NCBI RefSeq assembly: GCF_003334785.1
Contig: NZ_QOWV01000001.1
DNA: 64,000 nucleotides
Strand: one strand, 5' to 3'
Source of the DNA: Escherichia coli
GTDB lineage: Bacteria > Pseudomonadota > Gammaproteobacteria > Enterobacterales > Enterobacteriaceae
In this document: piece by piece, positions 1 to 64,000 of the stretch
Layout: every line of letters begins with the position of its first letter
How positions within the stretch are numbered: position 1 is the stretch's first letter
Translations under genes and position numbers: made by a program
Notes under the pieces: generated by a model
Database searches by the model: none
What the model was told of the DNA's origin: nothing
Seen by the model: the letters and a program-made list of their open reading frames with translations, nothing else

Positions 1-511
1 TCGGACGGCTCACCAGGTCGCCGCGCATAGACGGAATAATGCAGAAGGTGCAGCGGTGATTACAGCCTTCAGAAATTTTCAGATAGGCATAATGACGCGG
101 CGTCAGTTTCACACCTTGTTCTGGCACCAGGCTCAGGAATGGGTTGTGTTTCGGTTTTGGCACGTAGTGATGAACGTGCTCCAGAACCTGCTCATAGCTA
201 TGAGGCCCGGTGATTTCCAGCACTTTCGGGTGGACTTCGCGGATCTGATCTTCTTTTGCCCCCAGACAACCGGTCACAATAACCTTGCCGTTTTCATTCA
301 ACGCTTCACCAATGGCTTCCAGTGATTCTTGTACCGCGCTGTCAATAAAGCCGCAGGTGTTGACGATCACCATGTCCGCATCGTCATAGCTCGGTACCAC
401 GTCATAACCTTCAGTGCGGAGTTCGGTGAGAATACGCTCTGAATCAACAAGGTTTTTCGGACAGCCAAGGGAAACAAAGCCGATTTTCGGCTGGGGAGTT
501 ACTTTGCTCAT
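1..511 (-). CDS. rimO: Ribosomal protein S12 methylthiotransferase RimO, N-terminal part only (gene runs off the window start)
   Basis: Minus-strand frame with ATG at 509-511; hand translation gives [20 protein letters not shown], recognised by recall as RimO. Not in the ORF track because it is truncated by the window edge. Confidence 0.85.
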
Positions 512-723
512 AGCTTAAAAAATATTCAGTTACAGGAAAGGTCAGGGCAGGGATTCTACAGAGTTCTGGATAAAATTTGTATCGCAATCTCATTCGCTGG
601 CGGAGGCGAAGGAAATGTAAATTTTGTTAATTCGGCGTGAAGAATTGATCCTGGACAGCATTTTGCTCAAAAAATAGCCATACTATTTAATTGCAACAAG
701 GCTGGGAAGAGGAGGATCGAAGT

Positions 724-1107
724 ATGTTCGTTGACAGACAGCGAATCGATCTGCTGAACCGGTTGATCGACGCACGCGTTGACCTCGCCGCATACGTGCA
801 ACTGAGGAAGGCAAAAGGATACATGTCCGTCAGCGAAAGCAATCATCTACGAGATAACTTTTTTAAACTGAATCGCGAACTGCACGATAAATCGCTGCGG
901 TTGAATCTTCATCTGGATCAGGAAGAGTGGAGTGCTCTTCATCATGCTGAAGAAGCATTAGCGACAGCCGCAGTATGTTTGATGAGTGGGCACCATGATT
1001 GCCCGACTGTTATTACCGTCAACGCCGATAAGCTTGAAAATTGTCTGATGAGCTTAACGCTGAGTATCCAGAGCCTGCAGAAGCACGCCATGCTTGAGAA
1101 GGCCTGA
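724..1107 (+). CDS. bssR: Biofilm regulator BssR
   Basis: ORF 691-1107 trimmed to the internal ATG giving MFVDRQRIDLLNRL (127 aa); recognised by recall. Confidence 0.85.
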   Translation: MFVDRQRIDLLNRLIDARVDLAAYVQLRKAKGYMSVSESNHLRDNFFKLNRELHDKSLRLNLHLDQEEWSALHHAEEALATAAVCLMSGHHDCPTVITVNADKLENCLMSLTLSIQSLQKHAMLEKA

Positions 1108-1114
1108 AAACTAA

Positions 1115-1143
1115 GGGGGAGAAAGCGTCTCCCCCTTCATGTT
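1115..1143 (+). terminator. Rho-independent terminator after bssR
   Basis: 8-bp GC stem gggggaga/tctccccc followed by a T-rich run, a few bp after the bssR stop. Confidence 0.55.
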
Positions 1144-1217
1144 TAAGTTTTTGTAAAAATGAATTTGTTATCTCCTCCACTGACTACGCTTTAAGCCAGA
1201 GTCAATCCGGAGGCGTT

Positions 1218-2333
1218 ATGCATCGACAATCCTTTTTCCTTGTGCCCCTTATTTGTCTTTCTTCCGCTCTCTGGGCGGCTCCTGCAACGGTAAATGTCGA
1301 AGTACTGCAAGACAAACTCGACCATCCCTGGGCACTGGCCTTTTTACCCGATAATCACGGTATGTTAATCACTCTGCGCGGCGGCGAGTTGCGTCACTGG
1401 CAAGCAGGAAAAGGATTATCTGCGCCGCTTTCCGGAGTTCCGGACGTTTGGGCGCACGGGCAGGGCGGCCTGCTGGACGTGGTTTTAGCGCCTGATTTTG
1501 CTCAGTCTCGCCGCATCTGGTTAAGTTATTCCGAAGTTGGCGATGATGGCAAAGCCGGAACTGCTGTGGGTTATGGCCGCTTAAGTGATGATCTCTCAAA
1601 AGTGACCGACTTCCGCACCGTCTTTCGCCAGATGCCAAAACTGTCTACCGGCAACCATTTTGGCGGGCGGCTGGTATTCGACGGTAAAGGTTATCTTTTT
1701 ATTGCTCTGGGCGAAAACAATCAGCGCCCGACGGCGCAGGATCTGGATAAATTACAGGGCAAACTGGTGCGTCTGACCGACCAGGGCGAAATCCCGGATG
1801 ATAATCCTTTTATAAAGGAATCCGGTGCGCGCGCCGAGATCTGGTCTTATGGCATTCGTAATCCGCAAGGAATGGCGATGAATCCGTGGAGTAATGCACT
1901 GTGGCTGAATGAACATGGCCCGCGCGGTGGTGATGAAATTAATATCCCGCAAAAAGGCAAAAACTACGGCTGGCCGCTGGCAACCTGGGGAATCAACTAT
2001 TCAGGCTTTAAGATACCGGAAGCGAAAGGGGAGATCGTCGCCGGGACCGAGCAACCTGTTTTTTACTGGAAAGATTCGCCCGCTGTGAGCGGCATGGCCT
2101 TCTATAACAGCGATAAATTCCCCCAGTGGCAGCAAAAATTATTTATTGGCGCGCTGAAAGATAAAGATGTCATTGTGATGAGCGTCAACGGCGACAAAGT
2201 GACAGAAGATGGCCGTATTTTAACGGACAGAGGGCAGCGAATTCGTGATGTTCGCACTGGACCCGACGGTTATTTATACGTTCTCACCGACGAGTCCAGT
2301 GGGGAATTACTTAAAGTTAGCCCACGCAATTAG
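1218..2333 (+). CDS. yliI: Soluble aldose sugar dehydrogenase YliI
   Basis: 371-aa ORF with an N-terminal signal peptide; recognised by recall; K-12 gene order. Confidence 0.85.
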
Positions 2334-2956
2334 CTAACGGGAATCATCACCACTTTGCGCACTGCGGGGCGTTCAGTGAGTTGCTGATACCAGCGTTGCA
2401 GATTTGGACGCGGTGTCCAGGTCAGGCCAACGTTAAACAAATTGTAGATGAACGGTGCGATAGCGATATCGCCCACACCAAACTCGTCGCCAGAGAACCA
2501 TTTTACTTTTGCCAGTTCCGCATCGAGCAGGGCAAACAGGGCGTCGCACTCTTTGCAACTGGCATCAATGGCGGCCTGATCGCGCTCTTCCGGTGGTGTT
2601 CTGACTAATCCCATCAGGATCCCGCGATGAGCATTACTGAGCGTCTGGTTTGCCCAGTCCATCCATTTTTCCGCTTCCGCACGACGTGCCGGTGAGTCGA
2701 TCCACAGGCGTTTTTGCCCGTACTGTGCCGCCAGATAGCGGACAATGGCGTTTGATTCCCAAAGAATGAGATCACTTTCGTCGTCACGCAACAACGGCAC
2801 CAGCCCGTTAGGGTTCATCGCCAGAAAATCAGCATCGTGATTTATCCCAAACTCACGGCCCGCGAGAATTTGCTCATAAGGTAGTTCCAGTTCTTCGAGC
2901 GTCAGCAATACTTTTTTTACGTTAGTTGAATTATTCCGACCCCACAGCGTAATCAT
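2330..2956 (-). CDS. gstB: Glutathione S-transferase GstB
   Basis: ORF trimmed to ATG at 2956 ([10 protein letters not shown], 208 aa); recognised by recall. Confidence 0.85.
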
Positions 2957-3202
2957 ACTCACCCCTTTTCCGACAGGCAGCCACAGGCTGAACAGGACTC
3001 CGATGGTGAAGTAAAGTTAACTTTTAAGCAACAGCTGGCAAAAAAATGACACCAGAAGCAGCGAAGCGGCAGGATATTGCATAAACTTTAAAAACTTTAC
3101 CAACTTACGGTTTCTTTAAGTTTGTGTGTGCGTTATTAATCACCAAACTTATCATACGGCGATATAACGTATTTTTTTTGAATGGATACTCGGGTGGCAT
3201 TT

Positions 3203-4405
3203 ATGACGCAATACTCCTCTCTCCTTCGTGGTCTTGCAGCGGGTTCTGCATTTTTATTCCTTTTTGCCCCAACGGCATTCGCGGCGGAACAAACCGTTGA
3301 AGCGCCGAGCGTGGATGCGCGTGCATGGATTTTAATGGATTACGCCAGCGGTAAAGTGCTGGCAGAAGGCAATGCGGATGAGAAACTGGATCCCGCGAGC
3401 CTGACTAAAATCATGACCAGCTATGTGGTTGGGCAGGCGCTTAAGGCCGATAAGATTAAACTCACCGATATGGTGACGGTCGGTAAAGATGCCTGGGCGA
3501 CGGGAAATCCGGCACTGCGTGGTTCATCGGTAATGTTCCTCAAACCGGGCGATCAGGTTTCGGTGGCAGACTTGAACAAAGGTGTGATTATCCAGTCCGG
3601 TAATGACGCCTGTATTGCGCTGGCTGATTACGTTGCCGGGAGCCAGGAGTCATTTATTGGTCTGATGAATGGTTATGCCAAAAAACTGGGTCTGACCAAC
3701 ACTACCTTCCAGACGGTGCACGGCCTGGATGCGCCGGGGCAGTTCAGCACCGCGCGCGATATGGCATTGCTGGGTAAAGCATTGATCCACGATGTGCCGG
3801 AAGAGTACGCCATTCATAAAGAGAAAGAGTTCACCTTCAACAAAATTCGTCAGCCTAACCGTAACCGTCTGCTGTGGAGCAGCAATCTGAATGTTGATGG
3901 CATGAAGACAGGAACCACGGCAGGCGCGGGATATAATCTGGTTGCTTCGGCTACCCAGGGCGATATGCGTTTAATCTCCGTAGTGTTGGGGGCGAAAACC
4001 GACCGTATCCGTTTTAATGAGTCTGAGAAATTATTGACCTGGGGTTTCCGCTTCTTTGAAACCGTGACGCCAATTAAACCTGATGCCACCTTTGTGACTC
4101 AGCGCGTCTGGTTTGGTGATAAGAGCGAAGTGAATCTCGGGGCAGGTGAAGCGGGCTCAGTGACCATACCGCGTGGGCAGCTGAAAAACCTGAAAGCGAG
4201 TTATACGTTAACGGAACCGCAGCTTACCGCACCGCTGAAAAAAGGTCAGGTTGTCGGGACCATTGATTTCCAGCTTAACGGTAAATCCATTGAGCAGCGT
4301 CCGCTGATCGTGATGGAAAATGTGGAAGAGGGCGGATTCTTTGGTCGGGTGTGGGATTTCGTGATGATGAAATTCCATCAGTGGTTCGGCAGCTGGTTCT
4401 CTTAA
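3203..4405 (+). CDS. dacC: D-alanyl-D-alanine carboxypeptidase PBP6
   Basis: ORF trimmed to [11 protein letters not shown] (400 aa); signal peptide and SxxK-type motif region; recognised by recall. Confidence 0.9.
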
Positions 4406-4451
4406 TCTTCTGATAACCGGATGGCGCGAAACGTCATCCGGTTATACGTCA

Positions 4452-5210
4452 TTAATACATCAACTTAATGCGCTGCGTCTGCGCGTACTTCACATACTCA
4501 TCTTCCGGGCAACAATCGCTCACCACAATATCAAAGCGTTTCAGGTCACCCATGCGCGCCGGACGCACCTTGCCAAATTTACTGTGGTCGACAACCAGCA
4601 CATGCTTTTGCGCCATCGACATGGCCCAGTGTTTTACCGGCAACTCTTCAAGATTAAAACAGGTAGCGCCTTTACTGACATGCACGCCCGCCGCAGAATA
4701 AAAAGCGATATCCGGGCAAAAATTATTCAGCGTTTGCTGAAAATCGATGGGTTTGAAAATGGCGTTGCTGGCGTGAAATTCACCACCGCAAAGAAACGCG
4801 CGGCAATGGGGTTTCTCTTTCAGCGCCAGAAAGGTATTTAGCGAATAACAAACGGCGGTAAAAGGGATTTCATTATCAATCGCTTCAATAATCCACGGCG
4901 TGGTGGTGCCACAGTCAAAAAAGAGGGTCTGATCGGGTTCTACCAGCGTCGCAGCCAGTTTTGCCGCCCGGCGTTTTTCTTCCACCAGGCGGGATTTTTG
5001 ATCGCTTAACAGGTAATGGCTGGCACTGCGCGGTTCCAGAACAATATAGCCGCCGAGCAAAACGACGGGCGCACTGTGGTTGTTCAGATCGCGACGAATC
5101 GTCATCTCCGAAACCCCAAGCAGGGCGGCGGCGTCTTTAAGATGTAACTTATCGCTGCGTTTTAATTCTTGCAGCAGCTGCCCGATACGCTCTTCGCGAC
5201 GTGTTTCCAT
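4452..5210 (-). CDS. deoR: Deoxyribose operon repressor DeoR
   Basis: 252-aa ORF with an N-terminal HTH; recognised by recall. Confidence 0.9.
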   Translation of the reverse strand: METRREERIGQLLQELKRSDKLHLKDAAALLGVSEMTIRRDLNNHSAPVVLLGGYIVLEPRSASHYLLSDQKSRLVEEKRRAAKLAATLVEPDQTLFFDCGTTTPWIIEAIDNEIPFTAVCYSLNTFLALKEKPHCRAFLCGGEFHASNAIFKPIDFQQTLNNFCPDIAFYSAAGVHVSKGATCFNLEELPVKHWAMSMAQKHVLVVDHSKFGKVRPARMGDLKRFDIVVSDCCPEDEYVKYAQTQRIKLMY

Positions 5211-5267
5211 AATCCCTCTGAATAGTTATTGAAGCGAGCCGCTCAATACTACACTTTTTAGCAGAGA

Positions 5268-5864
5268 TCAGTCACGCACCCAGCCTTTGCGGATCGGTAA
5301 TGCAAAACAGACGCGATACCACGATTGCAGACGTTGATAGAGTTTATGCCCCATCGCTTGCCAGATAATCTGGGCACTAAGGCAGCCAATCATACCTGCC
5401 AGCAATCCACCGAGCATATCCAGCGGCCAGTGGACGCCAAGATAAACGCGCGACCAGGCAATGACGACGGCCAGCACCATTAAAAGTGAGCCGGACCACA
5501 GGCGATGCCAGCATAAAAATGCCAGTGCAAAGGTGAAAATCACCGTACCGTGATCGCTTGGGAATGAGTCATCCGCCGCATGATGCAGGAAGTTATAGCC
5601 GATATTTTCGACAAAGGGTCGGTCGTGCGGAAAAAGATGTCCCATCGTCCAGGACACAAACAGGCTGACCGCCAGCGCGATAGCGATTTTTATCACCAGT
5701 TGCCGTTGTGCTGTAAGCCCCCACAACCAAAGTACCACGGCCAGCAACGGCACCACGGTAATCAAATCTTTAGCAATAAAAATCGCCAACGAGATCATCC
5801 ACGGAGCCGAGTCTGGCGTCGCGTTAATAAGAGAGAATAGAGAGAGATTCAAATTTTCCAGCAT
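5268..5864 (-). CDS. ybjG: Undecaprenyl-pyrophosphate phosphatase YbjG (PAP2 family)
   Basis: ORF trimmed to ATG at 5864 (MLENLNLSLF, 198 aa); polytopic membrane protein; recognised by recall. Confidence 0.85.
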   Translation of the reverse strand: MLENLNLSLFSLINATPDSAPWMISLAIFIAKDLITVVPLLAVVLWLWGLTAQRQLVIKIAIALAVSLFVSWTMGHLFPHDRPFVENIGYNFLHHAADDSFPSDHGTVIFTFALAFLCWHRLWSGSLLMVLAVVIAWSRVYLGVHWPLDMLGGLLAGMIGCLSAQIIWQAMGHKLYQRLQSWYRVCFALPIRKGWVRD

Positions 5865-6148
5865 AACTTCCCGACGCAAAGTGATTAAAAGGGAGCCAAT
5901 ACAGGCAAGTCGTTGAGAATAAAGTGCAGGTTAAACTGGGTAAAGCGGCATCGTCTTATTTCCCTCAAGCGGCCTGTTTACGGTGGGTGATTGTAACGGG
6001 CATAGGTTAAATAAAACTTAAAGAAAGCGTAGCTATACTCGTAATAATGTAAGAATGTGCTTAACCGTGGTTTCAGCTACAAAATTCGCTTTCTCGTTAG
6101 CTGCGCTTTTATTAAACTCTGCGCGATTATTATTGGCGAAGAAATTGC

Positions 6149-7381
6149 ATGCAAAATAAATTAGCTTCCGGTGCCAGGCTTGGACGTCAGGCGTTACTTT
6201 TCCCTCTCTGTCTGGTGCTTTACGAATTTTCAACCTATATCGGCAACGATATGATTCAACCCGGTATGTTGGCCGTGGTGGAACAATATCAGGCGGGCAT
6301 TGATTGGGTTCCTACTTCGATGACCGCGTATCTGGCGGGCGGGATGTTTTTACAATGGCTGCTGGGGCCGCTGTCGGATCGTATTGGTCGCCGTCCGGTG
6401 ATGCTGGCGGGAGTGGTGTGGTTTATCGTCACCTGTCTGGCAATATTGCTGGCGCAAAACATTGAACAATTCACCCTGTTGCGCTTCTTGCAGGGCATAA
6501 GCCTCTGTTTCATTGGCGCTGTGGGATACGCCGCAATTCAGGAATCCTTCGAAGAGGCGGTTTGTATCAAGATCACCGCGCTGATGGCGAACGTGGCGCT
6601 GATTGCTCCGCTACTTGGTCCGCTGGTGGGCGCGGCGTGGATCCATGTGCTGCCCTGGGAGGGGATGTTTGTTTTGTTTGCCGCATTGGCAGCGATCTCC
6701 TTTTTCGGTCTGCAACGAGCCATGCCTGAAACCGCCACGCGTATAGGCGAGAAACTGTCACTGAAAGAACTCGGTCGTGACTATAAGCTGGTGCTGAAGA
6801 ACGGCCGCTTTGTGGCGGGGGCGCTGGCGCTGGGATTCGTTAGTCTGCCGTTGCTGGCGTGGATCGCCCAGTCGCCGATTATCATCATTACCGGCGAGCA
6901 GTTGAGCAGCTATGAATATGGCTTGCTGCAAGTGCCTATTTTCGGGGCGTTAATTGCGGGTAACTTGCTGTTAGCGCGTCTGACCTCGCGCCGCACCGTA
7001 CGTTCGCTGATTATTATGGGCGGCTGGCCGATTATGATTGGTCTATTGGTCGCTGCTGCGGCAACGGTTATCTCATCGCACGCGTATTTATGGATGACTG
7101 CCGGGTTAAGTATTTATGCTTTCGGTATTGGTCTGGCGAATGCGGGACTGGTGCGATTAACCCTGTTTGCCAGCGATATGAGTAAAGGTACGGTTTCTGC
7201 CGCGATGGGAATGCTGCAAATGCTGATCTTTACCGTTGGTATTGAAATCAGCAAACATGCCTGGCTGAACGGGGGCAACGGACTGTTTAATCTCTTCAAC
7301 CTTGTCAACGGAATTTTGTGGCTGTCGCTGATGGTTATCTTTTTAAAAGATAAACAGATGGGAAATTCTCACGAAGGGTAA
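6149..7381 (+). CDS. mdfA: Multidrug efflux MFS transporter MdfA
   Basis: 410-aa ORF, 12-TM MFS-like hydrophobic profile; recognised by recall. Confidence 0.9.
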
Positions 7382-7421
7382 AAAAATGCCTGACTGCTTT
7401 GTGCGATCAGGCATTCTCGAA

Positions 7422-7706
7422 TTAATGGTGATGGTCGTCAATCTGGTGTTCGATAACCATCCCTTCACCTACGCTGGCAAGATGGCGAACATAAGGATGC
7501 GGGCGGTATGCCGGAGCTGGCGCAGGAGCCACATAGACGGTTTGCGGCACAGTCGCGACGCTGACCGCTTGTGGAACGCTGACTGAATCAGGAACCACAA
7601 CCACTTTGTATCCACTCGGCACATCGACGGTGACACTTTGCGCCATCGCCACACCAGTAAAGCCCATTAAAAGCGCGCCCAACAGTAGACAATTTTTCAT
7701 AATCAT
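7422..7706 (-). CDS. ybjH: Secreted small protein YbjH
   Basis: 94-aa ORF with an N-terminal signal peptide; K-12 position. Confidence 0.75.
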   Translation of the reverse strand: MIMKNCLLLGALLMGFTGVAMAQSVTVDVPSGYKVVVVPDSVSVPQAVSVATVPQTVYVAPAPAPAYRPHPYVRHLASVGEGMVIEHQIDDHHH

Positions 7707-7791
7707 TTCGCCTGAAATAATGCAGCGGGTTAATTTCCGCGAATTATGCAGCCTTCATTCAGGCATTGTGTTGCCGGGCGTGCTGCCGGTT

Positions 7792-8607
7792 TTATTGGTC
7801 AAATGGCGCTTCGTGTTTAAGAACTTTATCGATCACATCCAGTACGCCTTCACGGTTATTGGAGCCTGCGCGGTATTTTGCCGCTGCGACGACCGCGCTA
7901 CCGGCATTTTCCATTGCAAAACTAAAGCCTGCCTGACGCAGCATCTCAATATCGTTACCGCCATCGCCAAAGACCACCACTTCGCTGTCGTCTATTCCCC
8001 ATAATTTCTGCAGTTGGCGAAGGCCATTGGCTTTATGTACGCCGGGGATAATCAGATCGATGCTGCCGTTGCCGGTGTGGACCGACACCATAATATCGCC
8101 GATGGCCTCATGTAATGCTTTTTGTACTTGTGGAATCAGTTCATCGGAAAGATTCAGGCCAAACTTAAAGAAGATATCCTCTAAGTTGTCAAAGTTATCG
8201 ACGTATTCCAGACGGTGATAATACATTTCCGCCACCGTTTTCATGGCATCGTCATATTTTTTGAGTGTATAGGCACTATTTTTTCCGCAGGCAATAATTT
8301 CCACTTCCGGGCGCGTCAGCAAATGTTCCACGACAGTAGCAAACGCATCCTTCGATAGCTCGCCATTAAAAACATCTTTGCCTTCGCTCACTACCCAGCC
8401 GCCGTTTTCAGCCACAAAGGCAATTTCATTAGCAATTTCAGGGAAGAAAGAGATCAACTGATAATATTGATTCCCGCTGGCGACTACAAAGCGAATTCCT
8501 TGTGCTTTCATTTGCTGATACTGAGCCATAAACCGCTCACGGTTATAGGTTTTTTGATCGCTTAAGAAAGTACCATCCATGTCTACCGCAATTAATTTAA
8601 TGCTCAT
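7792..8607 (-). CDS. ybjI: HAD-family FMN/sugar phosphatase YbjI
   Basis: ORF trimmed to ATG at 8607 ([13 protein letters not shown] with the HAD DxDGT motif); overlaps the ybjJ stop. Confidence 0.85.
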   Translation of the reverse strand: MSIKLIAVDMDGTFLSDQKTYNRERFMAQYQQMKAQGIRFVVASGNQYYQLISFFPEIANEIAFVAENGGWVVSEGKDVFNGELSKDAFATVVEHLLTRPEVEIIACGKNSAYTLKKYDDAMKTVAEMYYHRLEYVDNFDNLEDIFFKFGLNLSDELIPQVQKALHEAIGDIMVSVHTGNGSIDLIIPGVHKANGLRQLQKLWGIDDSEVVVFGDGGNDIEMLRQAGFSFAMENAGSAVVAAAKYRAGSNNREGVLDVIDKVLKHEAPFDQ

Positions 8608-9815
8608 CAACTATTCTCCATCGCCGTCTGCGTTTTGGTATCGGGTTTGGCGACGGCTTTCGCGACAATAGCCGCGAGAATAACCAGCGCCAGTACAACC
8701 AGCATTGCACTACGTAATCCATAATGTTCGCCGAGATAGCCCAGCAGCGGCGGCCCGACGAGGAAAGCCAGATAACCGGTCGTTGCTACCACACTGACGC
8801 GGGTTGGTGCATCGGGGCCGGTATCGCTGGCGGCAGAAATGGTCAGCGGGAAGCCCAGCGAGGCACCCAGTCCCCAGAGTACAACAGACACCCCAGCGAC
8901 CCAGGCGCTATCGACAAAAATAATCAGCCCAATACCCAACGCCCCCATTAGTGCACTGGCCCGAACCACGGCAACGCGACTGTAACGGTCGATGAACCAA
9001 CCGCCGGTGAAGCGTCCAACGGTCATCCCCAGGGTAAAACCGGCATAAATCAGCGAGCCGGAAGTAGGGCTAAAACCGTGACCGTCAACCATTAATAAGG
9101 GTAACCAGTCGTTGGCAGAACCTTCGGCAAAGGCCATCGCCAGCACCACAACACCTATCAGCAGCAACTGGATATCGCGATAAAAAGGTACGCCTTTTTC
9201 GCCATGCTGGGTGCCATCGGCAGCATTTTTGCCCGTACCGTCAGGGATTGCCTGAATGGCGATATAAATAGGTGCGATACCTACCAGCGCCGCCAATAAA
9301 ATGTGCACCGTTGCCGGAACGCCAAAGGCCGTCAGTGCCATCCCGACACCTGCGCCTGCCAGCGTGCCCAGGCTATAAAAACCGTGCATCATCGGCAAAA
9401 CCGTCTTATTCATTTCTCGCTCAACGGCAGCACCTTCAACGTTTATCGCCACTTCCGCAGAACCAAAACTTGCCCCAAAGACGCCGAGACCAACGGCAAA
9501 GAGCAGGGGCGATGTCAGCCAGAGTGCCAGACTTAATATCATCATCCCGATCAATGCGCAGGACATCGTGACCAGGATGACATTACGTGTCCCAAAGCGT
9601 TTCACTAACCACGCCGAGCAGAGAATACCGCTCATCGAACCGATCGACAGACCAAAGAGAACACCGCCCATTTCAGCGATCGAGACAGAGAGAATATCGC
9701 GGATAGCAGGCGTACGGGTTGCCCAGGACGCCATTAACAGGCCTGGCAAAAAGAAGAACATAAACAGCGCCCAGGTTCGGCGTTTCAATGCATTACGTGA
9801 AGAATTTACGGTCAT
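8607..9815 (-). CDS. ybjJ: MFS transporter YbjJ
   Basis: 402-aa polytopic ORF; K-12 position and recall. Confidence 0.85.
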
Positions 9816-9898
9816 AGATCACGTCAAAATAAGAAGAGGGAAGACAACATTAGCAAGGTTGTGTACATTTGTACACAATTGCAGAGAGAGGAAATGAC

Positions 9899-10435
9899 AT
9901 GCGTCGCGCTAACGATCCGCAACGGCGAGAAAAAATTATCCAGGCCACGCTGGAGGCGGTGAAACTTTACGGAATACATGCTGTTACGCACCGCAAAATT
10001 GCTACCCTTGCCGGGGTACCGTTGGGATCGATGACCTACTATTTTTCAGGAATTGATGAGTTGTTACTGGAGGCGTTCAGCAGTTTTACTGAGATCATGT
10101 CCCGGCAATATCAGGCATTTTTTAGCGATGTTAGTGATGCTCCGGGCGCATGCCAGGCTATCACCGATATGATCTACAGCTCACAGGTTGCAACGCCGGA
10201 TAACATGGAGCTGATGTACCAGCTCTACGCGCTGGCTAGCCGAAAACCGCTATTAAAAACGGTAATGCAAAACTGGATGCAGCGCAGTCAGCAAACGCTC
10301 GAACAATGGTTTGAACCCGGAACCGCCCGCGCGCTTGATGCGTTTATTGAGGGGATGACGCTGCATTTTGTCACCGACCGTAAGCCGCTATCGCGCGAGG
10401 AGATTTTGAGGATGGTTGAGAGGGTTGCAGGGTAG
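9899..10435 (+). CDS. rcdA: TetR-family transcriptional regulator RcdA (YbjK)
   Basis: ORF trimmed to [15 protein letters not shown] (178 aa); N-terminal TetR-type HTH; recognised by recall. Confidence 0.85.
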
Positions 10436-10451
10436 TAGATAAGTTTTAGAT

Positions 10452-10465
10452 AACAAAAAACCCAT
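10452..10465. repeat. Left copy of 14-bp direct repeat (putative attL core)
   Basis: aacaaaaaacccat, identical to 22039-22052; lies 16 bp after the rcdA stop. Confidence 0.55.
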
Positions 10466-10480
10466 TTATGTAAACGGGTT
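10453..10480 (-). terminator. Hairpin plus U-tract downstream of int, rebuilt at the attL junction
   Basis: Minus strand reads aacccgtttacataaatgggtt followed by ttttttgtt; about 9-bp stem with one G-U pair. Confidence 0.45.
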
Positions 10481-10484
10481 AATG

Positions 10485-10521
10485 AAAACAATAAGTTAGG
10501 TTAAAAACAATAAGTTAGGTT
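10485..10521. repeat. Tandem 18-bp direct repeat (2 copies, 19-bp period) between attL core and int
   Basis: aaaacaataagttaggtt at 10485-10502 and 10504-10521; candidate arm-type Int/accessory-factor binding sites. Confidence 0.5.
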
Positions 10522-10539
10522 GGTGGTCAGTGGTGGTTA

Positions 10540-11592
10540 TTACGGGGTAATGCCAACCGCTGCCGCCACTTTGTCGCCACTTGGCAGCGTTGCCAGAGGA
10601 TTGAAACGGAGCGCCGTTTCTAGATGATCCGGTGCCAGATGTGCGTAACGCATAGTCATTTTTATATCGTGGTGTCCGAGAATTTTTTGTAAGGCCAGAA
10701 TGTTTCCACCCGACATCATGAAGTGCGCCGCAAACGTATGGCGCAGAACGTGTGTGAGTTGACCGCGAGGGAGCACGATAGACGTTTTTTCCATCACGGA
10801 TAAAAATTGAAAATAGCAGTCTGTGAAGAAATTGAACCCATCAAGCGCCATGATCTCTTCGTAAAGCTCTTTACTGATAGGGATGCTTCTGTTTTTCTTC
10901 CCCTTCGTTCTGACAAAGGTAATTCGGTATTTGGTCACCTGTGAGCGGGTAAGATTTACGGCTTCACGCCAGCGTGCGCCTGTGCTTAAGCATATCTTAA
11001 CTACCAGTGCCAGAATTGGGTCCTGACGTTTGCAATCAGCCAGCAATTCAACAATCTGCTCATGGGTAAGCCATGCCATCTCTTTTTCTGCGATGGTGAA
11101 TTTTCGCATGTTCTCCAGTGGGTTCGGATACGACCATTCGCCCAGACGGGATAGTTCGCTAAAAACACTACTTAGATAGCTTTGCTCCAGGTTAATGGTG
11201 ACCGGGCTTGCTCCTTTCTTCCATTTCTCGCTGAAGTAGATCTCGCCTGTCAGGCGTTTATCTCGATAGTGGGCAAACATTTTAGAGGTGAGATCGGTTG
11301 CAAGAGGATTGCCCAGAGCGTCAACCATCAACAGCAATTTGTCATAGACATGCTGCCCAGCTGTCAGAGATTTACCATGTAGTTTGAACCATAGCTCAAC
11401 CACGTCTTTCAGTGTTCGACGATCCACTGATTCACCCAGCCAGGGCTTTGCTTCGGTTTCTTCCATCGTGTGGCGCTCAAAAGCCAGTGCTTCGCCTTTG
11501 GTGGCGAATTGTTTACGCACACGACGCCCACTTCGTCCGGCGGGGTAACATTCGCAAAGCCATTTCCCTGTGGTTAGTTTTCGTACTGCCAT
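10540..11592 (-). CDS. int: Phage tyrosine integrase
   Basis: 350-aa ORF; C-terminal catalytic region with RHTFAAH and HxxR...Y (LGHHDIKMTMRYAHL) typical of tyrosine recombinases; position next to the att repeat. Confidence 0.9.
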   Translation of the reverse strand: MAVRKLTTGKWLCECYPAGRSGRRVRKQFATKGEALAFERHTMEETEAKPWLGESVDRRTLKDVVELWFKLHGKSLTAGQHVYDKLLLMVDALGNPLATDLTSKMFAHYRDKRLTGEIYFSEKWKKGASPVTINLEQSYLSSVFSELSRLGEWSYPNPLENMRKFTIAEKEMAWLTHEQIVELLADCKRQDPILALVVKICLSTGARWREAVNLTRSQVTKYRITFVRTKGKKNRSIPISKELYEEIMALDGFNFFTDCYFQFLSVMEKTSIVLPRGQLTHVLRHTFAAHFMMSGGNILALQKILGHHDIKMTMRYAHLAPDHLETALRFNPLATLPSGDKVAAAVGITP

Positions 11593-11596
11593 AAAA

Positions 11597-11616
11597 AGCC
11601 CTCATATCAGAGGGCT
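11597..11616 (-). promoter_or_regulatory. Stem-loop immediately upstream of the int start codon; its 3' arm contains the int Shine-Dalgarno
   Basis: Minus strand reads AGCCCTC-TGATAT-GAGGGCT-TTTT-ATG(int); 7-bp GC-rich stem, with GAGGG 6 nt upstream of the ATG. Confidence 0.5.
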
Positions 11617-30196: not shown

Positions 30197-31150
30197 ATGA
30201 GTACACTTGAACCTGCTGCCCAGTCGAAACCGCCGGGCGGATTTAAGCTGTGGTTGTCGCAGCTGCAAATGAAGCATGGGCGCAAACTGGTCATTGCGTT
30301 GCCATATATCTGGTTGATCTTGCTGTTTCTGCTGCCATTTCTGATTGTCTTTAAAATAAGCCTGGCGGAGATGGCGCGCGCTATTCCACCTTATACCGAA
30401 CTGATGGAGTGGGCTGACGGGCAACTGTCCATCACTCTTAATCTCGGTAATTTTCTGCAACTGACCGACGATCCGCTCTATTTCGATGCTTATCTCCAGT
30501 CGCTACAGGTGGCTGCGATTTCGACATTTTGCTGTTTACTGATCGGCTATCCGCTGGCGTGGGCGGTGGCGCACAGTAAGCCTTCGACCCGTAATATTTT
30601 ATTACTACTGGTGATCCTGCCGTCGTGGACCTCGTTTCTGATCCGCGTTTATGCCTGGATGGGAATATTAAAAAACAACGGTGTGCTGAATAATTTTCTG
30701 CTGTGGCTGGGGGTTATCGATCAACCGCTGACCATTCTGCATACCAATCTGGCCGTTTATATCGGCATTGTTTACGCTTACGTGCCGTTTATGGTACTGC
30801 CGATTTATACCGCGTTGATTCGTATTGATTATTCGCTGGTGGAAGCAGCGCTGGATCTCGGTGCACGACCGCTGAAAACGTTCTTTACTGTGATCGTGCC
30901 GCTGACTAAAGGTGGGATTATTGCCGGATCGATGCTGGTGTTTATCCCGGCTGTGGGCGAGTTTGTGATCCCGGAACTGCTCGGTGGCCCGGACAGCATC
31001 ATGATCGGGCGCGTGCTATGGCAAGAGTTTTTCAATAACCGCGACTGGCCGGTGGCCTCGGCGGTAGCGATCATCATGTTGCTGCTGCTAATTGTGCCGA
31101 TAATGTGGTTCCACAAACACCAGCAAAAAAGCGTGGGAGAACACGGATGA
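30197..31150 (+). CDS. potH: Putrescine ABC transporter permease PotH
   Basis: 317-aa polytopic ORF; operon position. Confidence 0.9.
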   Translation: MSTLEPAAQSKPPGGFKLWLSQLQMKHGRKLVIALPYIWLILLFLLPFLIVFKISLAEMARAIPPYTELMEWADGQLSITLNLGNFLQLTDDPLYFDAYLQSLQVAAISTFCCLLIGYPLAWAVAHSKPSTRNILLLLVILPSWTSFLIRVYAWMGILKNNGVLNNFLLWLGVIDQPLTILHTNLAVYIGIVYAYVPFMVLPIYTALIRIDYSLVEAALDLGARPLKTFFTVIVPLTKGGIIAGSMLVFIPAVGEFVIPELLGGPDSIMIGRVLWQEFFNNRDWPVASAVAIIMLLLLIVPIMWFHKHQQKSVGEHG

Positions 31151-31992
31151 ATAATTTACCGGTAGTTCGTTCGCCCTGGCGGATTGTGATTTTGCTGCTG
31201 GGCTTTACCTTTCTCTACGCGCCAATGCTGATGCTGGTTATCTATTCGTTTAACAGCTCGAAGCTGGTGACGGTGTGGGCCGGCTGGTCAACGCGCTGGT
31301 ATGGTGAGTTATTGCGCGATGACGCGATGATGAGTGCGGTTGGTTTAAGTCTGACAATTGCGGCCTGTGCGGCGACGGCGGCGGCGATCCTCGGAACTAT
31401 TGCGGCGGTGGTGCTGGTGCGCTTTGGCAGGTTTCGCGGATCAAATGGCTTTGCCTTTATGATCACCGCGCCGCTGGTAATGCCAGATGTCATCACGGGC
31501 TTGTCGCTGTTGTTATTATTCGTCGCGCTTGCTCATGCCATTGGCTGGCCTGCGGACCGCGGTATGCTCACCATCTGGCTGGCGCATGTCACTTTTTGTA
31601 CGGCTTATGTGGCGGTCGTTATTTCTTCAAGATTGCGGGAACTGGATCGCTCGATAGAAGAAGCAGCGATGGATCTCGGTGCGACGCCGCTGAAAGTGTT
31701 TTTCGTCATTACGCTACCGATGATCATGCCCGCGATCATTTCTGGCTGGTTACTGGCTTTTACTTTGTCGCTTGATGATCTGGTGATCGCCAGCTTTGTT
31801 TCCGGGCCGGGAGCCACCACGTTACCGATGCTGGTCTTTTCCAGCGTGCGGATGGGGGTGAATCCGGAAATCAACGCCCTGGCAACATTGATCCTCGGCG
31901 CGGTCGGAATTGTCGGATTTATCGCCTGGTATCTGATGGCTCGCGCAGAAAAACAGCGGATACGCGACATCCAGCGTGCAAGACGTGGCTGA
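31147..31992 (+). CDS. potI: Putrescine ABC transporter permease PotI
   Basis: ORF trimmed to MNNLPVVRSPW (281 aa); ATGA overlap with potH. Confidence 0.9.
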   Translation: MNNLPVVRSPWRIVILLLGFTFLYAPMLMLVIYSFNSSKLVTVWAGWSTRWYGELLRDDAMMSAVGLSLTIAACAATAAAILGTIAAVVLVRFGRFRGSNGFAFMITAPLVMPDVITGLSLLLLFVALAHAIGWPADRGMLTIWLAHVTFCTAYVAVVISSRLRELDRSIEEAAMDLGATPLKVFFVITLPMIMPAIISGWLLAFTLSLDDLVIASFVSGPGATTLPMLVFSSVRMGVNPEINALATLILGAVGIVGFIAWYLMARAEKQRIRDIQRARRG

Positions 31993-32051
31993 AGACACTA
32001 AAATTTGCCAACCTGGCTACATAATGCCGCGCATGTCGCGGCATTGTTTTC

Positions 32052-32540
32052 ATGGAAGACGAAACGTTGGGATTTTTTAAGAAAACATCTTCATCTCATG
32101 CTCGCCTGAATGTGCCTGCGCTGGTGCAGGTGGCGGCGCTCGCCATTATTATGATCCGTGGCCTCGACGTGCTGATGATTTTCAATACGCTGGGCGTGCG
32201 CGGTATTGGCGAGTTCATTCATCGCAGCGTACAAACCTGGAGTTTAACGCTGGTCTTTTTAAGCAGTCTGGTGCTGGTTTTCATTGAGATCTGGTGTGCG
32301 TTTTCACTGGTGAAAGGGCGTCGCTGGGCGCGCTGGCTATATCTGCTGACACAAATCACCGCCGCAAGTTACTTGTGGGCGGCTTCGCTGGGGTACGGTT
32401 ATCCGGAGCTGTTCAGCATTCCCGGTGAATCAAAACGTGAAATCTTCCATAGCCTGATGCTGCAGAAGCTGCCGGATATGCTCATCCTGATGCTGCTGTT
32501 CGTTCCCTCGACCAGTCGGCGGTTCTTCCAGTTGCAATAA
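32052..32540 (+). CDS. ybjO: Inner membrane protein YbjO
   Basis: 162-aa hydrophobic ORF; K-12 position. Confidence 0.8.
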   Translation: MEDETLGFFKKTSSSHARLNVPALVQVAALAIIMIRGLDVLMIFNTLGVRGIGEFIHRSVQTWSLTLVFLSSLVLVFIEIWCAFSLVKGRRWARWLYLLTQITAASYLWAASLGYGYPELFSIPGESKREIFHSLMLQKLPDMLILMLLFVPSTSRRFFQLQ

Positions 32541-32580
32541 TGTGTATAATCGTCGCCCCTGATGATGTGAAGGTCAATGT

Positions 32581-33708
32581 ATGCAGTGCGCACTTTACGA
32601 CGCGGGTCGCTGTCGTTCCTGTCAGTGGATAATGCAGCCGATTCCAGAGCAACTCTCCGCTAAAACCGCCGATCTTAAAAATCTGCTCGCCGACTTTCCG
32701 GTTGAGGAATGGTGCGCGCCGGTGTCAGGCCCGGAACAAGGGTTTCGTAATAAAGCCAAAATGGTGGTGAGTGGTAGCGTTGAAAAACCACTGCTCGGTA
32801 TGCTGCATCGCGATGGCACACCAGAAGACCTTTGTGACTGCCCGCTTTATCCTGCCTCATTTGCGCCCGTTTTTGCGGCGCTAAAACCGTTTATCGCCCG
32901 AGCGGGGTTAACGCCCTACAACGTGGCGCGTAAGCGTGGCGAACTGAAATACATTCTGCTGACTGAAAGCCAGAGTGATGGAGGCATGATGCTGCGCTTT
33001 GTACTGCGTTCTGATACCAAGCTGGCGCAACTGCGTAAGGCGCTGCCGTGGTTACACGAACAACTACCGCAGCTGAAAGTTATTACCGTCAATATTCAGC
33101 CGGTACATATGGCGATTATGGAAGGGGAGACGGAGATCTACCTGACCGAACAACAGGCACTGGCGGAGCGTTTTAATGACGTACCGCTGTGGATCCGTCC
33201 GCAAAGTTTCTTCCAGACTAATCCGGCGGTCGCCAGCCAGTTGTACGCCACCGCGCGCGACTGGGTACGACAGCTGCCGGTTAAACATATGTGGGATCTG
33301 TTCTGCGGTGTGGGGGGCTTTGGTTTACACTGCGCGACGCCTGACATGCAGTTAACCGGGATCGAAATTGCATCAGAGGCCATTGCCTGTGCAAAGCAGT
33401 CAGCCGCTGAACTGGGCTTAACGCGTTTGCAATTTCAGGCGCTGGACTCCACTCAGTTTGCCACCGCTCAGGGGGATGTGCCGGAGCTGGTGCTGGTTAA
33501 CCCGCCGCGCCGCGGCATTGGTAAACCGCTGTGTGATTATCTCTCAACGATGGCACCGCGTTTTATCATCTACTCCAGCTGTAACGCCCAAACTATGGCG
33601 AAAGATATCCGCGAACTGCCTGGGTTTCGTATTGAACGGGTGCAGCTTTTCGATATGTTCCCGCATACCGCGCACTATGAAGTGCTGACGCTGCTGGTGA
33701 AGCAATAA
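32581..33708 (+). CDS. rlmC: 23S rRNA m5U747 methyltransferase RlmC (RumB)
   Basis: 375-aa ORF with N-terminal Cys cluster (CxxxxxCxxC) and C-terminal SAM-MTase region; recognised by recall. Confidence 0.9.
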
Positions 33709-33748
33709 AAAAGCCGCATGTGCGGCTTCAGATTGCTGACAAAGTGCG

Positions 33749-33847
<99 letters not shown>

Positions 33848-33906
33848 GCATCAGGCAATTTTACCTTTGTCATCAGTCTCAAGCCGCGGTTGCGGCTTTC
33901 TGAATC

Positions 33907-34638
33907 TTACTGTGGGAACCACTGGTCACTGATTTTTTGATAAGTACCGTCAGCTTTAATTGCTGCCAGCGCGTTATTCAGTTTTTCCAGCAGGGCTTTG
34001 TTATCCGGACGTACAGCGATGCCCAGGCCGGTGCCAAAATATTGCGGATCGGTCACTTTCTCAGTAGCAACACCAAGTTGTGGATTGGTTTTCAGCCATT
34101 CGTTTACCACCGCTGTGTCACCAAATACCCCATCAATACGACCATTTTTCAGATCGATAAAGGCATTCTGATAACTGTCATAAGAGACAGTTTTCACTTC
34201 CGGGTGCTGATCCTGAATATATTTCTGGTGCGTAGTACCGTTTTCCATCCCAATACGTTTGCCTTTCAGATCGGCAAACGTTTTGTAGGTATCTTTTTTG
34301 GCAATCACGACGGCTGAGTTTTCATAGTAGGGCGTGGTAAACGATACCTGTTTGCTACGCTCCGGGGTGATATCCATACCGGAGATTACGGCGTCATATT
34401 TTCTGAATTTCAGGGACGGGATCAGGCTGTCGAACGCGTGATTAGTAAAAGTACATTCTGCCTGCATTTGTTTGCACAAGGCTTTTGCCAGATCGATATC
34501 AAAGCCGACAATCTCATTATTAGCACCTATAGATTCAAAGGGTGGATAGGTGGCTGAAACGCCAAAATTGATTTTCTCTGCGGCAGAAGCACCGAAAGTA
34601 AAGGAAGCAAGTAAAGCGGCAAGAACTAACTTTTTCAT
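33907..34638 (-). CDS. artJ: Arginine ABC transporter periplasmic binding protein ArtJ
   Basis: ORF trimmed to MKKLVLAALLASFTFGASA (243 aa); paralogue of artI in this window. Confidence 0.9.
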   Translation of the reverse strand: MKKLVLAALLASFTFGASAAEKINFGVSATYPPFESIGANNEIVGFDIDLAKALCKQMQAECTFTNHAFDSLIPSLKFRKYDAVISGMDITPERSKQVSFTTPYYENSAVVIAKKDTYKTFADLKGKRIGMENGTTHQKYIQDQHPEVKTVSYDSYQNAFIDLKNGRIDGVFGDTAVVNEWLKTNPQLGVATEKVTDPQYFGTGLGIAVRPDNKALLEKLNNALAAIKADGTYQKISDQWFPQ

Positions 34639-34753
34639 GATGGAACTCCCGTCTGTCAATCTTATGATTTTTGGCCGTGTCTGCGGCATGGGATAACAAT
34701 GCCATCAAGTGAATTTATATGCAATAAACATGATTAAATAATTTAAATGAAAT

Positions 34754-34787
34754 AAAAAAGACGGACAACTTAGTGGGTTGTCCGTCT
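34754..34787 (-). terminator. Rho-independent terminator of the artPIQM operon
   Basis: 11-bp stem agacggacaac/gttgtccgtct with 7-nt loop; on the minus strand followed by tttttt. Confidence 0.6.
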
Positions 34788-34810
34788 TCATTATAAGAAT
34801 TTATGCACTA

Positions 34811-34899
34811 TGTAGGCCGGATAAGGCGTCCCCGCCGCATCCGGCACAGGCACCGTGCTGATGTCTGATGCGACGCTGGCGCGTCTTATCAGACCTACA
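34811..34899. repeat. Pair of REP elements between artM and artJ
   Basis: tgtaggccggataaggcgtccccgccgcatccggca and tgatgcgacgctggcgcgtcttatcagacctaca. Confidence 0.65.
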
Positions 34900-34928
34900 A
34901 AACCCCCCGGCGAATGTACGCAGCCACA

Positions 34929-35597
34929 TTAATTTCGCCGTTCGAATGCCAGCGCTTTGCGCTCGATCAGACGCATCATCAGCGTCAGCAGGCCGTTAAC
35001 GACCAGGTAAATAATCCCTGCCGCACCGAACACCATTACATCGTAGGTGCGTCCGTACAACAACTGGCTGTATCCCATCACTTCCATCAGCGTAATGGTG
35101 TATGCCAGAGAGGTACTTTTGAATACCAGCACCACTTCGTTGGAATAAGAAGAGAGCGAGCGTTTAAAGGCATACGGCAGCAGGATCGCCAGCGTATCTT
35201 TTTTGCTCATTCCCAGGGCGCTACAGGACTGCCACTGACCTTCCGGGATCGCACGAATTGCACCGTAAAACAGCTGCGTGGTATACGCCGCACTATTCAG
35301 CGACAACGCAATCAGCGCACATAACCACGGTTCTGACAACAAATGCCACAGTGCCGGATACTCCTGCAAAGTCGGAAACTGGCCCGGCCCGTAATAAATC
35401 AGGAAGATCTGCACCAGCAGCGGCGTACCGGTAAACAGCGTGATATAACCCCGCACCAGCCACACCAGCACCGGCGTTTTCAGCGTCAGGATGATGGTAA
35501 AAATCAATGCCAGAATCAGTGCCACAATCAGCGAGGCAACGGTTAGCGTCAGGCTGGTGTGTAGCCCTTTCATCAGTTCGGGTAAATACTCAAACAT
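34929..35597 (-). CDS. artM: Arginine ABC transporter permease ArtM
   Basis: 222-aa polytopic ORF; operon position. Confidence 0.9.
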   Translation of the reverse strand: MFEYLPELMKGLHTSLTLTVASLIVALILALIFTIILTLKTPVLVWLVRGYITLFTGTPLLVQIFLIYYGPGQFPTLQEYPALWHLLSEPWLCALIALSLNSAAYTTQLFYGAIRAIPEGQWQSCSALGMSKKDTLAILLPYAFKRSLSSYSNEVVLVFKSTSLAYTITLMEVMGYSQLLYGRTYDVMVFGAAGIIYLVVNGLLTLMMRLIERKALAFERRN

Positions 35598-36313
35598 TAG
35601 CTGGGCCTCCGCTCAAAACGTGTCGCGCGCAGGTCAATGCGTTTGAGAATGTACTGACTGAGCAGGGTGATCACCAGGTAAATCGCCGCCGCCACAATGT
35701 ACCAGGTAAATGGTTCCTGGGTACGAGTAGCGATGCTTTTTGTTTGCAGCATTAAATCATTCACACTAATCAAACTGACCAGCGCGGTATCTTTCAGCAG
35801 CACCAGCCACTGGTTACCGAGGCCAGGCAGCGCATGACGCCACATCTGCGGCATCACCAGACGGAAAAAGATAGCCGATTTCGACAGCCCCAGCGCCTGA
35901 CCAGACTCCCACTGACCCACCGGCACCGCTTTCAACGCGCCCCGAAGCGTTTGCGAGGCATAGGCGGCATACAGCAGTGACAGAGCGATGACACCACAAA
36001 GGAACGGGCTAACGTCGAAGTTCTCAATGTCCATCTGCACTGGGATCTGCACGAACCCAAGATTGATAGTGAAGCCATCCGAAAGCGTCAGCAGCAGCTG
36101 CGAGGAGCCAAAATAGATAAACAGCACCACCAGAATTTCTGGCAGGCCACGCAGAATGGTTACCAGCGCTGAACCTGCCCACGCGACAGGACGCCATTTT
36201 GCCGACTCCCATACCGCAAAGAACATCGCCAGCGCCAGCCCGACAATCAATGCACAAACGGCAAGGCCGACGGTCATCCCGGCGGCGCTTGCTAAAGGAA
36301 AAAATTCATTCAT
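35597..36313 (-). CDS. artQ: Arginine ABC transporter permease ArtQ
   Basis: 238-aa polytopic ORF. Confidence 0.9.
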
Positions 36314-36319
36314 CAGGAA

Positions 36320-37051
36320 TTACTTCTGGAACCATTTGTTGTAGATGGTTTCGTAAGTGCCATCTTTCTTCACTTTTTCCAGCGCAGTGTTGAGTTTCTG
36401 CTGCAGCTCAGTGTTGCCCTGACGTACCGCGATGCCGAGGCCAGTGCCGAAGTAATCTTTATCGGTCACTTTGTCGCCCACCGCCGCCAGTTTCGGGTTA
36501 TCTTTCAGCCACTCAGTGACCACTGCGGTGTCACCGAAGACGCCGTCGATACGCCCGTTTTGCAGATCCAGTTTTGCGTTCTGGTAGCTGTCATACGGAA
36601 CGGTAGTGATTTCCGGGTGCTTATCCATAATGAATTTCTGGTGTGTCGTCCCGTTCTGTACGCCGACTTTTTTGCCTTTCAGCTGATCAACACTGGTGTA
36701 TTTGCCTTGCTGACCCACAAACAGGGCAGAGTTGTCATAGTACGGGGTGGTAAACAGCACCTGCTTTTCACGCTCCGGAGTGATATCCATGCCCGCCATC
36801 ACGGCTTCTACGCGACGGAATTTCAGGCTTGGGATCAGGCTGTCAAACGCCTGGTTAGAGAAAGTGCAGGTTGCATCAATCTCTTTACACAGCGCTTGTG
36901 CCAGGTCGACGTCAAAACCAACGATCTGGTTGTTTGCATCAATCGATTCAAACGGAGGATAGGAGGCTTCGGTAGCAAAACGAATGGTTTCGGCAGCTGT
37001 GGCGGAAAGACTAAAACCTGCAATTAACGCGGCAATCAGAACTTTTTTCAT
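36320..37051 (-). CDS. artI: Arginine ABC transporter periplasmic binding protein ArtI
   Basis: 243-aa ORF with signal peptide; clearly paralogous to ArtJ. Confidence 0.9.
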   Translation of the reverse strand: MKKVLIAALIAGFSLSATAAETIRFATEASYPPFESIDANNQIVGFDVDLAQALCKEIDATCTFSNQAFDSLIPSLKFRRVEAVMAGMDITPEREKQVLFTTPYYDNSALFVGQQGKYTSVDQLKGKKVGVQNGTTHQKFIMDKHPEITTVPYDSYQNAKLDLQNGRIDGVFGDTAVVTEWLKDNPKLAAVGDKVTDKDYFGTGLGIAVRQGNTELQQKLNTALEKVKKDGTYETIYNKWFQK

Positions 37052-37068
37052 TGTTGTTATCCCGAATC

Positions 37069-37797
37069 TTAGTGAGAGAGATAGTTTTTAAATGCTTCGG
37101 TTTGCGGCTCGGTAAAGCAGCTCGCGTCGCCTTGTTCTACGATATGACCATTTTCCATATACACCACTCGGCTGGCGGTTTTACGCGCCACTTCAACTTC
37201 GTGGGTGACGATCACCTGGGTAATATTCGTTTCTGCCAGCTCACGAATGATGCTGACGATTTGTGCCGTAATTTCCGGGTCCAGTGCGGCGGTCGGTTCA
37301 TCGAACAGCAGTACCTGCGGTTCCATCATCAACGCACGGGCAATAGCAACACGCTGCTGCTGACCACCAGAAAGATGCAGCGGGTAACGATCGCTATAAG
37401 GTTTGAGACGCAGACGTTCCAGCAGTTTTTCTGCACGGGCCAGCGCCTGATCTTTACTCAACCCCAGTACACGGCAGGGCGCTTCAATCAGGTTTTGCTG
37501 CACGGTCAGATGCGGCCACAGGTTGTATTGCTGAAACACCATGCCAACGTTACGACGCAAATCGCGAATCGCTTTGTCAGAGGGTGTTTTGGTGAAATCG
37601 AAATGGTTGCCTGCAATGTTGAGCGTACCGGAGCGCGGCATCTCAAGCAGATTGAGTACACGCAGCAGCGAGCTTTTACCCGCGCCGCTGGGGCCAAGTA
37701 ACACCAGCGTTTCGCCCTGTGGGCAATCCAGCGTGATATCGAACAGCGCCTGATGCGCGCCGTAGAAGCAATTAATGCCGTTTAATTGAATACTCAT
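37069..37797 (-). CDS. artP: Arginine ABC transporter ATPase ArtP
   Basis: ORF trimmed to [13 protein letters not shown] (242 aa); Walker [10 protein letters not shown] and ABC signature LSGGQQQR. Confidence 0.9.
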
Positions 37798-38014
37798 TGA
37801 CACTCGTATACTGGCAGTCTGATAGCTATTGAGGTCGAAGATAGTACCTTTGACAGAATAATTATGCAATATTTCTGCTTTAAAAGTTAAAAGCAAAGCG
37901 CATTATTCAATAAACATAGCACAAAATAACGGGGGCGGTGGTCGGCGAGCATAAATGTCGGCATTCCTCACGAAATGCCGGACAATTTACGGGGTTTATT
38001 GGTTGATCAAGGCG

Positions 38015-38530
38015 TTAGCGATTCTCGATGGACTGACGGAGCGTACCCGCCGTGGCATGAACGCTACCGCCTAAGTAACGCACATCGTCGATGACCCAAC
38101 ACTGGCCTTCCTGAATCATTAACACTTCATCCTGCCAACCCTGGTCACCCTGTTTGAGATCCACGCGCAATGGAATGTTACGGGCATCACGATTAGGGAT
38201 AGTCGATGCACTGGCAACGTGGGCGCTATCTGGCAAGGTGGTTCGACTGGAGAATGGATCGTTGGTCAGTAGTTCCCGATGGTTATTATCCCGGGAGGCA
38301 TCGCTAAGCAGTGTCGCCAGTTTGTCGCTCAGATAAGGGCGCAAGGCGGTGATGTCGTTGCTGCGGTGCAAAATGCGGTAGTCATAAAATTGCTGGGCCA
38401 CGTTATCCGGGCCTCCTTCAACGCAAGGACCACTGCGTGTGCCGTTATCTTTATAAGCTGGAGTGACTGTGGTGCAGGCACTGAGGAGCAGTGCGCAGGG
38501 GATAAGCATTGTCAATTTGCTGTAGCGCAT
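38015..38530 (-). CDS. ybjP: Lipoprotein YbjP
   Basis: 171-aa ORF with lipobox LLSAC. Confidence 0.85.
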   Translation of the reverse strand: MRYSKLTMLIPCALLLSACTTVTPAYKDNGTRSGPCVEGGPDNVAQQFYDYRILHRSNDITALRPYLSDKLATLLSDASRDNNHRELLTNDPFSSRTTLPDSAHVASASTIPNRDARNIPLRVDLKQGDQGWQDEVLMIQEGQCWVIDDVRYLGGSVHATAGTLRQSIENR

Positions 38531-38655
38531 AATGATTTCCTTATAAGCGATCGCTCTGAAAGCGTTCTACGATAATAATGATATCCTTTCAATAATAGCG
38601 TATCAGTCTGATAATGCTTTTGAGATCGAAGGCTTAGCAAACAAGGAGATCGATC

Positions 38656-38979
38656 ATGCAATTTTCTACAACCCCAACTCTGGAAGGCCAGACCATCGTT
38701 GAATATTGCGGTGTGGTGACCGGCGAAGCGATTTTAGGTGCCAATATTTTCCGTGATTTCTTTGCCGGTATCCGCGATATCGTTGGCGGACGTTCCGGTG
38801 CGTATGAAAAAGAACTGCGTAAAGCACGGGAGATCGCCTTTGAGGAATTAGGCTCCCAGGCGCGGGCGCTGGGGGCCGATGCCGTCGTCGGTATTGATAT
38901 CGACTACGAAACGGTCGGGCAAAACGGCAGTATGCTGATGGTTAGCGTCAGCGGTACGGCGGTGAAAACGCGTCGATGA
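38656..38979 (+). CDS. ybjQ: UPF0145-family protein YbjQ
   Basis: 107-aa ORF; overlaps the amiD start. Confidence 0.85.
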
Positions 38980-39806
38980 GAAGATTCTTCTGGCTGGTCG
39001 CTGCCGCTCTGTTATTGGCAGGGTGTGCAGGCGAAAAAGGCATTGTCGAGAAAGAGGGATATCAGCTTGATACCCGACGCCAGGCGCAGGCGGCGTATCC
39101 GCGCATTAAAGTGCTGGTGATCCACTACACCGCAGATGATTTTGATAGCTCGCTGGCGACACTGACCGATAAGCAGGTCAGCTCGCATTATCTGGTCCCT
39201 GCGGTACCACCGCGATACAACGGTAAACCGCGCATCTGGCAACTGGTGCCGGAACAAGAACTGGCCTGGCATGCGGGGATTAGCGCCTGGCGCGGGGCAA
39301 CGCGCCTTAACGACACCTCTATTGGCATTGAGCTGGAAAACCGTGGCTGGCAAAAATCGGCCGGAGTGAAATATTTTGCCCCGTTTGAACCGGCACAGAT
39401 TCAGGCGCTTATTCCACTGGCGAAAGATATTATTGCCCGTTATCACATCAAGCCGGAAAACGTAGTGGCACATGCGGATATCGCACCGCAGCGCAAAGAC
39501 GATCCGGGGCCATTATTTCCCTGGCAGCAACTGGCGCAGCAGGGGATTGGTGCCTGGCCGGATGCGCAGCGGGTTAACTTTTACCTTGCCGGGCGCGCGC
39601 CGCACACACCGGTAGATACCGCGTCATTGCTGGAGCTTTTGGCGCGCTACGGTTATGACGTTAAACCTGATATGACACCGCGCGAGCAGCGGCGCGTGAT
39701 TATGGCATTCCAGATGCATTTCCGCCCGACGTTATATAACGGCGAAGCGGATGCAGAAACTCAGGCGATTGCCGAAGCATTGCTGGAGAAATACGGGCAG
39801 GATTAG
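38976..39806 (+). CDS. amiD: N-acetylmuramoyl-L-alanine amidase AmiD (lipoprotein)
   Basis: 276-aa ORF with lipobox LLAGC; recognised by recall. Confidence 0.9.
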
Positions 39807-40816
39807 CGCGGCAGTTTTCCGTGGTCGCGTAGCCAGGCGGCAGTTTTCTCGATACCTTCATCCAGGGTGATGACCGGCTGATAACCTAACTCTTCCTGCG
39901 CACGCGTAATATCCAGCGTAAAGTCAAAATTCAACTTGGAGACGCCGTAGTGGGTCAGCGGCGGCTCTTTTGCTGACTTGCGGCCTAAACGCTCCATGCT
40001 GCGGGCGATCATATCCAGCATCGGGTAGGGGACGGAACGAATACGACAGTCAATATTCAACTCGTCGATCAGCTTCTGCACGATGCTGCGCAGTGTGCGA
40101 TGCTCGCCGTTGGTGATGTTGTACACACGCCCGGAAGGTAGCTTATCGCAGGCTTCCTGGCTTGCCAGCCACATTGCGTGCACGGCATTTTCATAGTAGG
40201 TCATATCGACCAGCGCACTGCCGCCATGCGGTAACAGAATACTGCCGTAGTGGTGCATCATATGCGCCAGACGGGGAATAAAGACTTTATCGTGCGGTCC
40301 GAACAGACTTTGTGGGCGCAGAATAGTAAAGCGCGTTTGTGGATTCGCCTGCGAAAGCATATTGATCACTTCTTCGCTGGCTGCTTTGCTGCGGGCAAAC
40401 TCGTTGGCGAAGCGGTGAGGGCGAAAATCTTCTTTAATATCGCGATGGTGGTGATAATCGAAGTACAGGGAGGGGGAAGAGATATGAATAAAGTTACGCA
40501 CACCCCAGGCGACAGCCCATTCACCCAGGCGGCGAGTGGCGCGAACGTTAGCCAGATCGAAAGCCTGTTGTGTCCCCCAGGGTGAGGTAAAGCTGGAGCA
40601 GTGCCACAGCGTATCAATGCCCGCGAGCATCACTTTAGCTTGTGATGAAACCAGCTCGGTCAGATCCGCCGGAACAAACTCTGCGCCCATTTTTTCCAGC
40701 AATTTGCCCATTGCCTCGTTGCGACCGGTCGCTCGCACGCTGATGCCTTTCTGGCATAAAAACTCTACCGCGTTTCGACCTAAGCCGCTGGTGGCGCCGG
40801 TAACCAGTACCTTCAT
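39803..40816 (-). CDS. ybjS: NAD-dependent epimerase/dehydratase family protein YbjS
   Basis: ORF trimmed to [17 protein letters not shown] (Rossmann GxxGxxG), 337 aa. Confidence 0.8.
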
Positions 40817-40914
40817 ATCAATCCACTGTTGTTGAGAAAATAACGTGCGCATTCTTCCGTGATTTCCCCCATGATGCAATGGGAAACATGAAAGAATAAC
40901 GCAGGTTTTGTCGA

Positions 40915-42345
40915 TTAATCTGTGCTTTGTTCTGCCAGTCTGGCGATTTGTTTTGCCATTCCGCGAAAAATAAACAGATGCGCGGGGATCATCAATAACC
41001 AGTAAAACAGCCCCGGCATACCGTGCGGATGCCAGAAAGCGCGGACATCGATAGTACGATAGTCGCCTTTATCTTCCAGGCTAAAACACAGTCGTCCCAG
41101 CCCCGGCGCTTTCATGCCAAATAACAACGTAAGTTGTTTTTCCGGTTCAACGACAATCACTTTCCAGCTATCCACCGCATCGCCAGTCTGTAAATATTCG
41201 CGCTCCGGGCGGCCTTTCGCCAGCTTATGACCGATCGCGCGGTCCATCAACGCCCGTGTCTGCCACAAAATATTGCCAAAGAAATAACGCTCTTTACCGC
41301 CGATTTGGTTCACTACCTGCCATAAAGCAGCAAGGCTGGCGGACGTTTTAACGGTAAACCCCGCCTGTTTGGCAAAATAACCGTACTCCGGTCGCCAGCG
41401 GGCAAAGGCCTGAGCGTCGTAGCCCCAGTCGCTGGAGTTGACCAGTTTTTCCTCCTCTTTCAACGTGCTACGTACCGCGTCATCGAAAGCGATCAGCCGT
41501 TGTGGGATGAGTGCACGTAGCGCGGTATCATCCGCCAGCAGATCGTGTTTCAGCCCCTGAATCAACGCCCTGGCGGTGGTGGGCGGTACGGAAGTAATCA
41601 CATTGAGAAACCACACCGAAATCCAGCGGGTGGGGAGGGGGATGGGGATCAACCAGCGGCGCTTACCGCTCACCGCCATAAAATGTTCAAACTGTTGCTG
41701 ATAACTGAGCACCTCTGGTCCGGCGGCTTCGAAGATGCGGTGTTCGCTGGCCGGATGATCTAACAACGCAACCAGATAGTGCAGCAAGTTTTCCAGCGCA
41801 ATGGGCGTGGTGCGTGAACGAACCCAGCGCGGAGGCGTTAAGACTGGCAGGTTGTAGACCATATCGCGCATGACTTCGAACGCCGCGGAACCTGCGCCAA
41901 CGATAATTCCGGCCCGCAGTTCGGTCACGGGTACATTCGCTTCACGCAGAATGTCCGCCGTAGCCTGACGAGCACGCAGATGATCCGACTGCTCATGTGG
42001 CGGGGCCTGCAACGAACTAAGAAAGATTAATTGCTTAACTGGTACTTCACGTAGCGCATCGCGGACGTTGAGAGCCACCTGGCGCTCCTGAGCGATAAAA
42101 TCGCCGCCTTCGCCCATGCTGTGCACCAGAAAATAGACCGTATCGATATCCTGCAACAGGGCCGGTAGGTTATCCGGCCAGCTGAGATCGACTTTATGGC
42201 AACTGACGTTTGCCAGTTGCAGCTTTGCAAGCCTGTCGACATGACGTGCCGCCGCCAGGATCTGATGCCCTTGCTGGCTGAGTGTGCGCACCAGATGCTG
42301 ACCAATGTAGCCACTGGCACCGAGAACTAAAATGCGTTGCGGCAC
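40915..42345 (-). CDS. ybjT: NAD(P)-binding domain protein YbjT
   Basis: ORF 40915-42420; start assigned to GTG at 42345 giving (M)[15 protein letters not shown] (476 aa); start is uncertain. Confidence 0.75.
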
Positions 42346-42355
42346 GTCTCTCTCC

Positions 42356-43357
42356 TTAACGCGCCAGGAATGCACGCCAGTGGGCGGCGACTTCCGCCAG
42401 TTGTTCGCGCGAGACGTCAAGATGCGTCACCAGGCGGACAATCGGCGAGGCGTTAATCAGCACGTTTCTCGCTTTCATGTATTCGCCTAACGCGGCAGCA
42501 TTTTCTTCCCCGACGCGAACAAACAGCATATTGGTGTCCTGACGCATCACATCCGCGCCTGCTTCACGCAGCTGCTCCGCCATCCAGGCAGCGTTGTCGT
42601 GGTCTTCCTGCAAGCGCGCAACGTTATTTTTCAGGGCATATATCCCGGCGGCAGCCAGAATGCCGGACTGGCGCATCCCGCCACCTGTCATTTTCCGCCA
42701 GCGAATGGCACGTTTAATGTAATCACGATTACCGACGAGTAATGAACCGACTGGCGTCCCAAGACCTTTCGACAGGCAAATGGTGAACGAATCACAATAT
42801 TGCGTGATCTCTTTCAGTTCGCAGCCGTAAGCCACCACGGCATTAAAGATGCGCGCACCGTCAACATGCAGCGCCAGATTGCGCTCGCGGGTAAATTCCC
42901 ATGCTTCTTTCAGGTATTCCCGCGGCAACACTTTGCCGTTGTGGGTGTTTTCCAGACTGAGTAATTTGGTGCGGGCGAAATGGATATCGTCGGGTTTGAT
43001 TTTCATCGCCACTTTATCCAGCGGTAGCGTGCCGTCGGCAGCCGCGTCTATGGGTTGCGGTTGAATACTGCCCAGCACCGCCGCGCCACCGGCTTCAAAC
43101 AGATAGTTATGCGCGGCCTGACCGACAATATACTCTTCGCCGCGTTCGCAGTGACTGAGCAGAGCGACCAGGTTGGCCTGAGTGCCGGTAGGCAGAAAAA
43201 TGGCGGCTTCTTTACCGGAAAGCTCTGCTGCGTAGTCCTGCAGAGCATTAACGGTAGGGTCGTCTCCGTAAACGTCGTCCCCAACCGGGGCGGCCATCAT
43301 CGCTTCGAGCATGGCGCGGCTTGGTCGGGTAACGGTATCACTGCGTAAATCAATCAT
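42356..43357 (-). CDS. ltaE: Low-specificity L-threonine aldolase
   Basis: 333-aa [16 protein letters not shown]; recognised by recall. Confidence 0.9.
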
Positions 43358-43393
43358 GGCATGTCCTTATTATGACGGGAAATGCCACCCTTT

Positions 43394-45112
43394 TTACCTT
43401 AGCCAGTTTGTTTTCGCCAGTTCGATCACTTCATCACCGCGTCCGCTGATGATTGCGCGCAGCATATACAGGCTGAAACCTTTGGCCTGTTCGAGTTTGA
43501 TCTGCGGTGGAATGGCTAACTCTTCTTTGGCGACCACCACATCCACCAACACCGGACCGTCGATGGAGAAGGCGCGTTGCAGGGCTTCATCAACTTCAGA
43601 CGCTTTTTCTACACGGATACCCGTAATGCCGCACGCTTCGGCAATGCGGGCAAAGTTTGTGTCGTGTAGTTCGGTGCCGTCAGTCAAATAGCCACCAGCT
43701 TTCATCTCCATCGCCACAAAGCCCAGCACGCTGTTGTTAAAGACGACAATTTTCACTGGCAGTTTCATCTGCACTACTGAGAGGAAATCGCCCATCAACA
43801 TGCTAAAACCGCCATCGCCGCACATGGCGACCACCTGACGTTCTGGCTCTGTCGCCTGCGCACCCAGCGCCTGCGGCATGGCGTTAGCCATCGAACCGTG
43901 GTTAAACGAACCTAACAGGCGACGCTTGCCGTTCATTTTTAGATAACGTGCCGCCCACACCGTTGGCGTACCAACGTCACAGGTGAAAATAGCGTCATCG
44001 GCGGCAAAATGACTAATTTGCTGCGCCAGATATTGCGGGTGAATGGCTTTCTCGCTCGGTTTAGCTAAATCGTCCAGCCCTTTGCGGGCGTCGCGGTAAT
44101 CTTCCAGCGCTTTATCCAGAAACTTGCGATCGGCTTTTTCTTCCACCAATGGAAGCAATGCACGCAGAGTCGACTTGATATCGCCGACCAGTGCCATATC
44201 CACCTTGCTGTGAGCGCCGATGCTGGCTGGGTTGATATCAATCTGAATGATTTTGGCATCGGTCGGGTAGAAGGCGCGGTAGGGAAATTGCGTGCCGAGT
44301 AGCACTAACGTGTCGGCGTTCATCATGGTATGGAAACCTGACGAGAAGCCGATTAACCCGGTCATTCCAACATCATACGGATTATCGTATTCGACATGTT
44401 CTTTACCGCGCAGGGCATGAACAATAGGCGCTTTAATTTTCCCGGCAAACTCAACTAACTCTTTATGCGCCCCCGCGCAGCCGCTGCCACACATCAGGGC
44501 GATATTGCTGGAATAACGCAGCAGTTGCGCCAGTTTGCGTAACTCTTCTTCTTCCGGCGTCACGACTGGTTGTGGCGCATGATACCAGTGCATGGTTGCC
44601 CCTTCTGGCGCAGGTTTTAACGCCACGTCGCCTGGTAACACGACAACCGAAACGCCACGGTTAAGCACCGCTTTGCGCATGGCAATCGCCAGTACTTGTG
44701 GGATCTGCTCCGGGCTGGAAACCAGCTCGCAATAGTGACTACATTCGCGGAATAGCTCTTGTGGGTGGGTTTCCTGGAAATAGCCGCTGCCAATTTCGCT
44801 GGAGGGAATATGAGCGGCAATCGCCAGTACCGGAACGTGATTGCGGTGGCAATCGAACAGGCCGTTGATTAAGTGCAGGTTGCCGGGGCCGCACGATCCG
44901 GCGCAGACCGCCAGTTCTCCGCTAAGTTGTGCTTCAGCGCCAGCGGCAAAGGCCGCCACTTCTTCGTGGCGGGTGGACATCCACTCGATGGTGCCCATGC
45001 GATTAAGACTGTCACTAAGACCGTTCAGAGAGTCGCCTGTGACTCCCCAGATGCGTTTCACCCCTGCCGATTCGAGTGTTTTGGCGATATAAGCTGCAAC
45101 CGTTTGTTTCAT
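43394..45112 (-). CDS. poxB: Pyruvate oxidase (ubiquinone-dependent pyruvate dehydrogenase)
   Basis: 572-aa [31 protein letters not shown] (TPP enzyme); recognised by recall. Confidence 0.9.
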
Positions 45113-45244
45113 GGTTCTCCATCTCCTGAATGTGATAACGGTAACAAGTTTAGTTCATCTGACGGAGGGGGAAGGGATGGGAGAGAAAGGAGGCACTAAC
45201 GGTTAAATAGCCCGATGAAAGGAATATCATCGGGCATAAGGCGA

Positions 45245-46213
45245 TTATGCGAGAACCAAATCCCCCTGCGGATGGCAGGAGCAGGCCAGTACGTAACCTT
45301 CAGCGATTTCGGCGTCGGTCAGCGTCATTGTGCTGCTCACCGTATATTCACCGGAAACCACTTTTGTCTTACAGCAGCCGCAAACACCCGCACGGCAGGC
45401 AGCGACAACCGGAACGTTATTGCTTTCCAGCGCCTCCAGTAGCGTGGTGCCAACCGGGGCGTAAAATTCTCGTGCCGGTTGCAGTTTGGTGAATTTCAGA
45501 CCGCTGGTCGCCGCTTCTGCTACTGGGGTGAAGAATTTCTCTTTAAAGAAACGCGTCACGCCGAGCGCTTTCACTTCCTGCTCTACCCAATCCATATACG
45601 GAGCCGGGCCGCAGGTCATCACGGTACGTGAAGCTAAGTCAGGTACACCTGCCAGCAGTTCGCGAGTGAGACGACCAGCGATAAAGCCTTCGGTAACGTT
45701 ATTTTCTGCCACCAGCGTTACCGGATAGTTACGCCACTCATCGGCGAAAATAACATCCTGCGGCGTACGCACGTTGTAGATCACCCGCACATCGGCCTGT
45801 GGACGGTTCTTCGCAAGCCAGCGACGCATCGACATAATCGGCGTGACGCCGCAGCCTGCCGCCAGCAACAGGAATTTATCTTCTGCTTTATCGTCGCAGG
45901 TAAATTCCCCCATCGCGTCCGAAAGCCAGAGATAATCACCGCGTTTTACATCGCGCGTCAGCCACTGGGAGCCGACACCGTCATCAATCCGCCGCACGGT
46001 CAGGGTGATATATTCACTCACGCCTGGCGTGGAGGAAATGGTGTAAGCACGCAGCGTTTCCGCTGAGTTTCGCACGCTGACCAGTGCATATTGCCCGGCG
46101 CGATATGGGTAGTAATCGTGGCAAATCAGGGAAATCGTCCACACATCCGGCGTTTCTTGCGTAATGTGATGAACCTGCATCCGCCACGGGCATTGATTCG
46201 TTGGCATCGTCAT
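45245..46213 (-). CDS. hcr: NADH oxidoreductase for hybrid-cluster protein
   Basis: ORF trimmed to MTMPTNQCPW (322 aa); C-terminal 2Fe-2S ferredoxin cysteines CRAGVCGCC. Confidence 0.9.
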   Translation of the reverse strand: MTMPTNQCPWRMQVHHITQETPDVWTISLICHDYYPYRAGQYALVSVRNSAETLRAYTISSTPGVSEYITLTVRRIDDGVGSQWLTRDVKRGDYLWLSDAMGEFTCDDKAEDKFLLLAAGCGVTPIMSMRRWLAKNRPQADVRVIYNVRTPQDVIFADEWRNYPVTLVAENNVTEGFIAGRLTRELLAGVPDLASRTVMTCGPAPYMDWVEQEVKALGVTRFFKEKFFTPVAEAATSGLKFTKLQPAREFYAPVGTTLLEALESNNVPVVAACRAGVCGCCKTKVVSGEYTVSSTMTLTDAEIAEGYVLACSCHPQGDLVLA

Positions 46214-46224
46214 CGACAAACTCC

Positions 46225-47877
46225 TTACGCGCTCAACAGTTGCTTCATGTCTTCTTCAACAGTGGTGATAGAACGCAGGCCGAATTTCTCGTTCAGCACC
46301 GCCAGCAGGTCTGGTGTCAGGAAACCAGGTGCAGTCGGGCCGGTGACGATATTTTTCACGCCCAGAGAAAGCAGCGTCAGCAGAATGACGATCGCTTTCT
46401 GTTCAAACCAGGAGAGCACCAGCGACAGCGGCAGATCGTTGACACCGCAGCCCAGTTTCTCTGCCAGAGTGACAGCCAGAATAATCGCTGAGTAAGCATC
46501 GTTACATTGACCTGCATCTACCAGACGCGGCAGACCTTCGATATCGCCAAACTCAAGTTTGTTAAAGCGATATTTACCACAGGCGAGGGTCAGGATCAGG
46601 CAGTCATCCGGCACGCTGGTGGCGAAATCGGTGAAGTAGTGGCGCTCGCCGCGTGCGCCGTCACAGCCACCAAGCAGGAAGATATGACGCAGTTTTTCAC
46701 GGCTCACCAGATCAATCAGCGTATCAGCAGCGCCAAGCAGCGTCTGGCGACCAAAACCCACGGTGATAAGGTGCGGAATTTCGCTGTACGGGAAGCCTGC
46801 CATCTGTTGCGCCTGGGTGATAACCGCAGAGAAATCATCACCGTCCAGATGACGCACGCCAGGCCAGCCAACAATGCTGCGGGTCCAGATACGATCGTCA
46901 TAAGCGCCTACGGTTGGGTCGATGATGCAGTTCGAGGTCATCACGATGGGGCCAGGGAAACGAGCGAACTCCACTTGCTGATTCTGCCAGCCGCTGCCGT
47001 AGTTACCGACCAGATGCTTGAATTTACGCAGCTCCGGGTAGCCATGCGCAGGCAGCATTTCGCCGTGGGTGTAGACATTAACGCCCGTGCCTTCGGTCTG
47101 TTCCAGCAGGTTGTAGAGATCTTTGAGATCGTGACCGGAAATCAGAATGCATTTACCCGCCGTCGCTTTGACGTTGACCTGGGTTGGCGTCGGGTGACCG
47201 TATTTACCGGTTTCGCCTGCATCCAGAATGCTCATCACTTTGAAGTTCATCTGGCCGATTTCCATTGAACACTCAAGAAGCGCGTTCATATCGGCAGGCC
47301 AGGTCCCCAGCCACGCCATGATTTTATGGTACTGGGCATAAATATCGTTGTCGTATTGACCGAGAACATGCGCGTGTTCCATATAGGCCGCCGCACCTTT
47401 CAGGCCATACAGGCACAGCAGACGCAGGCCGAGAATGTTTTCGCCAATCGCCGCTTTATCTTTGTTAGGGGTAAATTCTGCTGCCTGACGTTGCAGCTCG
47501 CCGAGATCGTCGCTCACCAGTTGCAGGTCAGCCATCGGGTTATCGACGCGCGCGTTGGCATCTACAGCCAGGCATTGCGCTTTCAGCGCCTCGCGCAGGG
47601 CAATCGCTTCACGAGCGTAGCCGACAATACGCGGAGAATCGAAGTTAACGTTGGTCAGGGTTGAGAAAAAGGCACGTGGCGCGAAGCTGTCAACATCGTG
47701 GTTGATGATGCCGTATTCACGCGCTTTTACCGCCCAGGCAGAAAGCCCTTGCAGCGCCGCGATGAGTAAATCCTGAAGGTCAGAAGTTTCCGCCGTTTTA
47801 CCACACATCCCCTGCGCGTATGAGCAGCCGTTTCCTGCCGGAGTACGGATAGTTTGTTCACATTGCACACAAAACAT
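46225..47877 (-). CDS. hcp: Hybrid-cluster protein (hydroxylamine reductase)
   Basis: ORF trimmed to [13 protein letters not shown] (550 aa) with N-terminal Cys cluster. Confidence 0.9.
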
Positions 47878-48020
47878 GATCACACCTTTTAAAGTTATAT
47901 TTAATATACATGTTTAAGGTTAAGACGCTTAACGCGGGGATAAAAGGGATTTTTCATGCAACTTTAAGGGAGATTGATTTAGCGCAATTTTGGCGGCAGG
48001 GATCTACCGCCAGAGAGGTA

Positions 48021-48920
48021 TTACGCAGAGAAAAAGGCGATGAGGATCGGCACTAACAGGCTAAGAATAAAACCGTGAACAATTGCCGCCGGGACCATAT
48101 CCAGCCCGCCAGTACGTTGAAGAACGGGCAGGGTGAAATCCATTGATGTGGCACCGCATAAGCCCAGTGCAGTAGAGCGGCTGCGGCGAATCAGCCCAGG
48201 GATCAACATAATAGCAATCAGTTCACGGGCCAGATCATTAAAAAACGCCGCGCTCCCGATTACCGGACCAAAAGATTCGGTCAATAAAATACCGGAAAGA
48301 GAATACCAGCCGAAACCGGAGGCCATTGCCAGCGCGGTATTGATGGGGAGATCAAGAATAAAGGCGTTAATTAAACCACCAATTAATGAACTGACAACCA
48401 CCACCACGGCGACAATCATTCCCCGGCGATTAAGGACAATCTGCTTTAAGGTCATGCCATTATTGCGCAACTGAATACCAACGAGGAAAAGTAGCAAAAT
48501 TAACGTGTATTCACTGGCTTCGGTCGCGTGTTGTAAGAAAGCCAGTCCACTTAGACCAATGGCAAAACCAATCACTACTACGCCGCACAGTTTTAGCGAC
48601 TCCAGCGCCATCGCAATACGCGACGGGAGTTTTTCTTGCTGATGGTGGTTGCGCCACGGCAGGCCTCGCTCCAGCCACATCAGGGCGGCAATATTACACA
48701 GTAAAATAACGGTAATACTGACGGCAGAATAATGCAGAATCGCCAACAGGTTACTGGCGAGGTTATCGAGAAACGCCAGACTGATACCCATAAAAAAGAG
48801 AATAAGGTAAACCATCCAGCTTAATAGCTGATTAATAACTTTTAACGCAGCTTGTTGGCGAAGCGGAATGAGGTAACCCACAATCAGGGGAACCAGAATG
48901 ATTAACAGCCCAGAAAACAT
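48021..48920 (-). CDS. lysO: Lysine exporter LysO (YbjE)
   Basis: ORF trimmed to MFSGLLIILVPLIVGYL (299 aa); polytopic membrane protein. Confidence 0.85.
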   Translation of the reverse strand: MFSGLLIILVPLIVGYLIPLRQQAALKVINQLLSWMVYLILFFMGISLAFLDNLASNLLAILHYSAVSITVILLCNIAALMWLERGLPWRNHHQQEKLPSRIAMALESLKLCGVVVIGFAIGLSGLAFLQHATEASEYTLILLLFLVGIQLRNNGMTLKQIVLNRRGMIVAVVVVVSSLIGGLINAFILDLPINTALAMASGFGWYSLSGILLTESFGPVIGSAAFFNDLARELIAIMLIPGLIRRSRSTALGLCGATSMDFTLPVLQRTGGLDMVPAAIVHGFILSLLVPILIAFFSA

Positions 48921-49084
48921 GAAAACCCAGTCCTTGCAAAGATGAAGTCGAAATGCGCGATGACACACTACTGAAAGCGGAAGGACGAGTAAAGTTGCAA
49001 TTAAAAGGAAATGTTATGCATAAGGAGCAGTAGAGTATTCGTTTTCATTTAAAGATATTCTTGCGCTTTAATTACAAACTGCAC

Positions 49085-49330
49085 CGATGTTGGTGGCGTC
49101 AAAATCGCCGAGGCGTTCCCTGAAGGCCGGGGCAGCCCACATGGATGTGGGCTGAGGGCGCGTTTTACAGGGATGTTACCTCGCGCCCGACCCGGTAGCC
49201 GTAAGGGATAAGTCGAGGGCACCGCGCAGCGGCGATTTTGTTCGCCAGAGCCCGGGGGTGCAGGGGGCGGCGGCGATTGGCCGCCCCCTGCGCGCTCCTT
49301 GCGCCAGTGGCAATATGTTGCTTAGCTCAT
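49085..49330. repeat. GC-rich block with nested inverted repeats between lysO and aqpZ (unclassified extragenic element or structured RNA)
   Basis: Inverted repeats caaaatcgccg (49096-49106) / cggcgattttg (49230-49240); gcccacat/atgtgggc at 49133-49150; gggggcggc/gccgccccc at 49263-49289. No ORF. Confidence 0.35.
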
Positions 49331-49414
49331 GAAAGGAGCGCAACAAGATGATGAATCAACATATAACAACATCTTAAAAAAAGGCCTGACATTACGCCAG
49401 GCCTTCTGCGTTAA

Positions 49415-50110
49415 TTAATCACGCTTTTCCAGCAGGGTCCGGTAAATCAGACCACCGATAATGCCGCCGACAATTGGCACCACCCAGAAGAACCACAGTT
49501 GTTCTAATGCCCAGCCGCCCTGGAAGATAGCAACCGCGGTGCTGCGCGCCGGGTTAACAGAAGTGTTAGTCACCGGAATACTAATTAAGTGAATCAGGGT
49601 TAAGGCCAGACCAATAGCGATCGGCGCAAAACCTGCCGGCGCGAATTTGTCGGTTGCGCCGTGGATCACCAACAGGAAACCTGCACTCAATACCAGTTCA
49701 ACTACCAGCGCGGAAAGCATGGAATAACCGCCTGGTGAATGCTCGCCATAACCGTTAGAAGCAAAACCGCTGGCTGCCGCGTCAAAACCCGTTTTACCAC
49801 TGGCAATTAAATACAGCAGCGCCGCTGCAACAATACCGCCGACAACCTGGGCAATTACGTAGCCAACGACTTCTTTTGCCGGAAAACGTCCGCCAGCCCA
49901 TAAACCAATAGTGACCGCCGGGTTAAAATGACCACCAGAAATATGACCAACAGCAAAGGCCATCGTCAGAACGGTCAGACCGAACGCCAACGCCACGCCG
50001 GCAAAACCAATGCCTAATTCCGGGAAGCCTGCGGCCAGTACAGCACTACCACAGCCACCAAAAACAAGCCAGAAAGTACCAAAACATTCAGCTGCTAATT
50101 TTCTGAACAT
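49415..50110 (-). CDS. aqpZ: Aquaporin Z
   Basis: ORF trimmed to [17 protein letters not shown] (231 aa); NPA motifs present. Confidence 0.9.
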
Positions 50111-50535
50111 ATCCACCTCAATTAAAAATTGACCCTGTGAAAAATATGGTCGTTTTATAGGGTCGTCGTAAAAAAGTGACGACGGAAATAATGCGCGGCT
50201 ATTTTAAAAACGAAGGCGAGTCATTCACCAGATAAATAAATCCAGTAAATTTGATTTAGGGCAACAGCGGGTTGCCCCATATAGTCATTTGTCTGATTGA
50301 CAGTGTAGTGCACGCAAAAGATTTAATCCTTTAGGCGTAATAAAAAATAATTTATCATGCTAATTATTTGATTTTGTTGTTTTTGCAGACTTATCAGCAA
50401 GAGGGAGTATAACGCGATTATTCGCTCATTTTTCAGACATTTGCCATGCTTAAATGTGATGTCATCACGTATTAGCAAGGCCTTTCCCGTTATACTGCCA
50501 GCGTAAAGGATAAGTCACATATTTCTGGAGGGGAT

Positions 50536-52194
50536 ATGATTCTTGAGCGCGTTGAAATTGTGGGTTTTCGCGGTATCAACCGTTTGTCGTTGATGCTGGA
50601 ACAAAACAACGTCCTGATTGGGGAGAACGCGTGGGGTAAATCCAGCTTGCTGGACGCCTTAACTCTGCTGCTATCGCCAGAATCAGATCTCTACCATTTT
50701 GAGCGCGACGATTTCTGGTTCCCGCCGGGAGATATCAACGGGCGAGAACATCATCTGCATATTATTTTGACCTTCCGCGAATCGCTGCCAGGCCGACATC
50801 GGGTTCGCCGTTATCGGCCGCTGGAAGCGTGCTGGACGCCATGCACCGATGGCTATCACCGTATTTTTTATCGTCTGGAAGGGGAGAGTGCGGAAGACGG
50901 CAGCGTGATGACACTGCGCAGTTTTCTCGATAAAGACGGACATCCGATTGATGTCGAGGATATTAACGATCAGGCACGCCATCTGGTGCGTTTAATGCCG
51001 GTGCTGCGCTTGCGTGATGCCCGTTTTATGCGCCGTATTCGTAACGGCACGGTGCCAAATGTCCCTAATGTGGAAGTCACCGCGCGCCAGCTCGATTTCC
51101 TCGCCCGTGAGTTATCCTCACATCCGCAAAATCTCTCTGATGGGCAGATTCGTCAGGGACTTTCCGCAATGGTACAGCTGCTTGAGCATTATTTCTCTGA
51201 GCAGGGGGCCGGACAGGCGCGATATCGTTTAATGCGGCGGCGAGCCAGCAATGAGCAACGAAGCTGGCGCTATCTGGATATCATCAACCGGATGATTGAC
51301 CGACCTGGTGGGCGCTCGTATCGGGTTATTTTGCTCGGCCTATTTGCTACTTTGTTGCAGGCAAAAGGCACATTGCGACTGGATAAAGACGCCCGTCCAT
51401 TGTTGCTGATCGAAGATCCAGAAACCCGTTTACACCCCATTATGCTTTCAGTTGCCTGGCATCTGTTGAATCTTCTGCCATTGCAGCGCATTGCCACCAC
51501 CAACTCGGGTGAGTTGCTTTCGTTAACGCCGGTAGAGCATGTTTGCCGACTGGTACGTGAGTCCTCGCGCGTTGCCGCCTGGCGTCTGGGGCCGAGTGGC
51601 TTGAGTACCGAAGATAGCCGACGCATATCCTTTCACATTCGTTTTAACCGTCCGTCATCGCTGTTTGCACGCTGCTGGTTGCTGGTGGAAGGGGAAACGG
51701 AAACCTGGGTTATCAATGAACTGGCGCGTCAGTGCGGACATCATTTTGATGCCGAAGGGATCAAGGTCATTGAGTTTGCCCAGTCCGGGCTAAAGCCACT
51801 GGTTAAATTTGCCCGCCGAATGGGGATTGAATGGCATGTACTGGTCGATGGCGATGAAGCAGGGAAGAAATATGCCGCTACGGTACGCAGCCTGTTGAAT
51901 AACGATCGGGAAGCCGAACGAGAACATTTAACGGCGTTACCGGCGCTGGATATGGAACATTTTATGTATCGCCAGGGATTTTCCGATGTGTTCCACCGCA
52001 TGGCGCAAATCCCGGAAAATGTACCGATGAATCTACGCAAAATTATCTCGAAAGCGATCCATCGCTCTTCCAAACCCGATCTTGCCATTGAAGTGGCAAT
52101 GGAGGCAGGACGTCGTGGTGTGGACTCCGTACCGACGCTGCTGAAAAAAATGTTCTCACGCGTGCTGTGGCTGGCGCGCGGTCGCGCGGATTAA
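50536..52194 (+). CDS. ybjD: YbjD, OLD-family (ATPase plus TOPRIM) putative nuclease
   Basis: 552-aa ORF; N-terminal P-loop GENAWGKSSLLDAL; C-terminal TOPRIM-like acidic motifs LLVEGETE and VDGDEAG. Confidence 0.85.
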   Translation: MILERVEIVGFRGINRLSLMLEQNNVLIGENAWGKSSLLDALTLLLSPESDLYHFERDDFWFPPGDINGREHHLHIILTFRESLPGRHRVRRYRPLEACWTPCTDGYHRIFYRLEGESAEDGSVMTLRSFLDKDGHPIDVEDINDQARHLVRLMPVLRLRDARFMRRIRNGTVPNVPNVEVTARQLDFLARELSSHPQNLSDGQIRQGLSAMVQLLEHYFSEQGAGQARYRLMRRRASNEQRSWRYLDIINRMIDRPGGRSYRVILLGLFATLLQAKGTLRLDKDARPLLLIEDPETRLHPIMLSVAWHLLNLLPLQRIATTNSGELLSLTPVEHVCRLVRESSRVAAWRLGPSGLSTEDSRRISFHIRFNRPSSLFARCWLLVEGETETWVINELARQCGHHFDAEGIKVIEFAQSGLKPLVKFARRMGIEWHVLVDGDEAGKKYAATVRSLLNNDREAEREHLTALPALDMEHFMYRQGFSDVFHRMAQIPENVPMNLRKIISKAIHRSSKPDLAIEVAMEAGRRGVDSVPTLLKKMFSRVLWLARGRAD

Positions 52195-53183
52195 CCGCGA
52201 AACATCGTGGCCATTTGTGGCTGAATAGCGTCGAGCATCTCATAGCGCCGACGGTATTCAGCCCGTTTTTTACTGGCGATTTCGGCAATCTCTTTTCGTG
52301 CTATCTGTGCTGGAAGGCGGTAATGGCGTTCAGCATCACATACGCCGCCAACCGATTCCCAGAAAGCGTTGTAATCAGCGTGGATCTTGCCTTCTTTATC
52401 GCGATAACGCAGGCTGCGGTAAATATGCGTTTCATTGCTGACGGCAATAATCTGCTCTACCTGCAAACGTTGGGCAAACAGACAGGCCGCTTCCATCACG
52501 AGGCGTTTGGGAAATAGCCCGTGGCAGGCTTTCGTCGCATTCTGGATTTCCTGATGTGGAATTTCCCATTTTGCGCCTTGCAGTCCGCCAATAAACATCG
52601 TTCTTTTCCCCTGATATTCACACAGGGTAAACGTGATCTCTGCCAGAGGAATACCTTCGCTGTTGCGGAACAGGATTGTGCTGTCACCTTCTTTATCCAT
52701 TGAGATCATCATGGTCAGCTCAAGCGTGAACTGCTCGCCGTTTTTGCCTTCCAGCTTCGCCAGTTGCAGCCCGGGGGTATTCAAATATAAGCTGAATTCT
52801 TCCGCCGACATACATTCGCGGAGTAACGCATAATGGTAACGTAACGCCTCCAGCAATTGCTTACGGCTAAGATTCGCCGCAAGGTAAGGGCGATGCAGAC
52901 GCACAGGCAGTCGCGGCTGGCGCGTTAACAATACATTGAGATTAGGCCAGTGGGAAAGTTCGTTCATCCACTCAACGCTTAAACGCGGCATAATCAACGA
53001 GCGCAGCAAAAATTTCTGGCGAAAACTACGGCGATGCCAGAATTTACCCGGCCGACACTGTCCACGTGCCAGACTAAGAAAAAGTGACAGGCTGCTGAGA
53101 GATTCAGATGGCGTAAAGGTCCGTTCAGTTAGCTGCGACATATTCATGAAATCAATGGTTATACATGGCGTCGATTTCACCAT
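52191..53183 (-). CDS. ybjX: DUF535/VirK-like protein YbjX
   Basis: 330-aa ORF, convergent with ybjD; K-12 position. Confidence 0.75.
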   Translation of the reverse strand: MVKSTPCITIDFMNMSQLTERTFTPSESLSSLSLFLSLARGQCRPGKFWHRRSFRQKFLLRSLIMPRLSVEWMNELSHWPNLNVLLTRQPRLPVRLHRPYLAANLSRKQLLEALRYHYALLRECMSAEEFSLYLNTPGLQLAKLEGKNGEQFTLELTMMISMDKEGDSTILFRNSEGIPLAEITFTLCEYQGKRTMFIGGLQGAKWEIPHQEIQNATKACHGLFPKRLVMEAACLFAQRLQVEQIIAVSNETHIYRSLRYRDKEGKIHADYNAFWESVGGVCDAERHYRLPAQIARKEIAEIASKKRAEYRRRYEMLDAIQPQMATMFRG

Positions 53184-53297
53184 TGCGTATCTTAACCAAA
53201 CATCAATAGTGTGATTACTAACGTAAATTTTAGGGTTTTGTTGATATTTCGTTGAAGTTAATGACCCGGATTGGCATATGGAGTATTCAGAAAATTT

Positions 53298-54413
53298 ATG
53301 AAAAAGCGGAAAACCGTGAAGAAGCGTTACGTTATTGCGCTGGTGATAGTCATCGCCGGACTGATTACGTTATGGAGAATTCTTAACGCACCCGTGCCGA
53401 CTTATCAGACGCTGATTGTGCGCCCCGGTGATTTACAGCAAAGCGTGCTGGCGACCGGAAAGCTGGACGCGCTGCGTAAGGTTGATGTGGGCGCGCAGGT
53501 CAGCGGTCAGTTGAAAACTCTGTCGGTGGCGATTGGCGATAAAGTAAAAAAAGACCAGCTTTTAGGGGTTATTGATCCTGAACAGGCTGAAAACCAGATT
53601 AAGGAGGTCGAAGCAACGCTGATGGAGCTACGTGCGCAGCGGCAGCAGGCGGAAGCGGAGCTGAAACTGGCGCGGGTGACGTATTCCCGTCAGCAACGTC
53701 TGGCACAAACGAAGGCTGTTTCACAGCAGGATCTCGACACCGCCGCGACGGAGATGGCTGTGAAACAGGCGCAAATTGGCACCATTGACGCGCAAATCAA
53801 GCGCAATCAGGCTTCTCTCGATACGGCTAAAACCAATCTCGATTACACTCGCATCGTTGCCCCGATGGCCGGGGAAGTCACGCAAATCACCACTCTGCAA
53901 GGCCAGACGGTGATTGCCGCACAACAAGCACCGAACATTCTGACGCTGGCAGATATGAGCACCATGCTGGTAAAAGCGCAGGTTTCTGAAGCGGATGTAA
54001 TCCACCTGAAGCCGGGGCAAAAAGCCTGGTTTACGGTGCTTGGCGATCCACTGACGCGCTACGAGGGGCAAATCAAGGATGTACTACCGACGCCGGAAAA
54101 GGTTAACGACGCTATTTTCTATTACGCCCGTTTTGAAGTCCCCAACCCCAATGGTTTGCTGCGGCTGGATATGACTGCGCAAGTGCATATTCAGCTCACC
54201 GATGTGAAAAATGTGCTGACGATCCCTCTGTCGGCGTTAGGCGATCCGGTTGGCGATAATCGTTATAAAGTCAAATTGTTGCGTAATGGTGAAACACGCG
54301 AGCGTGAAGTGACGATTGGCGCACGTAACGATACCGATGTTGAGATTGTCAAAGGGCTTGAAGCGGGCGATGAAGTGGTGATTGGTGAGGCCAAACCAGG
54401 AGCTGCACAATGA
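53298..54413 (+). CDS. macA: Macrolide efflux membrane fusion protein MacA
   Basis: ORF trimmed to [16 protein letters not shown] (371 aa); overlaps the macB start. Confidence 0.9.

Positions 54414-64000: not shown

Follow-up and report, generated by a model that had tools for sequence, protein, structure and literature searches.

Two identical, directly repeated 18-bp sequences lie between the attachment core and the integrase gene of a defective prophage in the Escherichia coli chromosome. Judged by consensus match and family comparison, they are probably a homogenised pair of IHF-type boxes (AAACAATAAGTTA, near the IHF consensus WATCAANNNNTTR) in the P′ arm of a 186-type attachment site. 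The parts of this site and of the element that bear on it are given below, with positions counted in the window, that is, the whole 64-kb stretch of DNA analysed.

10452-10465, plus strand: attL core, AACAAAAAACCCAT; the match with the empty K-12 site stops at 10465, and an imperfect extension covers 10440-10465.
10459-10480, minus strand: terminator-like hairpin with 9 pairs and the tail TTTTGTTATC, the intrinsic terminator of the int (lysogenic) operon; its T-run is the A6 tract of the core.
10485-10502, plus strand: repeat copy 1, holding IHF-type box 1 (AAACAATAAGTTA) at 10486-10498.
10504-10521, plus strand: repeat copy 2, holding IHF-type box 2 (AAACAATAAGTTA) at 10505-10517, the positional equivalent of the box in the 186 IHF footprint.
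10522-10557, plus strand: poorly conserved spacer of 36 bp from box 2 to the arm doublet, including the int stop codon.
10540-11592, minus strand: gene for a tyrosine integrase of the 186 type, 350 aa (PHROG: integrase).
10561-10582, plus strand: P′ arm-type Int sites, the doublet TGCCGCCACTT TGTCGCCACTT, matching tgccGCCActt, inside the 3′ coding end of int.
14064-14285, plus strand: gene for a Cox/Apl-like excisionase-repressor, 73 aa (phrog_575), the presumed recombination directionality factor.
21965-21986, plus strand: P arm-type Int sites, the doublet TGCCGCCATTT TGTCGCCATCG, matching tgccGCCActt, just past the ogr-like gene.
22004-22016, minus strand: single predicted IHF-consensus match of the P arm, AATCATGATGTTA, with 1 mismatch, located similarly to the left IHF footprint in 186.
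22039-22052, plus strand: attR core, AACAAAAAACCCAT, followed by the intact ybjL terminator and then ybjL.

The repeat unit, AAAACAATAAGTTAGGTT, is present twice without a mismatch, the copies being separated by a lone A. Tandem Repeats Finder returned a period of 19, 1.9 copies, 100% matches, and a score of 74. In a pattern search of the 64-kb window that allowed up to three mismatches, just these two copies were found, against an expectation of 0.06, and two or more copies occurred in 0 of 100 shuffles. All three approaches, sequence reading included, agree with the sequence-only reading, which had reported two 18-bp copies 19 bp apart. The attR-side copies for which that reading had proposed to search were not found, and no further copy was present elsewhere in the window at the same threshold. 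A promoter scan of the repeats detected no promoter-like site, and a single-copy allele, sought with a synthetic single-copy query, was absent from 5,426 complete E. coli genomes.

The repeat starts 19 bp past the att core and ends 18 bp ahead of the int stop codon. Its context had been described as the int 3′ flank, about 20 bp from the core, and this proved correct once the core was taken from comparison with the empty K-12 site and int was placed on the minus strand. The plus-strand gene ending at 10435 is rcdA (ybjK), and the prophage remnant sits between rcdA and ybjL. In insertion-free genomes, such as the K-12 derivative XL1-Blue, the match to the window stops at 10465 and is followed by the ybjL terminator and ybjL. 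The 14-mer AACAAAAAACCCAT, which the empty K-12 site also has, recurs at 22039-22052 and is followed there by the same K-12 sequence. The core, perfect over 14 bp and imperfect over 26 bp, is common to attL, attR, and the empty bacterial site, and it marks exactly where the homology changes over. Because the core stands at both ends and the K-12 sequence continues after the second, the inserted element comprises 10466-22052, or 11,587 bp. Klebsiella phage 4LV2017 has this core as its annotated attL. In E. coli HS, the same insertion site is occupied by a prophage that starts right after rcdA and was named PhiECO1 by Nilsson et al. (2011; PMC3448106). These results indicate that the 18-bp repeat lies in a real attL, in its int-proximal (P′) arm. 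The only tRNA gene of the window, that for tRNA-Ser (GGA) at 59947-60034 on the minus strand, is unrelated to this att site.

At the junction, the core corresponds to the T-run plus a half-stem of the ybjL intrinsic terminator (window 10452-10484 and 22039-22100; 3150-3200 in locus L001). The same T-run closes the ybjL terminator in the empty site, and attR preserves that terminator intact. On the minus strand of attL, AACCCGTTTACATAAATGGGTT followed by TTTTGTT forms the terminator of the int operon, which is the sole stable RNA structure found by RNA folding in the int 3′ flank. The phage core thus resembles one half of a host terminator, and a replacement half brought by the phage creates a new int-operon terminator at attL.

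Within the element, the genes run in the order int, a PD-Lambda-1 gene, the CI repressor, the Cox-like excisionase-repressor, small early genes, an orphan methyltransferase, and a 1,034-aa open reading frame (ORF), after which the tail genes U and D and an Ogr-type zinc-finger activator adjoining attR make up the right end. The 186/P2 gene order combined with a large internal deletion identifies the element as a prophage remnant, an 11.6-kb member of the 186/P2-like, PhiECO1-type group. The arrangement ogr/B, attP, int, cI, cox/apl is kept, and the uninterrupted ogr-attP-int junction is seen in Klebsiella phage KP12, whose attP reads ogr, core, boxes, int. In the 1,034-aa ORF (16969-20073, plus strand), residues 2-434 are the N-terminal half of replication protein A and residues 435-1034 are a C-terminal tape measure segment. 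An in-frame internal deletion has removed about 20 kb, comprising all of the head genes and most of the tail genes. Complete relatives with the same int and att arm are the Klebsiella phages KP12 and 4LV2017, the prophage record vB_EcoM-813R9, and ESSI2_ev040 (about 74% identity).

Between int and cI, the cargo gene at 11675-13351 (minus strand) matches PADLOC models for PD-Lambda-1 anti-phage defence (E = 2e-120); its product is a DUF4041 domain protein in RefSeq and a "chromosome segregation ATPase" in phage records. This predicted PD-Lambda-1 gene may be the reason that the defective prophage is kept. In the early region, an orphan Dam-like DNA methyltransferase gene at 16115-16972 (plus strand) matches the PADLOC oMTase model (E = 1.6e-110). 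The Cox-like protein shares 64% identity with ev040 Cox, and its sequence has essentially nothing in common with that of 186 Apl. The switch region between cI and cox (13935-14015) contains two copies of TTGGGTACTT, 59 bp apart, together with the palindrome GTACCCAATTGGGTAC; these elements share no motif with the att repeats and are probably CI operators.

Some relatives carry additional genes between the arm doublet and int. In two loci at the same attB (L088, 2040-2345, from E. coli ESBL 15, and L114), a minus-strand cargo ORF in this interval encodes a highly repetitive, Gly/Pro-rich product with GGPGP-like units. In the PhiECO1 prophage of E. coli HS (L089, 1787-2056) and in strain FACU 2024 (L148, 1447-1716), int is shorter (343 aa) and is separated from the arm doublet by a 90-aa hypothetical gene. 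The placement of this gene resembles that of orf69 of phage 186, and the arm doublet there is non-coding yet unchanged.

The integrase of the window is 56% identical to 186 Int over 334 aa, has the N-terminal residues W11, E14, and Y16 as in 186, adjoins the att site, and is transcribed toward it. In P2-like phages, the core is flanked on either side by two or more direct arm repeats, with the consensus tgTGGaCa for Int proteins of the P2 type and tgccGCCActt for those of the 186 type (Nilsson et al., PMC3448106); the GenBank record of 186 gives its arm consensus as YAYCGCCAYTY. One tgccGCCActt doublet in direct orientation was found in each arm of the element, and the P′ doublet lies 40 bp further in than the 18-bp repeat. 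The doublets were present in every relative examined, with GCCA cores invariant in all 22 representatives used for the information analysis below, and they persist where a cargo gene parts them from int, which argues that they are conserved at the DNA level and not as a by-product of coding. By their match to the published consensus, the GCCACTT doublets are the integrase arm sites. The 18-mer has no likeness to tgccGCCActt and no copy on the second arm, as determined in the window at up to three mismatches; lacking both, it is not an Int arm site.

Each copy of the 18-mer contains AAACAATAAGTTA, which differs from the IHF consensus WATCAANNNNTTR (as used in, e.g., PMC10380432) at a single position, with A for T at position 3; one-mismatch matches to this consensus occur at 1.2 per kb in the window. 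For comparison across the family, a scan of one genome per species yielded 58 Int relatives across Enterobacterales (49-100% amino-acid identity). An IMG/VR scan with the Int protein yielded 80 loci, nearly all 100% identical and ending 3 nt past the int stop, and was thus uninformative for the att arm. The P′ arms were anchored on the arm doublet, not on any IHF match, which gave 45 distinct arms, that of 186 among them. All 45 contain two boxes 19-20 bp apart, the second ending 45-46 bp before the arm doublet. The pair was found across at least four unrelated cores, namely the rcdA-ybjL type terminator, a second terminator (presumably the ryeB/sdsR sRNA locus), tRNA-Ile (as in 186), and tmRNA. 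It was also kept where cargo genes part int from the arm.

The information content of the P′ arm was calculated from 22 representatives less than 85% identical to each other, with the following mean values.

Consensus-specified box positions: 1.49 bits
N4 positions of the boxes: 0.67 bits
Six bases between the boxes: 0.63 bits
40-bp spacer: 0.45 bits
Arm doublet: 1.53 bits

Conservation within the boxes is therefore confined to the positions that the consensus specifies (1.49 vs 0.67 bits), except that the third N4 position (A in 18-19 of 22) shows higher conservation than expected. The CA and TT positions are near-invariant, and the last position of box 1 is a purine in 22 of 22. Box 1 has 0, 1, or 2 mismatches to the consensus in 4, 10, and 8 representatives, respectively; for box 2 the corresponding numbers are 8, 7, and 6, and one further representative has 4 mismatches. 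In the close E. coli/Klebsiella clade, variants differ solely in the last four bases of the 18-mer or by A to G at the R position. Part of this conservation is inherited from the common ancestry of the relatives; the contrast with the flanking columns still argues for constraint. Thus, when compared with related att regions as the sequence-only reading had suggested, the repeat region emerges as a conserved, constrained part of the arm. The boxes are kept despite differing excisionases, which points to a host factor common to all of these bacteria.

The positions of the boxes were compared with the annotated attP of phage 186. Box 2 of 186 (TATCATTGACATA, 21070-21082) lies inside the feature annotated as "IHF DNase I footprint location" (21057-21086), the one IHF footprint annotated on this side, which covers box 1 partly. 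In both systems the order is core, IHF site, Apl operators (five in 186) or the equivalent interval, and Int arm sites, at nearly equal distances, with 19-20 bp from the core to the box pair and 46 bp from the end of box 2 to the last arm doublet. The similarity extends to the integrases noted above, which share an arm-site consensus. The differences are that 186 has another core and attB (tRNA-Ile, as opposed to the intergenic rcdA-ybjL terminator here), an excisionase unrelated in sequence, an orf69 between arm and int that the window element lacks, and boxes that are 20 bp apart with 9 of 18 bases alike, whereas those of the window are identical. The interval that the Apl operators occupy in 186 corresponds to the spacer at 10522-10557, in which GGTGGT occurs twice with 10-bp spacing, and by this positional analogy the spacer is the likely binding region of the Cox/Apl-type excisionase.

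The perfect identity of the two copies is a feature of the lineage. The two 18-mers are identical at 18 of 18 positions in the window, and those of most relatives at 8-12 of 18 (median 11). The sister clade has AAAACAATGACTTGCAAG and TAATCAATAAGTTAGGTT, and the clade of the window has the 5′ part of box 1 joined to the 3′ part of box 2 at both positions, as slippage or conversion between boxes would produce. These results indicate that two older boxes of differing sequence were homogenised by a recent event specific to this lineage (slippage or gene conversion). In the P′ arm of Rahnella spp., about 60-100 bp past the int stop, AAAACAATCACTTA occurs twice in two loci (L107 and L110) and AAAACAATAACTTA occurs twice in a third (L144), so that one N4 base is C in both boxes in the former and A in both in the latter. 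In the Rahnella clade, the paired boxes have evolved in concert independently, and the two boxes appear interchangeable.

Four other explanations of the repeats were weighed against the IHF-type box pair. Direct repeats between core and int stand at a frequent position of arm-type sites, and the sequence-only reading had accordingly offered "integrase or accessory factors" as the ligands. For Int itself this is extremely improbable, given that the enzyme is of the 186 type and that its arm consensus, present as doublets on both arms, is another motif, whereas the 18-mer has no P-arm copy. The accessory-factor half of the proposal held up, since the boxes fit the IHF consensus and lie where IHF was footprinted in 186. 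A further accessory factor to consider is the phage's own Cox/Apl-like excisionase, or recombination directionality factor (RDF). P2 Cox and 186 Apl bind direct repeats in the P′ arm, between the core and the arm sites; the element encodes an intact Cox-like protein; and the junction of copies 1 and 2, TTAAAAACA, agrees with the P2 cox-box TTAAA(G/C)NCA at 8 of 9 positions. We nevertheless regard binding of this protein to the repeats as unlikely. Known RDF operators in the P2/186 family lie 10-11 bp apart and not 19, so that the repeat does not have the form of such an operator array, and the Apl sites of 186 fill the interval equivalent to 10518-10557 and not the boxes. RDFs of this family recognise one motif both in the arm and in the cI-cox switch region, but no 6-mer of the repeat region recurs in 13960-14070 on either strand. 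Moreover, the boxes are conserved among phages with unrelated RDFs, 186 included, and the cox-box-like junction is missing in relatives. Readings by eye of the junction as a P2 cox-box or as a Fis site were not retained, since relatives do not conserve the bases that match.

The boxes might instead bind another conserved factor, such as another nucleoid protein or a second surface of Int, or act as RNA in the int 3′ UTR. Conserved A's beyond those of the IHF consensus occur in the family consensus, AAAWCARnnAnTTR, and paired boxes are unusual for IHF; set against this, the 186 footprint was attributed to IHF and the repeats have no RNA structure (folding z-score 0.09), and we consider these possibilities quite improbable. 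The RNA role in particular is rejected because, in the int 3′ flank, the terminator alone folds. An Rfam scan of 10200-10800 found no family, the two sub-threshold CRISPR-DR hits being chance matches outside the repeat. It is very improbable, finally, that the repeat is a neutral product of replication slippage with no function of its own, or mere spacer DNA that fixes the distance from core to arm. Slippage or conversion does occur, as the lineage-specific perfect identity and the concerted evolution in two clades show, and the core-to-arm distance is conserved. However, both boxes are older than their homogenisation and are kept where the copies have 8-12 of 18 bases alike, and the conservation is specific to positions (CA, TT, R) and not to length alone.

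The site was also compared with its closest relatives and with better-known intasomes. The PhiECO1-type (Fels-2 group) prophages of E. coli HS, ATCC 8739, and CFT073 use the same integration site (PMC3448106), and their attL is near-identical to that of the window, both boxes included. They differ from the window element in size (about 31-35 kb, against an 11.6-kb deletion remnant), in the 18-mers (15 of 18 identical in the HS variant, 18 of 18 in the window), and in the PD-Lambda-1 gene that the window element has between int and cI. P2 belongs to the same phage family and likewise has a heterobivalent Int, IHF, and Cox bound between the core and the int-proximal arm. Its attP contains Int arm repeats of the tgTGGaCa type, one IHF site, and six cox-boxes, and it differs from the present site in this arm consensus (P2 type vs 186 type) and in the cox-box spacing of 10-11 bp as opposed to a period of 19 bp. 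In lambda, the H′ site resembles the arrangement here in that an IHF consensus facing away from the core, some 20-30 bp off, is followed by direct-repeat Int arm sites, and this architecture is required for both attP and attL. Unlike here, lambda has one H′ site and no pair spaced by 19 bp, carries the sites for Xis and Fis on the opposite (P) arm, and uses an unrelated Int arm consensus.

In the mechanism that we propose, host IHF would bind the boxes of the repeat and bend the P′ arm sharply. With the arm so bent, Int molecules whose N-terminal domains sit on the GCCACTT arm doublet, about 45 bp out, would be able to bring their catalytic domains to the core. The form of the excisive complex at attL would be set jointly by this bend and by the Cox-like excisionase bound in the spacer between boxes and doublet. 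IHF sites 19 bp apart would have overlapping footprints, which makes simultaneous occupancy doubtful; the pair may be occupied alternately, in integration and excision, or together. It is possible, but on present comparisons doubtful, that 186-type attachment sites carry two adjacent IHF-type boxes at a fixed distance of 19-20 bp that are both selected and mutually homogenising, a P′-arm architecture undescribed for 186, P2, and lambda.

The earlier suggestion that the recombination apparatus at attL is intact applies to the site, in which every expected part is kept (core, boxes, spacer, arm doublet, int, and Cox-like gene) with a sequence essentially identical to that of complete relatives; it does not extend to the prophage itself, which is a deletion remnant. 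An 11.6-kb defective prophage thus still has a complete-looking excision module, and this matters because the element carries a PD-Lambda-1 anti-phage gene and could still be mobilised or lost.

Overall, the feature is most likely of an ordinary, well-understood kind, the host-factor part of a 186-type attL in the already described PhiECO1-type lineage. The annotation of this attL is corrected in that the GCCACTT doublets serve as the Int arm sites, while the tandem repeat that catches the eye is most likely the part for the host factor (IHF-type). The modest new point, drawn from sequence comparison, is that 186-type P′ arms carry a conserved IHF-type box pair of fixed spacing that evolves in concert. 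This family-wide pair would be a small, testable addition to the model of the 186/P2 intasome.

Follow-up and report, generated by a model that had tools for sequence, protein, structure and literature searches.

The GC-rich block between lysO and aqpZ in Escherichia coli is TRIP1a, also called RRS-lysO, a repeat that has already been described and named. It was located at positions 49085-49330 of the stretch of 64,000 nucleotides analysed here (the window). TRIP1 repeats were first listed by Rudd in 1999, and three of them are present in K-12 (Li et al. 2024, PMC10888264). According to the same study TRIP1a occupies K-12 positions 915016-915281; the aqpZ stop codon lies 70 bp upstream of it and ybjE/lysO 158 bp downstream. 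The two full copies have been renamed Replication Risk Sequences, RRS-lysO and RRS-dusC (Pham, Wood, Dunbar, Cox and Goodman, NAR 2024, PMC11194060). Of 5001 bases compared here, only 1 is different between the window and K-12 MG1655; K-12 coordinates equal window positions plus 865937. TRIP1a as published is thus found at 49079-49344 on the + strand. RRS-lysO as deleted by Pham et al., given as '168-389 bp upstream of lysO' (PMC11194060), corresponds to 49088-49309, + being the G4 or 'sense' strand of these authors. Their G4-forming 20-mer, GGGGGTGCAGGGGGCGGCGG, lies at 49254-49273 with a G4Hunter score of 2.3; it occurs once in the window, on the + strand, and is absent from the - strand. 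Sequence, coordinates, G4 20-mer and neighbouring genes of the block and of TRIP1/RRS are identical, and nothing was found to differ. The identification settles the finding, since a named and experimentally studied element requires no new category. Alignments of paralogues indicate a conserved unit slightly wider than the published TRIP1a, extending over approximately 49056-49362.

The other K-12 copies support this identity, as they fit the published descriptions. TRIP1c was reported downstream of yohI/dusC in opposite orientation, and a '125 bp internal deletion' was noted in TRIP1b, which is located downstream of putP (PMC10888264). Accordingly, a second full copy with 94% identity was found in K-12 on the - strand, at a distance of 52 bp downstream of dusC (locus L129, 3116-3387), and the putP copy (locus L132) is devoid of the stretch corresponding to 49137-49239. 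Our first guess, based on a size of ~150 bp, the palindromic form and a low copy number, had been an RSA repeat. RSA repeats measure 150/151 bp and number six in K-12 (PMC5172473). This guess was dropped because the TRIP1/RRS papers gave exact coordinates; RSA and TRIP1 are presumably distinct, because TRIP1 was reported as novel in 1999, when RSA had already been named. Membership in a known Rfam family was likewise rejected, the sole match being a sub-threshold one to TwoAYGGAY.

The initial annotation of the window had described the block as GC-rich and free of ORFs, with several perfect inverted repeats, of which it gave three. All three repeats are present where it had placed them, and two are longer than reported. 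CAAAATCGCCG (49100-49110) pairs with CGGCGATTTTG (49230-49240); this pair exists as described, but its spacing is 119 nt between the arms, or 130 nt from start to start, and not about 125. Of the other two, GCCCACAT/ATGTGGGC was extended by the repeat finder to 10-nt perfect arms (49133-49142 and 49145-49154), and GGGGGCGGC/GCCGCCCCC to 12-nt perfect arms (49260-49271 and 49280-49291). In 100-nt windows the GC content is 0.63-0.72 over 49100-49349, compared to 0.35-0.47 to the left and 0.41 to the right. No credible ORF is present, the overlapping ones (37-57 aa) being only mechanical. Consensus scanning revealed neither an intrinsic terminator nor a sigma-70 promoter inside the block. The absence of any resemblance to REP was confirmed as well, as the REP-derived Rfam models (naRNA4) gave no match in 48500-50300, even with E up to 10. 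Within the 64-kb window no further copy of the element was found. By contrast, the proposal that the block is a 5' regulatory region of aqpZ is wrong. The aqpZ gene lies on the - strand, with its stop codon at 49415 and a terminator hairpin at 49381-49405; the block is therefore situated downstream of aqpZ and its terminator hairpin and upstream of lysO (- strand, annotated ATG start at 48920), and a role as aqpZ leader is ruled out by gene orientation.

The suggestion that the block belongs to a different class of extragenic repeat proved correct, since further copies exist in E. coli genomes and in other enterobacterial genera. A search with a 149-nt core gave a match in all 5426 complete E. 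coli genomes, at a median of 3 places and at up to 10. The core was also matched in Klebsiella and Citrobacter records, and BLAST detected it in Escherichia, Citrobacter, Klebsiella, Enterobacter, Leclercia, Kluyvera, Silvania, Pseudescherichia and Pseudocitrobacter. The family is thus present in at least nine enterobacterial genera, usually with several copies per genome. In addition, a pattern scan of 100,044 species genomes yielded 119 loci.

The element is a folded unit of three domains, consisting of a core with two CANGGAYG loops, followed by hairpin B and then hairpin C. Covariation analysis across Enterobacteriaceae, which the initial annotation had proposed, showed that the core and both hairpins covary across enterobacterial genera. 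The 171-nt core folds on the + strand with -85.6 kcal/mol (z = -4.61), a value reached by 0 of 200 shuffled sequences. On the - strand the fold amounts to -75.0 kcal/mol (z = -3.91), so that the + strand is favoured by 10.6 kcal/mol. An alignment of 90 distinct copies was folded with RNAalifold, giving 39 pairs, and compensatory changes were found in 21 of these. This covariation supports a structure under selection.

The core domain (49100-49240, + strand) is closed by the 8-bp stem P1, formed by CAAAAUCG (49100-49107) and CGAUUUUG (49233-49240). It continues with a tandem G·A, a helix containing a G·U pair, a GGG/CCC clamp, hairpins 1 and 2, and a small 3' hairpin. The 11-nt inverted repeat mentioned above is stem P1 plus the next bases; in the family these bases instead form the small hairpin CCGC/GCGG at 49222-49232 (+), which covaries to UUGC/GCAA, UCGC/GCGA and CCAC/GUGG. 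The core matches R1, a model made from enteric cores, at 173 bits, which is so by construction. An invariant G-A at 49110-49111 (+; 90/90 copies) stands opposite the G-A at 49215-49216, so that the closing helix contains an internal loop of tandem G·A. The G at 49115 (+) pairs with the U at 49209, and this pair is G·U in 90/90 copies; on the opposite strand it would be a C·A mismatch. GGGAUAAG (49205-49212, +; family consensus GGRAUAAG, with AUAAG invariant) provides the 3' side of the helix with GCGUUCC at 49114-49118. The GGRAUAAG motif also closes the stem in look-alikes from non-enteric Gammaproteobacteria.

Hairpin 1 (49133-49154, +) has a 10-bp stem and the loop CAUGGAUG (49140-49147), which can be read as the hexaloop AUGGAU closed by C-G; compensatory changes occur in 6 of 9 of its pairs. 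Hairpin 2 (49157-49187, +) carries the loop CAGGGAUG (49168-49175), with the family consensus CANGGAYG. C-A-N-G-G-A-Y-G is retained in both loops, and every position of it except N and Y (C, A, G, G, A and the last G) is unchanged in 90/90 copies. Nearly all copies have AUGGAU as loop 1, and loop 2, AGGGAU here, is A[G/U/A/C]GGA[U/C] across the family.

Downstream of the core, hairpin B (49260-49291, +) forms a perfect, GC-rich 12-bp stem, the 5' arm of which overlaps the G4 sequence; 6 of its 8 scored pairs covary (93 copies). Hairpin C (49292-49341, +) has the basal stem GCGCUCCUU/AAGGAGCGC, which covaries with CGUUCAC/GUGAACG of a second subfamily. Subfamily 1 comprises TRIP1a and TRIP1c together with the Klebsiella and Kluyvera copies, has the hairpin C stem GCGCUCC and reaches a median G4Hunter score of 2.3. 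Subfamily 2 (stem CGUUCAC) comprises the copies of Citrobacter, most Enterobacter, Leclercia and Silvania as well as the Escherichia yegH-asmA copy, and its median G4Hunter score is only 1.15. All copies carry hairpins B and C. As the hairpins and loops are universal and strong G4 potential is confined to subfamily 1, the G4 is a subfamily feature. What is conserved family-wide are the three covarying hairpin domains and the two invariant GGA loops, rather than the G4. A small ORF was considered at the end of hairpin C, where AAGGAG followed by ATGATGAATCAACATATAACAACATCTTAA (49333-49375) resembles a Shine-Dalgarno sequence with an ORF of nine codons. It was rejected because AAGGAG is the 3' arm of hairpin C, which becomes AAGUGAACGG in subfamily 2, and because the downstream ORFs are different in every copy.

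The repeat finder also detected a direct repeat, GTTCCCTGAAGGCCGGGG at 49115-49132 and GTTCGCCAGAGCCCGGGG at 49240-49257, the two copies lying 125 bp apart. The pair brackets the stretch that is absent from TRIP1b and from an allele of the lysO-aqpZ locus.

The substitutions within the core are strand-specific. Counted as sequences and not as independent events, G·U was found in 230 cells over all core pairs versus 7 for A·C, and in 38 versus 4 when only covarying pairs were considered. Core pairs that switch between C-G and U-A do so with U·G intermediates and never with C·A. The core thus tolerates G·U (or G·T) wobble only on the G4/GGA strand, which fits either this strand as single-stranded DNA or an RNA with its sequence. 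No such asymmetry was seen in hairpins B and C (7 versus 6 in covarying pairs). The strand on which the structure is tolerated is therefore intrinsic to the element.

Most probably, RRS-lysO acts through a fold of one strand that includes the G4 and leaves gaps in the lagging strand, and is a structured three-domain unit maintained by compensatory change. This one-strand fold with lagging-strand gaps is published and is the best-supported mechanism. At both loci the lagging-strand template is the G4 strand, which blocks Pol I, II and IV in vitro and reduces the M13 yield in vivo (PMC11194060). RecA and SSB accumulate on ~2 kb of lagging-strand template adjoining each RRS, and relocated copies likewise gather both proteins (PMC11194060). 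Deletion of either RRS alone is tolerated; the double deletion requires amplification of a 200-kb region, or extra or inverted copies (PMC11194060). Double deletion or inversion alters the supercoiling measured with psoralen genome-wide (PMC11194060). The + strand, as lagging-strand template, has thus been shown to fold into a G-quadruplex and other secondary structure once unwound. Polymerases halt at the fold, and a gap of up to ~2 kb is left, occupied by SSB and RecA. According to the authors' hypothesis, such transient gaps may act as swivels or relief valves for topological stress near the borders of the Ter macrodomain.

The natural polymorphism in orientation, the outcome of the GC-skew comparison across the family (both described below) and the confinement of strong G4 potential to subfamily 1 count against this mechanism. 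An inverted RRS shows no RecA/SSB peak, yet it allows the other copy to be deleted without amplification (PMC11194060), so that gap formation may not be the essential activity of RRS. Moreover, the conserved loop sequences are left unexplained by the G4/gap model. No mention was found in PMC10888264 or PMC11194060 of the multi-genus spread with its subfamilies, of covariation, of wobble confined to one strand, of invariant CANGGAYG loops, of the likeness to TwoAYGGAY, of the confinement of the G4 or of an orientation without bias, and PMC11194060 contains no mention of sRNA, non-coding RNA or hairpins.

The orientation of the element was analysed with respect to replication and to the neighbouring genes. 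In the window the + strand has a GC skew of +0.031, and the locus (K-12 ~915 kb) is part of the right replichore; judged from K-12 coordinates, the lagging-strand template is therefore the + strand. In a set of 60 single-copy loci drawn from many genera, the strand with the G4 was the positive-skew strand in 26 (p = 0.37), which is no bias by this test, a noisy proxy using flanks of at most 14 kb. Thus, that the lagging-strand template carries the G4 is true in K-12 and is no family rule. In co-directional spacers the element has no preferred orientation to the neighbouring genes either (9 versus 13). Orientation also varies at a given locus, the lysO-aqpZ element being flipped in strain E69 and the yohP-dusC element in O157:H7 and strain BH100N relative to K-12. 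Such polymorphism has been reported, with 3448 forward and 1255 reverse for TRIP1a and 2952 and 2789 for TRIP1c, as has recombination between TRIP1a and TRIP1c (PMC10888264). An actively invertible switch was rejected. The inverted segments differ by 8-11%, compared to 98-100% identity of the flanks on the better-conserved side, and this argues for old alleles or products of recombination between copies and against a recent flip.

The initial annotation had also considered a structured RNA, which is possible. The core might also, or instead, work as RNA made from the + (G4/GGA) strand with a fold of the TwoAYGGAY class, a reading to which we give a low though appreciable probability. Its two ANGGAN hexaloops would be bridged by one CsrA dimer, and the element would tether or titrate CsrA. 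TwoAYGGAY (RF01731; Weinberg et al. 2010) resembles the element in having a pair of neighbouring hairpins with A-N-G-G-A-Y loops, enclosed by a long stem that contains tandem G·A, as well as several copies per genome, occurrence in Gammaproteobacteria and no fixed gene association. The motif has been described with two AYGGAY loops and a very long P1 (supplement of PMC2864571) and is multi-copy in Psychromonas; a long P1 stem closing around two hairpins is present in the element as well. Rfam TwoAYGGAY matches the + strand over its full length with 30.6 bits (E = 0.026), below the gathering threshold of 43. The element further differs from TwoAYGGAY in its loop 2, which is AGGGAU and not AYGGAY, in being GC-rich, and in carrying two further conserved hairpins and a G4. 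None of the 22 enterobacterial loci scanned matched TwoAYGGAY at the gathering score. The non-enteric gammaproteobacterial loci from the pattern scan show the same plan as the enteric core. Model R1 matches three of them, L066 with 36 bits, L022 with 30 and L097 with 24, and L097 passes the Rfam TwoAYGGAY threshold with 45.2 bits. These R1 matches arise partly by construction and are weak support, since the non-enteric loci had been chosen with a pattern that contains the loops.

The loops themselves point to CsrA. CsrA and RsmE favour an ANGGAN hexaloop closed by C-G, with RUACARGGAUGU as SELEX consensus and a distance of 10-63 nt between the two sites of one dimer (PMC7652899), and TwoAYGGAY has been proposed to bind CsrA (Gardner and Eldai, PMC4333381). 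At the level of sequence, both loops of the element fit ANGGAN, the GGA spacing of 28 nt is within the bridging range, and hairpin 2, UUACAGGGAUGU, agrees with the SELEX consensus at 11 of 12 positions; however, its 'ACA' is GCA in most genera, and the 9-10 bp stem of hairpin 1 is very stable. The invariance of CANGGAYG in both loops and a wobble asymmetry intrinsic to the element strand, with orientation to replication and neighbouring genes variable, are in line with an RNA. G·T wobble, however, is tolerated in single-stranded DNA too, no evidence of a transcript was found, consensus scanning revealed no promoter-like site in the + direction, and here the GGA strand runs antisense to the genes on both sides. 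The published function, moreover, is exerted by the element as DNA. In the E. coli CsrA CLIP-seq tables (Potts 2017 supplement), dusC and ybjE are marked 'No' in all four yes/no columns, which we tentatively took as no evidence of binding for these genes; the tables are gene-based, and intergenic or antisense peaks are not assignable in them. The CsrA/RsmE sponges CsrB/CsrC and RsmX/Y/Z likewise present GGA in C-G-closed hexaloops at one-dimer spacing. Unlike these RNAs, the element has only two sites, long stable stems and no known BarA-UvrY promoter.

The covarying fold, the CsrA-type loops, the likeness to TwoAYGGAY, the weak G4 in half of the family, the variable orientation and the rescue by inverted copies leave room for a second activity. 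Such an activity, RNA-based or exerted via a loop-binding protein, has a low though appreciable probability. There is a modest chance that what all TRIP1/RRS copies conserve is, instead of the G4, a fold of the TwoAYGGAY class with two hexaloops of the CsrA type, under selection on one strand whichever way replication runs. If this were true and the + strand expressed, part of the RRS phenotype could stem from RNA or a loop-binding protein, e.g. CsrA, and not from gaps at the G4; this concerns the rescue of the double deletion irrespective of orientation and the altered supercoiling across the genome. The conserved hairpin domains and loops, the intrinsic strand and the variable orientation bear on which feature carries the conditional essentiality of RRS, and they provide a link from the K-12 element to the orphan TwoAYGGAY motif and to CsrA.

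Somewhat less likely still is that the element is mainly a selfish or neutral palindromic repeat, comparable to a miniature inverted-repeat element, that has spread into gene 3' regions. The structure would then be kept for mobilisation or persistence, and recombination between copies would be the main consequence for the host. Copy number is variable, ranging from 1-10 per E. coli genome to 12 places in a Klebsiella chromosome, and copies lie at different loci in different genera. When the GGA strand was used to orient the element, 45 of 73 copies proved to lie between convergent genes, a strong excess. The divergent inverted alleles within well-conserved flanks described above and the 156 documented TRIP1-mediated rearrangements (PMC10888264) are compatible with such an origin, as is a weak terminal inverted repeat, ATATTCTTGCGCT (49055-49067) with its partner AGCGCAACAAGAT (49337-49349). 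This repeat, however, is only 13 nt long and 85% complementary, and in contrast to a miniature inverted-repeat transposable element neither the paralogues nor the orientation variants showed a target-site duplication at their junctions. There is no known associated transposase, and positions are stable within Escherichia. No copy was present among 50,697 phage records; plasmid carriage was rejected because the inspected 'plasmid' records are chromosomal fragments with chromosomal genes, typed as non-mobilizable. The published deletion phenotype also points to a host function (PMC11194060). A selfish palindromic repeat is possible as the origin of the element.

The view that the element is upstream promoter or regulatory DNA for lysO is very unlikely. 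It starts ~135 bp upstream of the lysO start codon, and a constitutive sigma-70 promoter, 'TTGACG-19-TGTAAT', has been assigned to ybjE in this spacer by genomic SELEX (Shimada 2014, PMC3946193). A matching site, TTGACG-N20-TGTAAT, is found at 49071-49102 on the - strand and is directed outward, toward lysO, its -35 hexamer lying within the element in the outer stem of the core. However, the spacer of this site is 20 nt, its -10 part is not conserved in paralogues, and the consensus scan did not detect it as a promoter. Copies elsewhere are located downstream of genes and occur in both orientations, most of them between convergent genes, and the proximal lysO leader remains 96-98% identical in lineages in which the element is inverted or internally deleted. 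An effect on lysO could be a local side effect at most and cannot explain the family.

Among extragenic repeats, REP/BIME and ERIC (IRU) share with the element an extragenic position, palindromic form, enrichment at gene 3' ends and a role as substrates of rearrangement. The element differs from them in showing no sequence similarity, in its far lower copy number and in its larger, three-domain unit; naRNA4 (REP-derived) matches occur elsewhere in related loci and not on the element. With regard to the published mechanism, the pilE G-quadruplex of Neisseria gonorrhoeae is a parallel, as a bacterial G4 on one strand that leads to a gap or nick with biological consequence, and it was cited by the RRS authors as the only other example (PMC11194060). 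The pilE G4 is short, needs transcription of its own sRNA and drives pilin recombination, whereas the element is a multi-hairpin repeat of 270 bp for which topological effects have been proposed.

A further locus in Escherichia, the yegH-asmA spacer, also carries this type of repeat. In K-12, the spacer contains a relic of a subfamily-2 element, located at 2139502-2139568 of K-12 (locus L130, 3503-3569) and reduced to hairpin B and the 3' half of the core. A fuller copy is present between the same genes in other E. coli lineages, E. albertii and E. whittamii (loci L047, 8804-8988; L013, 385-570; L083, 8494-8614; L086 and L107), the match in E. whittamii being confined to the core's first 120 nt. 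The five TRIP1 types described by Li et al. 2024 (PMC10888264) do not include one at yegH-asmA.

In Citrobacter species, two different element subtypes were found as a head-to-head pair, with approximately 105 nt separating their 5' ends (loci L010, 8821-9201; L024, 726-1115; L035, L099, L104, L014, L009 and L098). The C. youngae pair is immediately 3' of dusC. At one Klebsiella locus (L003, 971-2334), a copy of ISKpn1 (IS3 family) is situated about 150 bp upstream of the element, within the stretch where an otherwise identical locus (L004) has a REP-like sequence.

In other Gammaproteobacteria, an extra conserved hairpin (UUUUGGUUACUUUUCUUU...AAAGAAAAGUAAC) follows the two-GGA-hairpin unit on its 3' side, as seen in two Methylococcaceae loci (L051 and L025) and in Psychromonas sequences (PMC2864571 supplement). 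Multi-domain repeats built on the two-GGA-hairpin motif may therefore be common.

TRIP1 copies with 83-93% identity to those of E. coli or Klebsiella were also found in assemblies bearing non-enterobacterial labels, namely MAGs of Desulfacinum (L020), Sporobacter termitidis (L060) and Proteobacteria (L037) and a 583-bp contig of Bacillus sp. (L102). These copies most likely reflect contamination or mis-binning. Chromosomal sequence, either the hcp-lysO-aqpZ-ybjD region or other housekeeping genes, is present in database entries classed as plasmids, namely the 42-kb 'plasmid' NZ_CP148327.1 (L001) and several PLSDB records (0.2-5 Mb). These entries are probably pieces of chromosome or replicons assigned to the wrong category.

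Within the window, aqpZ is adjoined by ybjD (50536-52194), for which RefSeq records give an ATP-dependent endonuclease and NC_000913.3 a DUF2813 protein; the gene is unrelated to the repeat element. The aqpZ terminator hairpin (AAGGCCTG/CAGGCCTT) lies at 49381-49405 on the minus strand, where it is followed by a T-run, and was overlooked by the terminator scan because of its 9-nt loop. Weak Rfam matches to the sRNAs Hrs12, STnc390 and SorX at 49373-49454 reflect nothing more than the aqpZ terminator.

Follow-up and report, generated by a model that had tools for sequence, protein, structure and literature searches.

The ybjD locus and its neighbours

The window analysed here, a stretch of 64,000 nucleotides of Escherichia coli DNA, carries ybjD (proposed name oldB) on its plus strand at positions 50536..52194, stop codon included. 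The list of open reading frames contains exactly one ATG-initiated ORF of 552 aa at these positions, the identical sequence carries the RefSeq label 'ybjD: ATP-dependent endonuclease', and the translation, which ends in RGRAD*, is matched from end to end of its first 440 residues by two Pfam families described below. The annotated neighbourhood comprises aqpZ, ybjX, lysO and macAB. Upstream lies the divergently transcribed aqpZ (49415..50110, minus strand, from the annotation), separated from ybjD by an intergenic region of 425 bp that serves as a neutral insertion site (PMC9203016). In a scan for promoters and terminators over positions 50000-53400, nothing resembling a sigma-70 site was found upstream of ybjD, and the terminator-like matches fall within coding sequence and are uninformative.

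The convergent neighbour is ybjX (52191..53147, minus strand; RefSeq annotation and translation), a member of the VirK/YbjX family. The ybjD stop codon, TAA, occupies positions 52192-52194 and the minus-strand stop codon of ybjX positions 52191-52193, so that at the junction, GGATTAACCG, the two frames overlap tail to tail by 4 nt (TTAA, 52191..52194), with 2 nt common to both stop codons; the convergent arrangement with overlapping stops described in the earlier note is therefore correct. An overlap of the same kind (YTAR) is found at 44 of the 58 Enterobacterales loci at which ybjD and ybjX occur together, and the pair has been listed from RNA-seq as a convergent excludon (PMC12288877). There is no operon membership of ybjX with ybjD, and ybjX is missing from several genera and has diverged far more than ybjD. 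As a secondary possibility, the conserved 4-nt overlap could couple the expression of ybjD inversely to that of ybjX, an envelope-stress gene.

No helicase, reverse transcriptase or split ATPase gene lies beside ybjD in E. coli or at 80 Enterobacterales loci, and the same partner genes are absent from the Vibrio, Motilimonas and Succinivibrionaceae-type loci of its relatives. Two distant relatives, P0213 and P0219, are on short metagenomic contigs whose gene lists contain no helicase. The context of ybjD is that of Class 1 OLD genes, with no UvrD/PcrA/Rep-like helicase, no retron reverse transcriptase or ncRNA, and an unsplit ATPase-Toprim frame. This agrees with Schiltz et al. (2019), who used YbjD as a query for defining the OLD classes and placed E. 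coli in Class 1 (PMC6755086). That YbjD is an OLD-family ATPase-nuclease is thus already known, the protein having counted as the OLD homologue of E. coli since at least 2019; what is added here is the conservation count, the range of synteny, the congruence with MacB, the dN/dS values and the invariance of the Toprim metal-binding residues.

Architecture and predicted catalytic residues of YbjD

YbjD matches Pfam DUF2813 over residues 1-375 (E=3.5e-160) and OLD-like_TOPRIM (PF20469) over residues 376-440 (E=7.8e-16), and with these E-values its motifs stand far above chance level. The best PADLOC match is to the GajA model PDLC00094 (6.8e-80, mainly residues 260-549), and the PADLOC Old model matches at 1.9e-24. 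NCBIfam has no equivalog model for YbjD, and its sole matches, all far under the curated cut-offs, are to the N-terminal P-loop (MADS3, RecF, PtuA and the Eco8 effector). When YbjD was compared with P2 Old by BLASTP, residues 252-440 aligned with an E-value of 4e-12, together with an N-terminal P-loop segment. P2 Old, archetype of the Class 1 proteins, is likewise the product of a single gene, with an ABC-type ATPase interrupted by a helical insert and followed by a Toprim domain, and the Walker A, Walker B/H-loop, Toprim Glu and DxD motifs of the two proteins align, although the identity is only about 28% and is confined to residues 252-440.

A single-sequence AlphaFold model of YbjD was dropped (pLDDT 37.7) and an alignment-based AF2 model was used instead (pLDDT 85.3, pTM 0.83). 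The top Foldseek matches of this model are all full-length OLD proteins (8sm3, 4.8e-19; 6p74, 1.1e-17; 9lpa, 1.7e-14), and GajA is the top PDB match both by sequence and by fold. The comparison supports the view that the predicted fold of YbjD is that of the solved full-length OLD proteins. The HMM and structure comparison with OLD nucleases that the earlier note had called for has thus been run and does find structural similarity to them, and its proposal of an OLD-type P-loop ATPase joined to a TOPRIM domain is sustained by the HMMs, by the alignment with P2 Old and by the fold.

The N-terminal ABC/SMC-type ATPase has a Walker A P-loop, GENAWGKSS, at residues 29-37 (50620..50646, plus strand), whose lysine, K35, is the residue mutated in published work on YbjD (PMC13261556). 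Residue conservation was counted in a set of 63 homologues that are 28-91% identical. G29 and G34 are each present in 62/63 and E30 in 63/63, and at position 35 there is a lysine in 56, an arginine in six and a serine in one. The Walker B motif and H-loop, LLLIEDPETRLHP, lie at residues 289-301 (51400..51438, plus strand; translation and homologue alignment) and align with LIFIDEPELYLHP of P2 Old and LIEEPEISLH of GajA, showing the acidic pair followed by a PE..LHP H-loop that is a feature of OLD proteins. E293 (57/63), E296 (59/63) and H300 (62/63) are well conserved, and position 294 is D in 36, E in 18 and N in five of the homologues. The second Walker B acidic residue of YbjD, D294, is an Asp where Glu is usual, and this unusual residue at the position of the catalytic base suggests slow hydrolysis, as in a sensor rather than a motor.

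Within the ATPase, the AF2 model predicts a helical insertion at about residues 161-285 (51016..51390, plus strand), with helices at 177-195, 202-223, 241-255 and 260-277 and low confidence at 165-175 and 222-241. It closes with a degenerate signature-like sequence, GGRSYR (family consensus GSGAQR), and, together with one other region of YbjD, evolves faster than the rest of the protein. In position it matches the dimerisation domain seen in solved OLD proteins, and the comparison with Thermus scotoductus OLD (TsOLD) and GajA (PMC10568477) suggests a role in dimerisation.

The C-terminal Toprim core spans residues 376-440 (51661..51855, plus strand), and the translation places EGETE at 385-389 within LLVEGETE and the DxD motif, DGD, at 438-440 within VDGDEAG, so that the earlier description of a 552-aa ORF with these motifs and GENAWGKSS is borne out. 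E385, G386, E387, E389 and D440 are invariant across the 63 homologues and D438 is present in at least 90%; the invariant Glu and DxD are those of the metal A site of OLD proteins. In a phmmer alignment with the C-terminal region of Burkholderia pseudomallei OLD (BpOLD), E385/E389 fall on VEGDAE and D438/D440 on DLD, the BpOLD counterparts being named E400/E404 and D455/D457 (PMC6755086). This alignment supports a correspondence of E385, D438 and D440 to the metal A site, and E389, D472 and E474 probably correspond to the metal B site. D472-M-E474 (51949..51957, plus strand), at the start of a C-terminal helix, contains two invariant acidic residues, and its x-E pattern and position resemble those of T506/E508 of BpOLD, from which we infer the assignment to metal B. 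K513 (52072..52074, plus strand) is probably the catalytic lysine, judged by its invariance and by its position, which is analogous to that of K562 of BpOLD. In all, 19 alignment columns are invariant, and every predicted catalytic residue is among them.

Inheritance and selection

A megablast search of 5426 complete E. coli genomes detected ybjD in 5425 of them, at a nucleotide identity of 95-100% and with a median of one copy per genome, which upholds its earlier description as a conserved chromosomal core gene. The order lysO-(aqpZ)-ybjD-(ybjX)-macAB is retained in genera as distant as Serratia and Hafnia, and the frame is full-length and intact at 78 of 80 species loci; ybjD is kept where ybjX has been lost, as in Klebsiella and Raoultella. 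In the K-12 strain NCM3722 an IS1 element is inserted within the gene. YbjD identity declines with phylogenetic distance, from 97% in Escherichia albertii through 91% in Citrobacter and 85% in Klebsiella/Enterobacter to 64-68% in Serratia/Pectobacterium/Hafnia, 64% in Yersinia, 56% in Proteus, 45% in Aeromonas and 42-43% in Vibrio, and single-gene, full-length relatives are found in Aeromonas, Vibrionaceae, Succinivibrionaceae and beyond. Pairwise distances between YbjD proteins track those of MacB (r 0.89, slope 1.10). These data support vertical inheritance of ybjD at a fixed chromosomal locus across the Enterobacterales.

The dN/dS ratio is 0.015 in the comparison with E. albertii and about 0.03-0.09 in the others, and the Toprim core has the lowest dN of all YbjD segments in 22 of 24 comparisons. 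With dN/dS at about 0.015-0.05, purifying selection on the gene is strong, and no part of it is more constrained than the nuclease site.

The sequenced phages searched contain no close relative of YbjD; besides P2 Old, the search picked up MT836637.1, a metagenomic contig of 9.3 kb that is labelled 'Bacteriophage sp.' and carries no annotation, at 25.8% identity over 35% of the query. Another 'phage' record, 2 kb long and also unannotated, is 91% identical over 98 residues but was taken to be host DNA and set aside. High-identity matches to 'plasmids' were likewise discounted: the records in question are chromids or run to megabases, being chromosomes under a wrong label, and they give no sign that ybjD is mobile.

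Possible functions of YbjD

YbjD was characterised in a micropublication of May 2026, in which the name oldB was proposed, and the gene is expressed (PMC13261556). The susceptibility of a knockout to 68 BASEL phages is unchanged, whereas overexpression at a non-toxic inducer level lowers plating of Bas18 and Bas20 and makes the plaques of Bas64-68 smaller; the anti-phage effects are weak and dependent on induced expression (PMC13261556). They need the ATPase domain, but the Toprim domain is dispensable and recBC is not needed, the K35A mutant retains the effect and is more toxic, and recBC(ts) cells are not killed (PMC13261556). Two of the checks suggested in the earlier note, a recBC-dependent phenotype and the phage sensitivity of a deletion mutant, have therefore already been published, the first with a negative outcome and the second with no phage phenotype. 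As the sole phenotypes reported to date are anti-phage ones and do not depend on Toprim, they may not involve the nuclease. We found no biochemistry of YbjD (ATPase, nuclease or oligomeric state) in the literature searched, and a search on DUF2813 returned no papers; the remaining mentions of ybjD, which carry no functional data, are in expression and proteomics lists and in a report of an EnrR ChIP peak upstream of the homologue in Edwardsiella.

Near-universal presence, a fixed locus, congruence with MacB, purifying selection and invariant Toprim residues together form the pattern of a housekeeping gene and not of a mobile defence gene. The best explanation, which we regard as highly probable, is that YbjD is a solitary, vertically inherited Class 1 OLD protein that would act as a resident, housekeeping-type enzyme of surveillance or nucleic acid processing. 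It would oligomerise through the helical insertion, as other OLD proteins do, and the nucleotide state of its ATPase head would serve as a switch, either holding back or permitting two-metal cleavage of nucleic acid by the Toprim domain, for which DNA nicking and tRNA/RNA cleavage are candidate reactions. The ATPase module could then produce the weak, Toprim-independent anti-phage effect of overexpression as a side activity. Both the Keio knockout and the IS1 insertion in NCM3722 show that ybjD is dispensable, so any housekeeping role must be non-essential or redundant.

A more specific form of this idea, which we hold only tentatively, is that YbjD is a bacterial counterpart of Cran1 of the Sulfolobales, an OLD enzyme recruited long ago in the Gammaproteobacteria for a non-defence cellular task, with the selected activity residing in the invariant Toprim site. 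Cran1, too, belongs to an OLD-family clade whose tree tracks the species tree and whose active-site residues are all conserved, and from this congruence and conservation its authors proposed a non-defence function (PMC12796447). The likeness is partial, however, as Cran1 is archaeal, essential and a demonstrated nickase with a role in the cell cycle, whereas YbjD is dispensable. On a Cran1-like reading the task might be the processing of DNA structures or of tRNA/RNA under a particular stress. The suggestion in the earlier note that YbjD is a domesticated defence nuclease is speculative, although it fits both the conservation data and the published phenotypes (PMC13261556).

It is also possible, though on present evidence rather unlikely, that ybjD is a dedicated single-gene Class 1 defence system acting by abortive infection or by attacking phage nucleic acid directly, as P2 Old and the Vibrio cholerae Vc OLD do. 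The overexpression phenotypes point in this direction, as do the PADLOC matches to the GajA and Old defence models and the fact that the nearest solved structures are all of defence proteins, and universal presence within a species is compatible with defence, there being some core-like defence genes. Moreover, Vc OLD is, like YbjD, a solitary bacterial OLD protein independent of RecBCD, and it has true defence activity, protecting against ICP1-3 (PMC12392090). Vc OLD, however, depends on Walker A, on Walker B and on the aspartates of its Toprim domain (PMC12392090), and P2 Old, which is lethal to recBC cells, requires the Walker A lysine and the Toprim acidic residues (PMC10568477), whereas the effect of YbjD persists after Toprim deletion and in K35A and leaves recBC(ts) cells alive (PMC13261556), so that the most conserved part of YbjD is the part that its anti-phage effect can do without. 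P2 Old, moreover, is prophage-borne, whereas ybjD is neither patchily distributed nor horizontally spread, lies outside defence islands and mobile elements, and has no close relative in sequenced phages; the unchanged phage susceptibility of the knockout and the requirement for induction also argue against dedicated defence. TsOLD (PDB 6P74), also of Class 1, shares 17-21% identity with YbjD and has been demonstrated to be a non-specific 5'-3' exonuclease and an ATPase (PMC10568477), activities that in YbjD are predicted.

The strength of the GajA matches, in PADLOC and among PDB sequences and folds alike, raises the question of whether ybjD is a Gabija gajA (Class 2) orphaned by the loss of gajB, with a product that acts by itself or together with a helicase from another part of the genome, and in SGI1-type islands a uvrD-like gene does lie beside a gene annotated 'ybjD' (PMC9035990). 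GajA of Bacillus cereus (PDB 8SM3, 8U7I, 8X5I) forms a 4:4 complex with the adjacently encoded GajB helicase, however, whereas no helicase adjoins ybjD at any locus examined, and we therefore rejected this improbable origin. Finally, the view of ybjD as a decaying or catalytically dead relic, retained fortuitously or for the benefit of ybjX (e.g. as a transcriptional buffer), could draw on its dispensability in the laboratory, the degenerate GGRSYR, the Asp after Walker B, and the conserved overlap and excludon behaviour of the gene pair, but is close to refuted by the low dN/dS across the whole protein (0.015-0.09), the invariant catalytic columns, the intact frames, the persistence of ybjD without ybjX and its expression (PMC13261556).

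The puzzle is that a member of a phage-defence family has been kept fixed, slowly evolving and in single copy across a whole order of bacteria and with an unchanging nuclease site, while its only known phenotype is independent of the nuclease. An answer would tell whether bacterial OLD enzymes hold housekeeping roles, as Cran1 does in archaea, and would also take one gene off the list of wholly uncharacterised E. coli genes.

Domain architecture and predicted catalytic site of YbjD

The ybjD gene (50536..52194, + strand, ATG start) is the sole such entry in the ORF list and encodes a 552-aa protein ending in RGRAD*. At the DNA level it matches K-12-type genomes of E. coli with 100 % identity; RefSeq names it 'ybjD: ATP-dependent endonuclease' there, and it is flanked by the divergent aqpZ and the convergent ybjX, with lysO, hcp-hcr and macAB annotated farther out. 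The motifs that the earlier note had read from the sequence are all present in the translation, with the Walker A motif GENAWGKSS at residues 29–37, EGETE at residues 385–389 (inside LLVEGETE) and DGD at residues 438–440 (inside VDGDEAG); LLLIEDPETRLHP occupies residues 289–301. HMM comparison likewise agrees with the proposed kinship to OLD nucleases: Pfam OLD-like_TOPRIM matches residues 376–440 (E-value 7.8e-16) and DUF2813 residues 1–375 (3.5e-160), with weaker matches of the P-loop segment to AAA_15, AAA_29, AAA_23 and SMC_N, and the top PADLOC models are GajA (PDLC00094, 6.8e-80) and Old (1.9e-24). An NCBIfam search returned no model at or above its own cut-off. When YbjD was compared by BLASTP with the Old sequence extracted from the P2 genome, residues 252–440 aligned with 28 % identity (E-value 4e-12), as did the N-terminal P-loop segment.

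A single-sequence AlphaFold model was not usable (pLDDT 37.7), and a model built with a 63-homologue alignment reached a pLDDT of 85.3 and a pTM of 0.83. The best Foldseek matches of the latter in the PDB are all full-length OLDs, namely GajA (8sm3, 4.8e-19), Thermus scotoductus TsOLD (6p74, 1.1e-17) and the retron Eco8 OLD (9lpa, 1.7e-14), with PtuA and Rad50 ranking after them; the lack of structural similarity that the earlier note held would count against it is therefore not what was found. YbjD can be assigned securely to the OLD family. The Class 1 label, which is defined by gene context as a solitary gene, also fits YbjD, and it says little about mechanism; the model is equally far structurally from Class 1 TsOLD and Class 2 GajA, and Class 2 is nested within Class 1 in published OLD phylogenies (PMC12796447).

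Among 63 homologues with 28–91 % identity to YbjD, residues E30, R362, H367, R379, W381, E385, G386, E387, E389, W391, F414, G418, D440, G443, D472, E474, G481, K513 and P514 are invariant, and D438, E293, E296 and H300 nearly so. At Walker A position 35, 56 homologues have K, six have R and one has S; the Walker B acid is followed by D in 36 of them, by E in 18 and by N in five. In a phmmer alignment with the C-terminal region of Burkholderia pseudomallei BpOLD, FARCWLLVEGETETW and VLVDGD of YbjD pair with FARGIIFVEGDAERF and VLTDLD. According to the paper on the BpOLD structure, metal A is held by E400 and D455/D457 and metal B by E404 and T506/E508, and K562 is a catalytic lysine (PMC6755086). 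The alignment thereby predicts E385, D438 and D440 as metal A ligands of YbjD and E389 as part of its metal B site; judged by invariance and position, D472/E474 probably correspond to T506/E508, and K513 to K562.

The ybjX junction and flanking features

As the earlier note described, ybjX (52191–53147, − strand, 318 aa) is convergent with ybjD and the stop codons overlap; the ybjD TAA lies at 52192–52194 and the ybjX stop at 52191–52193, so that the frames share the four bases TTAA (52191–52194). Such a 4-nt tail-to-tail YTAR overlap occurs in 44 of 58 Enterobacterales loci with both genes (within L003–L082), Serratia included; the remaining loci have gaps of 3–164 nt, apart from one with a 12-nt overlap and one with an additional ybjX-like copy in between. 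The gene ybjX, of the VirK/YbjX family, evolves much faster than its neighbours: its identity is 46–60 % in genera that keep 80–92 % for ybjD, macB and aqpZ (80–91 % for ybjD itself), and it is missing at Klebsiella, Raoultella, Trabulsiella, Superficieibacter and some other loci. The two genes are thus no conserved functional pair. Transcriptional interference between them is plausible, and they are listed among E. coli convergent excludons by the RNA-seq-based ExcludonFinder (PMC12288877). The cathelicidin-type peptide B22, an inducer of arn, evgS and marR, modestly raises the ybjD signal in UPEC, reflecting either sense transcription or ybjX read-through.

A simple scan of the 419-bp aqpZ–ybjD intergenic region (50117–50535) found no consensus σ70 promoter. 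This region is the Pages laboratory's neutral site for int-xis cassette insertion (PMC9203016), and in Edwardsiella one top ChIP peak of the xenogeneic nucleoid protein EnrR lies upstream of the ybjD homologue. Elsewhere in the window, Rfam gathering-score matches identify the sRNAs RybB (22039–22117, −, 105 bits), ES036/CssrF (33793–33835, +, 42 bits) and naRNA4/CssrE (34815–34895, +, 75 bits). A single CRISPR-DR4 repeat (Rfam, 50.1 bits; 59816–59903, +) adjoins a tRNA (59950–60034, −); it reads GTTCACTGCCGTACAGGCAGCTTAGAAA, and after it come a 32-nt spacer and a degenerate second repeat, GTTCACTGCCGTACAGACAGATAAAATG. No cas genes were found in the part of its surroundings inspected, and the site resembles an orphan CRISPR remnant of type I-F style.

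Distribution and inheritance

The core-genome status claimed for ybjD is borne out: of 5426 complete E. coli genomes, 5425 carry the gene (median one copy, 95–100 % nucleotide identity). Searching a single genome for each species gave at least 494 relatives, of which the best 80 are all from Enterobacterales. Identity drops with phylogenetic distance, from 97 % in E. albertii through 89–91 % in Citrobacter, 84–86 % in Klebsiella, Enterobacter and Raoultella, 64–68 % in Serratia, Pectobacterium, Brenneria and Hafnia, 64 % in Yersinia, 56 % in Proteus and 45 % in Aeromonas to 40–43 % in Vibrio, Salinivibrio and Photobacterium. PLSDB 'plasmid' records with YbjD in the Yersinia to Photobacterium series are in fact chromosomes or chromids. 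The order lysO-(aqpZ)-ybjD-(ybjX)-macA-macB is conserved from Escherichia through Serratia, ybjD being constant and aqpZ and ybjX variably present. In 56 species the pairwise protein distances of YbjD track those of MacB (r 0.89, slope 1.10), and YbjD therefore diverges at the rate of a neighbouring core gene.

Against E. albertii (dS 0.81) the dN/dS ratio of ybjD is 0.015; for pairs farther apart, whose dS is saturated, it is 0.03–0.09. The Toprim core has the lowest dN in 22 of 24 comparisons (0.005 against E. albertii, versus 0.014–0.023 in the N-terminal ATPase and insert). More remote members, grouped into 335 clusters (50 % identity, E < 1e-30), occur in Vibrio, Motilimonas, Tatumella, Succinivibrionaceae, Chitinilyticum and one Binatia MAG, and those with readable context are solitary as well, amid housekeeping genes.

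Succinivibrionaceae orthologues (Anaerobiospirillum and gut metagenome relatives; P0150, P0162–P0206; loci L086/L087, 392–4360) are 800–1867 aa long, with huge low-complexity stretches inserted into the ATPase region and behind the Toprim core; their N-terminal P-loop, Toprim motifs and C-terminal helix are ~40–45 % identical to those of E. coli. In K-12 strain NCM3722, a widely used 'physiological wild-type', ybjD is interrupted by IS1A (L088 1501–3936, corresponding to 50536–52194) and annotated in RefSeq as two DUF2813 pseudogene fragments; this strain is therefore a natural ybjD null. A tblastn search of 50,697 phage records found no close relative in sequenced phages apart from a 2-kb unannotated fragment. 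YbjD (50536–52191, +) and YbjX (52194–53183, −) strongly match PHROGs of unknown function (phrog_4747, 4.6e-116, and phrog_35383, 9.2e-152), which probably contain host DNA out of mis-delimited prophages.

Published phenotypes and possible role

The OLD identity of ybjD was already known, and our analysis confirms the observation and supports the interpretation in the earlier note. Schiltz et al. (2019) began their OLD homologue search from E. coli K12 b0876 (YbjD), for which they gave 18 % identity and 35 % similarity to P2 OLD, and placed E. coli in Class 1 as having a single, isolated gene (PMC6755086). A May 2026 micropublication wholly on ybjD, proposing the name oldB, found the gene to be expressed (PMC13261556). 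There, neither of the phenotypes suggested for examination was seen: plating of 68 BASEL phages was unaltered on the Keio knockout, and a recBC(ts) strain survived YbjD, in contrast to P2 Old. The HMM and structure, phage-sensitivity and recBC checks are thus largely covered. Arabinose-induced ybjD lowered plating of Bas18 and Bas20 and gave smaller plaques of Bas64–68; this effect was unaltered in a Toprim-less construct (1–377), lost on ATPase deletion, and retained in K35A with higher toxicity (PMC13261556).

Typical defence genes are patchy and island-borne, whereas ybjD is universally present at a fixed locus, diverges much as the species tree does, and is under strong purifying selection with its nuclease site frozen. 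The same pattern led the authors of work on Cran1, an OLD-family ATPase of Sulfolobales, to seek and find a non-defence function (PMC12796447), and the oldB authors, who commit to no physiological role for YbjD, cite this archaeal precedent (PMC13261556). Since the sole known phenotype makes no use of the Toprim domain, we think that selection most likely acts on a function other than the anti-phage effect of overexpression, and our preferred reading is a resident enzyme of nucleic-acid surveillance or processing. In such an enzyme the ATPase head would gate a two-metal Toprim nuclease, the nucleotide-bound form perhaps being the 'off' state as in GajA (PMC10568477), which would fit the Walker B catalytic-base Asp and the higher K35A toxicity. 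Its substrate could be either DNA, on which TsOLD (PMC10568477) and Vibrio cholerae OLD (PMC12392090) act, or tRNA, which PMC12445682 (also cited in PMC13261556) reports for P2 Old. The Toprim site of YbjD is invariant yet dispensable for the known phenotype.
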